Assembly (NCBI GenBank): GCA_965285935.1
Contig: OZ260662.1
Span: 86,118,001 to 86,182,000, forward strand
Origin: Ophelia neglecta
Taxonomy: Eukaryota
Direction: 5' to 3'
Length of the DNA stretch: 64,000 bases
Shown: in pieces, positions 1 through 64,000 of the stretch
Numbering within the stretch: position 1 is the stretch's first letter
How the letters are laid out: the number at the start of each line of letters is the position of its first letter
The notes under the pieces: model-generated
The model's input: only the letters and a program-made list of their open reading frames with translations
What the model was told of the DNA's origin: nothing
The model's database searches: none
Program-made: the position numbers and the translations under genes

Positions 1-2933
1 CCCTCGAATTCCTGAATTAAACGAGCCATCTCAGGACCACATACCATCCAACGACGAAGGGCAGCAGGGATCTCCGTCAGGCCAACAGCACCGCCGTCTC
101 CCTTTATTGAAGCATTGTTCTGCTCGTGGGCCTGGTCAATAGCTACAGCAGAGAATGCTCGCTTCGACTTCTTGACAACAAATTTCCCCTTCGTAAACTC
201 AGCATAGACATGGGGATGGAGCTGGCTCAGTGACACCATGTCTCGCAGGTGGATCGGCATCCATCTTGAGTGTGTATGGTCCAGAGCCAATGGACGATCT
301 TGGACAGGGCCTCTATGTAGAGTAGGAAGTCGGCCTCGCGTATCGATCTCACGTAGACCATCACAGCCAGTTTCAGCTGCAGGATCAAGTTCCAAAATTG
401 GAATTGAGGACATGCATCGGATCTCGCAACACACCAGTCTTCAAATGGTCCCACGTCATTTGCACCTTCCAAGGTCTGGATGTACTCCTTGTGGGCACTT
501 TGCTGAAGAAGATACAGGCTACTGGCTGTAACTTGGTGAGCCCGTCTTGTGCGTGTCACATGGGATGCTTTCAGAAATGAATCTGCTGTTCCACTGGTAG
601 CAACCCCGGCCTGAACGAGTGCTCCTGTCCAGCCGCTGCCCTCCAGAAGATCTCCAAGGACCTTGAGGGATGCCATCTCGATGTGTAGCCCACCAAACAT
701 AACTATGAATCGATCTTCACCATAACTTGTAGGCCAGCTCCATTGGATCTGCTTAGCCAGAGTGTAGAGTGGCTGGTCACATGTGAGGACTGGGATCTGG
801 CCAGGGTTCAGGATATCAACTGCCATTTTCACCATGTCCATCGAGTGTCGGATCATGGCTACAGATTTTGCCTCATCATGAAAAATGGGAAGCAAGGAGG
901 TGAGAGCCACATTTATGTTTCCTGGTGGTCGTGATGCTTGTTGGCTTGCATGGTATGCAGCCCAGGAGATCACCTCATACTCCTTCATGGTGTCAGATTC
1001 CACCACATGCTTCAGGTGCTCCAGCCAGCTGTTAAGCAGAAACAAATAATGGTTGTTTGAATATATTATGCATGGACATGTGGTAATTTGTGCTTGGTTG
1101 GTAAATTTAGCGATCTAATGTTCAACGAATAATGTAAAACCTACCAATATTCCTTCCGCAAGGCTTGAGGTATTAGCTGACAGTCTGCTCGGTTCGGACC
1201 TTCCTGTTTTGGCACCGGTGGGTCTTGCCTTGGAAGGGCAACAGGAGGTACATTGGTGTATGCCACGGGGAGAGATGCTGACATCTTCTTGGCACCAGTA
1301 GCATCATGATTGGTGTGGCCAACAGCCCGGGAAGCTCCATTGAAGTTGTTGTCTGGGTGTTGGAACAGCGAAATTCCAGTTCCATGGAATGAATCATACG
1401 CACTGGTAGAGCTGGGGTTGTGGTCTATGTTATCAACAGCAGTAGTTGTGAAGAGACCACCTTTCAGCTCAGGAGGACAAACTGCTTTCTCCATCTTATA
1501 GTAATGGCAGATGTTATGGCCAAGCTCAGTTGAGATGGCCAGCACCCGGTCATAGGAAATACTAAGCCCCAGATCATATAAACAGTCCACCAGTTCACGC
1601 TTGCGAGTCTTCGTGTGGACCATCACACCCAAGTAGATAGGGAAAAGATTTTTCCCTTACTTGATTGTGCCTTGCACATGGAGTCTGCTGATTTTCGCGA
1701 CGTCGTACCATGCTGTTGGACATCAGTAGTTGGGAAATTGTGAGCACTGGCTGGGGCAGTGTTGAAGAGCTTGACTGTGCCTTGATGTTTGGCCCATTTA
1801 ACACCATAGCAACTAATGCTAACAGAGACACTGGAACAGAATCTTCCTGGCTGTTGGTTCAAAGGAACCTACAAACTGGTTTTTCATCTTGAACATGTCT
1901 CTTCGCACAATGTTGGCAGCCCTGGCAAGATGAACAGCATCACTATCGGCATCAGGCTCACATGCTTTCCTCAGTGCTGGTCCAACGTCTTCACTGGAAA
2001 TGAGGACTATATCTCGGCCTTGCTTGTGAGCCTCCATGTCTGGAAAGTAAGACAGAACTCTCTTTTTGAGGTCAGTGGAGTGGACACGACCCGCAACATC
2101 AGTTCCAAGTTGCGCTAGCCTGCTTGTGTACAGATCAATCAGGTCGCTTAGTTTGAAGATGGGTGCAACTAGACAATCGGTGCGAGCATCCTCAATATAT
2201 GATACCAGCTCAGCAAATGCAAGCCCTTGATTCATTTTGTCCGCATCAGACTCTTCAGATGTTTTTGTTTCTCTAACACTGTTGTACAAAGAAAGCAAGC
2301 ATGGCATATGGTGCCGGGCTTCTTGTGCTATCAAGTCTCCTGCACTGAGTTTGGCCAGTAGGGATTTGTCCTGCAATTTCATAGCGGCCTTCCTGACATT
2401 GACATCTAGCCCAAATGTTGATGCCTTTCGAGTCAAAGACTCCTGATCTGGTGCAGGTTTGTCACAGAAAACAATGTTTCGGCAGAAGCAGAATCACTTT
2501 TCTCACCGGAACTCCTGCGAGTGAACTTCTTTGAGCTATCACCAGACTCATCGGCAGCATAGTCTTGGGGTTTCTTACGCTTCTCTGCACGCTTCAGTTT
2601 TGTTTTATTGTAAAGGAGCCTACACAAGTCGTACCACTTGGCCTTGTGTCGCTGTTATGTTCCTTCAATTCCATTCCCATCGTCAAGCCTTGAAATATTG
2701 ATTGATGTGGGCAAACAGCCAATCCTGTTGAAAGCTACAAGGAGCTCAGAAATTGTCTTGTACCCTGCTCCCTGAGTGCCACGAATAGAATTAGCTGGAC
2801 AGTGAAGTACTTCTGGCGTATCTTCCTGGCAGAGAAAGCACTTGCTCCAGTCAGTTGCAAGACCCTGGGCTGATGTCCTGTGCTGTAGAGGATCCACCAA
2901 CTTGTAAACCTTCGCTTGGCTATTGTCCCACAT
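1..2933 (-). mobile_element. Academ-superfamily (probably AcademX) DNA transposon transposase, decayed; continues beyond the left window edge
   Basis: Consecutive minus-strand ORF pieces join into one protein from ATG 2933 (GCTACCATGT). Motifs in order: DWSKCFLCQ..LHCP, LAKLSAGDLIAQEARHH..CL, GLFTTTAVDNIDHNPSS, SWAAYHAS, PGQIPVLTCDQPLYTLAKQIQW, MFGGLHIEM, HVTRTRRAHQVT, and (hand-translated, about 1-290) RWMPIHLRDM...AIDQAHEQNN..KGDGGAVGLTE..ALRRWMV.GPE. Lesions: in-frame TAA at 2655-2657 and frameshifts near 2470, 1850, 1650 and 290. GT-AG intron at 1144-1029. Family assignment is from motif recall plus the adjacent TAG termini with 3-bp flanks. Confidence 0.85.
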
Positions 2934-3198
2934 GGTAGCAGAAGAATACGTCAAAAATATGTGAACATGCTTTGTGTCAAACCCTATACATAAACTCTTG
3001 TGGCACTGTGCACAGACTTGGTACATGCATTCTAGGAAACCATCTCTATATATAACCTAGCCTGAGTTACATGTTGTTCTACAACAATTACACTGTTTAG
3101 ATACAAATTAAAATCTGCTGTTTATGTAACCCATTGTGTTAACTTGTCATGACCAGGCACTAATGTCAAGTTATCGTCTAGACAGCACGCAGTTACTG

Positions 3199-3662
3199 TA
3201 GCACTGCAGATAGGTGAAGAATTGTGGGATTGATAAAACAAAACTATTGTGTGTACCTCGAATACCAACAAACCAGAAGAAATAATTCTGGGCAAATTGA
3301 CGAAATGGTCCTTATTTGAAAATTGTTACATGTCAAAAAAATGGTTAATAAATCTTATTTTTCAGCTCAAATTTGTAAATATTTGTCATTACAACTGTTA
3401 TGTAGACGGTAAAATTACTGATTTACAATTTATAATATAAAAGAAAACCATTCCCACCCCTAGAATTGATTCAACCTACAAAATCAATAATTTTCCGATA
3501 AGTGGTGGCAGTCATTTTGAAAATGGCCGCCATTTTCGTCACATGTTGAATCTGAGATGGCCCTATAGCTAAAAATAATCAGCAAGGCATATAGTTTACC
3601 ATTGGACCAAATTCCATGCTTGTTTCATCAATCCCACAATTCTTCACCTATCTGCAGTGCTA
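3199..3662. mobile_element. Non-autonomous Academ-type element (MITE) or terminal cassette of the adjacent Academ element
   Basis: 3199-3240 TAGCACTGCAGATAGGTGAAGAATTGTGGGATTGATAAAACA is the reverse complement of 3621-3662 with 1 mismatch in 42. CTG flanks both sides (3196-3198 and 3663-3665), consistent with a 3-bp TSD. Internal near-palindrome AAAATGGCCGCCATTTT near 3520-3536. Confidence 0.85.
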
Positions 3663-4023
3663 CTGAACTTTGGTAAACAGAAATAGGTTTACAGTGCTCA
3701 CAACAATGTCTTTAATTTATATTTTTATTCCATAGCGGTCGGAAGTGTAGAATAATTGTGGTATAGGCCTAAGTATAAACTTACGTTAGACTAAACTTTG
3801 TTCAAAACTGATCTATCTGTTTTCTTAAAAAGTGTTGTTAAAGTGAAGCAAAATAATTTTTTAAATGTTTGTATCATCTGTATCAAAGATGTAGTTAAAA
3901 GGAACCGAAAGTGAAGCAATGAAGGAGGAATTCCGCTCGTGTGATTTCTGTACGCTATTGATATTTAGCTATTGCGGCGTCAGGAAGCATTTTTCTAATT
4001 AACATTGCTGTCATATTAATTAG

Positions 4024-7000
4024 ATTAAAGGAGGAGACGGAGAGTCATCCTGACCAGTGGTATCGTAAGAAGAACGCGGTGCACTACCGTCAAACTCTGG
4101 ACCTTCTCTGTACCCTGATAGGGACGCGCCCTGCCAACACGGTCCTGGTGGAAAACGCAACGTTTGGTATGGATTTCTTACACATTAAGTCGACGGCGAT
4201 TAGTCTGAAGTCACTTCTTATTTGTTTTAAACTAGGCCCTGTACTGGGATTAAAATAATTAGGCTATAACATGCGTCGATCACTGGGGCTGAACGGGGGA
4301 AAAAAAAGTATTAATAGGGAGCCCAGTTAGATACCAAGGAAGTTAGTGAGCAGTCGTCAAAAGGTCTTAAATTTTGGCGTTAAAAATAAACTGGATTAAG
4401 TTTCGCTCTGCATGTTAAATATAATGTTTGAATTTTTAAAGATCGGATTCACCCTACATGATATGCAAACCAGTTCATACTTCTGTAATATCCACTTGCT
4501 TTCAGGTCTTCACTCGGCCCTATTCTCCCTGGATCTACAGCCTTCAGATGTCGTTCTCACCTCCAACTTCACCTACCACGCTGTCCAAATATTGGTCGCA
4601 GCCAGGGGTGAGATTTGTTGCATTGGTTTTATTTGTACTTTAAGTCAATGTGTCTGCGGCCAAAAACTAATAAGGTGCTCAGCGTAACAGTATAAAGATT
4701 GCGTGATTAATGATAAATACACTGTATTTAAAGACGACCATGCATGCATGCATATATTAACATCAGATAGCTATACTTAGTTTATGTTCATCAGTGGCTA
4801 GTTTGATAAATGAGCGTTGACCAATTTAGAAAAAAAATGTATACACTCAATTCTTTCTAACCAATTCTGTTTTTGTTTTGCTGAAGGTGTTCAAATTATA
4901 CAAACCGAGATTGTATTCCCTCCCAAATCAGAAGATCAGATAGTAGCAACTTACGAAAAGGTCTTGAAGCAGAATCCGAACATCAAAGTGGCAATGCTTG
5001 GTATGAGAGCTTATGTGTTTGGTCATTTATAATGTGAAGACCTATATTGATGATACAATAGGCCATGTTTGCCAAAATTCAATAGAAGATGGGTTTGCCT
5101 GTCTCCATGGCCTCTTAAAATCTTCATTTCAGGAGTAATCATAACAGTTATCAATTAAGAATTTTTAGCCCAGCGTAAGTTTGAAAAAAAAAACATAAAT
5201 ATTCTAAATATGTTATTATTTATTATTTTATTTATTATTATTTTTGTACATTAACATAGCGCCTTTCCAGGCAAGCCTGATCAATGGCGCTTCACATAAA
5301 AAGAGACATAATCAATAGGAAAAGAAATTCCCATATATTACAATAAAACACATAAAAAAGCACATAATTAATTAAAAGACTAGAATCACAATTAATCGAA
5401 AGCTAGTCTAAAAAGTGTGTTTTTAATTTTGATTTAAATTTGCCAACTGTGGGAGCATTTCTAACATCATCTGGCAACCTGTTCCATAAAAATGGTGCTG
5501 AATAACTAAAACGTCTATGGCCATATGTCACTGTCCTGACACGAGGGATCATTAATAGGTTTCTGTTCTGAGACCTGAGCTGACGAGTGGGCCTGTACAC
5601 TTGTAATAGGTCGGCCAGGTAGATCGGGGCAAGCCCGTGCACAGCCTTATAGGTGAGGAGACAATATAGCCCTATTTATAATGCAGACCTATCAAACATT
5701 AATATGATAATATTCTTTAATGGTTCTCATAAAGGGGAATTCTTTTGCCTGTAATAGGAACAACAATAAACAACATGATTATATTTACTTCCTGCAGACC
5801 ACGTAAGCAGCCCGACGAGCGTGGTGATGCCGGTGGCTCGTCTAGTTGCCCTATGCCGTGCCCAAGGCGTCATCACCATCATAGATGGCGCTCACGCACT
5901 GGGCCAACTCCAACACCTCAACGTGGAGAGTCTGGGAGCCGACTTCTACACGGGTTTGTGAACGCTCATTATAGAAGGCATTTGGTATAATCACCTGCAT
6001 AATAGCACAAGTTTAATGTCTTTCAGAATGATTGGCCATTTTTCTTGGCTACTCATTCAATCATTAGACCTATAGACACACATGTACATGTACCTACAAT
6101 TCTCTGAAGGGGTTCCAACAATACAAGGTGCTCCGACATTCGAGGAAAATGTGATAAAATTATCTACAAGGAGGTGCATGCCATTGCCCAGCTGCTGTCG
6201 ATAATCCATTTAACTTGAATGTTGCTCAAGAAAGTCGATAAACTAGGAGAGATTCTGTTAACGACTCTATGATGAAAATGTTCTCCAATAAATTACGCGC
6301 ATGCTGCATCTTACTCAACTTCGAGAAATCCAACATTCCGTGCCTAATTATTATATTTACGACCTCCCCAAGTGGTAATCTACAATTTGCCATTAATGCA
6401 ACGATTGACCCTCTAACCAACCAATCCAAATCTGAAACGCTGGGGGAAGAAATCTTCTGCCAAGTGGGATTCATCCCAGAGAGGAAACTCTCCATCATGC
6501 ACATGCAGGTCCTTAATATTTGTACTACGAGGATGGACAGGTATATATTGGCCTACGCATGGAGGCAAGACTCCTTCCTCTATTCACCACCGTGACACAA
6601 CTCCTTTACTGACACAATACAATAGGCCTAACGTTAAACAATTTTATTGTTTCTTTCTATGTCAATAAAGAAAGATATTCATTTTTATATGATATGTAAT
6701 ATATATAGGATATTTTGAACAGTGAAACAAATCATGATAGAATTCGTTGAGCTGTGATCGCTATTCTATATCCGCAGGAAATATACACAAATGGTTTTTC
6801 GTGCCGCGAGGTGCAGCATATTTGTGGGTGTCGCCTGCTTTCCGAGATACAATTCGTCCTGCTGTGGTGTCTCATTTCCATGGTAACCGATTCCATTTCG
6901 ACTTCTGCGTACGCGGCACACGTGATGACACCGGGTACTACACGTTACCGCTTGCAGTAGAGTTCGTCAAAGAGCTCGGAGGAATGGTAAAATCATGTTT

Positions 7001-8092
7001 AATTTGGTTTAGTCGAACAATGTGTTTGCATCATCGGCAAACGTAGGGGTGTCACGATCTTTCTTTAAATCCATATAGGCTAGTCTAGATTATCTAGATT
7101 CTGCTTGCGCCGCGTTGTGTGGGACTGCTGCCCTTAGGTACACTGGTTAGGGGGCGGCGGGCTTCGTGGCTAAGGGCAGGATTTTCTAAAATATCGAGAT
7201 CTCTATATTTTAGCTATTGCAAGGGAGCTAGCACTTATCACGACACCTTTAGTCATGACACTTTTATTACGAGTAAAAAGATTTAGATTAGTCATTTCAT
7301 TTTCATTACGAGTCACAAGATTTAGACTTAAAACTTTCAGGTTCTATTTAATTTGCAATGATTTCCATTGAAAGACTGGAGATGTTTCGGAACAAGAATT
7401 AATAAATTATAATCTGTCTACAGGAAGTTATAACAAAGTATAACACCGAGCTGTTGGACGCGGCTGTTGAGCGTTTGGAGAAGGCGTGGAATACCAAACG
7501 ACTGGACATGGCTCCCTCTCTCCAGGCTCCCTTCATGAGACTCATCCAACTACCGGACATGTACAACTACCCCAAAACGTCGGTGAGCACAGTCAAATCA
7601 GTTAAGCGAACATATTTAAATGAAGTCAAGTTAAGGTTCAACCTTTCTTATGTTACAATATAGCAGTATATGAGCCTCCTTAACTACCTGATCCAAACAC
7701 TCAGAATACAATTGAGCCTGTTCTAAACTTCAATGGATGTCGCAAAGTTTTATGATTGGCCTCTTGAAAAATTGCCAGGTGCAAATACCAAAATGACCTC
7801 CCTCTACCGTTCTTAGGTCGGCGCTGGTGATTTAGAAAATGACCTGTTTGGACAATACAGGATCCAGGTGCTATGTATGCTGATTCAGGGCGAGCTGTAC
7901 ATCAGGATATCCTGTCACGTGTACACGTGTATGCAGGACATCGAGAGTCTTGAGAAAGCCCTACTCGAGTTAAAAGAAGCTCCGCCAAGGCGCAAACTAA
8001 ACAAGGGATATGAACTACCCATAATGCACTGGGATCTTTCGCCTTTAATGTTCGATGACATCAATAATGAAAAACCTTCCTCTCGCCTCTAA
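4024..8092 (+). CDS. PLP-dependent aminotransferase class V / C-S lyase, hercynylcysteine sulfoxide lyase (Egt2) / L-cysteine desulfhydrase / isopenicillin N epimerase-like; 5'-partial, 7 exons
   Basis: Exons 4024-4166, 4506-4607, 4887-5000, 5798-5953, 6778-6986, 7424-7582, 7817-8092. All introns are GT-AG and phases match; about 385 aa visible. Motifs: ESHPDQWYR, LVENATFG, TYHAV, MLDHVSSPTSVVMPV, IIDGAHALGQ (PLP Asp), ADFYTGNIHKWFFVPRG (PLP Lys, codon 6789-6791), GTRD, YIRISCHVY. The family N-terminal NHGS(F/Y)G segment was not found in the window. Confidence 0.9.
5212..5665 (-). mobile_element. 5'-truncated L2/CR1-group LINE: end of ORF2, 3' UTR and tail, in an intron of the lyase gene
   Basis: LLTYKAVHGLAPIYLADLL..YRPTRQLRS...PRVRTVTYGHRRFSYSAPFLWNRLPDDVR....FKSKLKTHF* is the typical L2/CR1 ORF2 C-terminus. 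It is followed on the minus strand by AAGCGCC...GGAAAGGCGCTA (stem-loop) and an AAT/AAAT tail. Confidence 0.9.
7044..7251. mobile_element. Degenerate hAT-like MITE in a lyase intron
   Basis: TAGGGGTGTCACGAT (7044-7058) matches the reverse complement of 7237-7251 (TAAAGGTGTCGTGAT) at 11/15, with a GC-rich interior. No intact 8-bp TSD. Confidence 0.4.
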
Positions 8093-8602
8093 TGTTCGAC
8101 AAGGAAATATATGATATTGCACTTGAAATTGGGAATCACCTAACAGCTTTGTTCAAGCAAAATGCAGGGGTCCCCAAGACAAAAATGTTAAATATGTCCC
8201 AAAAATATGAGAAACGTGTATTATCTATTTATTTGTCATTTTTTAGCTGAAAAAACGCTTCATAAAACACGATTATCTGTTCTTATTTACAAACCAGCTG
8301 GCAAATCTAATAGCAATAAGCAAAACAATTGGCTGCTGCCAAACAGCACATACAGTACATATACAGTCACATTGGGTCAGTTCAAGGGTGTCCACCACAC
8401 ACAGGTCCTAAAATACTTCTAGTAGTCTCTAGGGGAATGATCCGATGGCAAAAAGCCAAGAAGTTTATAGTCTGATCTGTTATTTTAAGGTTATTTTGCC
8501 AGCCAGCTGAAAGTGGCATCAGAACATATATTCATCAGAACAGGTAGTACTAGGGGGCCCCCGAAAATGGATACTTTCTACTGCTCTACTGTGCAATGTT
8601 CA

Positions 8603-8608
8603 AATAAA
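8603..8608 (+). terminator. Candidate polyadenylation signal of the lyase gene
   Basis: AATAAA about 510 nt after the stop, followed by TTTGTGTGTATGTT. Confidence 0.3.
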
Positions 8609-8870
8609 ATGATATCAATTCATTTGTGTGTATGTTCAAATTACCTTATTTTAAAGAGAAAATTATTATACTAATAGGTTGGAAATAATTTATGTCTGTA
8701 AGCAGGTGGACCAGCACAGTAGACTTATGTTGCCAGGTATTATACTACTGGCTACCAAAGCTTGTGACTACTTATGACTATCTAAAGCAGTATAGGCAAC
8801 TTAACTGGCACTCTTGGTTATTTAGCCCAGTATTCTAGCCCCTGACGATATACCTCACTGTGAGCATATA

Positions 8871-9080
8871 AATTATCAGTCAATAATATTGAGGGTGGAT
8901 GGATGGACAGACAGACTTCAACAATATTTTTATAAGCTAAGCTGACTTAAACAATACCTCATTCCCCCTAACCTTTTATAAAATATTAGTCATTAGTATT
9001 AAGGGTGGATGGATGGACAGACAGACTTCAACAATATTTTTATAAGCTGAGCTGACTCTAAAAATACCTCTCCCCTCCCC
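8871..9080. repeat. Two-copy tandem duplication, period 110 bp
   Basis: AGGGTGGATGGATGGACAGACAGACTTCAACAATATTTTTATAAGCT occurs at 8892 and 9002 with similar flanks. Confidence 0.85.
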
Positions 9081-9166
9081 CTTGAGGTACATCTTCCTGG
9101 TAAATTGTAAATAGTCGTATAGAGAGAGCCAGCCAAATAAAATGTATGTAAATCAAGTTGTTTGAG

Positions 9167-9172
9167 TTTATT
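9167..9172 (-). terminator. Candidate polyadenylation signal of C2 gene A
   Basis: TTTATT on + (AATAAA on -) about 280 nt past the 9451 stop. Confidence 0.35.
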
Positions 9173-9450
9173 ACATTTATACATGAATTCTACAGAATGA
9201 GGTGTATCACAAATTACTATACATTTTATTTATACCTATACATTTGTTCAACAAATCAATAACAAACCACATGGGTAATGTACATGTAAATATGTACAGA
9301 ATTCAACAATTGTGGCAAAGTCAACATACATGTAAAATGAAGCCACAGCCTAGAGAGTCAGAGGTAGAAAGTTTTAAAATCATGGTGTCATCTGTGACCA
9401 AACATTTGTAAATTATTATGGTATTTGTTCTGTAAGTCAAGGCCATTAAT

Positions 9451-12400
9451 CTACAGTAGAAACTTCCTAGACCTTTTTTTCCCAAATATAGCTCTCCTCA
9501 AACTGTCTCTAAGGCGCCATCCTCTAGAGAAAGGTAAGGGAACACTACTATCTTTGTAGACCTTACTACTATTCAGAACGCTATCGTTAGCAGTATCACA
9601 GTCTTTGTTTGTGGTCTTCCTCCGTTTCGTTGGGTGTTTGACACTGGTGTTACTCAGATTACTCTCATTTGGTGCATCCCTCTTCCTTTTAGAACAGACT
9701 GTTTTGCCTTTTTTTGATTCTTTCTTGTAAGAAGGTTGATCAAGGAAGTGCAGGCTTTCATATGTGTTGTCAATGTCAGATTCAGCCTGCTCTTGCAACA
9801 CGAGCCCTGGAGACACCTCATGTTTAGTAGTTTTACACAGATCATCCACAGCTCTAGAGTGGATACTACTTGGTGATGTGGAGGGGGTTTGATTGATATT
9901 TGATAATCCTTTGGTTTTGTCCACATACACAATCCGAGGTGCCCTGATAGCTGTGAGTTTCCTAGCCAGTGCCTTTGGTGTAGGGATTGAGAAAAAGCTA
10001 TCTTGTTTAAGTGAACAGCTTTTCCCCGAATCGTCTTGGCCTACATAACTCTTGATAGGAGTGTCTGCCCTCCTGTGATTGGATAGGTTCATGGCACTCA
10101 GTGATCTTGTGACTCTTGTGGTGGTACTATCTCTCATGTGACCTGCACTGAGTGACTTGGGGAGAGGCCTCAATCTATCCACATCACCTACACATGACTT
10201 CCTGTCACACATGTTGTTCTCACAGCACTTGGGTACAAGATAGACATTCTCCTCTTGTCTCCTCCTGTCTTTCCTAGGCATGACAATGTCATCCTTTCCT
10301 CTCCGGTTGAGAAAGGGGGCTCTCTCTACAACCTTGTCTCTCCGGTTGAGGATGGGGTCTCTCTCCAGTCTCCTGATGTGCCGTGTTGGTGAGGCCAGTG
10401 GTATGTTCCTTAGGGAGACACTTCTATTCAGCAGTGATGGCTGCATGGCAGGTTCTTTGATCTCTCTAGTTAGTTCACAAGGCTCATCTGCTATCTCATT
10501 AAGGAGGTGTTGGCTCACACATTTTCTGTAATAACAAAATATGAACATTAGCTTCCACTTTGATTACCTTCACAATGAACAGGGTATGTTATTTTTCCTA
10601 TGATTGTTAAGCACCTCCTTAAAAAGAATGCAATTATATGAACAGGTTTTAATGAAATAATTGAAATGTTATCTTAAAACTGGCAAATTTAAACCACCAC
10701 TCAGTCCCCTCGATCAGAAACTAGAAAAAATCACTGTGGGATATTTATCAACGAGTCATTTTTATCAGAACCAAGACAGCATCGGATAACTTTGAACACA
10801 TTGAAACAAGCAATAATGTTGACTTATTTAACGGTATTGGGTTCGTTGATAACAAATACTTGAAATTTTGGTCGATTTTATCATGATGGGAAACATAATG
10901 GACAAAGACAACTATAAGAAAAAAAATATAATAAGCTGCCAATGTTGCATTATTGTAAAATTTGCCTTGCTCACATGGGCGTCAACACAGCCAAAGAAAG
11001 AATCCAAATTGCTGTGTAAATAATTTTTGGATTAGTTCAAGGAAAATGTTAGAACAAAATACAGGGAAACAAGTATAAGAAGGTTAGTTCAGCATGCTGA
11101 GCAAGGAGCAACATACAGACACAAACCTAAGGATTGTAAGAAAATACTTATTCAATGATTATATTATAGCGAGCTTTCTGTGTTAATCTTTGAGGAAAAC
11201 TCTGTTTGACATGCTAATACACAATCACAAGGTATTAAGAAATAGTGGAATATGGATAATGACTCGGCTGAAGAGGGACGACATCATGAAATCATAAAGA
11301 AACATTAACAAGATAAGGGTATTCCTGGCCTCATGCATGGCTGACCAATAATTTAGATTAATTAAATAGGAAATAAGAGTTTAATTTTCAACATTATTTT
11401 CATCACAAGTTTGATCTGATCCCAACTCGGTCTTTTCTATTAATACATGTACATGTACTTTGGTTTAAATACACTCCTAAACTTATCATATACCAGTAAG
11501 AGAGAAAATGTCCTGCAGTACTGAATTCCATAATATCAAACCCAGAAGACCATCAATTGATATTTTACATAGCAGTACCAGCCTTGTTAGACTGCAGTAA
11601 GTTAATTTCTACTTTTCATTGAAAAAAAAAACAGAATTCCTGATGTGCCAAATGTCAGAAAATTAATATCAACTGCAAATCACAAGAAGAATGTATCCTG
11701 AAGGTTTTATTTGTCACATCCAAGACCTGCTGGATAAATTTTGATAGAGAAAGGCTGTTTCTAAGAATCCCTGTTTTCTTTTTAATTTCTCATTTCTAGT
11801 ATTGTATTGTCTTTATGTAGTATTACCCTAAAAACCTTGGGCCCATTATACATGAACATATAAAAACTCAACACAAGTTGAAGAAAAACAGTTAAAAATC
11901 GATTGAGCTCCATATAATCAACACTTACAAAATCCTTTTCTTAGTCATTAAAATACTGTTTTCTGTAAGCCCATGACTCTTCTTTTAGCCAAATTATCAT
12001 GAAATGTTTCTTAATTAATGTGTGTTTTTTTGCTTGGTATTATTTAGGTCTATTCAGCATGTTGGGTTAATCTTTTTACTCCCGGATTATGATTATAAAG
12101 GTTGAAAATTATTAGAAGATACAGAAGGAAAGGGGTTAAAGAACAAGAGGAGTTAGGAGGAAGCAAGCATTAAATCTACCTGTCCCATCACCTATCCAAG
12201 ACAGTGGTTACCTAATGACATGGCCAAGCTCAGAGCCAGTACGGGGAGCTATGTATCGCCTCTCAGAGCCAGTAGGGGGAGATGCTAGTTGCCTCTCAGG
12301 CTCGTAAGGCTCATTAAACTTCTTGACTATCGCTTTCAGGTGTTTCTTACGGCCAACGTCTTCTTTTAGTAAGTAGTACCAACCATCTACCTCCTACAAC

Positions 12401-15400
12401 AGCATAACAAGTAACAGGTAAATAGACATTCGAGTAGTTTTATATGTTTTTTAAATTTAGAATATTTAAAAAGCAAAACACCTGCCTTCAACACACAATT
12501 CAGAGATTCAACACTACCTTAAACTACTGTCTTGCAAAGCAATAGTATTGACTTTCAAGAGTAATCAGCCAAAGAGAAGTAGTAACATAATATATTAGTT
12601 TGATCTCTCACAGTAGTGTAAAATGGTCGGTCCTAGCTAACACTACTTACCCTCTTAGCAGAAAATATGGACTCCACACCAAATGTCATGCATCCAAGAA
12701 ACTCAGTGTACCTGTAAGGAAGGGCAAAACTATATTCATTTCACATAACTGTTCATACCACTGTTTATTTGATCCATACAGCATTAATATGAATTGTTAA
12801 CATGGAAATATCTATGTATTGTTATGGCACAATACTGGAGGGGTTGCAATGTTTCAGCTGTGGACATGGTAGGGATTTGCATTTTTAAGTGTTTAAGGGA
12901 CAAAAAACATTGAAAAAAGTTCTTAGTCTAGTAAGTCTACTCACTGTGACCCTTCAGAATAGTTCCACACTGACACCAACAGTCTCTTCTTGATATCTCC
13001 TGGCAACAACTCACTGTAAATGAAAAATACCAACAAACTTAATTTCATTTGTTTACTTCAATGCATACATGTATGTGAATATGTAGTAAGAGTGTGCATT
13101 TCTGATTGATGCCTATATCACAGATTTTACTCCCCCTTAGATTCTGTCAATGATGTTTTTATTTATTTTTTTGCACTTGAAGTGATGATATAGATGTCTC
13201 ATCTTTTTACTTTCTTTTACTTTCAAGTGACAATGACTTATAAGTGATGGTTTGAGATATTGAATAAGTGCCTTAATGTGTAGAACATAGGCAGTTAAAA
13301 CCTTCCTTCATGCATGGTGAGTTTGAATTATATTGCATGTTACTAGTATGACAAGCTATGATATGGCTTGACACTACCATCCCCCCCCCACCCCCACCCC
13401 CACCCCCCCAAACCCCCACCCCACCCCTCCACCTCCCCACCCATAAGTTATTATTGCACAGATCTTAATTGTCAAGACATATATGAAAATCTTTAACCTC
13501 TTAACTATAAATCTATCAATTTGAGAATTATATATGTTATAATAACCCAAATCGCCACCGAAGACACCATGCCAAAAGCAACAAAATTTACAAGATGAGC
13601 CTGATCGAATGCTGCCCTGAATCATAGATGCTGTAGGTGCCTCATAACATGTGTTGTTTCATAGGCAGTCAATCGCTATGGAATCCTATGTGTACCATAG
13701 ATAATCTCAAGGAAACAAGGCAGGACAATGTGTATCATTTCATTAAACTTGATAAATGAATTACATCCCAAGCGTTACAGTGAAAAATGTTTATGACTTT
13801 ATATTAATCTAAATTAGATTATGAAACATTACTTTCTTCAATCTCATTCCTAAATTTGAAGGACTAATGACTTACAATGAGAACTTTTCTTCAAACAATG
13901 GATGGTTTGTATCTCTGGCAACAGACGTTGAGCACTTTGTCCTTCCTGTGTCATCGGGAACTAGGGATATCTGAAAGGTGCATTCATACATACTTAATAA
14001 ATTGATAATACAGTATATAGTGGTTTGACAGCAGTACAAAATGGTGTGTCAAAGCTTTTAAAACTGATTATTAAAGCACCAAATATCACAGACAAGAAAA
14101 TGCATTAAGTTTGTTTATGTTCACTTTTTCATTATCATGACATGCATGTGTATTTCATAAAAAAATCAAATTCCTTTAAACATATACCAAGGGAATGTCA
14201 GCATTACACACAATGCATGTATATAAATTATGTAGCTTTAGCCTGGAGGACTGGTCCAGCATGTATTGTGCCATCATAAAATTAAATGTAATAACATCAA
14301 AAATGACTTTCAGTCCTTTCATTGACTGCTAAGACACTATTGTGTTTAAGGCCACAATTCTCTCTCTTACTATGTACTCTGAACTGCACTCAATCCAACT
14401 AAAGTCTTATGTGCATTGTACAGACTGACAGCATTTAAAGGAGTGACATAGCCCATGTGTAGCTATATGTAAGCCTAGAACTAGGACAGTAGGGGCTATG
14501 ACACTGGTCTATGTGGGTAACCAAGAGAGTACACCACTTCAGACAGTGGCTCATCACCTTCAAGCTAGTAAAATGATAATTTGTGGTATAGAGTTTGTGG
14601 TAGCATACCTTAACACGAGTGTTACACGTCCCTCTGCTTATAGACTGAAGATGTCTGGCTTGGATCACTAAAAAACAAAAATATCAAATGTACCTAATAC
14701 TAAATGCCACATTCAATAAATCTCAAAATAATGACCTGAATATATACCCAGTTATTAAAAAGATTCATTAATTATTGTTATCTTTCACACAAAAAACTCA
14801 GCAGAATAATTAAAAGCAAAACATGCAGAAACTATAACAATAAACCTTATTTAGGTATTCTGGAATATTTTTTTTTTGTTACTTACATTCTTTTAAACAA
14901 AGGAATCTTAAGATAAGAAAGTGTTCAAAGTACATACCATCAATAGTAAGCATTCCATAGTTAAGGTACACTGACAGCTTGAGGATGCCTTTTCCCATCA
15001 GAAACTCTGATTTCACATTGTGACTTTTGGAGAGAGTTCCACTATCATAGTACATGTAGTCTCTTTCGTGAGATGGCTCTGATATCTTGGCCATAACAGA
15101 CTGGACTGAGTCAGTAGAGCTAGTGGGGGCTGTACTGTGCTTACTGCACACACCAGAATCTTCACAGTCCTCCACCGGCTCCTTGACTTCATGTTGTAGT
15201 CCTCCAGGTGTCTTTTCTGAAACGCCCTCACACCCCTTGTCTGAATATATAGGAAATTTGGATTGTTGCCACTGATTAATAAAAGCAAAGTCTTCTGGAA
15301 TGTGTTGGTTCCAAATAAGTGGTTGTCTTCTTGGGTCCTTGTGACATTGGTATGAGCTTGTTGGTATGACTGAGGCACTGGAATATGGAAATTGATTTCT

Positions 15401-15988
15401 CCGAAAGTTACCAGATTTTGTTTGTGGTTGATTTGACACTCTGAGAGGACTGTGTTGAGCAATGTTTCCCAGGGGGTTTTGTTGTCTCATCTCTCCGTTG
15501 TGTGTGTATGACTGAGTCCTCTGGACAAGCTGTCTGGCCAGTTCATAAACGTAGCTCTTAGGCATGGAAGAAACAGAGCCATTTGCTGTACACTGTTGAG
15601 GTTCTGGTAGGAAAGGTTTGTGGAATTTATCTGGTGAAACACAAGACACACTTCTCTCCAGTGTCCTCCTGACAGCATACCTGGGACTAGAGGGGCCTCT
15701 ACGCTGTGTGTTAGAGATATCCTGAAAGGCGCGCGTAGGCTCCAATGGTTGGTGCTTTGAGAAGCCTTGAGGATGGCTGTGGGTCTGGGGGTTCTCAGCT
15801 TTCTGGAGTTGTCTCGAGGGCCTGCCTCTTGGCTCCAGGAACCCATAGTCAGTGAGCTTCCCATCTGTGGCCATGTTCACTGATAGAGCCTCGTAGTTGT
15901 AACTGGATTGAGAACCAGTCACGGTGGTGGGAAGTGCTGCTCTGGCCCCCTTCATGCTAGAACTTCTCTCAAATCTCCACTTTAACAT
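9451..15988 (-). CDS. C2-domain protein (RGS3/PsGEF-type C2) with long low-complexity N- and C-terminal arms, about 863 aa; gene A
   Basis: Exons 15988-14938, 14667-14609, 13970-13876, 13013-12945, 12711-12651, 12393-12212, 10525-9451. All GT-AG, phases 1,0,2,2,0,2 consistent. C2: GILKLSVYLNYGMLTIDVIQARHL...VKISLVPDDTGRTKCSTSVARDTNHPLFEEKFSFELLPGDIKKRLLVSVWN...EFLGCMTFGV....EVDGWYYLLKEDVGRKKHL. The start codon is the least certain part. Confidence 0.85.
13379..13443. repeat. (CCCCA)-type C-rich tract, G-rich on the sense strand of a gene A intron
   Basis: Many consecutive C4-C9 runs separated by A. Confidence 0.8.
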
Positions 15989-16532
15989 CTACACAGATAA
16001 TAGCCTTAATCCTCAATCAGAAGTCCATTAGAGGTGAGCCAATCCAGTGAACTACTTCAACAGGATTACTATGAAATCACAACGTCAACTGTCAGTTGAG
16101 TGCAATCAATCCAATGTTTATGTCGGCAACAGGGAGAACTGGTCATGCACTGGAATATATTTATATCACGTTGGGAATAAGTGATCTTGTTCAATACACA
16201 ACAAGAATTTTCCACACAAAACAACTCTGTCCTCACAGTTGTTTGCACTTAAGTATCACTGGAATTTCACTTTCAACAAGTTTTCCCATAGGTATCAAAA
16301 GTCATTGCCTAGGAGCAGTCGAAATTACCTTTAAAATGTCTATAATATATGACATTATTAGCCTCCACTTAGTAAGATGTAGCACACTAGATTTACCATT
16401 TAAAGTCTGGGTAAAAGTCTTCAGGCCTTTACAAGAGTTGTTCCCAAGTGTAAAGGCAATGTCTTCATAGGTGGCCTGCACAAGAGTCAGTCATTGTCCA
16501 AGTGGTCCAGGCAAAGCATGTGTCCATTTCAG
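15989..16532 (-). other. Probable 5' UTR part of the first coding exon of gene A
   Basis: Good minus-strand acceptor TTTTCTTCACAATTTCAG|CTG at 16533/16532. An alternative acceptor TGTGTAG sits directly before the ATG at 15988. Confidence 0.4.
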
Positions 16533-19500
16533 CTGAAATTGTGAAGAAAACACGCTCATCAATAATATGATAATGTGGGCTGACATTGTTCTGGCTCATG
16601 TCCCATAATATTCATTGGGGAAATTTAAGTAGCAAGGTTCTCTGAGGAGATAAAACAACATGCCTGTGTGCATGCCACCGTCGCTAAGATGCGAATTACA
16701 TGCAACCTCCTGTTATTAATGTCTTCCTGCAGCATTGCGGCTGAAAACGACAGGTTTACATTCACACGCCAATGTTAAATAAAATGTTTAAACTGCTTCA
16801 ATTACAGACATCTATGAATGGTGATAGTTATATGGTTATTGTGTTATATGGGGATCATGCTAAAAGTTTATTGCCATGTCTACACAACTGTTTTTAATTG
16901 GCCATTTAATTTGCAATGATAAACAATACATTCTAATTGCCTTGTTGTTTAATCACTAATTAGAAGAAAGCTAATTAGAAGAAAGAACAGGTAACAGATT
17001 ATAAGGGTTAGAGTCTGTTTCAAGAACTAAGAAAATATAATAAGCCAATTACTAGCCTCGGTCCAGAGACAACCTGCTTAGATCCCTTCTAAATAAAAGT
17101 AATGTGAAAGGGATGAACCCCATAAATTGATTGCAACATTGAAATCTTCACAAGGAAATTATATTGCTGACTATTATCTGCACAGAAGATAGATACTGTA
17201 CAATTGAGTGACCATACTTTTAAGGGTTAAAATAAGGTTTGAATGTATTATTTTGATGTAAAACATGGCAAAGTTTCAAAATTACTGTTAAGCAAAGTTC
17301 TTAATACAGGCAACACCATGTTGAATCATGGCTGGGTTATATTCATATAAAAGCAAGAGATATGCCTATCAGCTGGTCAATCCTGAGTTTAAGACATAAA
17401 GTTGGAGAGGATTACATCACATCAGCTGACTATCAGAGGCTACAAGCAAATACTTAGTGCTTAGCATCCTTATTTAGAAGCACAATACTATCAAATGTAT
17501 AATATCTGATTGCAATCTTTTTCAATTAAAGTTTAACTGAGGCTTTTGAAATATTTTAATTGACACTTGGTAAGCACATTTCCTTTCTATAGCAAAAGAG
17601 CAACAATTTGATGCAATATTTTTGTACTGATAAAGGCTAGATTGGTGCAATGGTTCAATCTAAAGTGGGCAATATGCAAATAATTTCAGTGGCACAAAGC
17701 ATATAAAATGGTATGATTAAACATAAAAGTGCAGGTGGAAACCTCAAATGATGGGAGATAAACCACTACTACAAACCATGAGCCTAGGTATTCACCAGCT
17801 AGCAGCAATCTAAATTACATGGAGGATGTTAAAGAAAACAATTGCCTACCTTTTGCATTCTGATTCTGCAAAGAAAACAAATCTCAATGTTGTTGTGATT
17901 GAAAAACAGCCCTCAATGGTTTAAGTCAGCTCATAAAGTGAGTGTGACAATGACCAATCCATGTGGTGCAGGTGATGTGACAAGAGTGACTCTCAGACAG
18001 GTGTCACAGAAGCCACATCCAACTGACTACTTGATCATTGGGATGGTTCTCCCACTCAGAAGCCACAACAGTGGTCAGTCAAACTGCCATAGGCTCATTT
18101 GTATTGGTACTGTATGGGAAGCCACAACAATGACTCCGGACATTGTTTCTACTGTCAAATGAAGTACCAGTACATCACAATATATAAACAGACATTCCCA
18201 TTTTGGCATTCCAAATTTGCAGCCACAGCCACAGAATAACTTGGGAAACTACTGCTTGCATTTTGCTTTTTACTTAATATTCACTGGTTTTCTTAATGTG
18301 AAATAAAGCACCAAATTCCATTTCAAACTTCCAAGCCAAATCTCAATAATGAGCATGGCACTTCAAGTAATGGGAAATCAATTAAGATGGCTATCTCTGC
18401 CTTTTTCTCATCACCATATGTTTTAACAGCTCTCAACAAGCCTTCTTCATTATTCACATAAACGATGCAATTTAAGTGTGAGAAACCTAACCGGCAATTT
18501 AAAAATACAAATTTAATCAACATTCCACTTGAAGTTGCCCGACAAAATAGCCTTTTCATCACAAACTAGTGAACTGATAAATAGGCAGTGTTCTGACATA
18601 GAACATACAACATAAAGAAACTTATTTGAAATTATGAGTAGGTTAAACAGCTTTGGCAGGGGCAAAAAACTGTCACCATGGCATGATCACAAATAGTTAT
18701 TCAGAATAAATGTTCTGGCTCATTTATAAGTTGAACATAACTGCTACCTTCCCCACACTGCCTGCAGTCAGGTCTTGGCCTGGTTCTATCCAATTCCAAC
18801 AGACCCAGGTAAGGTGTGGAAAAAGGTACTCTATAATTACTTGGCATGAACCCCTTATTTAACACCTAATATATATCTAACTGAAAACTTTTACGAGGCA
18901 CTTTCTCTTACCATCAATCCCACATCCTGACCACAATTGTATGAAGACTATTTTTTAGTTCCTAATTAGGCGAAGTTTGCAAGTGGCCCAAGCAGTGTCC
19001 AAGTAATTCCCAAAGAGTGCAGTCCCTTTTAATACCACAAATGTTGATGAAAAATGAACCACTTGCAAATCTTTAATTATATGGGTAGGCATGAAATGTT
19101 AAAATACGTTTCTTTCCATGTTCTTTGTTTGGTATGTATACTATTAAACGCTAATACCTGGCTACCTGCTGAGATCACAGGCTTACCTAATTAGTTTACA
19201 CCTATTGTGTAGGACCCACACATTCAGCTTTGAAATCAGACAGCATTGCTACAATCCTGGCAGGAATTCGACAATAAAAGCAGTAATTACCAACTGTAAT
19301 GAAGGGAAAATAATTACCAAATTTCCTGCACTGCAGATGTAAAAATGAAGAATTTGCATCTGAATTAAAAAGACAAATACCAGATGGGCACTGAGAATAA
19401 TGGAGGAATCATTGGTTATTTCCCTGGATAGGTAGTGTTTGCTCAGCCAGAGACCCCGGGGAAGTCAGTTAAGGTAATCAGACTTAGTGACTTTCATGTT

Positions 19501-20690
19501 CTCATCCTCAGGTAGCCATTAATCACTTGTGATTAAGACAGATTCAGAGATGTAAACCCCCATGTTGGAGGTAGACTTGAGAATTCATTATTGTAGATGT
19601 TCACCCCTGATTACACAGGTTCACACCCCTACAGGAAAACCTGAAAACTCACCTCCCACAGCAATTTACCTGAAGCTGTAAAACCCTCCTCCCAATGCCC
19701 AATACACCCCCCAAAACTATATACAAGTCAGCTTGATAAACCCATCAATCACCTGTTGAGAAGCAATCTCTCATTTTTGAACTGAACTGGTATTTCAGAG
19801 TTCCTTTGTCTGATTTGATCAGCTAACATACATGTATAAAATGTTTTCTTCACGTGTATGCGTTTAAAGGTATCAAAATATGCCAACAAAGGGACAAGTT
19901 TTTCTGTTATATTAATTTTCTTTCAGTTGTTAATATAACAATGTATACACTGTATAATGGAAAAGCTTTCCAACAATGTCTCAGTACTTGCATTCCAAAA
20001 TGGTCCCTGCCACCTACAGTTTATATAAATATATATCAACTCTGCACATGCCAATCATAGTGACAATGATAAATATAATAATGTGGGAATTTTACACTAA
20101 CACCAGCAAGTACCGGCAAACACCCACTAGGCTGGTGCCCTTTTGACTGTGGGAATAGTCCAGCAAATAAAGGAAACAAACAAAGCCACATATTTAAACC
20201 TCTGTTTGTTCCTCAAGGACAGGGTTAAGTATAAAATTAACAGGATATAAGGCAGCACAAAAGTCAAAATGTTTAGCAAACAGGAAATTAAAACAACCTA
20301 TTCAATCTTGTAGTAACTGAAAAGAAACCAATTGCCATCCACAATTTGTCAGTTATAGGTAGTGAACATATTTCATTGGTCTGACTGTGAAATCAGAGGT
20401 AAATACAACTTGTAACAGAGTATATCATACAATGGTTTGATAGTTCATTGAAAAAAAAACTACAACCATAGATATCCCCCGTATCTCTCATATTACTGAA
20501 ACTGCTTATTTAATGTGTTAAATAAATCAAAGTTGCCTATAGTATTTTGCCCTGTTTTGTGGGGCATATCATATAAAGTCTATACGATGACAACCATGGT
20601 CTGTCAGGGACCACCTTCAAAGAGCGTTATGGGCTTGCTTCCCATGGAAGAACACCTCAAGAGATCATGATCTCAAAATGGACTACAATA

Positions 20691-20897
20691 CTGTAAAACC
20701 CTTATATTTTGCAAGCCCCTTATAGGTGAATTTTCACAAGTAGGGTTGCCACAGTGATACTAAAAGCCTCGCGAAAAAACAAAAAGCCCATTGAAGACAT
20801 TAAGGATATCCCTACAACACCAAATTAGATGGAAGCCAAATAGTTTGTTTGCTAAAACCACCAATATTAAAGGTCATGAAATTATAGGGTTTTATAG
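20691..20897. mobile_element. TA-flanked MITE (Tc1/mariner-like)
   Basis: TA-CTGTAAAACCCTTATATTTT ... GAAATTATAGGGTTTTATAG-TA: imperfect inverted termini of about 20 bp with TA on both sides. Confidence 0.55.
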
Positions 20898-23800
20898 TAC
20901 AAAAAGCTTATAACATCCAGTGGCGTGCAATAGTGAGATTTTAAGAGATCACAGCTATTGCTGTATGCCTTTAATATAATGTAAATCTGAAGAGGACTAA
21001 CTAAACGGGCATGTTAGTTCAGTATCAAGCTGCCTTGAATTGTGTTGGAAAAAAATGCCTTTTTAAATTTGGAATTGGTTACAAAGGATTCACCAATCTG
21101 TTGTTTTTAATGCAACTGGAGAACAAGTACAATTTTAAGAACATTTCCGTCTCTCAAATAATATACTTTTTGTTAAATTCATGAAAACTTAAAAGATGAA
21201 TGGGCAACTGTAACCATCATAAATTTCATGCCCTGTCAATTCCCCATAACCAGAATCATCTACAGCCACTTACCTGGCGTGAACAGACAGACAAAGAATG
21301 AATTTCCAATGTAAACACTGGTATACATCCACAGCTTTACAACCAACTAGCTTGGAGGCTGAGGATCCATGAAATGAGCTTGCACGGGAATTTAAATTCA
21401 TAGTGTAATTGGTAAATTTGATGTCATTTGTAATTAGCCTAGTGAATCAAAACTATTTGGGGAGTTGTAGAATCCCATTACAAACAAATTAATGATTAGA
21501 AATGTCTTTGTTCTCAAGGCCCATACTTAACACTTCCCAGTCTCAGATCAGCAAATATAACACATTTTAAGAGATTTAATTCGGAGCCTTCTTTCAATGG
21601 GCTGTGTCCCTAATGGGATGTTTAACCAAGTAAAGATGTACAACCACCCTGGTGTGAAGTATCATCTCTATCACAGCTAAACTCACACATATAAACCAAA
21701 CTCTATCATTACAACCTTCTCAAATTTACCCCTCAAATTTAGCCATGTGACCACAAAACGTACCAGTAGACTTACATACAGCCACATTCATGTAAATGTA
21801 TCAAGTACATATAAGTTATATATAGATAAAACCAGAAAAGAGAAAGACATCAAAGCATCTGACTCTAACAAGTTGGCTATTATAGGTATGGAAAATTTAA
21901 CTTTATCACTGATATATAACGGTTTAGTTAGTTTCTTTAACTGCTCATTGAATAGATATGAAACTGGTTTGTCATTGATGGTATGCTACTGGTAGGTGGA
22001 CGTATAGGGAAACATCCGCCCTAAGCCCTACCTACAGTGTACCCTAAACAGATACCTTGACCTCATCTCAGCCCCCTTGATTAAAGTAGGGGTGTCTTTA
22101 ATCAGGGCCTACCTGGATAGATAATTAAGGTGCTAGACCAGACATTTCTCACCTGTAATTTGATTTATGCTGATAAAGTCAGAACTTGTGATGGTAATCA
22201 TGTTCTATTGTTCTTTCAAGTTTGGACACCAAACCACATTTTTTCATATTGGAAACTCAATGATTCATTAGTCAGCTGAATTTGTATGGTGGCATTTCTC
22301 TTGATGTAATCAAAACTCCCTTGTTACATGAAATCTTACACAATTCATTTATATGTAAATCAGAGGCAATTAATTGTGTTAATGAAGCAAATTCACTATT
22401 AAACTCCAACATCAGATTTTTTATTGTCCAACACAAGTCACATGTAGACAAATAACAAGCTGTAACTAAATCAAAATAATTCTATGAATTTGATTTGTCA
22501 AATGGTATTAATATATTGATGGTATTAAAGATGAACAAAGTCCAATATATACCCCCATGTTTTTAGGAAGTGCTTATGGCTGTTTAATAAAGATCCAGCG
22601 CACGCAGAATCCTGTGGAAATTAGATAGAATGAACCTTTATGAGACAAGTTCTATGCCCACCTTAATATGAACTTTGTTAATGCATAAAACACAGACAAT
22701 TGAGTCTTTAAGTTTGAACAAAGCTGTTGGACACATGGAGTGTGGGCACGGGCAATTTGTTTTCCACGCATGTGCTTGCCTTTATAAATCAAGGTAATTT
22801 AATCTCCTATAAAATAGCATGGACTAAAGGTCAGTCAAACTGTTGCATGATGGGGAGGCAGTGCCCAGGGGCTAGTGGTTCTAAGGTTTCCTAATGAAGT
22901 AAACTCTGACAAGGTTATACTCTCAATTCTCCATTTACCCTGACTTTAAACTCACTTTAAGTAATTAAGCCAGGAGTCAAAATTCCAGTTTCCTAGCAGG
23001 GGTTGGTTTTACAACTAAAATATTCAACAGTCCTATAGAAATTACTCAGTGTGTAATTCTCTGGGAAAGTCCTATTTGAAACATATCAGTCATTGTCAAA
23101 AGACATGATCAAGTTTGTGTTTTTGACTGCTGGTGGTCAAACCAATATGAGAGGCTGTCCATTCAAAGATGAGAGGTTGCCATGTGGATTTACTGCTGGG
23201 CTTTTCTCATATGCAGAAATTTATTTTAAAATTCAAACATGAACCACTGTCATGTTATGAGAAATTAAGTTCAAATTGAAGCATTTGAATGTTCAAATGC
23301 CCTTACAATTGATGCATAGTGACTTGAGACAGTAGGAATGTGTGTAGCTTTCATCTGACAAGAGAGTGATCATATTGGAATGTAAGGCTTCAAAGTACTA
23401 TGTGGAAATGTGGCCAAAAAATGTCATCTGTAAACTCCAGGTGTACAAACCAAAACTGAGAAAGACAGGACACCTAAATGTCAACCTGTATAGGGGATTT
23501 CTACTTTGGCTTGGCATTATTTGCATGTACCAGTAAACGTATGCCTATACAAACTATCATTTGTTCCAAGATCTGATGCAATTAAGTTGCATTTATGCAT
23601 AATCATTTTAGCTCAAAAATGGAATATGGACATTTCCATACTTCTGCCTGAGAGAAAAATTGCAATGGAAACTCGTAACTATATTGGTGGCATTTATTAG
23701 TTTGCCTGCAGTATACAAATCAAAATTAGTTCATAATAATCTGAGAATATGATATTGTTAATAACTATGCTATATGCCTCCTTGCTATCAAGGTTACAGC

Positions 23801-25316
23801 CAGAAAAATAGTTGACAACATTACCTACAAACTCAAGGCCACAGTCTTCTTAGGAGGCCACCTCAATAATAAATGTGACAAACAGATATCAAACTCAGGA
23901 TATTCAATCATTTGATCCCTTGTATGTTGATGGCAGTGACTGCTCCACCTCCTGCCTGATCAGACCAGGAGAGCTAACAGGCCGGTCACTTCCATGGTCT
24001 GAGATATGCTGCCCCCTGATTTCCTCATTGTGCTGCAATAGAAAGACGCTGGCAATGAGAATGTATCCCAACAAGGGCAATCTCGCTTGAGTGATTCTGC
24101 ATAGCTCTCCATCTTTCTTTGATCTTGGAAACCACAAAACCAAAAGCATGAAGCCATTAAAAAACTTGACAGTCTTCTCAGTGTTGTGGTTGGTATTCGG
24201 AGAGCAGACGTTAATTGGGGAAAACATACAATCTCTGTGTTCTAGTAGAGTAAATATATATCACCACCAGGTTAACTATCAGATCCCAAGTAGGCAAGTA
24301 TATCGCCAAGAAGTTAAATATAAACACTTCCCTCGCCAGTAATTTAGCCAGTAATTTAGCGGGGTTAAAGGACCTACAGAGGAGATTCAAGCATATTGTC
24401 GGAGGTCCCCAGGGGCGAGGGGGCGGGCCAGGATCAAGAGGGCTCCTCCCCACTTAAAGATAGGCTAGAGACATGAAACACAAACATTCCATGTATTCTG
24501 TCATTGTTCTCGATGGATGCTATCTTACAGAATATTCAAGCATTAGTTTTTGGATGCTATCTAACAGAATACCCATGCATTAGTGTCCAAAGTGCTAATC
24601 AGCAGTGTATGGAATACTGTTTAGATAATTAATTCATGATCAAGGGCCGACGACGGCTGATGGCTGTGGCAGGAACAACATGAACATTTGTTTGTCTAAT
24701 GTCTATTTCTACATAATGTTATGATTGTTCATTATGCCATGAACAGAGTTAGAACATATATCACCTTGGGATGAAAAACATTTGAATCACCCACATTCAA
24801 ACAAATAATTCTCCTACATTAGAAAATGTCATATATGTATTAATTATCATTTTCAAATATTAATGTTGCCGGCAACTATTAATGTCCCTTTTTACGACAT
24901 ATAGTGACAGCATACAACTATAGCTAGGGGTACATTGAAAAATACATTTTAAAAGATTTTTTAAATTAATAATAGAATGTAGGTAAAACAAGATAAGTAT
25001 GTTGACTGCTTAATTAATGATAATTTCTAGCCTATGCTGTAAATTAAGTGCACATACTTGTACAATGTTGATTGTTGTAGTAATTTCTGAGTCACACCCA
25101 ACAGTATATTCAAGTGAAAATTTGCTACACATAAATTTTGATTTCTTCAAAGGTTTATATATATCCCTGATCCATCTTTAGTCCTCAACTGTATGTTGTG
25201 TGTTACTCATTGACAGGTGGACTGTGTAACCCAGATAGACTGCATTGTCTGTATTAACCAGTCCCTCAGAAACAAAGCATTGCCGAAGTAAATGACTCAT
25301 TCTTGTGTGACTTTGG

Positions 25317-26245
25317 TTACCAAAGTAGGTTGTACATGTATGTGTGTCTTACCAGAGTACGCTGTGTGACTGTTTTACCTGAGTAGGCTATGTGACTGTC
25401 TTACCTGAGTAGGTTGTGTGACTGTCTTACCTGAGTAGGTTGTGTGAATGTCTTATCTGAGTAGGTTGTGTGACTGTCTTACCTGAGTAGGTTGTGTGAA
25501 TGTCTTACCTGAGTAGGTTGTGTGAATGTCTTATCTGAGTAGGTTGTTTGACTGTCTTACCTGAGTAGGTTGTGTGAATGTCTTATCTGAGTAGGTTGTG
25601 TGACTGTCTTACCTGAGTAGGTTGTGTGAATGTCTTACCTGAGTAGGTTGTGTGAATGTCTTATCTGAGTAGGTTGTTTGACTGTCTTACCTGAGTAGGT
25701 TGTGTGACTGTCTTACCTGAGTAGGTTGTGTGACTGTCTTACCTGAGTAGGTTGTGCAAATATCTTACCAGAGTAGGTTGTGTGAATGTCTTACCTGAGT
25801 AGGTTGTGTGACTGTCTTACCTGAGTAGGTTGTGTGACTGTCTTATCTGAGTAGGTTGTGTGACTGTCTTACCTGAGTAGGTTGTGTGACTGTCTTACCT
25901 GAGTAGGTTGTGTGACTGTCTTATCTGAGTAGGTTGTGTGACTGTCTTACCTGAGTAGGTTGTGTGACTGTCTTACCTGAGTAGGTTGTGTGACTGTCTT
26001 ACCTGAGTAGGTTGTGTGACTGTCTTACCTGAGTAGGTTGTGTGACTGTCTTACCTGAGTAGTTTGTGCCTTTGTGGCCTCTTTTACCTAAGTAGGTTGT
26101 TTCACCACTATTATCTGAGTAGGCTGTTTCACCCATATTACCTGAGTAAGTTGTTTCACCCATATTACCTCAGTAGGTTGTAGGTTTTTGGCCGGTAATG
26201 CTTGAGTAGGTTACTTGTGTGACCTGTACTAAATGAGTAGGTAAA
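25317..26245. repeat. 26-bp minisatellite (CTGAGTAGGTTGTGTGACTGTCTTAC)n
   Basis: 25 near-perfect units start every 26 bp from 25405 to 26029, with degenerate units on both flanks. Confidence 0.97.
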
Positions 26246-29200
26246 TTGTGCAGACTGTATTTTGCCTGAGCTCTCTTGGTGACAAGTGACAGACATAGCT
26301 AGACAGACACATGGTCAATACACACTTATAAACACTATCTCTTTATCTGAAACGCCCAGTGCATTCTCTTGTGTTACCAACTGATATGGTTAGCCACCAA
26401 ATTCGATTGACTATCAATACATGACTATATGTCCCCAGGGTAGGAAACCTATGACATCTTAGGGGCCTCATACAGACAAGGGCCCATATTTGTTTGGCAG
26501 CACAATGCTCTTAGAACTAATGGACAATTTAAGGTGTAATGACCAAAGACCCACCCACTAAGATGTAAGTATTTGCCATCAATTTTACAGCAGTATTGTC
26601 CAAGCCATTTTGAAGTGAAAATCTCGCCACTTTCTTTATAGATATATCCCTCATTTGTTAATTGTTTCTTTCTTGTGTTAATACATTTGAAAAAGCTTTT
26701 GAATATAATTCTGAGTAATTAAGGATTTCCTTAAGAGCACCATTACATTGGCTGCAGGGATCCAGAGAGCTTTTGCTATGTTGTAAACCGCCATCTTAAA
26801 GTACCAGCATAATCGTCTGACTACAAGTAACTGTTGTTATTTAAAAGACTTGCAGCATCATTTGAAAACACTTTGGCCAAAATGGTTCCTTAATGTCACT
26901 TAATGCAAATTCAACTGACTAAGGCTCCAAGTTTATATCTTCAGCCGATATGCAAATAAAGAAACTTAAAAAATCAAGATAACACATTTTAAATATATGC
27001 AGGTAGCTTTTAAGTCATTTTAAGAATCTTTGTTAGCCATGCTTTCTGACTGGAAAACTTAAATTATACTGTTAGTAATGTAGAAAGTCATAGAAAGGAT
27101 CTAGGCCTGGGTCACAAGTTACTTATGAAAGATTTAAATATGCTATAATGATATTAAGCAAGTAAAGGCATTTTGAAGGACTTGTGAAGAGGTGCAGTGT
27201 TTCAAAAAGTATGTACATGACTAAAGTTACCATTTATGTGTTTTTATATTGTGAAAGCAAAAATTAACACAGTAAATACACTATATTATTATGAATCAGA
27301 TTCATATATGTTTTAAAGTTCCCTTTATGATTACCTTAAAGTCATTTAATAATAAATGTATAGTCACATTTACCTGGTAAGATTGTATACACTTCTAGTG
27401 TTGTAAGCCTACAATAACATAAAATATACTTATAGGACTAGTTGTATCATTGTCCCTGGTTGTCATCAAATGTATTACTGAATTCTGGAAAAAAGTGAAT
27501 ACCGGGGTAGTATTGAACATCCATGACAAATATTACAATTTACAGAACTTACCTTTAAACATCAAAGCTCTTGGTAAAGACCTGTCATCATTCTACCAAT
27601 CTGAAGTTCTGAGACCTTCTATTACTTGTATGTGGCGCAGACATGGGGTTCTGTCTGAAATAAGTTACCACTGTCACTCAATAGAATTCTTCATATGTTC
27701 ACATGGGAGGATGTACAAGTAGATTGAATCAAAATTAACTCCAATGCAAAATATTAACCACAAGTAGCTGGATTTAGTTGGAAAATAAATTCTCACAGTT
27801 TTATCCCAAGATGAAGGCAGTGAACAGATGTTGGTTGTCATCTGTGGTCATCTTAGGTGTCCATGCATGCTCTTGGACCAACACTGGACACAGCTAATGT
27901 TCAAACCACAATACACTCCTGTCTACATCAAGTGGTCCCTTCCTGACTGTGTTGGTCTGGCATGTAGTATTAGTGCCAATTTAACTCAATTAATCACTGT
28001 ATAATTATTATATGTTCCTGATCTTAGCCCTGCATTGGAGGCCACTAAGGATATAGGCCTATTTCAGAGTCAGAGTATCACACCATCTGCTAACCAGCCA
28101 GATTTCTCAAAACATCTTTACATCTTCTATTCACAAACAACAGTTGTATACTGGTATGTTCCAACCTGCTTTGCAATTTATTCTGGCATCCAAAAAGTCA
28201 ACACAGACCCGCATTGAGTGGAAGTTTTCACCAAACATCCATGCGTATATCAACAGTTTTTTTTTATCATCAGTACAAGGATATTAGATCATTCACTTTT
28301 TACAAATTAATAGTGCAAAAGAATTTCAATTAGTCCTTGAACATATAGTTACATAAAAATGTTCTATAGCTACAGTTTAAAATGGGATGAACGTGATCTA
28401 AGGCATGTCTTATCTGAGTTTACATACAAACTCTCTCTCTTATCTTGAATTTGTACAAATAAGATAATGACATATTTACCATTGGCCAAGCATGATGGCT
28501 ATTGATCCCAGGTTTGCTCAAACTTATAAATATGCCAAGATTGATTTATATACCATTATTTAAAAATTTACCAACACATACAGTTGCTGTATCAATAATC
28601 ATTAAAATACCATTTCCCTAATTAAACTTTAAAAAAAATACAGGTATATCTATTTCATGATGTTACAACTTACCATAAACTTAAAGTGCTCTATTGAATG
28701 AAATTTTAGCATACACCTATTTTCAAAGATTTTACAAAGTGAAAAAATTCTTGACATTGAAGTGCACAGGAAATTTCAGTTCACACAGTACCATAATTAT
28801 GGACAAAAAAAAAGCAAAGTAACTCAAGTCTAGCATAATGTTCATCAACAGCATTCTATACTAATAATCATAGTCTACGGCATGAAATCAGTAATAACAT
28901 TACTGTTCATGTAGTGCATGATCTGATGTTCGAATGTCTAGCCAGCAATTTGTAATAAATCATTTGTATTTTCGTCACCATCATTTATTTATGCAGCCAT
29001 ACTGCAACACTACTTCCTTTCTTGTTTTTCTGCTTATACAATATTTTCAAGGCAAATAAAAACATGTTGTTTACTGCATGCTAAGTTAAAAGTTGTGCAC
29101 ACTTTTAGTTATTTCAAATATGCAAAACCTTGTTTACATCAGAACTGGCCTGCCAAGATTCACCAGACACAAATGATGGTTGGCAAAATTTCACCAGTGG

Positions 29201-30379
29201 AAAGAAATGGTGTATGGTAAGTGGGTGCCTTCCTGGCAGTCAGTTAATATGGTTAAAAAACACTAAACTAGCCAGGAACATGTTACTTGACAGGTTAGGT
29301 ACAGATGAGAAGATTGGGAAACTTTGAAAAGTCTAAAAAAATGCCTGCCGGGGAAAATTCTCATGCCTGAGTAAGGCAAAAAACAGTGTTGTATTCTGCA
29401 TTCTAGTTTTATTTTTATGAAATTTCTTATAGTTTGGCCCCAGTTTTGTTTTAGACTGATGATAATACTATTATCATTAAGGGTATAATCAGCAACCAAC
29501 TACATGTAGCTCTAATAAACTGGAGCAATTAATGCAATTAAAACAGTTACCTGCTACACAAATTACAAAAAGAAGATGTATCTTTTCACATGCTTCTAAA
29601 GAGGTAATTTATCTCCCAGCTGTACATCTGTCTCAGTAAGTAACAGTATACTAATTACCAAGTACAATTAATTAATAAGATAAATATTTTATGGTTCAAC
29701 TTGGACTGGGACTTGGGTAAAGTGTGATGATTCATAAGCAATAAAGCCTTCATATTTGTTTAAATTCTACTTTTTCACCAACATTTTTGTCCATTTTAAA
29801 GGCAGCCAGAAAGTCGGAGATGCAAAACTAGCTAATTTATAGCGTGAAGTTACATGTGTTTAGATTCAGGTGCCTAGTAAAGTTTGTAGGAGTTGTCACA
29901 TGTGATATTGTATCTTATTTTATAGCTTTAATGGCTCTTAGTTTACAGGTAAATCAAAACACAATTTGAATCTCAACTCTTTGCACTTTAAAAATGATGA
30001 CATTTTTATGACTTTTTTTTTCAGCTTCCCACTGCAGCATTTACAAGCCTCAGTTTGAGGCAGATCTTACTTCACCTAATTCTAATTTCACACTCTTGCA
30101 CTAGTTTTACAAACCTATGTCCACCATTGAGCCTCTTACCATTAATATATAAAGAACTCCAAACTCTATTGATTTCACAATTTGGACCCATACTATTGAT
30201 CAAAATATTATAAAGTGAGTATATATAATGTTAAATTTAAACAGTATCATGTTACCATCAATTTTTTTTCTGTCTGGCTGATGTTCAATATAATTATAAA
30301 GGCAGTTTTCATTCAATAAATAACACTTCGAAGACAAGATAAATACTTTGACATTGTTAATTCAAGATGATTCGACTTG

Positions 30380-30385
30380 TTTATT
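30380..30385 (-). terminator. Candidate polyadenylation signal of C2-PDZ gene B
   Basis: TTTATT on +, about 1.1 kb past the 31469 stop, at the end of a 3'-UTR-like stretch; another candidate lies near 30856. Confidence 0.3.
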
Positions 30386-31468
30386 CTTGTCATGCACAAG
30401 TACAGTAAATAATTGAATCTCTAAGAAACATGTAGTCATCACATGTAATCATTAAATATAATTTACAAGGATTCTTCTGGTGTAGCTTATCACACCATAC
30501 AGCTCCTATGAATAACAGTTTATATATAAACCAAACATACTGGTATATATGTAAATCACAAACATACATACCAGATACATGTATCATGTACATTTGTGAA
30601 GTCTAAACAAGGCTTTTAGAAAGGCAAGCCCCCCCCCCCCCCCCACTGAAAGCATTCAAATCAAATGTTCACCCCAGGATTGCTACAAGCCTCTACTTGT
30701 AAGTAAAAAAACCTTCATAGCCAACCTTACATTTGCAAAGATCCCTTTCAGCGTGCTCTATTGTTTTTAATCATTGATTATCATACTATAACTTATTGAT
30801 TATCATATTATAATTTACACATTTTCAGCTAGAACTGACATACTCTAGAATAGATTTTATTCTCTCTAGCACTTAAAACACACATTTTCTCCATTTGGTG
30901 TAAATTAGTAGTTTTTATCTTCAAATAATATAACCAACACAGTTATTGATATTATTTGCTGCCAGCCGATGTTTCAGAGACATACATTCAAGTATTCAGG
31001 GATTCATCAACATTCTGAGGTAGATTTATAATACATCATAGGTAGAGCACCACTCAAGTATAAATAAAATCTCTTAGACCTGTCATGAAACATCTTTGGA
31101 TTTCTGAAAGGAAAAGAGAATAGGTTTATACATGTAGTAGTAACTGCAATATAAAATTCACAAGGTATACTGCTCAATACTACTTTCCAGCTAAAGTAAA
31201 CTATAGCATGTCCAACAACACGTTAGCCTTAAAATTGCACAAGAAAATGTATATTTAATAGGCATCATAACACAGATGCGCCGAATAGATACTAAAAATT
31301 TGCAGAGTTAAAAATGTCATACACTTAAGTCGCCATTCAATGCACAAAAGACGAGGATGACATCAGGATGACATCATATATCCTTGAAGAGTTGTATAAA
31401 CTTTTTCTCATTTGACGCATACAGGTAAAGTTTCAATGCACCCTACGCTGTCTTACCCAGTAGTAAAG

Positions 31469-34400
31469 TTAGTAAAAATATCTAAGAGAAGATGATTTGA
31501 TGATTCTTACTGTAATCTTGGGTTTCCTCTTCTTTCTCATCATACCGCACAGACCAATGCCAGCCTCTGACATCATTGTCTGATGGAGGTTCTCTTTGTG
31601 AGATTCAGGAATGAGCTTTCTCGGAGAGTGACTGTCCTCGATGGGAGAGGGTCTGGGGGCAGGGGTGGAGGAGATTCCAGAATCTGAGGCCACTATGTTC
31701 AAGGGGCCTGTGACACCCCACAGAGGGTGGGTAGGGGGGTAGGATGGGTGGCCAGCACCCCTGGGAATAGTCTCATACACTGAGTCTGGACTAATAGCTG
31801 GAGTCTCTCTCCTCACCATTACTGGCCTTTGAACTTCAAGAATTACCTTTTTCTCAGATTTCCTAGTTAACAAAGAAAAGTATTTAAAAAATATATTTGA
31901 GAGGAAATAAATCAATAATTCAACCCACATTTTTACATTGACACTGACAGTGCCACAGACCCAAGAGTATTTTATTTAACGAGAGAATAAAATTGGTGGC
32001 AGATATCAAATGCACAACATTGCCATAAATAATGTGTTCAACAGATAATAATTCAAAATAAGATAATAGATAATGTTCAGAAAGACCACTCCTGGGATAA
32101 GGCGGGGTTGTTATTTATTCAATAGCCCTGCCCTTAAGAGTTGTTGAAGTCTTTGTATAACCTACTTGATGATCTTTGCCACCTTGTCATCAACCATGGA
32201 CCTGCTCAAGTAAGTGCCATTGATTCGGATCACTTTATCATCCACTCTCAAGCCAGAAGATTCTGCTGGGGAACCTAGAAAAAAGAGATGTGTAAGTGTC
32301 TGTCATATCATCCAATAATGTGATAGTTATTTGTCTGGTTTATAATTATGATAAATTCAACAGATATTGTCACAAATAAAGGTAGGTCTTACCTGGATCT
32401 ACTTTGCTCACAAAGACTGGCCCAAAGGAGTGGCCCATAACGCTGAACCCAAAGCTAGCACCAACCCTCCTGATCACAAACTGCAAGGAACACAAAATAA
32501 CTGTCATAATGAAAAGTGAAACTTGCTACCAACAAGCGCTAGATTTGGTTTTGTTATATGAAACTTTGAGGTAAGTTATTAGGTAAATGTGAGAGTTTAT
32601 AATAGGAGGTTCATTTAACTTGAGGTTGGAGATAAACAAGAGGAGTTTTACCACGTGAGGTTCCAGGCTGATCACTTCATTAAACATTGGGGAAGCTTCA
32701 ATACTGGGTGGTAACGAGGGCACATCAGGAATATCTGAAACGTAGAAATGTTAACAATAGTAATGAATACATTTACTAGGATAAACACCTGAAAAGGCTA
32801 TGATAATAAATACATATCTGCAGGTCAGCTGTAGTTGCAAGATATGCTTAATTCACAAGATACTATGGCAGCTTTGCACATAATACATTTAGAAAATGAC
32901 AACTCTAGTTGACCTGGGCAGAGTAAAATTCATGACACTTGAAAAGGTTTAAACCAAACATCTTTGCTTCCACATGTGCTGAGGTTATTAATGCACACTA
33001 TGAATCTATGTATATGCCACACTACTAACAAGTCGTTCACTGGAACTATGAGAGCCTGATGTTGAAATGAACAGGGACTGGGTGTTGATTTTTTTTTAAC
33101 ATATGACAGGCAGACAGACAGTCATACAGACAATTTTAGAGGAAGAAGTAGTTAAAGTAGTGTGTAGTGGGAAAAGTAGTGTCTGACCAACTTGTTCAAC
33201 TACAAACTACTTGAACTACATCTTCCTCTTGATTCTGGCATCCCATTTCCTCTGAAGGGTAAGGCCAAATAGAGAGATTTATCAATAAAGGTGTGTGACA
33301 AAGATGAAGACAGCAGTGAATGTAGCTATCTTATAATCTGGTGTTAGTAGCTATCTTACATGTTCCTCCCTCTGATTCCCCTGGAGGGGGCAGTCGTGTC
33401 GCCACCTGCAGGTGCTTTCTTCTCCCCACGTTATCAGTCAGAAGGTAATACCAACCATCTACAGTCTGAAAGTGTTGTGTATCAAGTCAGTTTAAATGAA
33501 ATTAACACTTCAATAAAGTAGGCAAGTAGTCACCATAGGCAGTGGTGTGGTAGAAAGATTTGAAAGAACAAAGAATACAAAATAATTGAGACAAAATGAA
33601 GTGTTACCTTTTGCATCGACATGATATGTTGTATGCCAAATGACATGCATCCCAAAAATTCTCCATGTCTGGAAAAGTAAAATGTTAACAATTTAAATGT
33701 TAATTATTATCATCTGAGTCAAACCAAACTTCCATTATCACTTCCTGATCACATGATGGATTATGTTACTACTTCCAATAAGGTGATCATGACAGAAATA
33801 CATGCAGCTTATTACTCACTCGTGGCCTTTCTCCTTGTGCCAGACAGAGATAAGCAGCCGTTTTCTAATATCTTCTCCCAGCAACTCACTACAAAAATCA
33901 TCATATAATTATTTCATAACTAATACTCTATTTCATAATAACTCAATGGCTTACTCCTAGTTCATTAAATATCAGGTAACTTAAAAATTTATTTAAAAAA
34001 GTAAAATAAAGGTTGTTCATCTCCATAGAGCATGAACGAAATTATCCATGAATATTTAATTTACATTTAAAACTTACAAAGAGAACTTTTCATCAAATTC
34101 AGGGCTGTTAGTGTGTGTCACCACTCCTGTTCTACACCTGGTCCTCCTACTGTCGTCAGGCATCAGGGACAACTAAAAAAATACATTAATGTGGTTATCA
34201 AGCAAACAGAGGACAATATATTTTGATTTTACTGGCGTTCTTTATTAAAAGTGGACCCTATGACATAATACACAACTTTACAATTATGCCTTGTCTAAGG
34301 TCAAGGTTTAGTACATATTTTAATTGCCTACTTATTTAAATAGGTATATGTGTTTAATGAGGATGTAAGTCAGTAATACTGTTATCATAGATTGTTAATC

Positions 34401-37400
34401 AGCCAATCCTGGCTGTGTGGTTTTGCCCCAGACATTTAAATGTTTGAGCTCAGTAGGAGGGTGTCTCAGTTTGGTGGATGGTAATAGAGAGGCTGGGTAT
34501 TATCTTAAGCTCTGAACATGTATACCATCACCAAGTGTCCAACTAGCCCTGCATGGGGCCAATCAAGGGTCCACTTCCACAGAGTTTACCTAACATCCAG
34601 TTACCCCTAAGGCCTAACCCCCTAGCTATCCACAGATACCTGGGGCTGTAATAATCAAACCATTATGTAATTGTGGTCAATGTACTACAAGGAACAATAA
34701 TGATATTGTAAAGGGTTGACACTGGATCCGCTGCACAAAGTGTATATTCATCAAAACCACTGGAACGGGTGTGAGATTTGCCTCATTGTACTATAATTTT
34801 ACAAGACAAAGTATATGACAGCACTTAACAAAAGGACTTGAAAGGGATGAACAAAGTATAACTATAGTAGAAGTTTATTGCGGTAATTTTCCTCACCTTC
34901 ACATAGGGATTCAGCAGCTCTCTTCTCTTGTTTGATAAATGCCTGGCTTGGTCAACTACAATAGAAAGTATTGGATGACACATCATTAGAAACACGAACA
35001 AATTTAAAAAGAATTCAGTATAAAATATCTGTCAACTGACAACATGCCTAAACCAGATATGCATTTGTTTAAGGCATTTAACTGGCTACTACAAACATAT
35101 CAAATTCAATAAAAGAGATTTTATCACATATTTTATGCAGTACAGCTCAATCGAGAATTCATGTTTGTCAGAAATAAGATTTCATCTCTATATTATCATA
35201 AGCTAAATCACATCCAATTTAAAATGTCAGTTAAAGAAATTCATGACATGCAATAATCCCTGAGAGCACAAGTATACTGTTATTTCAAACCTTTATAAAA
35301 TTAAAATCCAATATGCGGGGAATGAATAATTAGAAAAAGGATTAAACTAATGGTCAACCTTCCCTTTCTTTGGTAAGTATATTTACATTTCTATTTAAGA
35401 TACTGAAATAATAAGTGAGACACTGAAATGTTGACCCTATTTATTTGTCCGCCCCCAGATAATGGAAGTCCATCTTACCATTGACAGTAAGCAGTCCATA
35501 GTTAACATAAACAGCCAGCTTCAGTTGCCCTAAAATGAAAACATGGTGAAATTAAATGTAAACAAAAAGATAACACTTAAAGAAAATAAGCATGGTGTGT
35601 CACTATGAGATAAATGCAAGCATCACACATTTCTTTCATGATATATTTCTAAAATTCTAGAGTAATACACAGCAGACACTAAAATTATTATGGAGTTATA
35701 CTTGCTCAGACCAACCCATCCAAATAATTTTATATTGTAAAGGGATATTTTATAGGAGTTATTGTATTGGTAGACAGAGAACAGGGTCCAAAAAATTGCC
35801 TTGTCCCGTCAAAAATGAATTTCAAGTAGAACAATTTTAATGCCAGTGAGCTGTAAGTTCAATATAGATATAATAGAATTAACACAAATAATTTGGAGGA
35901 AGAATACATTAGTGTAAATCAATATCATAATAGTATGATCGGTAAAAATGTTGCTTTGGTATCATGTCAGCTGCTATGCCCCTTGAGATAGCAATCCCAA
36001 ACTACGGGGAAAACAGATTGCTCTTTAAGCGTCTGGAGCAACTGTCAAGCATTAAAAACTGTATTGGTTCCTTTGTCCCTTCTGCCATTTATAGGGTGGT
36101 ATTGACAATGAACACAGGACAAAACTGTGTTCATAGGATTGTGCCTGCTTTTCAAATAATAGATGAACAGCAGTGTGTGAGAAAGAAGTAACAGTACATG
36201 ACCAGGTGCAAATGTGTGGCCGGGCCAGGCCACATGTCTTCATGGGCTTGTAACATGTAAACTGATAGATCAGTGATTTTGAAAAGAATATCAACAAAGG
36301 CACGGCAATCATATCAGCTGATCATAACTGTGTATTTATTATTTTGACTTACTGACTTGCCACTGCTTTTATGTGTGCTTTTGATTAATTACTGCTGAAG
36401 AAATGTTACTTTTTCAGTCAAAACAGCACATATAGTTTTGTGCCATGCATGAAATGTTTTGTTCTAGTTGATATATTACTGCTAAAAACAGGCTGGTGCA
36501 TGCAGAAACCACATCCAGAGCAATGATACTAGCATCTGTTATGTTCTTTGAATCAGATAAATTGCTTCAACGAGCTGAGATTAGTACAGGGAGTGTTTTA
36601 TCATTATACCTTTGAAGTTTCAATCAAGCTTGTTTCAACTTTTAACGCCTCAACATTATTCCAGGTGATAATTCATTAATTCTTATCAGTATTGTTTGTT
36701 TTAGATAATCTCAGGGACTTAGCAAACTAAACAGATAGATTAATTAATATCTGCCCAAAATGGCCCTTATCACACTTGCAGAATTTTGCCTATTAGCGTT
36801 GAATATAAAGTTTAATATAGAAATCAGATGCTACATGCATTATTTCATCCTAAACAGGAAGGTTTCCTGACTTATCAATTAACATCAATTCAGAGAGAAA
36901 AATACCACGACATAGCCCACACGTCCAAAAAAGGGAAAATAAAGAATTCAAATGGCTAGTCTTAATCACTCACCTCTTCCTGGGGCAACTATCCTGTTTA
37001 CTGTTTCCATCACTTTAAATCATAAACCACATGAATGTATTCCAAAATGTATGAAATCTGGTCCTAAGATACATATATGTTCATGTAGGACATTATCTGC
37101 AGTCAGTCACAGTTAGATTTACACAATCTCTGATACGAATCCTTCACCAAACACTGCCCTTGTGCACTGACAAACCCTGAGGCAGGTCCATACCGCAAAT
37201 TGCACAATTTCTGGTTAAATATTTTGCTGTAAAATCGTCTTTATATCCACCATGTTCCTTAAAGCTACTACCTGCAGTGAAGGTATCCGACCAATACAGG
37301 TTTTCAATTATTTCAGATTCCACTCCCTCAGTAGGTGACAGTCCAGTGACAGCCAAGATGATTTATGTCCTAACTGACCACAAGTACTTGTCACATACAT

Positions 37401-40115
37401 AGGGCCCAAGGGGAAGGCTGGCTACTGGCAGAGTGGGGTGTCTGGCCGGAGGTTAACTTTCTTAATTTAGTTTCTGTACAACAGAAATGAAGGTTATCAT
37501 CAATATGGTCAAATCAAATATCCAGATACAAGGTATCCACTAGCCTAGCTGTTTCTGTCTTCTGGAAGAGAGTCATCAATGATTTCCAACTGGTTGACTA
37601 GTCCATGAACTGGTAAGATTAATCCAAATGTCAAAGTTGAGAGTACAAGTACTGGTCCAAGTAGCCCTGTCAGCCAACAATATGGCACAGTAAACCTACA
37701 AGCACTGTCAAATGAACCTGAGGCCAGTCACCAGTTCAAAGATAGGGGCTAATTTCTCCTTCCCCCACAACTCTCAACTCTTGTCCTCTTTGTTGGCATC
37801 CTATGCCATCCAGCCCTCTGTTAGAAATCTGTTATTATCTGCATGACTGCTCACAGCAACGTTGCGATGGCAACATCCCAAGTGCTCTGCATCATGCTCC
37901 CAAATAAGAGTTATAATTATATGAAATTTTGACTTCACAAACTCATCCCAATAAAGGAATCCTGGAAATACTAGTGCTCCTAAAATCACTGTTTCATACA
38001 GCCAGACTCAGGTAGATTTCAAGTTTCAAATGAGATGCAAGTGCAATCAACAGCTGGCCACTAGGGAGCATTAGGTTTTGTCTGGTATCCATAGGACAGG
38101 GCAGTCAATGAATGGATGTTGGCCCTGAATGGGACTAATCAGGAGCAACCACAGGATTCCTGTAACCAGATTACAGTTAATTCAAACAGTGCCCAGAATT
38201 ACAATGTCTTCTAAAATAAAGCCGGGCAGATGGGAGGAGACGGGCTAATACAGAAAGGAACCAAAATCATGTGGACCAAAACTATCAAGACATTGATATC
38301 TATACAACAACTGGCACTGATTAGCATAGACATTTGGTATCTTCTCAATTTGCCTTTGTGTCCTAAGGGCACCGCGCCAGTACTTGGTCTAGCACATGTT
38401 ATCAGGCCTAATTAGGAGTTTGGCTAAAATTTATAGAATATAGGTATGGTACATGTCAATCCAGACAGGACCTGATATGTGACAGCCTGGCTATGAGGGC
38501 TGTCAGAGGAAGGCAATCAGTGGGAAATAGAGCAGTCTACGGAATACATGTGGGAATATTCTCTTACACTGTAATATAAATATACAAGAGAATATTTTAA
38601 TTAATATCTGTGGGAGGTATATGTTACACTGGTCAAATTTTAGAGAAAAAAGTTCTTTCATACAACTTGAAATGGAAGTGAAACGTAAGTCTTTAAAGAA
38701 TAAAAGGGATACACTGACTTTTGAATGCATGCATATGGCAGGTTCATGAGTATGTTACTGAAAAGCTGTCTGTGTCATAATGTTATGTATGACCAGTTTA
38801 AAAGGGGTGATCACCACTTTCCTCTCGTTCTTTTCATTATACAACAATGACATGAAGGAAGCATGAGGTAATTCTGCATAATTCATGGTCAGAATTTGAA
38901 ATATGTCTTCTTTTAAAATGCGTAGCTGAATGTGACTCAATTTGAAGACGCGCTAATTAGCTGTTCCATAATTGAGTCCAATAAAATCTAATAAAATAAA
39001 ACAAAGTGAACATACTAGTACATTGATTAGAAGCAGTCAGAATGGCATACAAAGGCTACAATGGAACTCAATATAAATATGCACACCTTAGGCCCAAGGG
39101 TAACACTATAAAAAACATTTTACAATGCCTGTATTTCCTGTTTTGCCTTTCATTAAGTTCTAGTTGACAACCTTAGTGTATATTGGAATTTGTCAGCATC
39201 AATTAATCTTGCCAATTCCCATGGTACAATCTCCCTGGTTCATTTGTGTTATAATGTAGTACAAATTTTTTAAGGCAATTAATTTTTAAGCAGCCCTGCC
39301 TAGTAATCTTAAAGTTTGATATTTGCACGTGTCTCTGCTGAATGTATTAAATTCTGGTCTATTGCTTTATCCTATCATCTTGGCCTTTTGTTTCTAATGA
39401 AGTGGCGTCCCAGGTGCTCCCGTCATCTGGACAGGTATAGAGAATACAGCGGAAGTCTCATCAAGCCACGGGAAGGTGCTTTAAAACATATCATGTCATT
39501 ATCTCAGGATCACTGTTAATTTGGTTGACATGTAGATTAGTCTCTGGACATATTGCATGAGTTCTTTTCCTTTTGTCAGGCCATAGAAAACAATAGTGTG
39601 TACATTTAGTATTTTATCAATATGTCAAGCAAGGGCTGCCCACGAGATTGGCTGCAGTCAACTCTACATTGAATCAGTGGTGGCAATGGTCACTGCCGGT
39701 ATGTACTCAGAGTTGAATAAGGAGAAACTTTTTTAGGTTTTTTTTTTAATTCCTGGGCTTATCGCCCAAGCTACTTGAACAAGAGAGGAGTGATTATGTT
39801 GTCCTTCATGTTTTGATATTATTGTAAACATTCTTTTTTTTTATTGTAATATAGCAATGCAACTTTTCCTCTTGTACATGCACAACAGATCCTGCACACA
39901 GACCCTATTTACTATATACCATGGGGGAATAAATGATACCAGGCAATGTGAGCAGGGTAGCACAACTGCAACATAAATGCATTCAAAGTTATACATTCTC
40001 TTCAGATGGAATATTTACCTTCTTTTGGCATATCCTGCCTTGATTGGTGTAGTTGCTTTCCTTCACTGACTTTTTCATTGGCAGTTATAATTGGATTTAA
40101 ACACATGCCCATCAT
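31469..40115 (-). CDS. C2-PDZ protein (resembles the N-terminal module of RGS3 / PsGEF), about 383-403 aa; gene B
   Basis: Exons [40115-40019 or 37010-36974], 35529-35479, 34955-34897, 34172-34078, 33888-33820, 33668-33608, 33465-33360, 32734-32652, 32480-32393, 32274-32166, 31862-31469. All GT-AG and in phase. C2: GQLKLAVYVNYGLLTVNVDQARHL...NPYVKLSLMPDDSRRTRCRTGVVTHTNSPEFDEKFSFELLGEDIRKRLLISVWH...EFLGCMSFGI....VDGWYYLLTDNVGRRKHLQV. PDZ: FVIRRVGASFGFSVMGHSFGPVFVSKVDPGSPAESSGLRVDDKVIRINGTYLSRSMVDDKVAKIIKKSEKKVILEVQRP. The core 31862-35529 is secure; first exons and 3' end are less so. Confidence 0.88.
36974..37010 (-). CDS. Alternative first coding exon of gene B (METVNRIVAPGR-G)
   Basis: ATG at 37010 with an upstream in-frame TGA; strong phase-1 donor AG|GTGAGT that fits the 35529 acceptor; candidate acceptor near 37474. 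Confidence 0.55.
40019..40115 (-). CDS. Alternative first coding exon of gene B (MMGMCLNPIITANEKVSEGKQLHQSRQDMPKE-G)
   Basis: Exon 40145-40019 is bounded by TTTGGTTTCAG| and AAG|GTAAAT; upstream in-frame TGA; phase 1 fits the 35529 acceptor. Confidence 0.55.
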
Positions 40116-40549
40116 GTGATTTGTTCATCCAGTAATTACACCTTCCTGAAACCAAACACATTTACATTGTACTTTGTAAAAGACAAATTATTAGTATCAG
40201 TTAACCCTAATAGCCAAAGAGCCTCAAACACTGGATTTCTCTTCATTTGCAAGCCCATGCCTGAGGAAACACAATATTGACTTATATTACTAAATGACAG
40301 TGTCTCTGACAAATACTGCCTATTTACTGTATGCTGTTTTTAAAAGAAATTCTAATATAATCATTTAACTGACTAAGTTCACTACATTAGGTGACATGTT
40401 AGTAATTTCATGATAGTCACTCTTAATAATTGACTAGGTACGTTTTAAATATATAAATACTAGTACTGTTACTTTAAAATCCACAATAATGTTGCCCAAA
40501 CAACATGAAGGTACTATACCATGAAAGTTTTCACAACTTATTTGTTCTG

Positions 40550-42350
40550 ATATATAAGGACGGGTATCTGAATTTTGACACCACATGCTTCTGTCGATAA
40601 ACTTTTCTGTGTTGTTAGGTGCTATATCAAAGAGACATTGGTGGAGAATTTGAACATCATAGGAGCAACTAAATATCTCCAGGCATTTGGTCATTCATTC
40701 TCGGAATATCAGTGATTACCGGTATTTCAGTTTAGACAAACCTGTTTTCTACAAGCCTCTAGGAATACTCATCAATATAGGAGAAAACCTGAGCTTTGTA
40801 ATGATATCGCTACTTTAAAATGACACATGTTAATGCCTTATTGTGCATATGAAAAGTGCGTTTTTTGACAGCCAGGAGGGTCCTGTAGAATCCCCCCCCC
40901 CCCTCTCAAATTTATATTAACGGTAGTTAAACCAGTATTCTGTAAATTCCACCAAATTTGCGAACATTTTAACTGAAAAGTCAGGTTATCTTTTTGCCCA
41001 GGTATAATTGGATCGGTAGACCGCCGCACCAACTTCCTAGCTATGGGCCTGTATCAGTTTCTGTTCTTTTCTTACATCTGCCTTAAAAAAAGAACTGTGT
41101 GCTTCAAGTAAAAATCAAAACTGCAGCGGCAATATTCGTAGTTGCGTACAGGATAAAATTAAAAAATTCCTTGTCTGGATTTAGCTGATCAAAGATCAAT
41201 GGTTGTTACTAAATGTTACGATATAGGCCTATATGTCTTTTATACAATATGACACAACTATGCTATGCATCAATAAGATGTATATCCATCTGTACATAGT
41301 TTCTGGGCATGATTCGTTTACTTCAATCAATCCAACCACACTTTATTTTTTTTGGAATCACACTCTTTACATAAATTACAATGCTCATAGCCACAAGAAT
41401 AAAACAAACCAAAACTAAAACACATGGTAACATATCTATAGTTACAATACACTTACTTAAAAACAAACCTTATCGTTTTAGAGAGAAGATACACCTGGCA
41501 CATATTACTAGTAAGCCGGTTTCGCGCTTACATGGCTTAAACCGCTTACTTTCCTGGAAGTTACAGCAGCTGATCAAAAGAAGACTATGAATACCTAAAC
41601 GGAATATAAAAGAGTACATTATTCACCCATATTTTTTAACCACCAATTGTGAATGAATTCAGCTAGAACGTGGCAGAGATTGCTATAGAAATGCTTGACT
41701 ATTAGTTGGGCGAGTAAGGCAAAGTGAAAAAGCTTTTGATCAAATGAGTCAGAAGGTCTTGGAAAAGGAAAACTGCTAAAAGCGAAGAAAGATTCGTATT
41801 TTAGAATATGCATAACTACATGTAGGTCCCCTCCGCTGAACCTGAGCCCAAGCATGAGCAGGAAAAGTACAATTGGAGCCGGAGCTAGGAGGTAACGGGG
41901 TAAGTGAAGTAAAACTGTGAAAAACTTCATAACCGATATTTAATTATGAAACTGTCTTTGATACGTCAGAGCCGAATTTTTACACATTGCAAGTTTTTTA
42001 TTTGAACAATAACACTTTACCATTAAATCACGCTAGATAGGTGCGGACAATTCGGTGCCAGACATTTCGGTTCAAGAGACATTACTATTTTAATAACTGT
42101 ATATTATGATTTATTAAATGAAGATAGACATGAAAACATATAAATATCAATACAGATCAAGGCCTAGCCCCCCCCCCCCCCCCTGTGTCCCACCCTCCAC
42201 TCCCCATCCACCGCCGGCTGAATCTGCCACTGATTTACTACTTAAGTAAAATGGGTACAATCATAGAAGATTGACGATATGCCTATGTAAAAGGGTAAGA
42301 GTAGGACTTTTATTTATTTATATTTCGACTAGCCACAAATACACAGGACC
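40550..42350. promoter_or_regulatory. CpG-retaining region, probable bidirectional promoter with first exons
   Basis: By eye, CpG is more frequent here than in either flank. Minus-strand donor AAG|GTTTGT near 41468; plus-strand donors at 41892 and 41900. Base skew appears to flip here (A/C-rich to the left, T/G-rich to the right). Not computed. Confidence 0.55.
41854..41899 (+). other. 3' part of a candidate first exon of an unidentified divergent + strand gene (MSRKSTIGAGARR)
   Basis: AGCATGA start context; donors AG|GTAACG (41892) and GG|GTAAGT (41900). No homology recognised. Confidence 0.35.
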
Positions 42351-43031
42351 TAAGTATATTTAACTGGGAAGAAATCAAGAAAGAAATACCTGTATTCTTC
42401 CGATGATTCAGAACACAAAATCAAAATTATTTGAACATAAATGTCAAATTCATAATTCCCTGAGAAATAAGAAAATGTCAAATGATTAAAATGGATGTGT
42501 GAAGTTTCACAGATATACAAGTAATAAGTAGAGAAATAACTCACTTGTGCATTACATAGGCTTAGCTAATTATGATGTCTCAAAGTGAATATTTCTTGTG
42601 ATGTCATTATTGAGCATCACTTTAATACTCACATAAATAAAAAGCTGATTCGGTCTTTTCTAAAAAAATATACATCAGGGCTGCCAAGTTTGACAAATAC
42701 TGAAGCCGGTTGAATCTATTAACTGCTAGCAACACAGCCATGAAATGACGATTTCCCGGAAAGCACCAACATTAGTGTCTAAAATTTACATGGCTTGAGA
42801 GAAAATCCGAGGCAATTTGATGATATTTTGCATAAATAGGCTTCAAATGTAATGGAAAAAAATTATATTTTGGTGTAAACAGGTGAATTATTGTACTTAG
42901 GTAAATTACTGTACCCAGAGGAAGATTGGGAAAAAATGTTTGAAGGGGGGAGTGTCTCACCCTATTGGGTAGGCTTGGTAGGCCTAATACTCTTCAGTGA
43001 AGGTAATATTTACATCCCTTGTAGCTTTTTA

Positions 43032-43110
43032 AACTCATTCAGTCCCATTAAGTAGGAATATTTTGTCCATAACAGATGGGCATATCATCTCATTTGGCAG
43101 TGAATGAGTT
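43032..43110. repeat. Short inverted-repeat element, possible MITE remnant
   Basis: AACTCATTCA (43032-43041) and TGAATGAGTT (43101-43110) are perfect inverted 10-mers. Confidence 0.3.
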
Positions 43111-46100
43111 ACCTGGTAATTGAATTGAGTTTAATCATTTACTAACCGTAAATACCATGATGCATCAGGACACCATATGTCATCTGATGATTTTATCATA
43201 TAATGGTACCTGCATTATTCAGATTAGCTCTAATGGCACAAATCTACATGTAATTACTTGTTGTATTTTGGAATACTGTGTTAAAAGCCCTGGCCATAGT
43301 AGAAAGCTTCTAGCTGATGTTTCTAAACGAATATCAGTTTGTTTCTATTTGAGCAGTGGCTGCTATGAACGCTGATGATCATGCAAAGTGAGGCAGCAGA
43401 ATTTCTAATACCAATATCACTGTAGGTGTATAATTATCTTAATTTGGATAATTATGATAGCAATTTTATGTAACTTATTTTCTTTCCATGACACAGGACC
43501 CCTTTCTTACTATATTATAGTGTAGATTTGTTTTTAATTGAATTGCAATAATTATTCTTTATTGGTGAATAGAAAAAAAAGAAATATACTGTAGGTAGTC
43601 ATATAACAAACTCATGTTTATTTTAAATGCAGAGAAAAAGGTAATTAAGACACATATGTTATTCTTAACTTCAGAATTTACCAAGAAGCTTTATGTGTGA
43701 TAATTTGTTAATGATTAGCAATGCAATGGCTGTCCCCCACTAGCATGGGTAACCTGCATGTGAAGTCTTTATCGTTAAAGAATTACCTGTATACATAATC
43801 TTTAGTCATGTAGAGATGCATCTACACACAACAAAAAAGTTCTAAATCATGGCATACTCCAAAATTATGGAAACCTGTGTACTGTGTTTTGGATAAAATG
43901 TGTTATTCTGATATGTGTGCATTGACAGTGTGAGAAATTTTAGTTGCAATAATCTTATGACCGATATGATTAAATTAAATATGGCATTCAAAACAAAATG
44001 GGGTTAACTTACTATTAGTCTAGTGTTTTCAGCAACATAAAAGACAGTTTTAAATGTCTCCCGGGTAGAACAAGGACCCGGTCATGAATATATTTTCAAA
44101 CTTTGATGTCATATGATCATCAGTGCCTCATTGGGGTGAATCCATCAGCCCTGAAGATTAGGACTGTCAACACTGATGTTCTGGCCCGCCCAGAGCCATT
44201 TTTCTATCTTCTTTATTACAGATATGTTTTGTCTATGATCGTCAAGGGGGTCTGTGTGCGGTGGTCTGTGATGTGGACTACCTCTTGCATGGTTTTGATG
44301 TCCTATGATTTAAATGCGCATCTTTACATGGGGAGGACAGAAAACTCATCAGGCTGACAGGAGTATTCACCCTTCTTTATAATATGACTAATGGTGTCTC
44401 TATAGTAGTCTCCTGAACTCAACTGTCTGTTAATACGGTAATTCACATACTCAGCTTTTAAACAAACCTATTATTGAAAGAGTTTTTATAATAAAAATAT
44501 TCCCTCTATTTAATGTTTGCTTCTTTATTATAATAGCTGTAATAAATACACTATCGAACTTCAAGACACTTCTTGGAACTATTAAAGATAATTACATAGG
44601 CAATTTTAATAAATATGAGAGACATGAAGTAGTCAAAAAATAGTTTACATAGGTTTACTCTTCATTCGTACAAAGTCTAAGTTGGCAGACAGTAGCCTGG
44701 TTGTGGTTTGTCACCAGTGACCACATGACCACAATGTGATGTTTCACCCTCAGCAGTGAGTTGTCCAGGGTCAGTGTACACCGGTTGTTTCTGTGACTCC
44801 AGTCTGTAACTGTCGTTTGGTGAATGCCCTCTTTCAACAGAGCACACTGCCACTGTCCACCAGGGTGACATGACCTGACCCTGGTTCTGACCCCAGGTCA
44901 GGTCTGACGGGAACCTCTCTCTGCTTATATCAGGTCTCAAGATCTAGAAATCAGAAAACAGAAACAGATTGTTGAGTTTGGGTGTGTGTGTGTGTGGGGG
45001 GGGGGATGGGGGGGGGGGGCACAGGGCACAAAATTGGGTGCCAAGTCTTGGGCAGGGGGGCGGGGGCTGTGCTTTAGCACTGGCAACTAACTAGCTGTGA
45101 ATTAAAAAATAAAGAAAGGATAAAAAATAATCTTAATCATGCATTCTACAATCTGTATAGATTAATGTAATATTCCTGTGAACAGCTTTTCTAGAACCAT
45201 TCAAACTTTGCATGAAAAAGTGTGAGCAGTGTATTTGCCATCTTCAATTTTCCCTACCAATTCCAAAATTGATAAAGAATAGTTGATTTAGTAATTGATT
45301 TGGCATATACATGTACATGTACATGAATTTAAATGATAGCAAAGTTTATCATGGATTCCAAATAAGGATTAATTGTTGCCTCTCATTTAAATTCCACTGC
45401 CTTCTCTTGAACCATATATACATGCCTTAGATGTACATACATGTATGAGGAACAGCCCTAGTGCCTCTGCCAGTCTCCAGCAGGGTGCTGAGCTGATACA
45501 GGCAATTTGAATCATATGGCCTGCTGCTGTCACTGCCTTCTGGGTGATATGTTCTCCCCTAGCCCAGTATCAGTTCAGTTAGTACTGTATCTAACCTAGA
45601 CCACAGTTCTACTGGGATTCTCACATGTCTTTTGTTTTTACAGTCAAGAGTGCCAGTTACAGGGCCAATGTCTTGATTTCCCAGATGCCAGTGTGTGTGG
45701 AGGAGCTAGTTCTGCCACTGCTAGAGAATTAGTATACTCATTTGGTAAGTCTACAATGATTAATTGGTACCTCATTCACATCTGTAAAAGTTGATTGTTC
45801 CTCTTAAAACATAGCTATGATACAATGTGTGTATTCAGGATACAACCTAGTGTCTGGGACACTTGTGTCCCAGCTAGTGTATGTGTTGTGCTGCAAAACT
45901 AAAAGTGGGCAATGGCTATACTGTAGTATCCAACAAAATGTGACCTGCCTATAGTAAAGACATTTCATGTTCATGTTTTGATCATCATGTTATTGTTTCC
46001 TTCATTGCATGTTTTTGAATCCACTGAAAAGTGACAAGGAATCTTGCTCTTACGAGGCTAGTATGTGTCCCCATAAATGCTGGGTCAAAGTATAAAAAGT

Positions 46101-49100
46101 GTTGTCCACTTTCTTTGTGGAGGTAAAGACATAAAACTGTTTCTTTCGCCATTCAGTGCAGGGTAACTGATGTTGATATTGCTATGACCTCATTATTACC
46201 TGAAGAGTTCCAGACACATTTTTGTTTTAATAGTTGGCCCTAGCATTTTGAAATATCTCGCCTCCATGAGAAGTTCTCACCCCTTTTCAATGGATTCTAA
46301 AAAGGCATCTATTTTAGCCAAATCCCTTTGAAATCTATTTAATAAATTTCCTTGTTTTTTCATGGTCCCAACTCCGGGTGACAAGTGTGTTTCCCTCTGA
46401 GACTCTCTCCTTACCCCTGACACTGCTGTCACTCTGTTTTTTTACTGGTTGGGTCTGGACCCCATCCCAGCAGACATATGTTTTCTATTCACACCTCACG
46501 TGTACCTCAACACTTGACTGTTAACTTTCCAAATAGGTTGTAACAGATTCAAGTCATGACATTTAACACTGCTCCAGGGTAACATCTGGGGTGCTACCCC
46601 ATGCAGATTCAGACACTGTCACAAGTCACAAGTTTATTATAAGCATTCCAATCCACCCTAGCTATTAGCTGAATGGATCACCTCTACAATTTCTCTACAA
46701 TTTCTAATTTCACAATTTTGATATTAAAAAAATTAGGTCCTAATGAAGACAGGTTTGCCAGCCTAAAATTCTATCAGAGGGTGTCTCCAGTGGTTAATCA
46801 CCAAGTATCAAACTCATTTGATCACTGGTGTTGAAAATCTAATGTTATGTTGTTTAGAAAGATTTGCCCCCAGTTGATTTATTTCATGGCAATGTGAATT
46901 AATGCCATTTTAACTGATCTACTTAACAGTGGCCCTGGAAAGTCAATTTACTAGTGAAATCAAGCCAAAGAATACATTGCCTTGCCTGTGCATGAACTTC
47001 AGCAAAACATAACTTTTTGTACAGCTGACTATTTAAAGCTTCCTGATTTAAATTTTATTTTGTAAGTTTAAATTAGTTTATTTGTGTTAAGTTTCCCTTG
47101 ACATTATTTTATTACCAGTGCCCTGGAGAATGGGTTATGGGCTTCTGATCACTGGTAGAACAGCAAAACATGCTTTATGGACAGCAAATTTGATATCCCA
47201 GTAATAGATTGGCTTGTTGTTGAAGCGCCCACCACCACAAAATTTTAAAACTTTCAAAGCTGGTATTATGTAACACTGTTATTCTTTCCACCTGAGGCAC
47301 AAAGAACCAGTACATACTGGCTGAGTCACAGTTTTAATTAAAATTCCATACTTTAAGTCAAGTTAAATAGGCTTTGTACCATGGTGAGCAGATTTTGCAT
47401 AATGCTTTCTGGTTTGTGTTTCATGCGGTATTGCCCCTATGACTAACATTTATACTGCATTGCTAGTTCTGATATTATAGTATGTAATCCGCTCACTTTA
47501 AGGATTCCAGCGACATGTTTATCAGGAGAGAATGGAGGGAGAAGTTTTCAATGTTCCCAGCCTCCCACCTCGGTGTTGACCAATCTCAGGAGATAACCAG
47601 TTGGTGCTCATCCCCTCATATCCTCTCCCTTTCTTCTCTGTTTGTCAGACGCTGTTATCTGACTTATCTCTGACCACAGACCATGTGTCTCATCATGTCT
47701 TTGACAGTTAACAGCAAAAGCACTTCCCAGAATTCAAATGTTAAAAGGTTTGCTCCAGCAAGCAGTCTTTCTGTTATGGAAAGAAACATCTTTTATGCCT
47801 GTGACAAGACTGTTGCCCCTCATCCAATTTTTTTTCTGACAACTTTTTCTGCTGGATGGGAATGGCTGCTATTTTAATCACCAGGTTTTTGCACCAGGTC
47901 ACATTTACTAGTGTAAATGATGATTTAATTTTAATGAGGTTGACTCCTGCATAGTGTGGTCGCCTTGATAATTTGGTCATGCCATGCCAAAGTTAGGATT
48001 AATGACATTTATCTTCAATCATCTTCTGGTATAACTACATTTTGTGGTACAGAGGTAGGGTAAGTTTATCTCCTGAACAAAGTTAACTGATTTAAAAATG
48101 AGGCATGACAAAAGTCACATTCACAGTGATAGTAAGTTTAATACTCCTTGACACCACTCTGTGGCTTGATTGCATGGGTTTGTCTGCATTTGACAAAGAA
48201 TGTCTCATTTATAATCTCACCCCTACCTAGAAGTCTGTCAAGTTACTATCTGCTTGGGCTGCATTATTGTAAATTACTATTCCCCTGCTGTGTTGTGCTG
48301 TGTATTTATCAATACATATATATACATATTATGATATACATGTATATACAGACATATATGTACTAATAAAATACAACTTAGCAAAGAATGCATATGTATG
48401 ACCAGTGCTGTATTCCCGTGAAGAAGGAAAAAAACCAGTAATACCATTTGTGTCTTTATGTAACATTTTACCAGCCAATACTGTTTAGATGACTGTCAAG
48501 CTAGGTGGGACTATTGGTGTGAACTGGTCCAACAATAGCTGCTTCTATCATCCTGTGGTGCCATGTACTTCGATTTGAATTTCTGTTGAATAAAATTATG
48601 CATAATGATTGGCTAATGTACATTGTTGCATTCCAAAAAAGCTCTTTTTAACTATTGAGGTGTTGCGATAATAGTTAACTTTTAAGTATGATCTCTAAGA
48701 TACTTTTTTGCTGTACTAGAAACCAGTTTATTTTGTCTTTTTAGTTGGAAATTTGTATTAACCAATCATATTCTGTTTTTGTTTTTATCAGGATATTAAT
48801 GATATGTTGATGGTAGTGATAACATGCCCTGTTAATCATGTTAATCCTATATCCTCTCCTGTACATGTATGCATGTTCCTGGGCCGGGTGTGTGAGCATG
48901 CCAGCAGTTGGCCTGCTGTGATTCCCTGGGGAGGGTGGTTGGTGGATTTGAATCCTGTTTAAATCTGGCCTTTGTTTACTGACCAGTTCCTGTGAGCCAG
49001 GGTCCTGCATGCCTGTGTAAGCCCATGTGTCCGAGCAGGGCAGGCCTGTCTGACTAGTCATTCCTGGAAGTCAGTGAGTGTATCCTTGCCAACCCTCCCA

Positions 49101-52100
49101 AGTTGAATGTTGTTCCACTGTAAAGTAAGTTTGTGTCAACTTTCTACTAATCCACTGCCTGTAAAAGTAACAATATTTTGAAGTCTGCAACTTTTTTGCA
49201 GTCTGTGTAGTGAATATTAAAGCAAAATTTGCTTTTTGGATTTCTTATTTATTAACTTTGTCTTAGAAATCAGGACTGTGTATGGAAATCTACATTTATT
49301 CAAGCATATCTTTATGTGCATAATACATGTATGTAAAAAACCCAAGAAATAAACTCCAGTGATGCAGATATTTAAATATGCATGAAGGTTTTTATAAATG
49401 GAAGCCCATGGACCTGGAAGGCAAATATCTTTCATAGATGGAGGTTAAATGGTTTTAGGAGCTTGTGTTCCAAGCAGCTACTAGACAGATTGTCTGATTT
49501 GTTATTTAAATCCTGTTTGTAAAGGACTCAGCTAAGGGCTGAGAAGGATGAGGTCCTTAGAAATCAAACACTCAAACAGCAAATTAATGGAAATCCTGGG
49601 CCGTTATCGTTTTGTGTTTCTAATTGATTTGTGTTTGGCTCATGGCTTTAGAAGTTTCACTGGATGACCAGATTAAAAACTCTTTTGATTTTAGTTCAGA
49701 AGCCCAATATTTAACCTGTGCCAAGCAGAAAGACTGAGTCCTAGAGATCTGGCACCAGGAGATTGTAACTTGATGAAGGCTCCATAATCTTAGTGCCGAA
49801 GGATAGGGAAAGATAGGACTTAAAACTGGCGACAGGCTTTATCACAGTCTTCATCACATGAGGTACCACAAACATTTGTGCCAGAAACACTTGTTGAGTG
49901 GGGAGTCACTGTAGTACTGGCCTGTCTTTGATGAATGAAGTGTCCACAGTCAGGATTTTAAACTTCATGGACTTATATGATAGGTAAGTTGGTTGTATGG
50001 TTTTCTTTTCAAATAGCAATTGTGCTATTTTGTTTCCATTATTTGAAAGAATTCATATGCATTGACAGCTATCAAGATTTAATATTTTTTAAATAAGTCT
50101 CAATTCATCATGTGAGACGTTATCACTTAGTCATCTGTTACAGCGCTCAGTCTGCCAAATGACCGGCATTAATTCTTGCTTACAAACTCATTTCCCTGCC
50201 CAGCCAGGCTGAAAACAGCTCATCATGTCTGGCCAGTCTTATCTGGATGGCATGCGTCTCACCCTCTGTCTCATGTTTAAAAGTGATGTCCCCAACTTCA
50301 TGGTTCTGCAGACCTCTAATTACAAGCAGGACAACTGTCAAGGATTTGAACAAATTAGGCATGCGGCCTGTGCTGTCTCTGGTTTGATACTACTTTTGAC
50401 AGAGAGAGGGACAGACAGCTGGAATTTCCTAAACCCCTTGCTCTCTTTGGTTGTTGATAAAGATCATCATATATTGCCTTTGTGCTACAGAAATGCTTTT
50501 AGTATATCTATTGGCAAAATAAATTTGGCACCCCCTGTGAAATGTAGTTTTAGTGAGTGAGGGATGATCAATTGTTAAAGGTTGAAGCACTAAATATGCA
50601 TGTGCCTAAAATATATCACCACTCCAGTTGAAAAATATTTCAGAATGTTGCCTCTCTTCGGGCAGTCTTTTATTGGGGTTTGCTTTGCATATTAGCCAAA
50701 GTTTAATGGCAAAAATACATTTATGAACCATTTATTAGATTAATCACTGGAAAATTGTATAAATTTTGTTTCCCCAGGATACAAGTTGTGAGACTGGACA
50801 GACCTTTGTGTGTGTTGGTCACCTGATGCTTGGCTCCCCGGGCTATGGCACTGTTGTGCCCCTGGAGATAACCCTATGCCCCCCCCCCGAATATTAACAC
50901 CAAGACCCCTGCATCTCTGATATATATTGAGAATGAGGGTGGTCTAAATATAGAAGAAAAACATATCATAGAATACATAAATTGAGTGAAAATGATATTG
51001 TTCAGCAGTTTCATATTTCTTTTGATGAGTGATTGGGTTTGGCTTCTAATGGGTCAGTTATTATACTGCCATGTGGCACATCGGTTCATGTGATATTTTA
51101 GCCAGAAGATGATATTTCACTGAGTTGACCACCTAGCATGCCTAGATGATATTTCTCATCAACTAAATGACAACTGCCTTGTTATAAATTGAATCAAACT
51201 TTCTTTGTTAAATTCATCAAATTTGGTCTTTTTAAACTATTAAAATGGGAGAGTGCACACCTAGGCCAGTGTGTTGATATAGGTGGTATTATTAATCAGC
51301 TACACACCTGTGTTTGCTCTCCTGATGAGTTCCTATTATCACAGCAATCTGACATTTTTAATCCCCTTAGAAGAAGGTCATCCTTTAACTGCTGGACTTG
51401 GGAGGTAGAGCTCCCAAATCATCCATTGTTCTTTTACAAATTACATGTTATGCCATCAAGGTGGACCCATATTTATCTAGCGCCCTAACCAAGCTAACGG
51501 ACATGGATTTCATTTAACATGTACATAGCACTTCGTGCATGCTAATGAGTTCCTCTTCAACACTAATGGTCAAAATCTTAGCCAGGCCCTCTTCAAATCT
51601 GAAGAGAAGGTGAGAGAGAAATTTGAGAAAGCTCTCGTAAGCTATGTTTATCAGTGTATTGGTATAAAATTTCAGTTAGCCTTGGGTTGTATTTGGTTAG
51701 AGCTACTGGCTACTGATTTCAAGTGAAGAATATACAGAACTATTCAGGGGAAGTCTTTGTAAGAAACTTAGCCATGGTCAGAAATATGAGTTATGTATTT
51801 ATACAGACCTAGAGAGGGGTGAATATGACAGAGGGGAGGACAGAGAAAGGTAACCCCTGGGGATTTCATCTTAACAGGGCTAGACTTGTAGCAGAAATAC
51901 TGTAGGTAGCACTACATTCTCTTTCATTTACAGAGAGCCACTGAGAAGTAGAAAGGTGATAGCTATAAACCGTCAGCGTGTGATGTAGGTACAATAGTAC
52001 CTCGTGACAACCTGTCCAGGTAAGACAGTACATGTATTACCACCTCTACCCCTGCTCTACTGTTACATCACTCAGTGTGTAACTCAGTCTCACCACACCA

Positions 52101-55100
52101 CCTGTTATCACCTGTAGCTTAATAACAGAGACAAGAGGACCCTATAGGAACATCCTACCATGGTTCTATCTCTCTTGCATGTTACTTTAAGGCACACTCC
52201 ACACAGGAGTCTTGAATATAGAACAAGACAGAAGGTAATTAAAAAAGTATTTTGTCATTTATAAACACCATCACATGCAACTTAATTAAATGTGGTGTGA
52301 AAAATAACATTTCATTTTCAAACCTTCTTGTTTGTTCCATCCCATGCACATGTTACCTCCATAGTACATGTAAACTATGTTTCACCTCTGGCTCCGTCTG
52401 CACGCACACTGATTCAAATGACATGCATGAGAATGATTGTAGTTTATACCCGAGTGACCTTATATTACTAGCAATTATATCTGGTAACATTATCATTGTC
52501 GGAGATGATCACTTAACAATGACAGAGGTGGCCCAATTATGTCCTATTTGATCATGATGTATATCACCATGGTGAGGGCCTGTCACGCAATCCCACCTTG
52601 GTGTGCTTGAAGTTAACAATATACGAAGGCAACTGGATTACCTGAAATTAGAAGTCCCACCCCAGAGGTTCTTTACCTCCATAATAGAACCACATTTGTC
52701 AAAACTGTTTAGTTCTGATTCAAATTTGGATGTATATTATGTTCCAACATTGTATAGTCCTACGAGATGCGACATAGATGCATTGTATACTAGTAGACTC
52801 TGTCTAAGTAACTTCATACTTTCGAGTCTTCTCTACCACCGGCTAATACGAGGAACACAGTTCATTTTAAGTCTTCTAGGTGAGTTTTAAGTTAAATTTT
52901 CCATTTATCAAGAGCAAATCAGGCTACAGGTATTTAAGAGGCTTTTTTTTATATAAAAGAAACATCTTGCAATGGCAATCACTTATGTTTTGTATTGGAT
53001 TACATAAAGGGATGCATAAAACATTCTTATCAAGATAATAGAATTGGTAGGGTACAAGCTATTCATACATGCTATTCCAGGATATACATGTGATTATACA
53101 CCTCATAGAAAAATGTTCATCCTGTGTAAATTCTGTCTCTACTAGAAAATTTAACAGATATAAGAGTTTGGTAATTCAAGCAGTATTAAGTGGTTATCCT
53201 TTAGGTCCTGAGGGTGACTGTAGGTGTATATTTATTAAGATTGCCATCAGTTTTACCACTTTCATTAGCTTTGAGTACCTCACACTCATTGTAAAACCTA
53301 AGTGTGAATTTTCTACCTTCAACCACCTCCAATATAGCACTACAGGCTTTAACCGTCTCTCCCTGAGGCTGTGCGATATTTATTGTATTAAACTCTTAGC
53401 CCAGTTTCATTGCTCCCTCTTCCTTCTCTCCGCTTTAATTGTCAATTGCCTTTTAGGCAGAAAGTACCTGAGTGTGGGGTTCAATTCAGAGACTTGTGGT
53501 GGTCGGTGGACTGTTGGACTAATTGTACGGTATGGAGGATTGACTTTCTGTTTCTGTCCCGAGGCCAGAATTTGAATCTGTTGATTTGATGTCTTACCAG
53601 GACAGATGTACATGCACATCAAGCTCACATATCCTAATGTGAACTAAGTGCTACCCTCCTTACAAGATGTGTGCAATTCACAATTATTATGCTAATTGAT
53701 ACACCTTTAGTTGAATTGTTTGTGTTTAAATGACAACATGTGACATATGGGGTGCATTCCTAACTGCCACTTGTCAACAGTTGACTCAATTTCAGCAAAA
53801 TAAGTTTGAAAAAACTGGAAATATTAGTTATAGAGTCACAAACTCTATAGTAACATATTGTATACAATTCATTATTGATTTATAATTCTTGATTACATAC
53901 TGGCACAATGTTTCAATGTATATTTTATTGTAACTTCACCAGTGTGCCTTAACTTGTTGCTTCACATTGCCCAGTGCCAGATTTGATCAACACTTGTCTG
54001 TATGTGTGAGGGCAACGAGGAAAACAGTAGTGAAAGGCTTGCAGAATAAACTTCTTAACTAAAGTGCTACAGTTAGCTATGTTAAAGTAAGAGTATGGCT
54101 AATTGTGTAATTTTGTTTCACAATTTTATTTTCTCCATTATAGATGTGACCATCTCTATTGACCAAGTTGGTTCTTCTTTCAATACTTTGGACTGCTCTG
54201 TTTAAAGTGCTGGGTCTATCTTCAAATGGACCAGCACAAAAAGGCCAGCTTCAATGTTTTAATGAGACCCACTGATAAATTTGTCCTAACCTACAATGCT
54301 GCCTTGGGAAATTCACAATTGAAAGCACTCAGAAGGCAAGAGCCTGTCTGTGTGACATAATATTAGGTGAATCTTCTAGTTGTCTTGTTATTGCCATAGT
54401 TTTCTTGTCAGATACAGATCAACTGAACAGCAGCTAATTAGATACAAGAATAGAGTAAAAAGCATGCAGTGCATTCCTTGTACTCTAACAATGTGGTTAA
54501 AAGCCTTAAATGAGCTTGGGATGGTTTGATGTCAGATGAAAATGCACAACAAGTATTTTGAAAAAGTTGAAGATTGTCCCTGTAATAACAAATGTTGTAA
54601 TGTGTGGTCCAGTCAGCCATTTAAACATCATTCACCCTCTGACAGATCAGTGGTAGGTTTGAAAAAGCCTGTGACTTGAGGGGGGGGGGGTCATGTGACC
54701 AGACTGCCCCCAGAGTGGAGGAGGGTGTGTCTGGGCACCATCCCACTCCCACACCTGGTCACAATGGCCACGGTGGAATTCTCCACCATCAGGTGTTGTC
54801 TCTACAGATCTTAACAAATGACATTATAATACCTCACACCTGAGATCTCATCAAATCTAGAAACTCCCTTCACAACTTCACAATTTCTTTTCAATGAAAA
54901 TTTGAATTTTGTTTTCACCTGGTTGAAATCTAGCCTAGTCCCACTGGCATAACTCTTACCTCTGAGAATTGTGTTATTCTGGAATGAGTCACAGTTGATG
55001 GAGAAAGACAGGCTCTATAATACACATTTGGGACTACATATCAGCATTGATTTTGACCATTCAGTTTGCACTTTTGTGGAGGTAACTGTTGCACTTTAAT

Positions 55101-58100
55101 GAGTTTTACCTGATCATGTTTAGACTGGGTGAAGCTAGCTCATTCACAAGGTATTTGCTGTTGGGTATCGTATGTTTCATTTGAATGTCTTTGATCTTTT
55201 GAAAGTTAAAGGTGAAAACGTGTCATTAATGCTGGACCTCCTTTAAGAGGTCTCTTCCTCAAAATGGTAATCCATGCTATTTATTTCAAGTATTTGAACT
55301 CAAATCCTTTAATTTGGGAAGGCAGCCTGGTTTAATACCTTATTATGTAGCTCCATCCACTCCTGATCATGTTCAGTGTGTACTGGTCCTCATGGTAGCT
55401 GTCCAAGTTGTCTCCGCTGTACAAGTGAACAGAGACAAACCTTCTCCATATTGAAGAGTGTAGGAGAGAGCCGGCCGTTTACATAACGAGGTTGGCTGAC
55501 AATACCAGGATGCCTTTGATGTTTGTTGATTGTCCAGGTAGCCAGAGGCGGCTAGGAGGGCCAGACTAGTTGACCAACCATACATCCAGAGAGGAGGACA
55601 TTTAATAACATCAGTCTACAGATAGAAACAAGCTTGGTACAAGAGGGAAGTCAAGCACAAAGCTATAATTTGTCTGCTTTCTGTAGTCAGTCCAGGGTGA
55701 TTGTGTGTGGCAGTGCTGGGGGTCAAAAGCTGATGTTTTTTGGCATCCTGTAGTGCTAATTGGAGGTGCCTTTAGCCCTGTGTGGACCCAGTCAATAGAC
55801 TACCAGGCCAGTCCCTGGCAGTGGACACAACCTTCTACCAATTGACAACATCTCACAGTAGGTGGACACTTTACTTTCTATGAGATCTTTTCTCAGTCTT
55901 TGGTGGTACCTCTCGTTTTGATTAAGCGAATGACATGGCCAGGTATATTCCTGATTTGTGTCCATGCTGAGTACCCTTTTGATGCAAGCCACAACCAAAT
56001 TGACCATAGGCAATGTCTGTTAGTTGGGATGCTGGCTGTTGGGCCTCTAGTGACATTTAAAACAAATCTTGGAGGATTTAAGGATGTTTACTTTCAGGTA
56101 GGTCTACCATCTACTGCTATATGTCCCAAAATAACCTGTCTTGAATAGTTATTTTGGCATAAATGACACATATTTACAAATTAACATAGGCGGTATAACT
56201 GGACATTTCTCAAGATGTGACCATGTTGATGTTCTAGATGTATAGACTGGAACAAACTATAAACATATTGTTATCAGCTTTAACATTGATTTCCTGAGTT
56301 ACATGTATGTTATTGCTCTCCTTCCCCTCCTCCCCCCCCCCCCCCCCACAAGTTTGTATTTGTATTTTCAAAGCTAAGTGCCTGAAGGGTGAGATATGAT
56401 ATCAGAGATACACACTTGTGATTGTAGAATTGTGTGCTGAATGTGCTGGTAAATTTCTTGCCTGAAGTGAGGGAGTTATCTATAAAACTGATAAAATTCA
56501 CCTGAAAGGAATGAACAGACATGCTGTCCACCAGCTGGTAGGTCAGGGGACTACTGGCCTAGCTGGTAGGTCAGGAGACAGGCCGAATGTCACTGACATT
56601 AATCTAAACTAAATTGACTAAAACTTGTAGTCAACTCATCACAATGACGAGCACTACATATCTATGAAAATTTGAAAAGCATCTGCGACTTTTCTTATTG
56701 ATAGCTTAGTGATTTCACTGATATAGGCAATGCAGTGGTCATCTTAGTTTCAAATCTATTGTTATCATGTATCAGTTTATTTGATGGAAATTACAGAGCC
56801 AGAAACCATTGAAATAGACAATTGTCCAGCCGCCTTTTGACCATATGCCAAGTGAGACACTTTTGACATGATATGTGTGGCAGAAGAATAAAGTTGGGCA
56901 CGAGTCAGGCAGGTGTGTTCCATTATACATTGTACCCGCTGACCATAAAGAATTGTACTGAATGCTCGATGAAATTCCAATATCTTTAATTTTGGGATTG
57001 CAGATGACTTCTGCCAGATCCCGCCCTCTGTCAAAGGGCCCAGCCCTCTAGTGTCCTCCACTGGAAACTCATCAATGAAACTTTGATAGGATTCGTGTGC
57101 CTCTGTTTGTTCTTTTGGCAAACGCTGCATTTATTATTTTCATAGGGGCCACCAAGTGCTGTGATAAATTGTCGATATTTTACTTTAATGTCATATAATA
57201 TCTGAGAAGTTTATCTTGAGGGCACTTCACTACTGGAGATAGGTGGTCTTATTGGTCAGGTGTGGCTGTAACAGGTGAATGTCAACTAATAAAACATGGA
57301 ATATCAAGTTTTCTGATGAAAGCATTATAATTTGCCCATGGTAGAGACCTAAAGGTTGCCTGATGACAAGAGAGGGCTATATGGGTTCCTCGGCAACAGG
57401 TTGTTTGATCTCAGTGACTGGTAGATATGTGTACATGTAATAATCTCTAGTTTTCCTGCAGAATCTATCTAGCATGTTGTAGTGTGCTTGGTTTAATGCA
57501 CACTGTCAATAGTTGACCAGCATACATAGTTTGGCTTTTCCATAATTTCATAAAACTCTAAGCCATCAAAAATGTCAACTCCGATCATTAACTGGCAGAC
57601 ATGAAACTCTTTGAATATAAAAGTGTCCTGTCAATCTATTATACTGGCACTCATCTCTATCAACATCTGTTATGAATCACAATTTTACCAGCCAGGTTTG
57701 TGTTGTGTTGAGTCAGCAGGCTGTAATCATATTAATGTCTTGATAGTGAGGAGCTGTCATAGACATGTATATGATACTACTGGTGCCAGCACCTCAATGC
57801 AGCAAGACTGGAGGAGATATCGCGGGTGATAAGGAGATAGGGTAGAGATGTACCTGTAGATAACCCACACATCAAAGGGGTTGTTTGTGTCCTCACCCCC
57901 AGGTAGGACATTGGACGCTGGTCAAACTATTTACTTTCCCTCAGTATGGGATTGTTTGCTGAGAATTTGCAATTCATGTTCCTCAGTAAAATAAACTATT
58001 ATCACAATTGCTTGTCAGCATACATGTCTGAAATATTTTCAAATCTGATAGGTAATTTGTCATATAATTGTATACAAATTGTTTTAGAATCATGCAGCAA

Positions 58101-61100
58101 TATTATAAAGTGCAAAAATTAAACTTGTTCAATGTTCTTGCATCCCCAATAATTTTCATTGAGTAAGGGTAGTCTAAAGTAACACACCATCATACTACGG
58201 GACATGTTAAATTATATATTACAGTTTTCAAATTCAAACTTGGGGGTGTTGGTCTTCTCTTCTTACAGGTATCCTAAGCAGTTTACCCACACAAAACATG
58301 GCTGAAAGAATATCTCTGTCCATTGTCAGATCACAATGCAGGGGCGCTCCGATTAAATATCATATTTGGTCATTAGACTGTGGAGTTTTGTGTGAAGACT
58401 GGCAGTGACCAGAAGTCAGCAACACTGGGGTTGTAGGGCGGTGGTACGCCCTGTAGGGGGTTATTACAGGGGACCAAGGGGGTTATTATGACTAACCAGG
58501 GCAATGGGGTTCCTCAGCAACAGGTTGTGTTATCTCAGAGAAGGTTGGTACAGGTGCATGTTATAGTCAGTGAGGACATATTGATTGTAGGGTCAGAGTG
58601 AGAGGCTATATATGTGTAAGAAGCTGATTTTGTGCCAGGTGAGTCTTTCTAAATACTATACAGTTAAATATATCATACTAAGCAGGCAGCATCAAATATA
58701 ATATTTAAATAGCCAGTACAATTCCATCCTTCAGACTTTTGTCAGGCCATGACTCTGCATGCCTGTCGTGATGTGGAGAACTCAGTGTTTAAGTTCCCAA
58801 ACAATAGCAAGAATAGCCAAAGAATACTGAAGAATAATTGTGTGGGGTATATGGGGTTCCATGCTCATTGGAACCCCAGGGAGCTTATAAGTAGGAATTA
58901 ATCAAAGGATTTCGTGTGAACCGGACATGTACAAACGTATGGAACAGAGAGTGAACATGCGGTCAAGAATGAGTGAATTTAAAACACATAGGGCTTTGAA
59001 GAACTTGACCTGTCCAGTAATTGTCAAGTATGGACTAAGAGGGCAATGAGATGATTAAAATATCTCCAGTTTAAATTTGAATTTCCACAATGGTATGTGT
59101 CCACATGAGTTCGTTACTTAAATTCATGGTTCATAGGTATTTCTGGTTTTGAATCTTCCTTTGAACAATAACTTATGGCTGAGCTGTTTAAGTTTGGGGT
59201 ATTAACATGCTTTATAGGGCGTCCACATGGGAAAGCAGAACTATAACGAGGACATGCATGCATGTAAAACATGATATTCTCATTCAGTTTGTCATTGTGT
59301 TTACCAGCACTGGATGTCAACTTTATAATAGATCTGATCACATCCTCATTGTAGGCAGAAAATCCATTGTATCCATGACCAATGTCTCAGTGGTTGTTAA
59401 AAAGCAGATATAGAAATAGTATACTAAGTACCAGTAGCTGTGATCTTCTGCTTAAATGAATTCTTTCAATTTAATAAACAAGGCAATACCTGGTTTGTAT
59501 ATTGGTAATCAGGTATGCCTGTGTCTGTGGTTCATGGGAATTACCTGTGTGGTTTGGGACAGAGCGTATCATTGTCTTCATTACCTGTATCACTATTTAG
59601 ATAATGATTTCAGGCTATGAGATTAAGACTTGTTGATGTTATTATCATCTTGATTATCATTATAACTGACAGGTCCATAATAACTCTACTATGACAGTGT
59701 ATGAGGACTTTCGATGTGACTTTGAGCCACATGTTGTTTCCTTAATCCTGCACCTCTCCCATGCCGTCTTTCAATGACATTCCAAATACAAAAATAAACA
59801 GATCTAGTGATTGTTGACTGGAAGAATGTCTTGTTATCCCACTACACAAACAAGCCACCTTACTGGAGAGGCCCTGTATAAACCAGAGGTAAACTAAAGG
59901 TAGACTGGAAGATGTGACCTTGACTTTGAACCCAGGGGCGTCACCTCATGCAGATAACAATCATAATTTTGTTATCATGGCAAAAATTAATAAAATCTTC
60001 ATAAATATACTGCTAGTAATTGGTGAAGTCAGTGTTTTAAATCACCAGTGATAGACTGGATTCCATTTTGATAGGATCATCCTTACTTTAACAGGTAGGG
60101 TAAAATGTTCCATTGTTTTCAGTGTCTCCTTTGAGTGCATTGATATCTTAATTATTACTACATGAATCAACATTATGTTGGGAAGTGTTACTGTATGAGT
60201 TTACTGACATTAACATTTTCAACTCTCCTGTAGGATCACATATTTCTGCCATTTATTACATCATGTAATATGTATTTTCAACAAGCTACTTATATAAATA
60301 TATGTATACATCTCTTTTATCATAGACTAAGTTGTATAGCTTTGACAGGTTCACCTAGACTACACCAGAGGGGTGTGTGGGGTGGGTGTAGCTATATTGA
60401 TTTATGGAGGCAGTGCCTAAGGTTCAAACCAAGCTAAACAATACAAGAATCAATAGTTTGTGGTTTGTCTTTTATCAGTTTTCCCAAAGGCAAGGTATCA
60501 TTTTAAAATACTGCACACAAAGCAGTAAATTACAATGTGTGAGGTGTCATTTAAAAATGACTGGCTTCTAATGATAGGGACTTGGGAAAGTTTGAATTTT
60601 CTGAAGATTCTGAAGAATGTTTGATAATAATTGGATAGTTATTATGTGTTAATAAATTGAATGGTGGACTGGCAATCATATTGTAGGTAGTACTGGTTTG
60701 GTTTGAATTTGTATGAATGAAATATGACCCGGTTGAAGACATTTAATTAAACAATCTTAAGATCACTTCTGATATTTTAGCTGTGGATCCTGTGGCCTTG
60801 TATCATAGAAAGTTGGTGTGGTTCCCATAATTAGCAGTGATTTTGACCACTGTGCTGTCAGTTCATATTAGGGCTCCTTTTGAATGTTATCTACTGGGGA
60901 AGGGGGTAATGGAGGGTTACCACAGAACAAGTCATCCTGATGAGACAAAGTGACATCACTGGGGGACATCACTGTCACCTCTGACCTGGGACATTCCACG
61001 GGCTGTAGTTTCTCAGATTAGGCAAGGGGAGGCTTAGAGCAACAAAGCTGTGAAAACACTCAGAACTTTCTGCAGCTCATCCTTAGTGGACATTGCCTGC

Positions 61101-63483
61101 ATTTAGTGAATACCTAAGACCCATTACTTTTTGTTGGATTGAATTGGGGTTGTTCAGGTGACAAGCCTTATCCAGGTAATGTTTCATATTTTTGGGAGGG
61201 CATGTCAGTCTTTAGTTGTTGATATTATGGCAGTTGTGAACTTGTCTTACCTTATGCGGTGGTTCAATTTCCACAGTTAACAATCTTAAAAATAAGTGTC
61301 TGGTATTATGAAAGCATTAACATTGTAAGTGTGGATGATCACTGGTAATGTGTGGATGTTTGCAAGAACCTGACTGGATAATCTTGGTACAAAGTGTTGT
61401 CATGCTTTCAGACACTTTTCAAATATATTTGCACTGTTTAAATGGACTTCATTTGAACACTGTTTATAAAGATGGGTGGTCTGGGCTAGTATTAAACAAA
61501 GATTTTGATTTATATGGCAGAATGATTGGTAACTACATTCATGTTACCCCAGGAGTTAACTGTTTAATACCAAACTAATAGACTTCTGTGAACAACTGGC
61601 TGTTGCTCTCTCCTGTTTTCAGCAGGCATTCGTTTCCATTTTGAACTTCTTTATAAAATTTGATTACTAGATGGCCAGGAGTCTCAGACTATCAAGGCAG
61701 CTTGTGATTATTGTTCTGAACCACCTTAGTGGGAAGCAGGGAGTTGTTTGAGATGATGGATCATGGGTAGGCAGAGAGAAGCGATATTTGTTTGCAATTA
61801 GGCTAATGAGAATGAAAGTTAATATACACGGCTCATTAAGTTTGCTATAGAAGAGGCACCATGTATGCACTTGCATTAAACAAATTGCTGAAGAAAGCAT
61901 TTTAGGATCTGCCTGTCACTGAAAATACAATGAAATGATGTATGGAGATGACTGCAGGAGTTGCCAAACAACCCTGAAGACTGCCTTGATTGTAGGGGGG
62001 ACAGATAGGGATGAAGGTCTGATGTCAAATTAGGACTGGTCTTCAAGACTATTGTAACTGAAAACTGGTTCATTTAGACATTGTGTGGGGAAAGTCGATC
62101 AGAAATAGAACCATTCTCTGCCAATTTTAAACTCTGAAAATGAATAAGTGCAATTGTATGGTTCTCAATTGTATTTATTCAAAGGCAAGTTTGTGAATAT
62201 AGTATCACCAGTTTGATATATATGGCTGGACTATTCAATGGGTGCAAAATTTTATCTGATTTAGCTGTCTTGTGGAAGCTTGGTCTACATATTTATACCA
62301 CAGCACCTCCCAGTTCAATTTTTAATTATATATAAATACACAAAGATCGTGGCCTCAATTAAACCTAGGTTGAATGTATATCAATTTATTAGTTATCATA
62401 AAGGCCAGTTAGTGGATGCCGGTAGGGTCTGTTTGCATACCAAGACAGTTCCTCTGGCCAAATTGATGGTTTTTATCACCAGGTTACCCACCCCTTTTTT
62501 GTGTAAATGGAGTCATGAAACAATTCATTCATCATCAAATGCATCTTAATGTGTCTCACTGACATCTAGCAATATCTCTTCTTTATTATGGTTAATGAAA
62601 GGTAGAATGATTTTTTGCAGAGCTCTTGAAACAGTGTCTTTAATCTGGTCTCCTAGCTTTCATAATGTTAAGTTCTTGGTCCATGCATGGTTTTATGATT
62701 GTTCCTATAGTAATGATTGTAAAAATTTTGTAATGTAAGCTAATTGTTTACATTTTCTGTTCATTTACTAAACAATAATGCACCTAAAGACATGTGCCCT
62801 GGTATGTCTGTCCAATAAGGCAAAAATAAGAGTCAGTCAGTTACTGGCCATGTATGTTTTGCCAGGCCCTGGTTTTGCCCCTTGTTCCTGCCTGCCCATA
62901 CCTTGATATCTTCAGCCCCTGTGATCAGAGGTTGTATACATGGTATAGGGAGCATGTGTGGGGAGGAGCATCCCACAGAGCGTGACTGCCCTAGACACAA
63001 GCACTGCCTACAATCTACTGATCAAGTCATTTTCTCTTCCAGTAAAAACTGACCTGACCAACTCAGATTTGTGATCAGATTCAATAGACACAAGCATAGC
63101 TCAGCATTGGGAGAGAGGGACCGCAGCATAAAAACAGTCTTGGTGAGTAATTTATTACTTTTTTACAACTATTAAAGATAAACATTTTTTAATAGCAGAG
63201 AAATTCATTTGTCATGCCTCAATGCAAGGCAGCCTGGCAAAGTGAACACAGTTTATAATCAATTTCATACCTAAACAACCACCTCATTGAAACTGTCAGA
63301 AACACTTTAACTGAAATTTGCTAGAAGAATGGGGCAGTCTTTCTCCTGTTTTGTTTAGACTATCGATAATATATCTTCTAAACAGTTTCTATACAGTCAT
63401 AGGTCTCACTCGTGAATTTTTTCTATTCTTAATCTGAAGGAAACTTTAATTGAAAATAACAATGTTCTTTTGGTATTTTTCAG

Positions 63484-63618
63484 TTATTTGTCAAAAGAAG
63501 TTGGAATACAGTACAAGGATTGTTACTAGCAATTTGATTGAAGTTTGAAATAGTAATTGAAGTAATCACTGGCATGAGGCCGCTGGAACCATGTGGAAAT
63601 CTTACTCCAGTCATGTAG
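63484..63618 (+). other. Candidate exon of a + strand gene continuing past the window (possible start MWKSYSSHV-G at 63591)
   Basis: Strong acceptor TTCTTTTGGTATTTTTCAG| and donor TAG|GTAAGT; ACCATGT context; upstream donor TTG|GTGAGT at 63143. Confidence 0.4.
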
Positions 63619-64000
63619 GTAAGTGGTATAGAGGCTCCGGAAACGTCAGAAATGTTGGAATGAATTGTGAAATACTTTCAACAGGAAAGTGATGGGCTGC
63701 TCATGAAAATCAACAATTCACTTGTAAGATATTAGATATTATAATAACCTATGTGAGGTAAGATTTATATGTATTTTAATAGAAATTGATGAGATCATAT
63801 TGATATTGTTATGTGTCTAATAATGACATTAATACAGATGAAGAAATCACCATCACACCAATAGAATAATGATATGTGGAGCTCATGGCAGCAGGATCAT
63901 GGATTAGTTTTTTGTTGCTATTTGAAAGATTGTCAGTTGTGTTAGTATGAGGTAAGGGCCAGGTAGGTGGGGTGATTGAGAGTTTTAAGACACACTTAGA

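Follow-up and report, generated by a model that had tools for sequence, protein, structure and literature searches.

A divergent annelid-type member of an animal Egt2-like enzyme clade in Ophelia neglecta, candidate for a C-S lyase

Ovothiols are major antioxidants in the eggs and tissues of marine invertebrates, and the first and the last enzyme of the animal ovothiol pathway are known to be OvoA. No report of OvoB in animals outside Hydrozoa was found in the literature consulted. Bacterial OvoB is classed as a MalY-type protein, ovoB adjoins only 4.4% of the sulfoxide synthases, an unlinked lyase performs the step in bacteria, and the non-specific lyase CsdA performs it in vitro (PMC13674229). 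OvoB and the fungal enzyme Egt2 are described as selective, each for its own regioisomer (PMC9103826). The solved structures closest to the protein described here are those of fungal Egt2 and of LolT, a Mannich cyclase, which are almost level with each other.

Gene structure and sequence context

The window analysed is a stretch of 64,000 nucleotides of O. neglecta DNA. Its segment 4024..8092 holds a single open frame (385 codons and a stop codon), interrupted by six GT-AG introns, that contains DHVSS, DGAH, GNIHKW, GTRD, RIS and the segment DFCVRGTRD but has neither a start codon nor the N-terminal NHGS motif. These are supplied by a first exon found 2.7 kb upstream of the window, on the far side of a transposon inserted in intron 1, whose phase-2 donor fits the acceptor at 4024. 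The gene is intact and larger than first described, with 8 exons, 7 GT-AG introns and 428 amino acids (Table 1). The initial annotation of an intact PLP fold-type I class-V enzyme is borne out by the open frame, by the motifs and by the Pfam PF00266 match of the exon encoding DGAH (27.1 bits versus a cut-off of 21.5); its six normal introns are all present in 4024..8092, but the seventh and exon 1 had been missed. Since the intron positions and phases (2,1,1,1,1,0,0) recur in the paralogues p41a and p41b, this is a native animal gene, and contamination had rightly been dismissed.

Table 1. Coordinates of the gene and of the repeats in its introns (window positions unless stated otherwise).
Feature	Position	Strand	Content
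Exon 1	G000:C2:86115194-86115321, outside window		128 nt, ATG to phase-2 donor; NHGSYG
DNA transposon, window part	1..3661	-	5.9-kb element in intron 1, genome 86115744-86121661
Intron 1, 3' part	1..4023	+	Full intron 6,702 nt
Exon 2	4024..4166	+	Arg57 (aligned to Egt2 Arg75); ENAT motif (Asn87, Thr89)
Exon 3	4506..4607	+	Tyr114, aligned to Egt2 Tyr134 and LolT Tyr125 (PLP-stacking residue)
Exon 4	4887..5000	+	
Repeat fragment in intron 4	5403..5675	-	Does not belong to the gene
Exon 5	5798..5953	+	DHVSS and DGAH; Asp192, His195
Exon 6	6778..6986	+	Schiff-base Lys219 (GNIHKW); FCVRGTRD segment; Thr262
Exon 7	7424..7582	+	
Exon 8	7817..8092	+	Arg367 (RIS); C-terminal tail with HWDL; stop 8090-8092

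The intron-1 transposon, which we take to be Chapaev/CMC-like, has terminal inverted repeats of about 420 bp (97% identical) and fragmented coding frames without a Pfam match. Contig depth is elevated across it, and no junction indicative of an empty-site allele was present among the contig joints listed. The fragment in intron 4 presumably resembles the 3' end of a LINE ORF2 and has a contig depth of about 200-700, compared to 10-35 on the exons. The three runs used are contigs from one sample and cover the introns. None of 78 neighbouring frames examined in the window and upstream of it has a Pfam match.

Family placement and the animal clade

Profile searches gave E values of about 1e-73 for both Egt2 and LolT, 1e-29 for C-DES and 1e-12 for NFS1. 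In the fold search, carried out with the model of the Owenia counterpart and not of this protein (pLDDT 92.9; TM 0.82 to Egt2), Egt2 occupied ranks 1-9 (TM 0.80-0.82). The genome carries NFS1 at a separate locus (C5:7.97 Mb) and, at C7:52.25 Mb and C12:34.74 Mb, loci resembling kynureninase, with none here. The profile, the fold and these locations agree with the Egt2-like placement made initially: the assignment to Egt2/LolT/LCD/CefD-like proteins, rather than to NFS1 or kynureninase, holds. LolT scores level with Egt2, so family membership does not fix the reaction. A desulfurase of the NFS1/IscS/SufS type was rejected, the homologues being far under the NCBIfam cut-offs and devoid of a conserved C-terminal catalytic Cys (the sole common Cys of the clade, C182, is found in 67 of 89 members). 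Kynureninase was rejected with a TIGR01814 score of 22 bits, obtained with the relative P0004, against a cut-off of 246. Selenocysteine lyase is likewise disfavoured, as no animal SCLY chain figured among the best 60 PDB rows of the profile searches. Concerning CefD, the bacterial relatives group apart from the animal clade in trees built from a set without any characterised CefD. Atlas searches gave matches at family level only.

The Lys, the pyridine Asp and the carboxylate Arg (K219, D192 and R367) are each found in 89/89 clade rows. By analogy with LolT D210 and H213, Asp192 and His195 would contact the PLP pyridine. Tyr114 and Arg57 are the equivalents of Egt2 Y134 and R75, an offset of 7 in the 5UTS chain fitting both. 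The Tyr is unspecific, being shared by 168 of 169 other rows, while the Arg occurs in 74/89 clade members versus 14/112 bacterial-like rows. At the same offset there is no Phe in 5UTS at position 343, the residue named as sandwiching the intermediate. The initial annotation had seen a hint of altered specificity in DFCVRGTRD relative to an Egt2 motif F-x-W-x-GTxD. The segment is indeed one that lines the active site; the Egt2 motif given for comparison was wrong: N. crassa Egt2 (5UTS) reads F-E-F-V-G-T-V-D, without Trp, and Trp at that position is typical of bacterial-like relatives (77/112).

In the tree of 49 named rows, on which the supports cited are based and whose bootstrap is not fully settled, 34 named animal proteins fall into a single clade (99/88) that is sister to fungal and protist proteins. 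The clade is less clean in a quick tree of 94 rows, where unnamed rows and Leptophrys lie within a 59-row group. A distribution unrelated to OvoA, which had been named at the outset as counting against an ovothiol role, was not found: among the matches listed, most of them unnamed so that absences are weak, named clade members occur in OvoA-bearing groups, in broad concordance. OvoA is reported in the clade-bearing Capitella teleta, Lingula anatina, S. purpuratus, B. floridae and Ciona intestinalis, as well as in Neocalanus flemingeri. No named member from bony vertebrates or insects was present among 240 matches listed, and none from the OvoA-bearing placozoans and cartilaginous fish among the named matches listed. 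Insects, nematodes and bony vertebrates commonly show losses of this kind, which counts against the ovothiol reading. One nematode-labelled protein nests inside bdelloid rotifers (100/100); the proteins of Mesorhabditis belari, 48-58% identical to bdelloid-type proteins and nested among them, are read as probable contamination or transfer, and no further named nematode appeared among 120 matches listed. The protein of the springtail Orchesella groups with fungi.

The genome carries at least 5 paralogues, four of them in the animal clade (clade A); these counts are lower bounds because searching the genome with PF00266 had low sensitivity (5 matches, this gene missed). The other three clade-A members lie at C2:41.84, 41.85 and 107.45 Mb, and a clade-B paralogue is on C7. 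The copy studied here is a divergent annelid-type paralogue, only 37-39% identical to its clade-A paralogues. Its pocket segment has Arg260 where 55 of 89 clade members have Gln, and the HWDL motif of its tail is common only to this protein and to the Capitella and Owenia proteins. Among 284 proteins, the segment C-[VI]-R-G-T combined with the tail is confined to this protein, P0002 and P0004, the segment being found also in P0001. Support for this three-member subfamily is modest (68/95; 0.98 in FastTree).

Proposed function and alternatives

The genome has two OvoA genes, on C5 and C12, in which HX3HXE and methyltransferase-like exons are found; neither is linked to this gene on C2. We infer that the gene product is a C-S β-lyase whose substrates are S-substituted cysteines; for the clade, 5-histidylcysteine sulfoxide would be the foremost candidate, a reading offered tentatively. 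β-Lyase chemistry is probable. That the animal clade performs the ovothiol lyase step can be suggested with caution, while for this paralogue itself it appears unlikely; the role fits the clade better than this single divergent copy. In the proposed mechanism, a homodimer would bind PLP at Lys219 with Asp192, His195 and Tyr114, Thr262 coming from the partner subunit, and Arg367 would hold the substrate carboxylate. Deprotonation at Cα followed by β-elimination would give the sulfur group, pyruvate and ammonia. The released group would be 5-thiohistidine, formed via its sulfenic acid. OvoA would have made the 5-histidylcysteine sulfoxide and its methyltransferase domain would complete ovothiol A.

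A competing possibility that deserves serious weight is a general cysteine or cysteine-S-conjugate β-lyase, producing H2S or serving detoxification in excretory tissue, with any PLP lyase finishing ovothiol. Non-specific lyases are enough for the step in microbes, and ergothioneine persists at a residual level without egt2. Plant LCD clusters rank among the nearest Atlas matches, many relatives are automatically named L-cysteine desulfhydrase, and His164 of DHxSS follows the LCD/CefD-like consensus where Egt2 has Val. A gene named after this family is a marker of protonephridia in Capitella larvae, which fits general conjugate handling for whichever paralogue bears the name. On the other hand, the Tyr and the Arg are kept where pepper LCD, the one LCD compared, departs from Egt2, and the named clade members, among the matches listed, track OvoA. 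The plant-type H2S-desulfhydrase alternative is weakened. It is improbable that the annelid-type paralogue has other PLP chemistry (CefD-like epimerisation or LolT-like C-C bond formation), with a sister paralogue retaining the lyase function. The equal rank of LolT in profile and fold searches, the nearly private segment and tail, the low identity to the clade-A paralogues, and the change of the two positions flanking the segment between LolT and the evolved LolTv4 (Y301N, S305Q) speak for it; yet the N-terminal motif and D233 of LolT are missing, NHGSYG and Asn216 are Egt2-like, the subfamily is modestly backed, and genomic context points to no substrate. A decaying duplicate, inactivated by a 5.9-kb insertion that starts 422 nt from the exon-1 donor, is very improbable, as the frame is open, the splice sites are canonical, every catalytic residue is in place, counterparts exist in Capitella and Owenia, allelic differences (10 synonymous, 4 conservative) give a pN/pS of 0.12 (p = 2e-4), and none of 12 indels listed is exonic.

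As regards the reading of the clade as ovothiol lyase, no OvoA-exon match was found at 80 bacterial loci of relatives (short queries may miss EgtB), whose 25 recurrent neighbours are unrelated; OvoA scored above cut-off in 1 of 5 such genomes, elsewhere on the chromosome. The family is already known, and an ovothiol role for the clade is a plausible hypothesis. In a broader proposal, which we regard as doubtful, the clade would be the animal stand-in for OvoB: a relative of fungal Egt2, passed down by descent, that would release 5-thiohistidine and would have disappeared together with OvoA from bony vertebrates, insects and nematodes. In annelids it would have diverged into paralogues serving different thiohistidine products, among them the tailed copy with Arg in its pocket, in a genome that also has two divergent OvoA genes. 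Its relation to Egt2, the matching distribution and the Egt2 substrate residues put the clade on a short list for assay. If the ovothiol link fails, it still is a widespread invertebrate PLP enzyme and a possible source of H2S.

Comparison with characterised relatives

OvoB of Erwinia tasmaniensis (PDB 5Z0Q) catalyses the very step proposed for the animal clade. It was missing among the best 60 PDB rows of the profile searches and among the fold-search rows listed, and by these searches is not a close homologue. Plant LCD, the source of many automatic names, was not represented by a named protein in the trees; this protein has both the Tyr and the Arg that pepper LCD lacks, the latter having Phe at the Y134 site and no R75 (PMC10585658). 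LolT (PDB 8DL5; evolved 9AZA, 9AZB), a PLP Mannich cyclase of the same family, forms C-C bonds. The equivalents of its Y125, D210, H213, K236 and T304 are all found here, Thr262 corresponding to T304, through which the partner subunit contacts the phosphate, but NHGSYG is NAPSCG in LolT, Asn216 is Asp233, and the R75 site holds Glu.

Relatives are often automatically named hercynylcysteine sulfoxide lyase or probable L-cysteine desulfhydrase. Those of Lingula (XP_013398268.1) and Branchiostoma (XP_035682693.1) belong to the same animal clade as this protein; the names are similarity-based, no functional study of such invertebrate clade proteins was found in the literature, and this copy differs by belonging to the RGT-plus-tail subgroup with Capitella and Owenia. 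N. crassa Egt2 (PDB 5UTS, 5V12, 5V1X) is the best or tied-best solved relative, with 27-28% identity to the Owenia counterpart. It shares with this protein NHGS[FY]G, R75, Y134, the Lys motif, GTxD and the terminal Arg, but has DGAQ, DVVSS and FEFVGTVD where DGAH, DHVSS and FCVRGTRD are found here. This protein has in addition a shorter loop after TSH and an extra C-terminal tail. Unlike in the Egt2 pathway, the host has OvoA, which gives a 5-substituted product, and the protein is a candidate lyase only.

Gene structure and integrity

Between window positions 4024 and 8092, seven exons and six GT-AG introns give a single open frame in which all motifs named in the initial annotation are found and whose DGAH exon scores above the PF00266 (Pfam) cut-off. 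No start codon was found within the window stretch; exon 1 came from a motif scan over 40 kb upstream (Table). The earlier description of an intact gene with six introns thus stands for the open frame, which has no internal stop, but not for the intron count, as the complete gene has 8 exons and 7 introns and encodes 428 residues with zero internal stops. The protein is likely cytosolic because its very N-terminus is the conserved FG motif.

Sequence differences from the window were taken from contigs of three runs on one sample, possibly the assembly's own source. Of the 40 differences listed out of 87, 14 are exonic (10 synonymous, 4 conservative; pN/pS 0.12, p = 2e-4), and no exonic indel occurs among the 12 indels listed out of 17, which points to purifying selection on the gene.

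An extra 51-bp copy of the repeat end of the intron 1 transposon lies at window 3191-3241. The three low-complexity frames probably belong, as exons, to a single convergent gene, and parts of them resemble C2 and PDZ domains.

Table. Features of the candidate gene, its surroundings and related loci (G000, Ophelia neglecta genome; C2, C5, C7 and C12, its contigs)
Feature	Location	Strand	Details
Exon 1	G000:C2:86115194-86115321, 2.7 kb ahead of window	+	ATG, NHGSYG motif, phase-2 donor matching acceptor at 4024
Intron 1			6,702 nt; contains 5.9-kb inverted-repeat element
Multi-copy DNA transposon, 5.9 kb, in intron 1	window 1-3661 and upstream to G000:C2:86115744	-	~420-bp inverted repeats, 97% identical; coding frames broken
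Long low-complexity frames	window 9454-10563, 14882-15988, 31472-31975	-	no Pfam match
Tandem pair of paralogues	C2:41.84-41.86 Mb		all seven intron phases common with candidate gene
Paralogue	C2:107.45 Mb		rougher gene model than tandem pair
Paralogue (loci L014-L015)	C7:52.71 Mb		rougher gene model; N-terminal extension, different introns
NFS1	C5:7.97 Mb		away from candidate gene
Kynureninase-like loci, two	C7:52.25 Mb, C12:34.74 Mb		away from candidate gene
OvoA gene	C5:57.07 Mb (C5:57.060-57.080 Mb)		HX3HXE iron motif, methyltransferase-like 3' exons
OvoA gene	C12:50.13 Mb (C12:50.130-50.139 Mb)		HX3HXE iron motif, methyltransferase-like 3' exons

Family placement and active site

In a search with a profile built from 27 homologues, LolT (8DL5, 9AZA) and Egt2 (5UTS) come out level at E ~1e-73, followed by C-DES/SufS (1e-29 to 1e-23) and NFS1 (1e-12). 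Owenia P0004, the nearest relative of full length (41-42% identity), gives the same ranking in a sequence search. Its structural model (pLDDT 92.9; below 50 over the final 25 residues), used in place of the candidate protein in a fold search, matches Egt2 (ranks 1-9) ahead of LolT (rank 10). OvoB is absent among the matches listed in all three comparisons. The proposed Egt2-like placement holds: the gene is assigned to the Egt2/LolT/LCD/CefD-like family rather than to OvoB, NFS1, SCLY or kynureninase. A 49-row tree of named proteins unites 34 animal rows in a single clade (clade A; support 99/88), whose sister group comprises early-diverging fungi, a ciliate and a rhizarian; a FastTree of 258 rows (after removal of 14 short rows) recovers an 89-row core with support 1.00 and sponge rows immediately outside. 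Since both trees were built without N. crassa Egt2 and plant LCD, orthology of the candidate clade to Egt2 is graded only as likely. Two 800-residue records, P0003 (Mizuhopecten) and P0123, carry two family domains in tandem, either a fused gene or a merged annotation of tandem copies.

Alignment to 5UTS gives counterparts of Egt2 K247, Y134 and R75, F343 not being placeable; pepper LCD is described with Phe at the Y134 site and without R75 and F343 (PMC10585658). R57, which aligns with Egt2 R75, is present in 74/89 clade-A rows, 26/57 other eukaryote-like rows and 14/112 bacterial-like rows, the latter commonly having Arg one position later (58/112). The family alignment contains no conserved catalytic cysteine. 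The protein would most likely act as an Egt2-type C-S beta-lyase.

The segment DFCVRGTRD had been contrasted with a Trp-containing Egt2 motif; Egt2 actually reads F-E-F-V-G-T-V-D, with no Trp. The segment may plausibly shape specificity, by analogy, because T262 aligns with LolT T304, a phosphate contact contributed by the partner subunit (PMC13351049), and positions equivalent to V259 and R263 differ between wild-type LolT and LolTv4. However, the segment is variable throughout clade A. Among 284 proteins compared, C-[VI]-R-G-T together with an HWDL tail is found only in the candidate protein, Capitella P0002 and Owenia P0004 (the segment alone also in fragment P0001); these make up a small subgroup of annelid type, modestly supported (68/95).

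Paralogues, OvoA and the ovothiol hypothesis

The genome holds at least four further family members. The C2:107.45 Mb paralogue has DGAQ as in Egt2 and an additional intron within its pocket segment (FEYLGAAD). The C7 paralogue falls outside clade A and, by its grouping with Patella P0237 and a green alga in the 49-row tree, is assigned to a second, separate animal lineage (clade B). The candidate gene (C2) shows no linkage to either OvoA gene (C5, C12). These two share mostly 50-78% identity across exon matches, and their methyltransferase-like 3' exons are not among the matches of a TIGR04345 search. The C12 copy diverges in a conserved FGE-domain stretch (RFSRWWFRRH vs RFARFAFRRH), possibly reflecting altered specificity. 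Away from these genes, the OvoA C-terminal methyltransferase model matches at least five nearly identical sequences at C5:11.48-11.58 Mb (L035-L038), all with stop codons, and has a further, spliced match at C2:92.04 Mb.

Distribution was drawn from the best 120 of 582 and best 120 of 165 matches, one list being confined to proteins of at least 397 residues; most rows lack an organism name and an animal is named in 43/240. Where an organism is named, clade A is represented in sponges, anthozoans, priapulids, a flatworm, bdelloids, annelids, molluscs, brachiopods, a copepod, echinoderms, hemichordates, amphioxus and tunicates. Bony vertebrates and insects number 0 among the 43 animal-named of 240 matches listed, which also include no placozoans or sharks. 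Two apparent exceptions group apart from their labelled taxa in the 49-row tree. The nematode-labelled P0195 and P0314 (Mesorhabditis belari) sit within bdelloid rotifers, through either assembly contamination or rotifer-to-nematode transfer, and P0351 (springtail Orchesella dallaii) sits among early-diverging fungi, likely by horizontal transfer. According to PMC4768315, PMC8623360 and PMC8433421, OvoA occurs in most clade-A-bearing groups, and nematodes, most insects and bony fish have lost it; by species name, six clade-A holders are reported to have OvoA, in a comparison leaving out Priapulus, Macrostomum and Helobdella.

Relatives of the candidate protein already bear the database names Egt2 or LCD, so the gene is a further member of a named family. 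The value of the finding lies not in this identity but in the hypothesis that clade A may serve ovothiol synthesis, which passed the checks run and is based on coarse distribution and two residues; it suits clade A better than the divergent candidate copy. A literature search, mostly at title level, found no paper assigning clade A to ovothiol. Animal OvoB outside Hydrozoa is reported as not found (PMC8433421, PMC8623360), passages from PMC9890322 and 10.64898/2026.02.12.702910 name no eukaryotic lyase, and a Capitella protonephridial marker is by name a hercynylcysteine sulfoxide lyase (10.1101/2020.10.16.342709). Known systems count against a dedicated ovothiol lyase: bacteria are described as using borrowed, unlinked lyases, CsdA being active in vitro on the 2-isomer (PMC13674229), S. 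pombe without egt2 still makes some ergothioneine (PMC5066259), and Egt2 and OvoB are each described as selective for their own substrate (PMC9103826).
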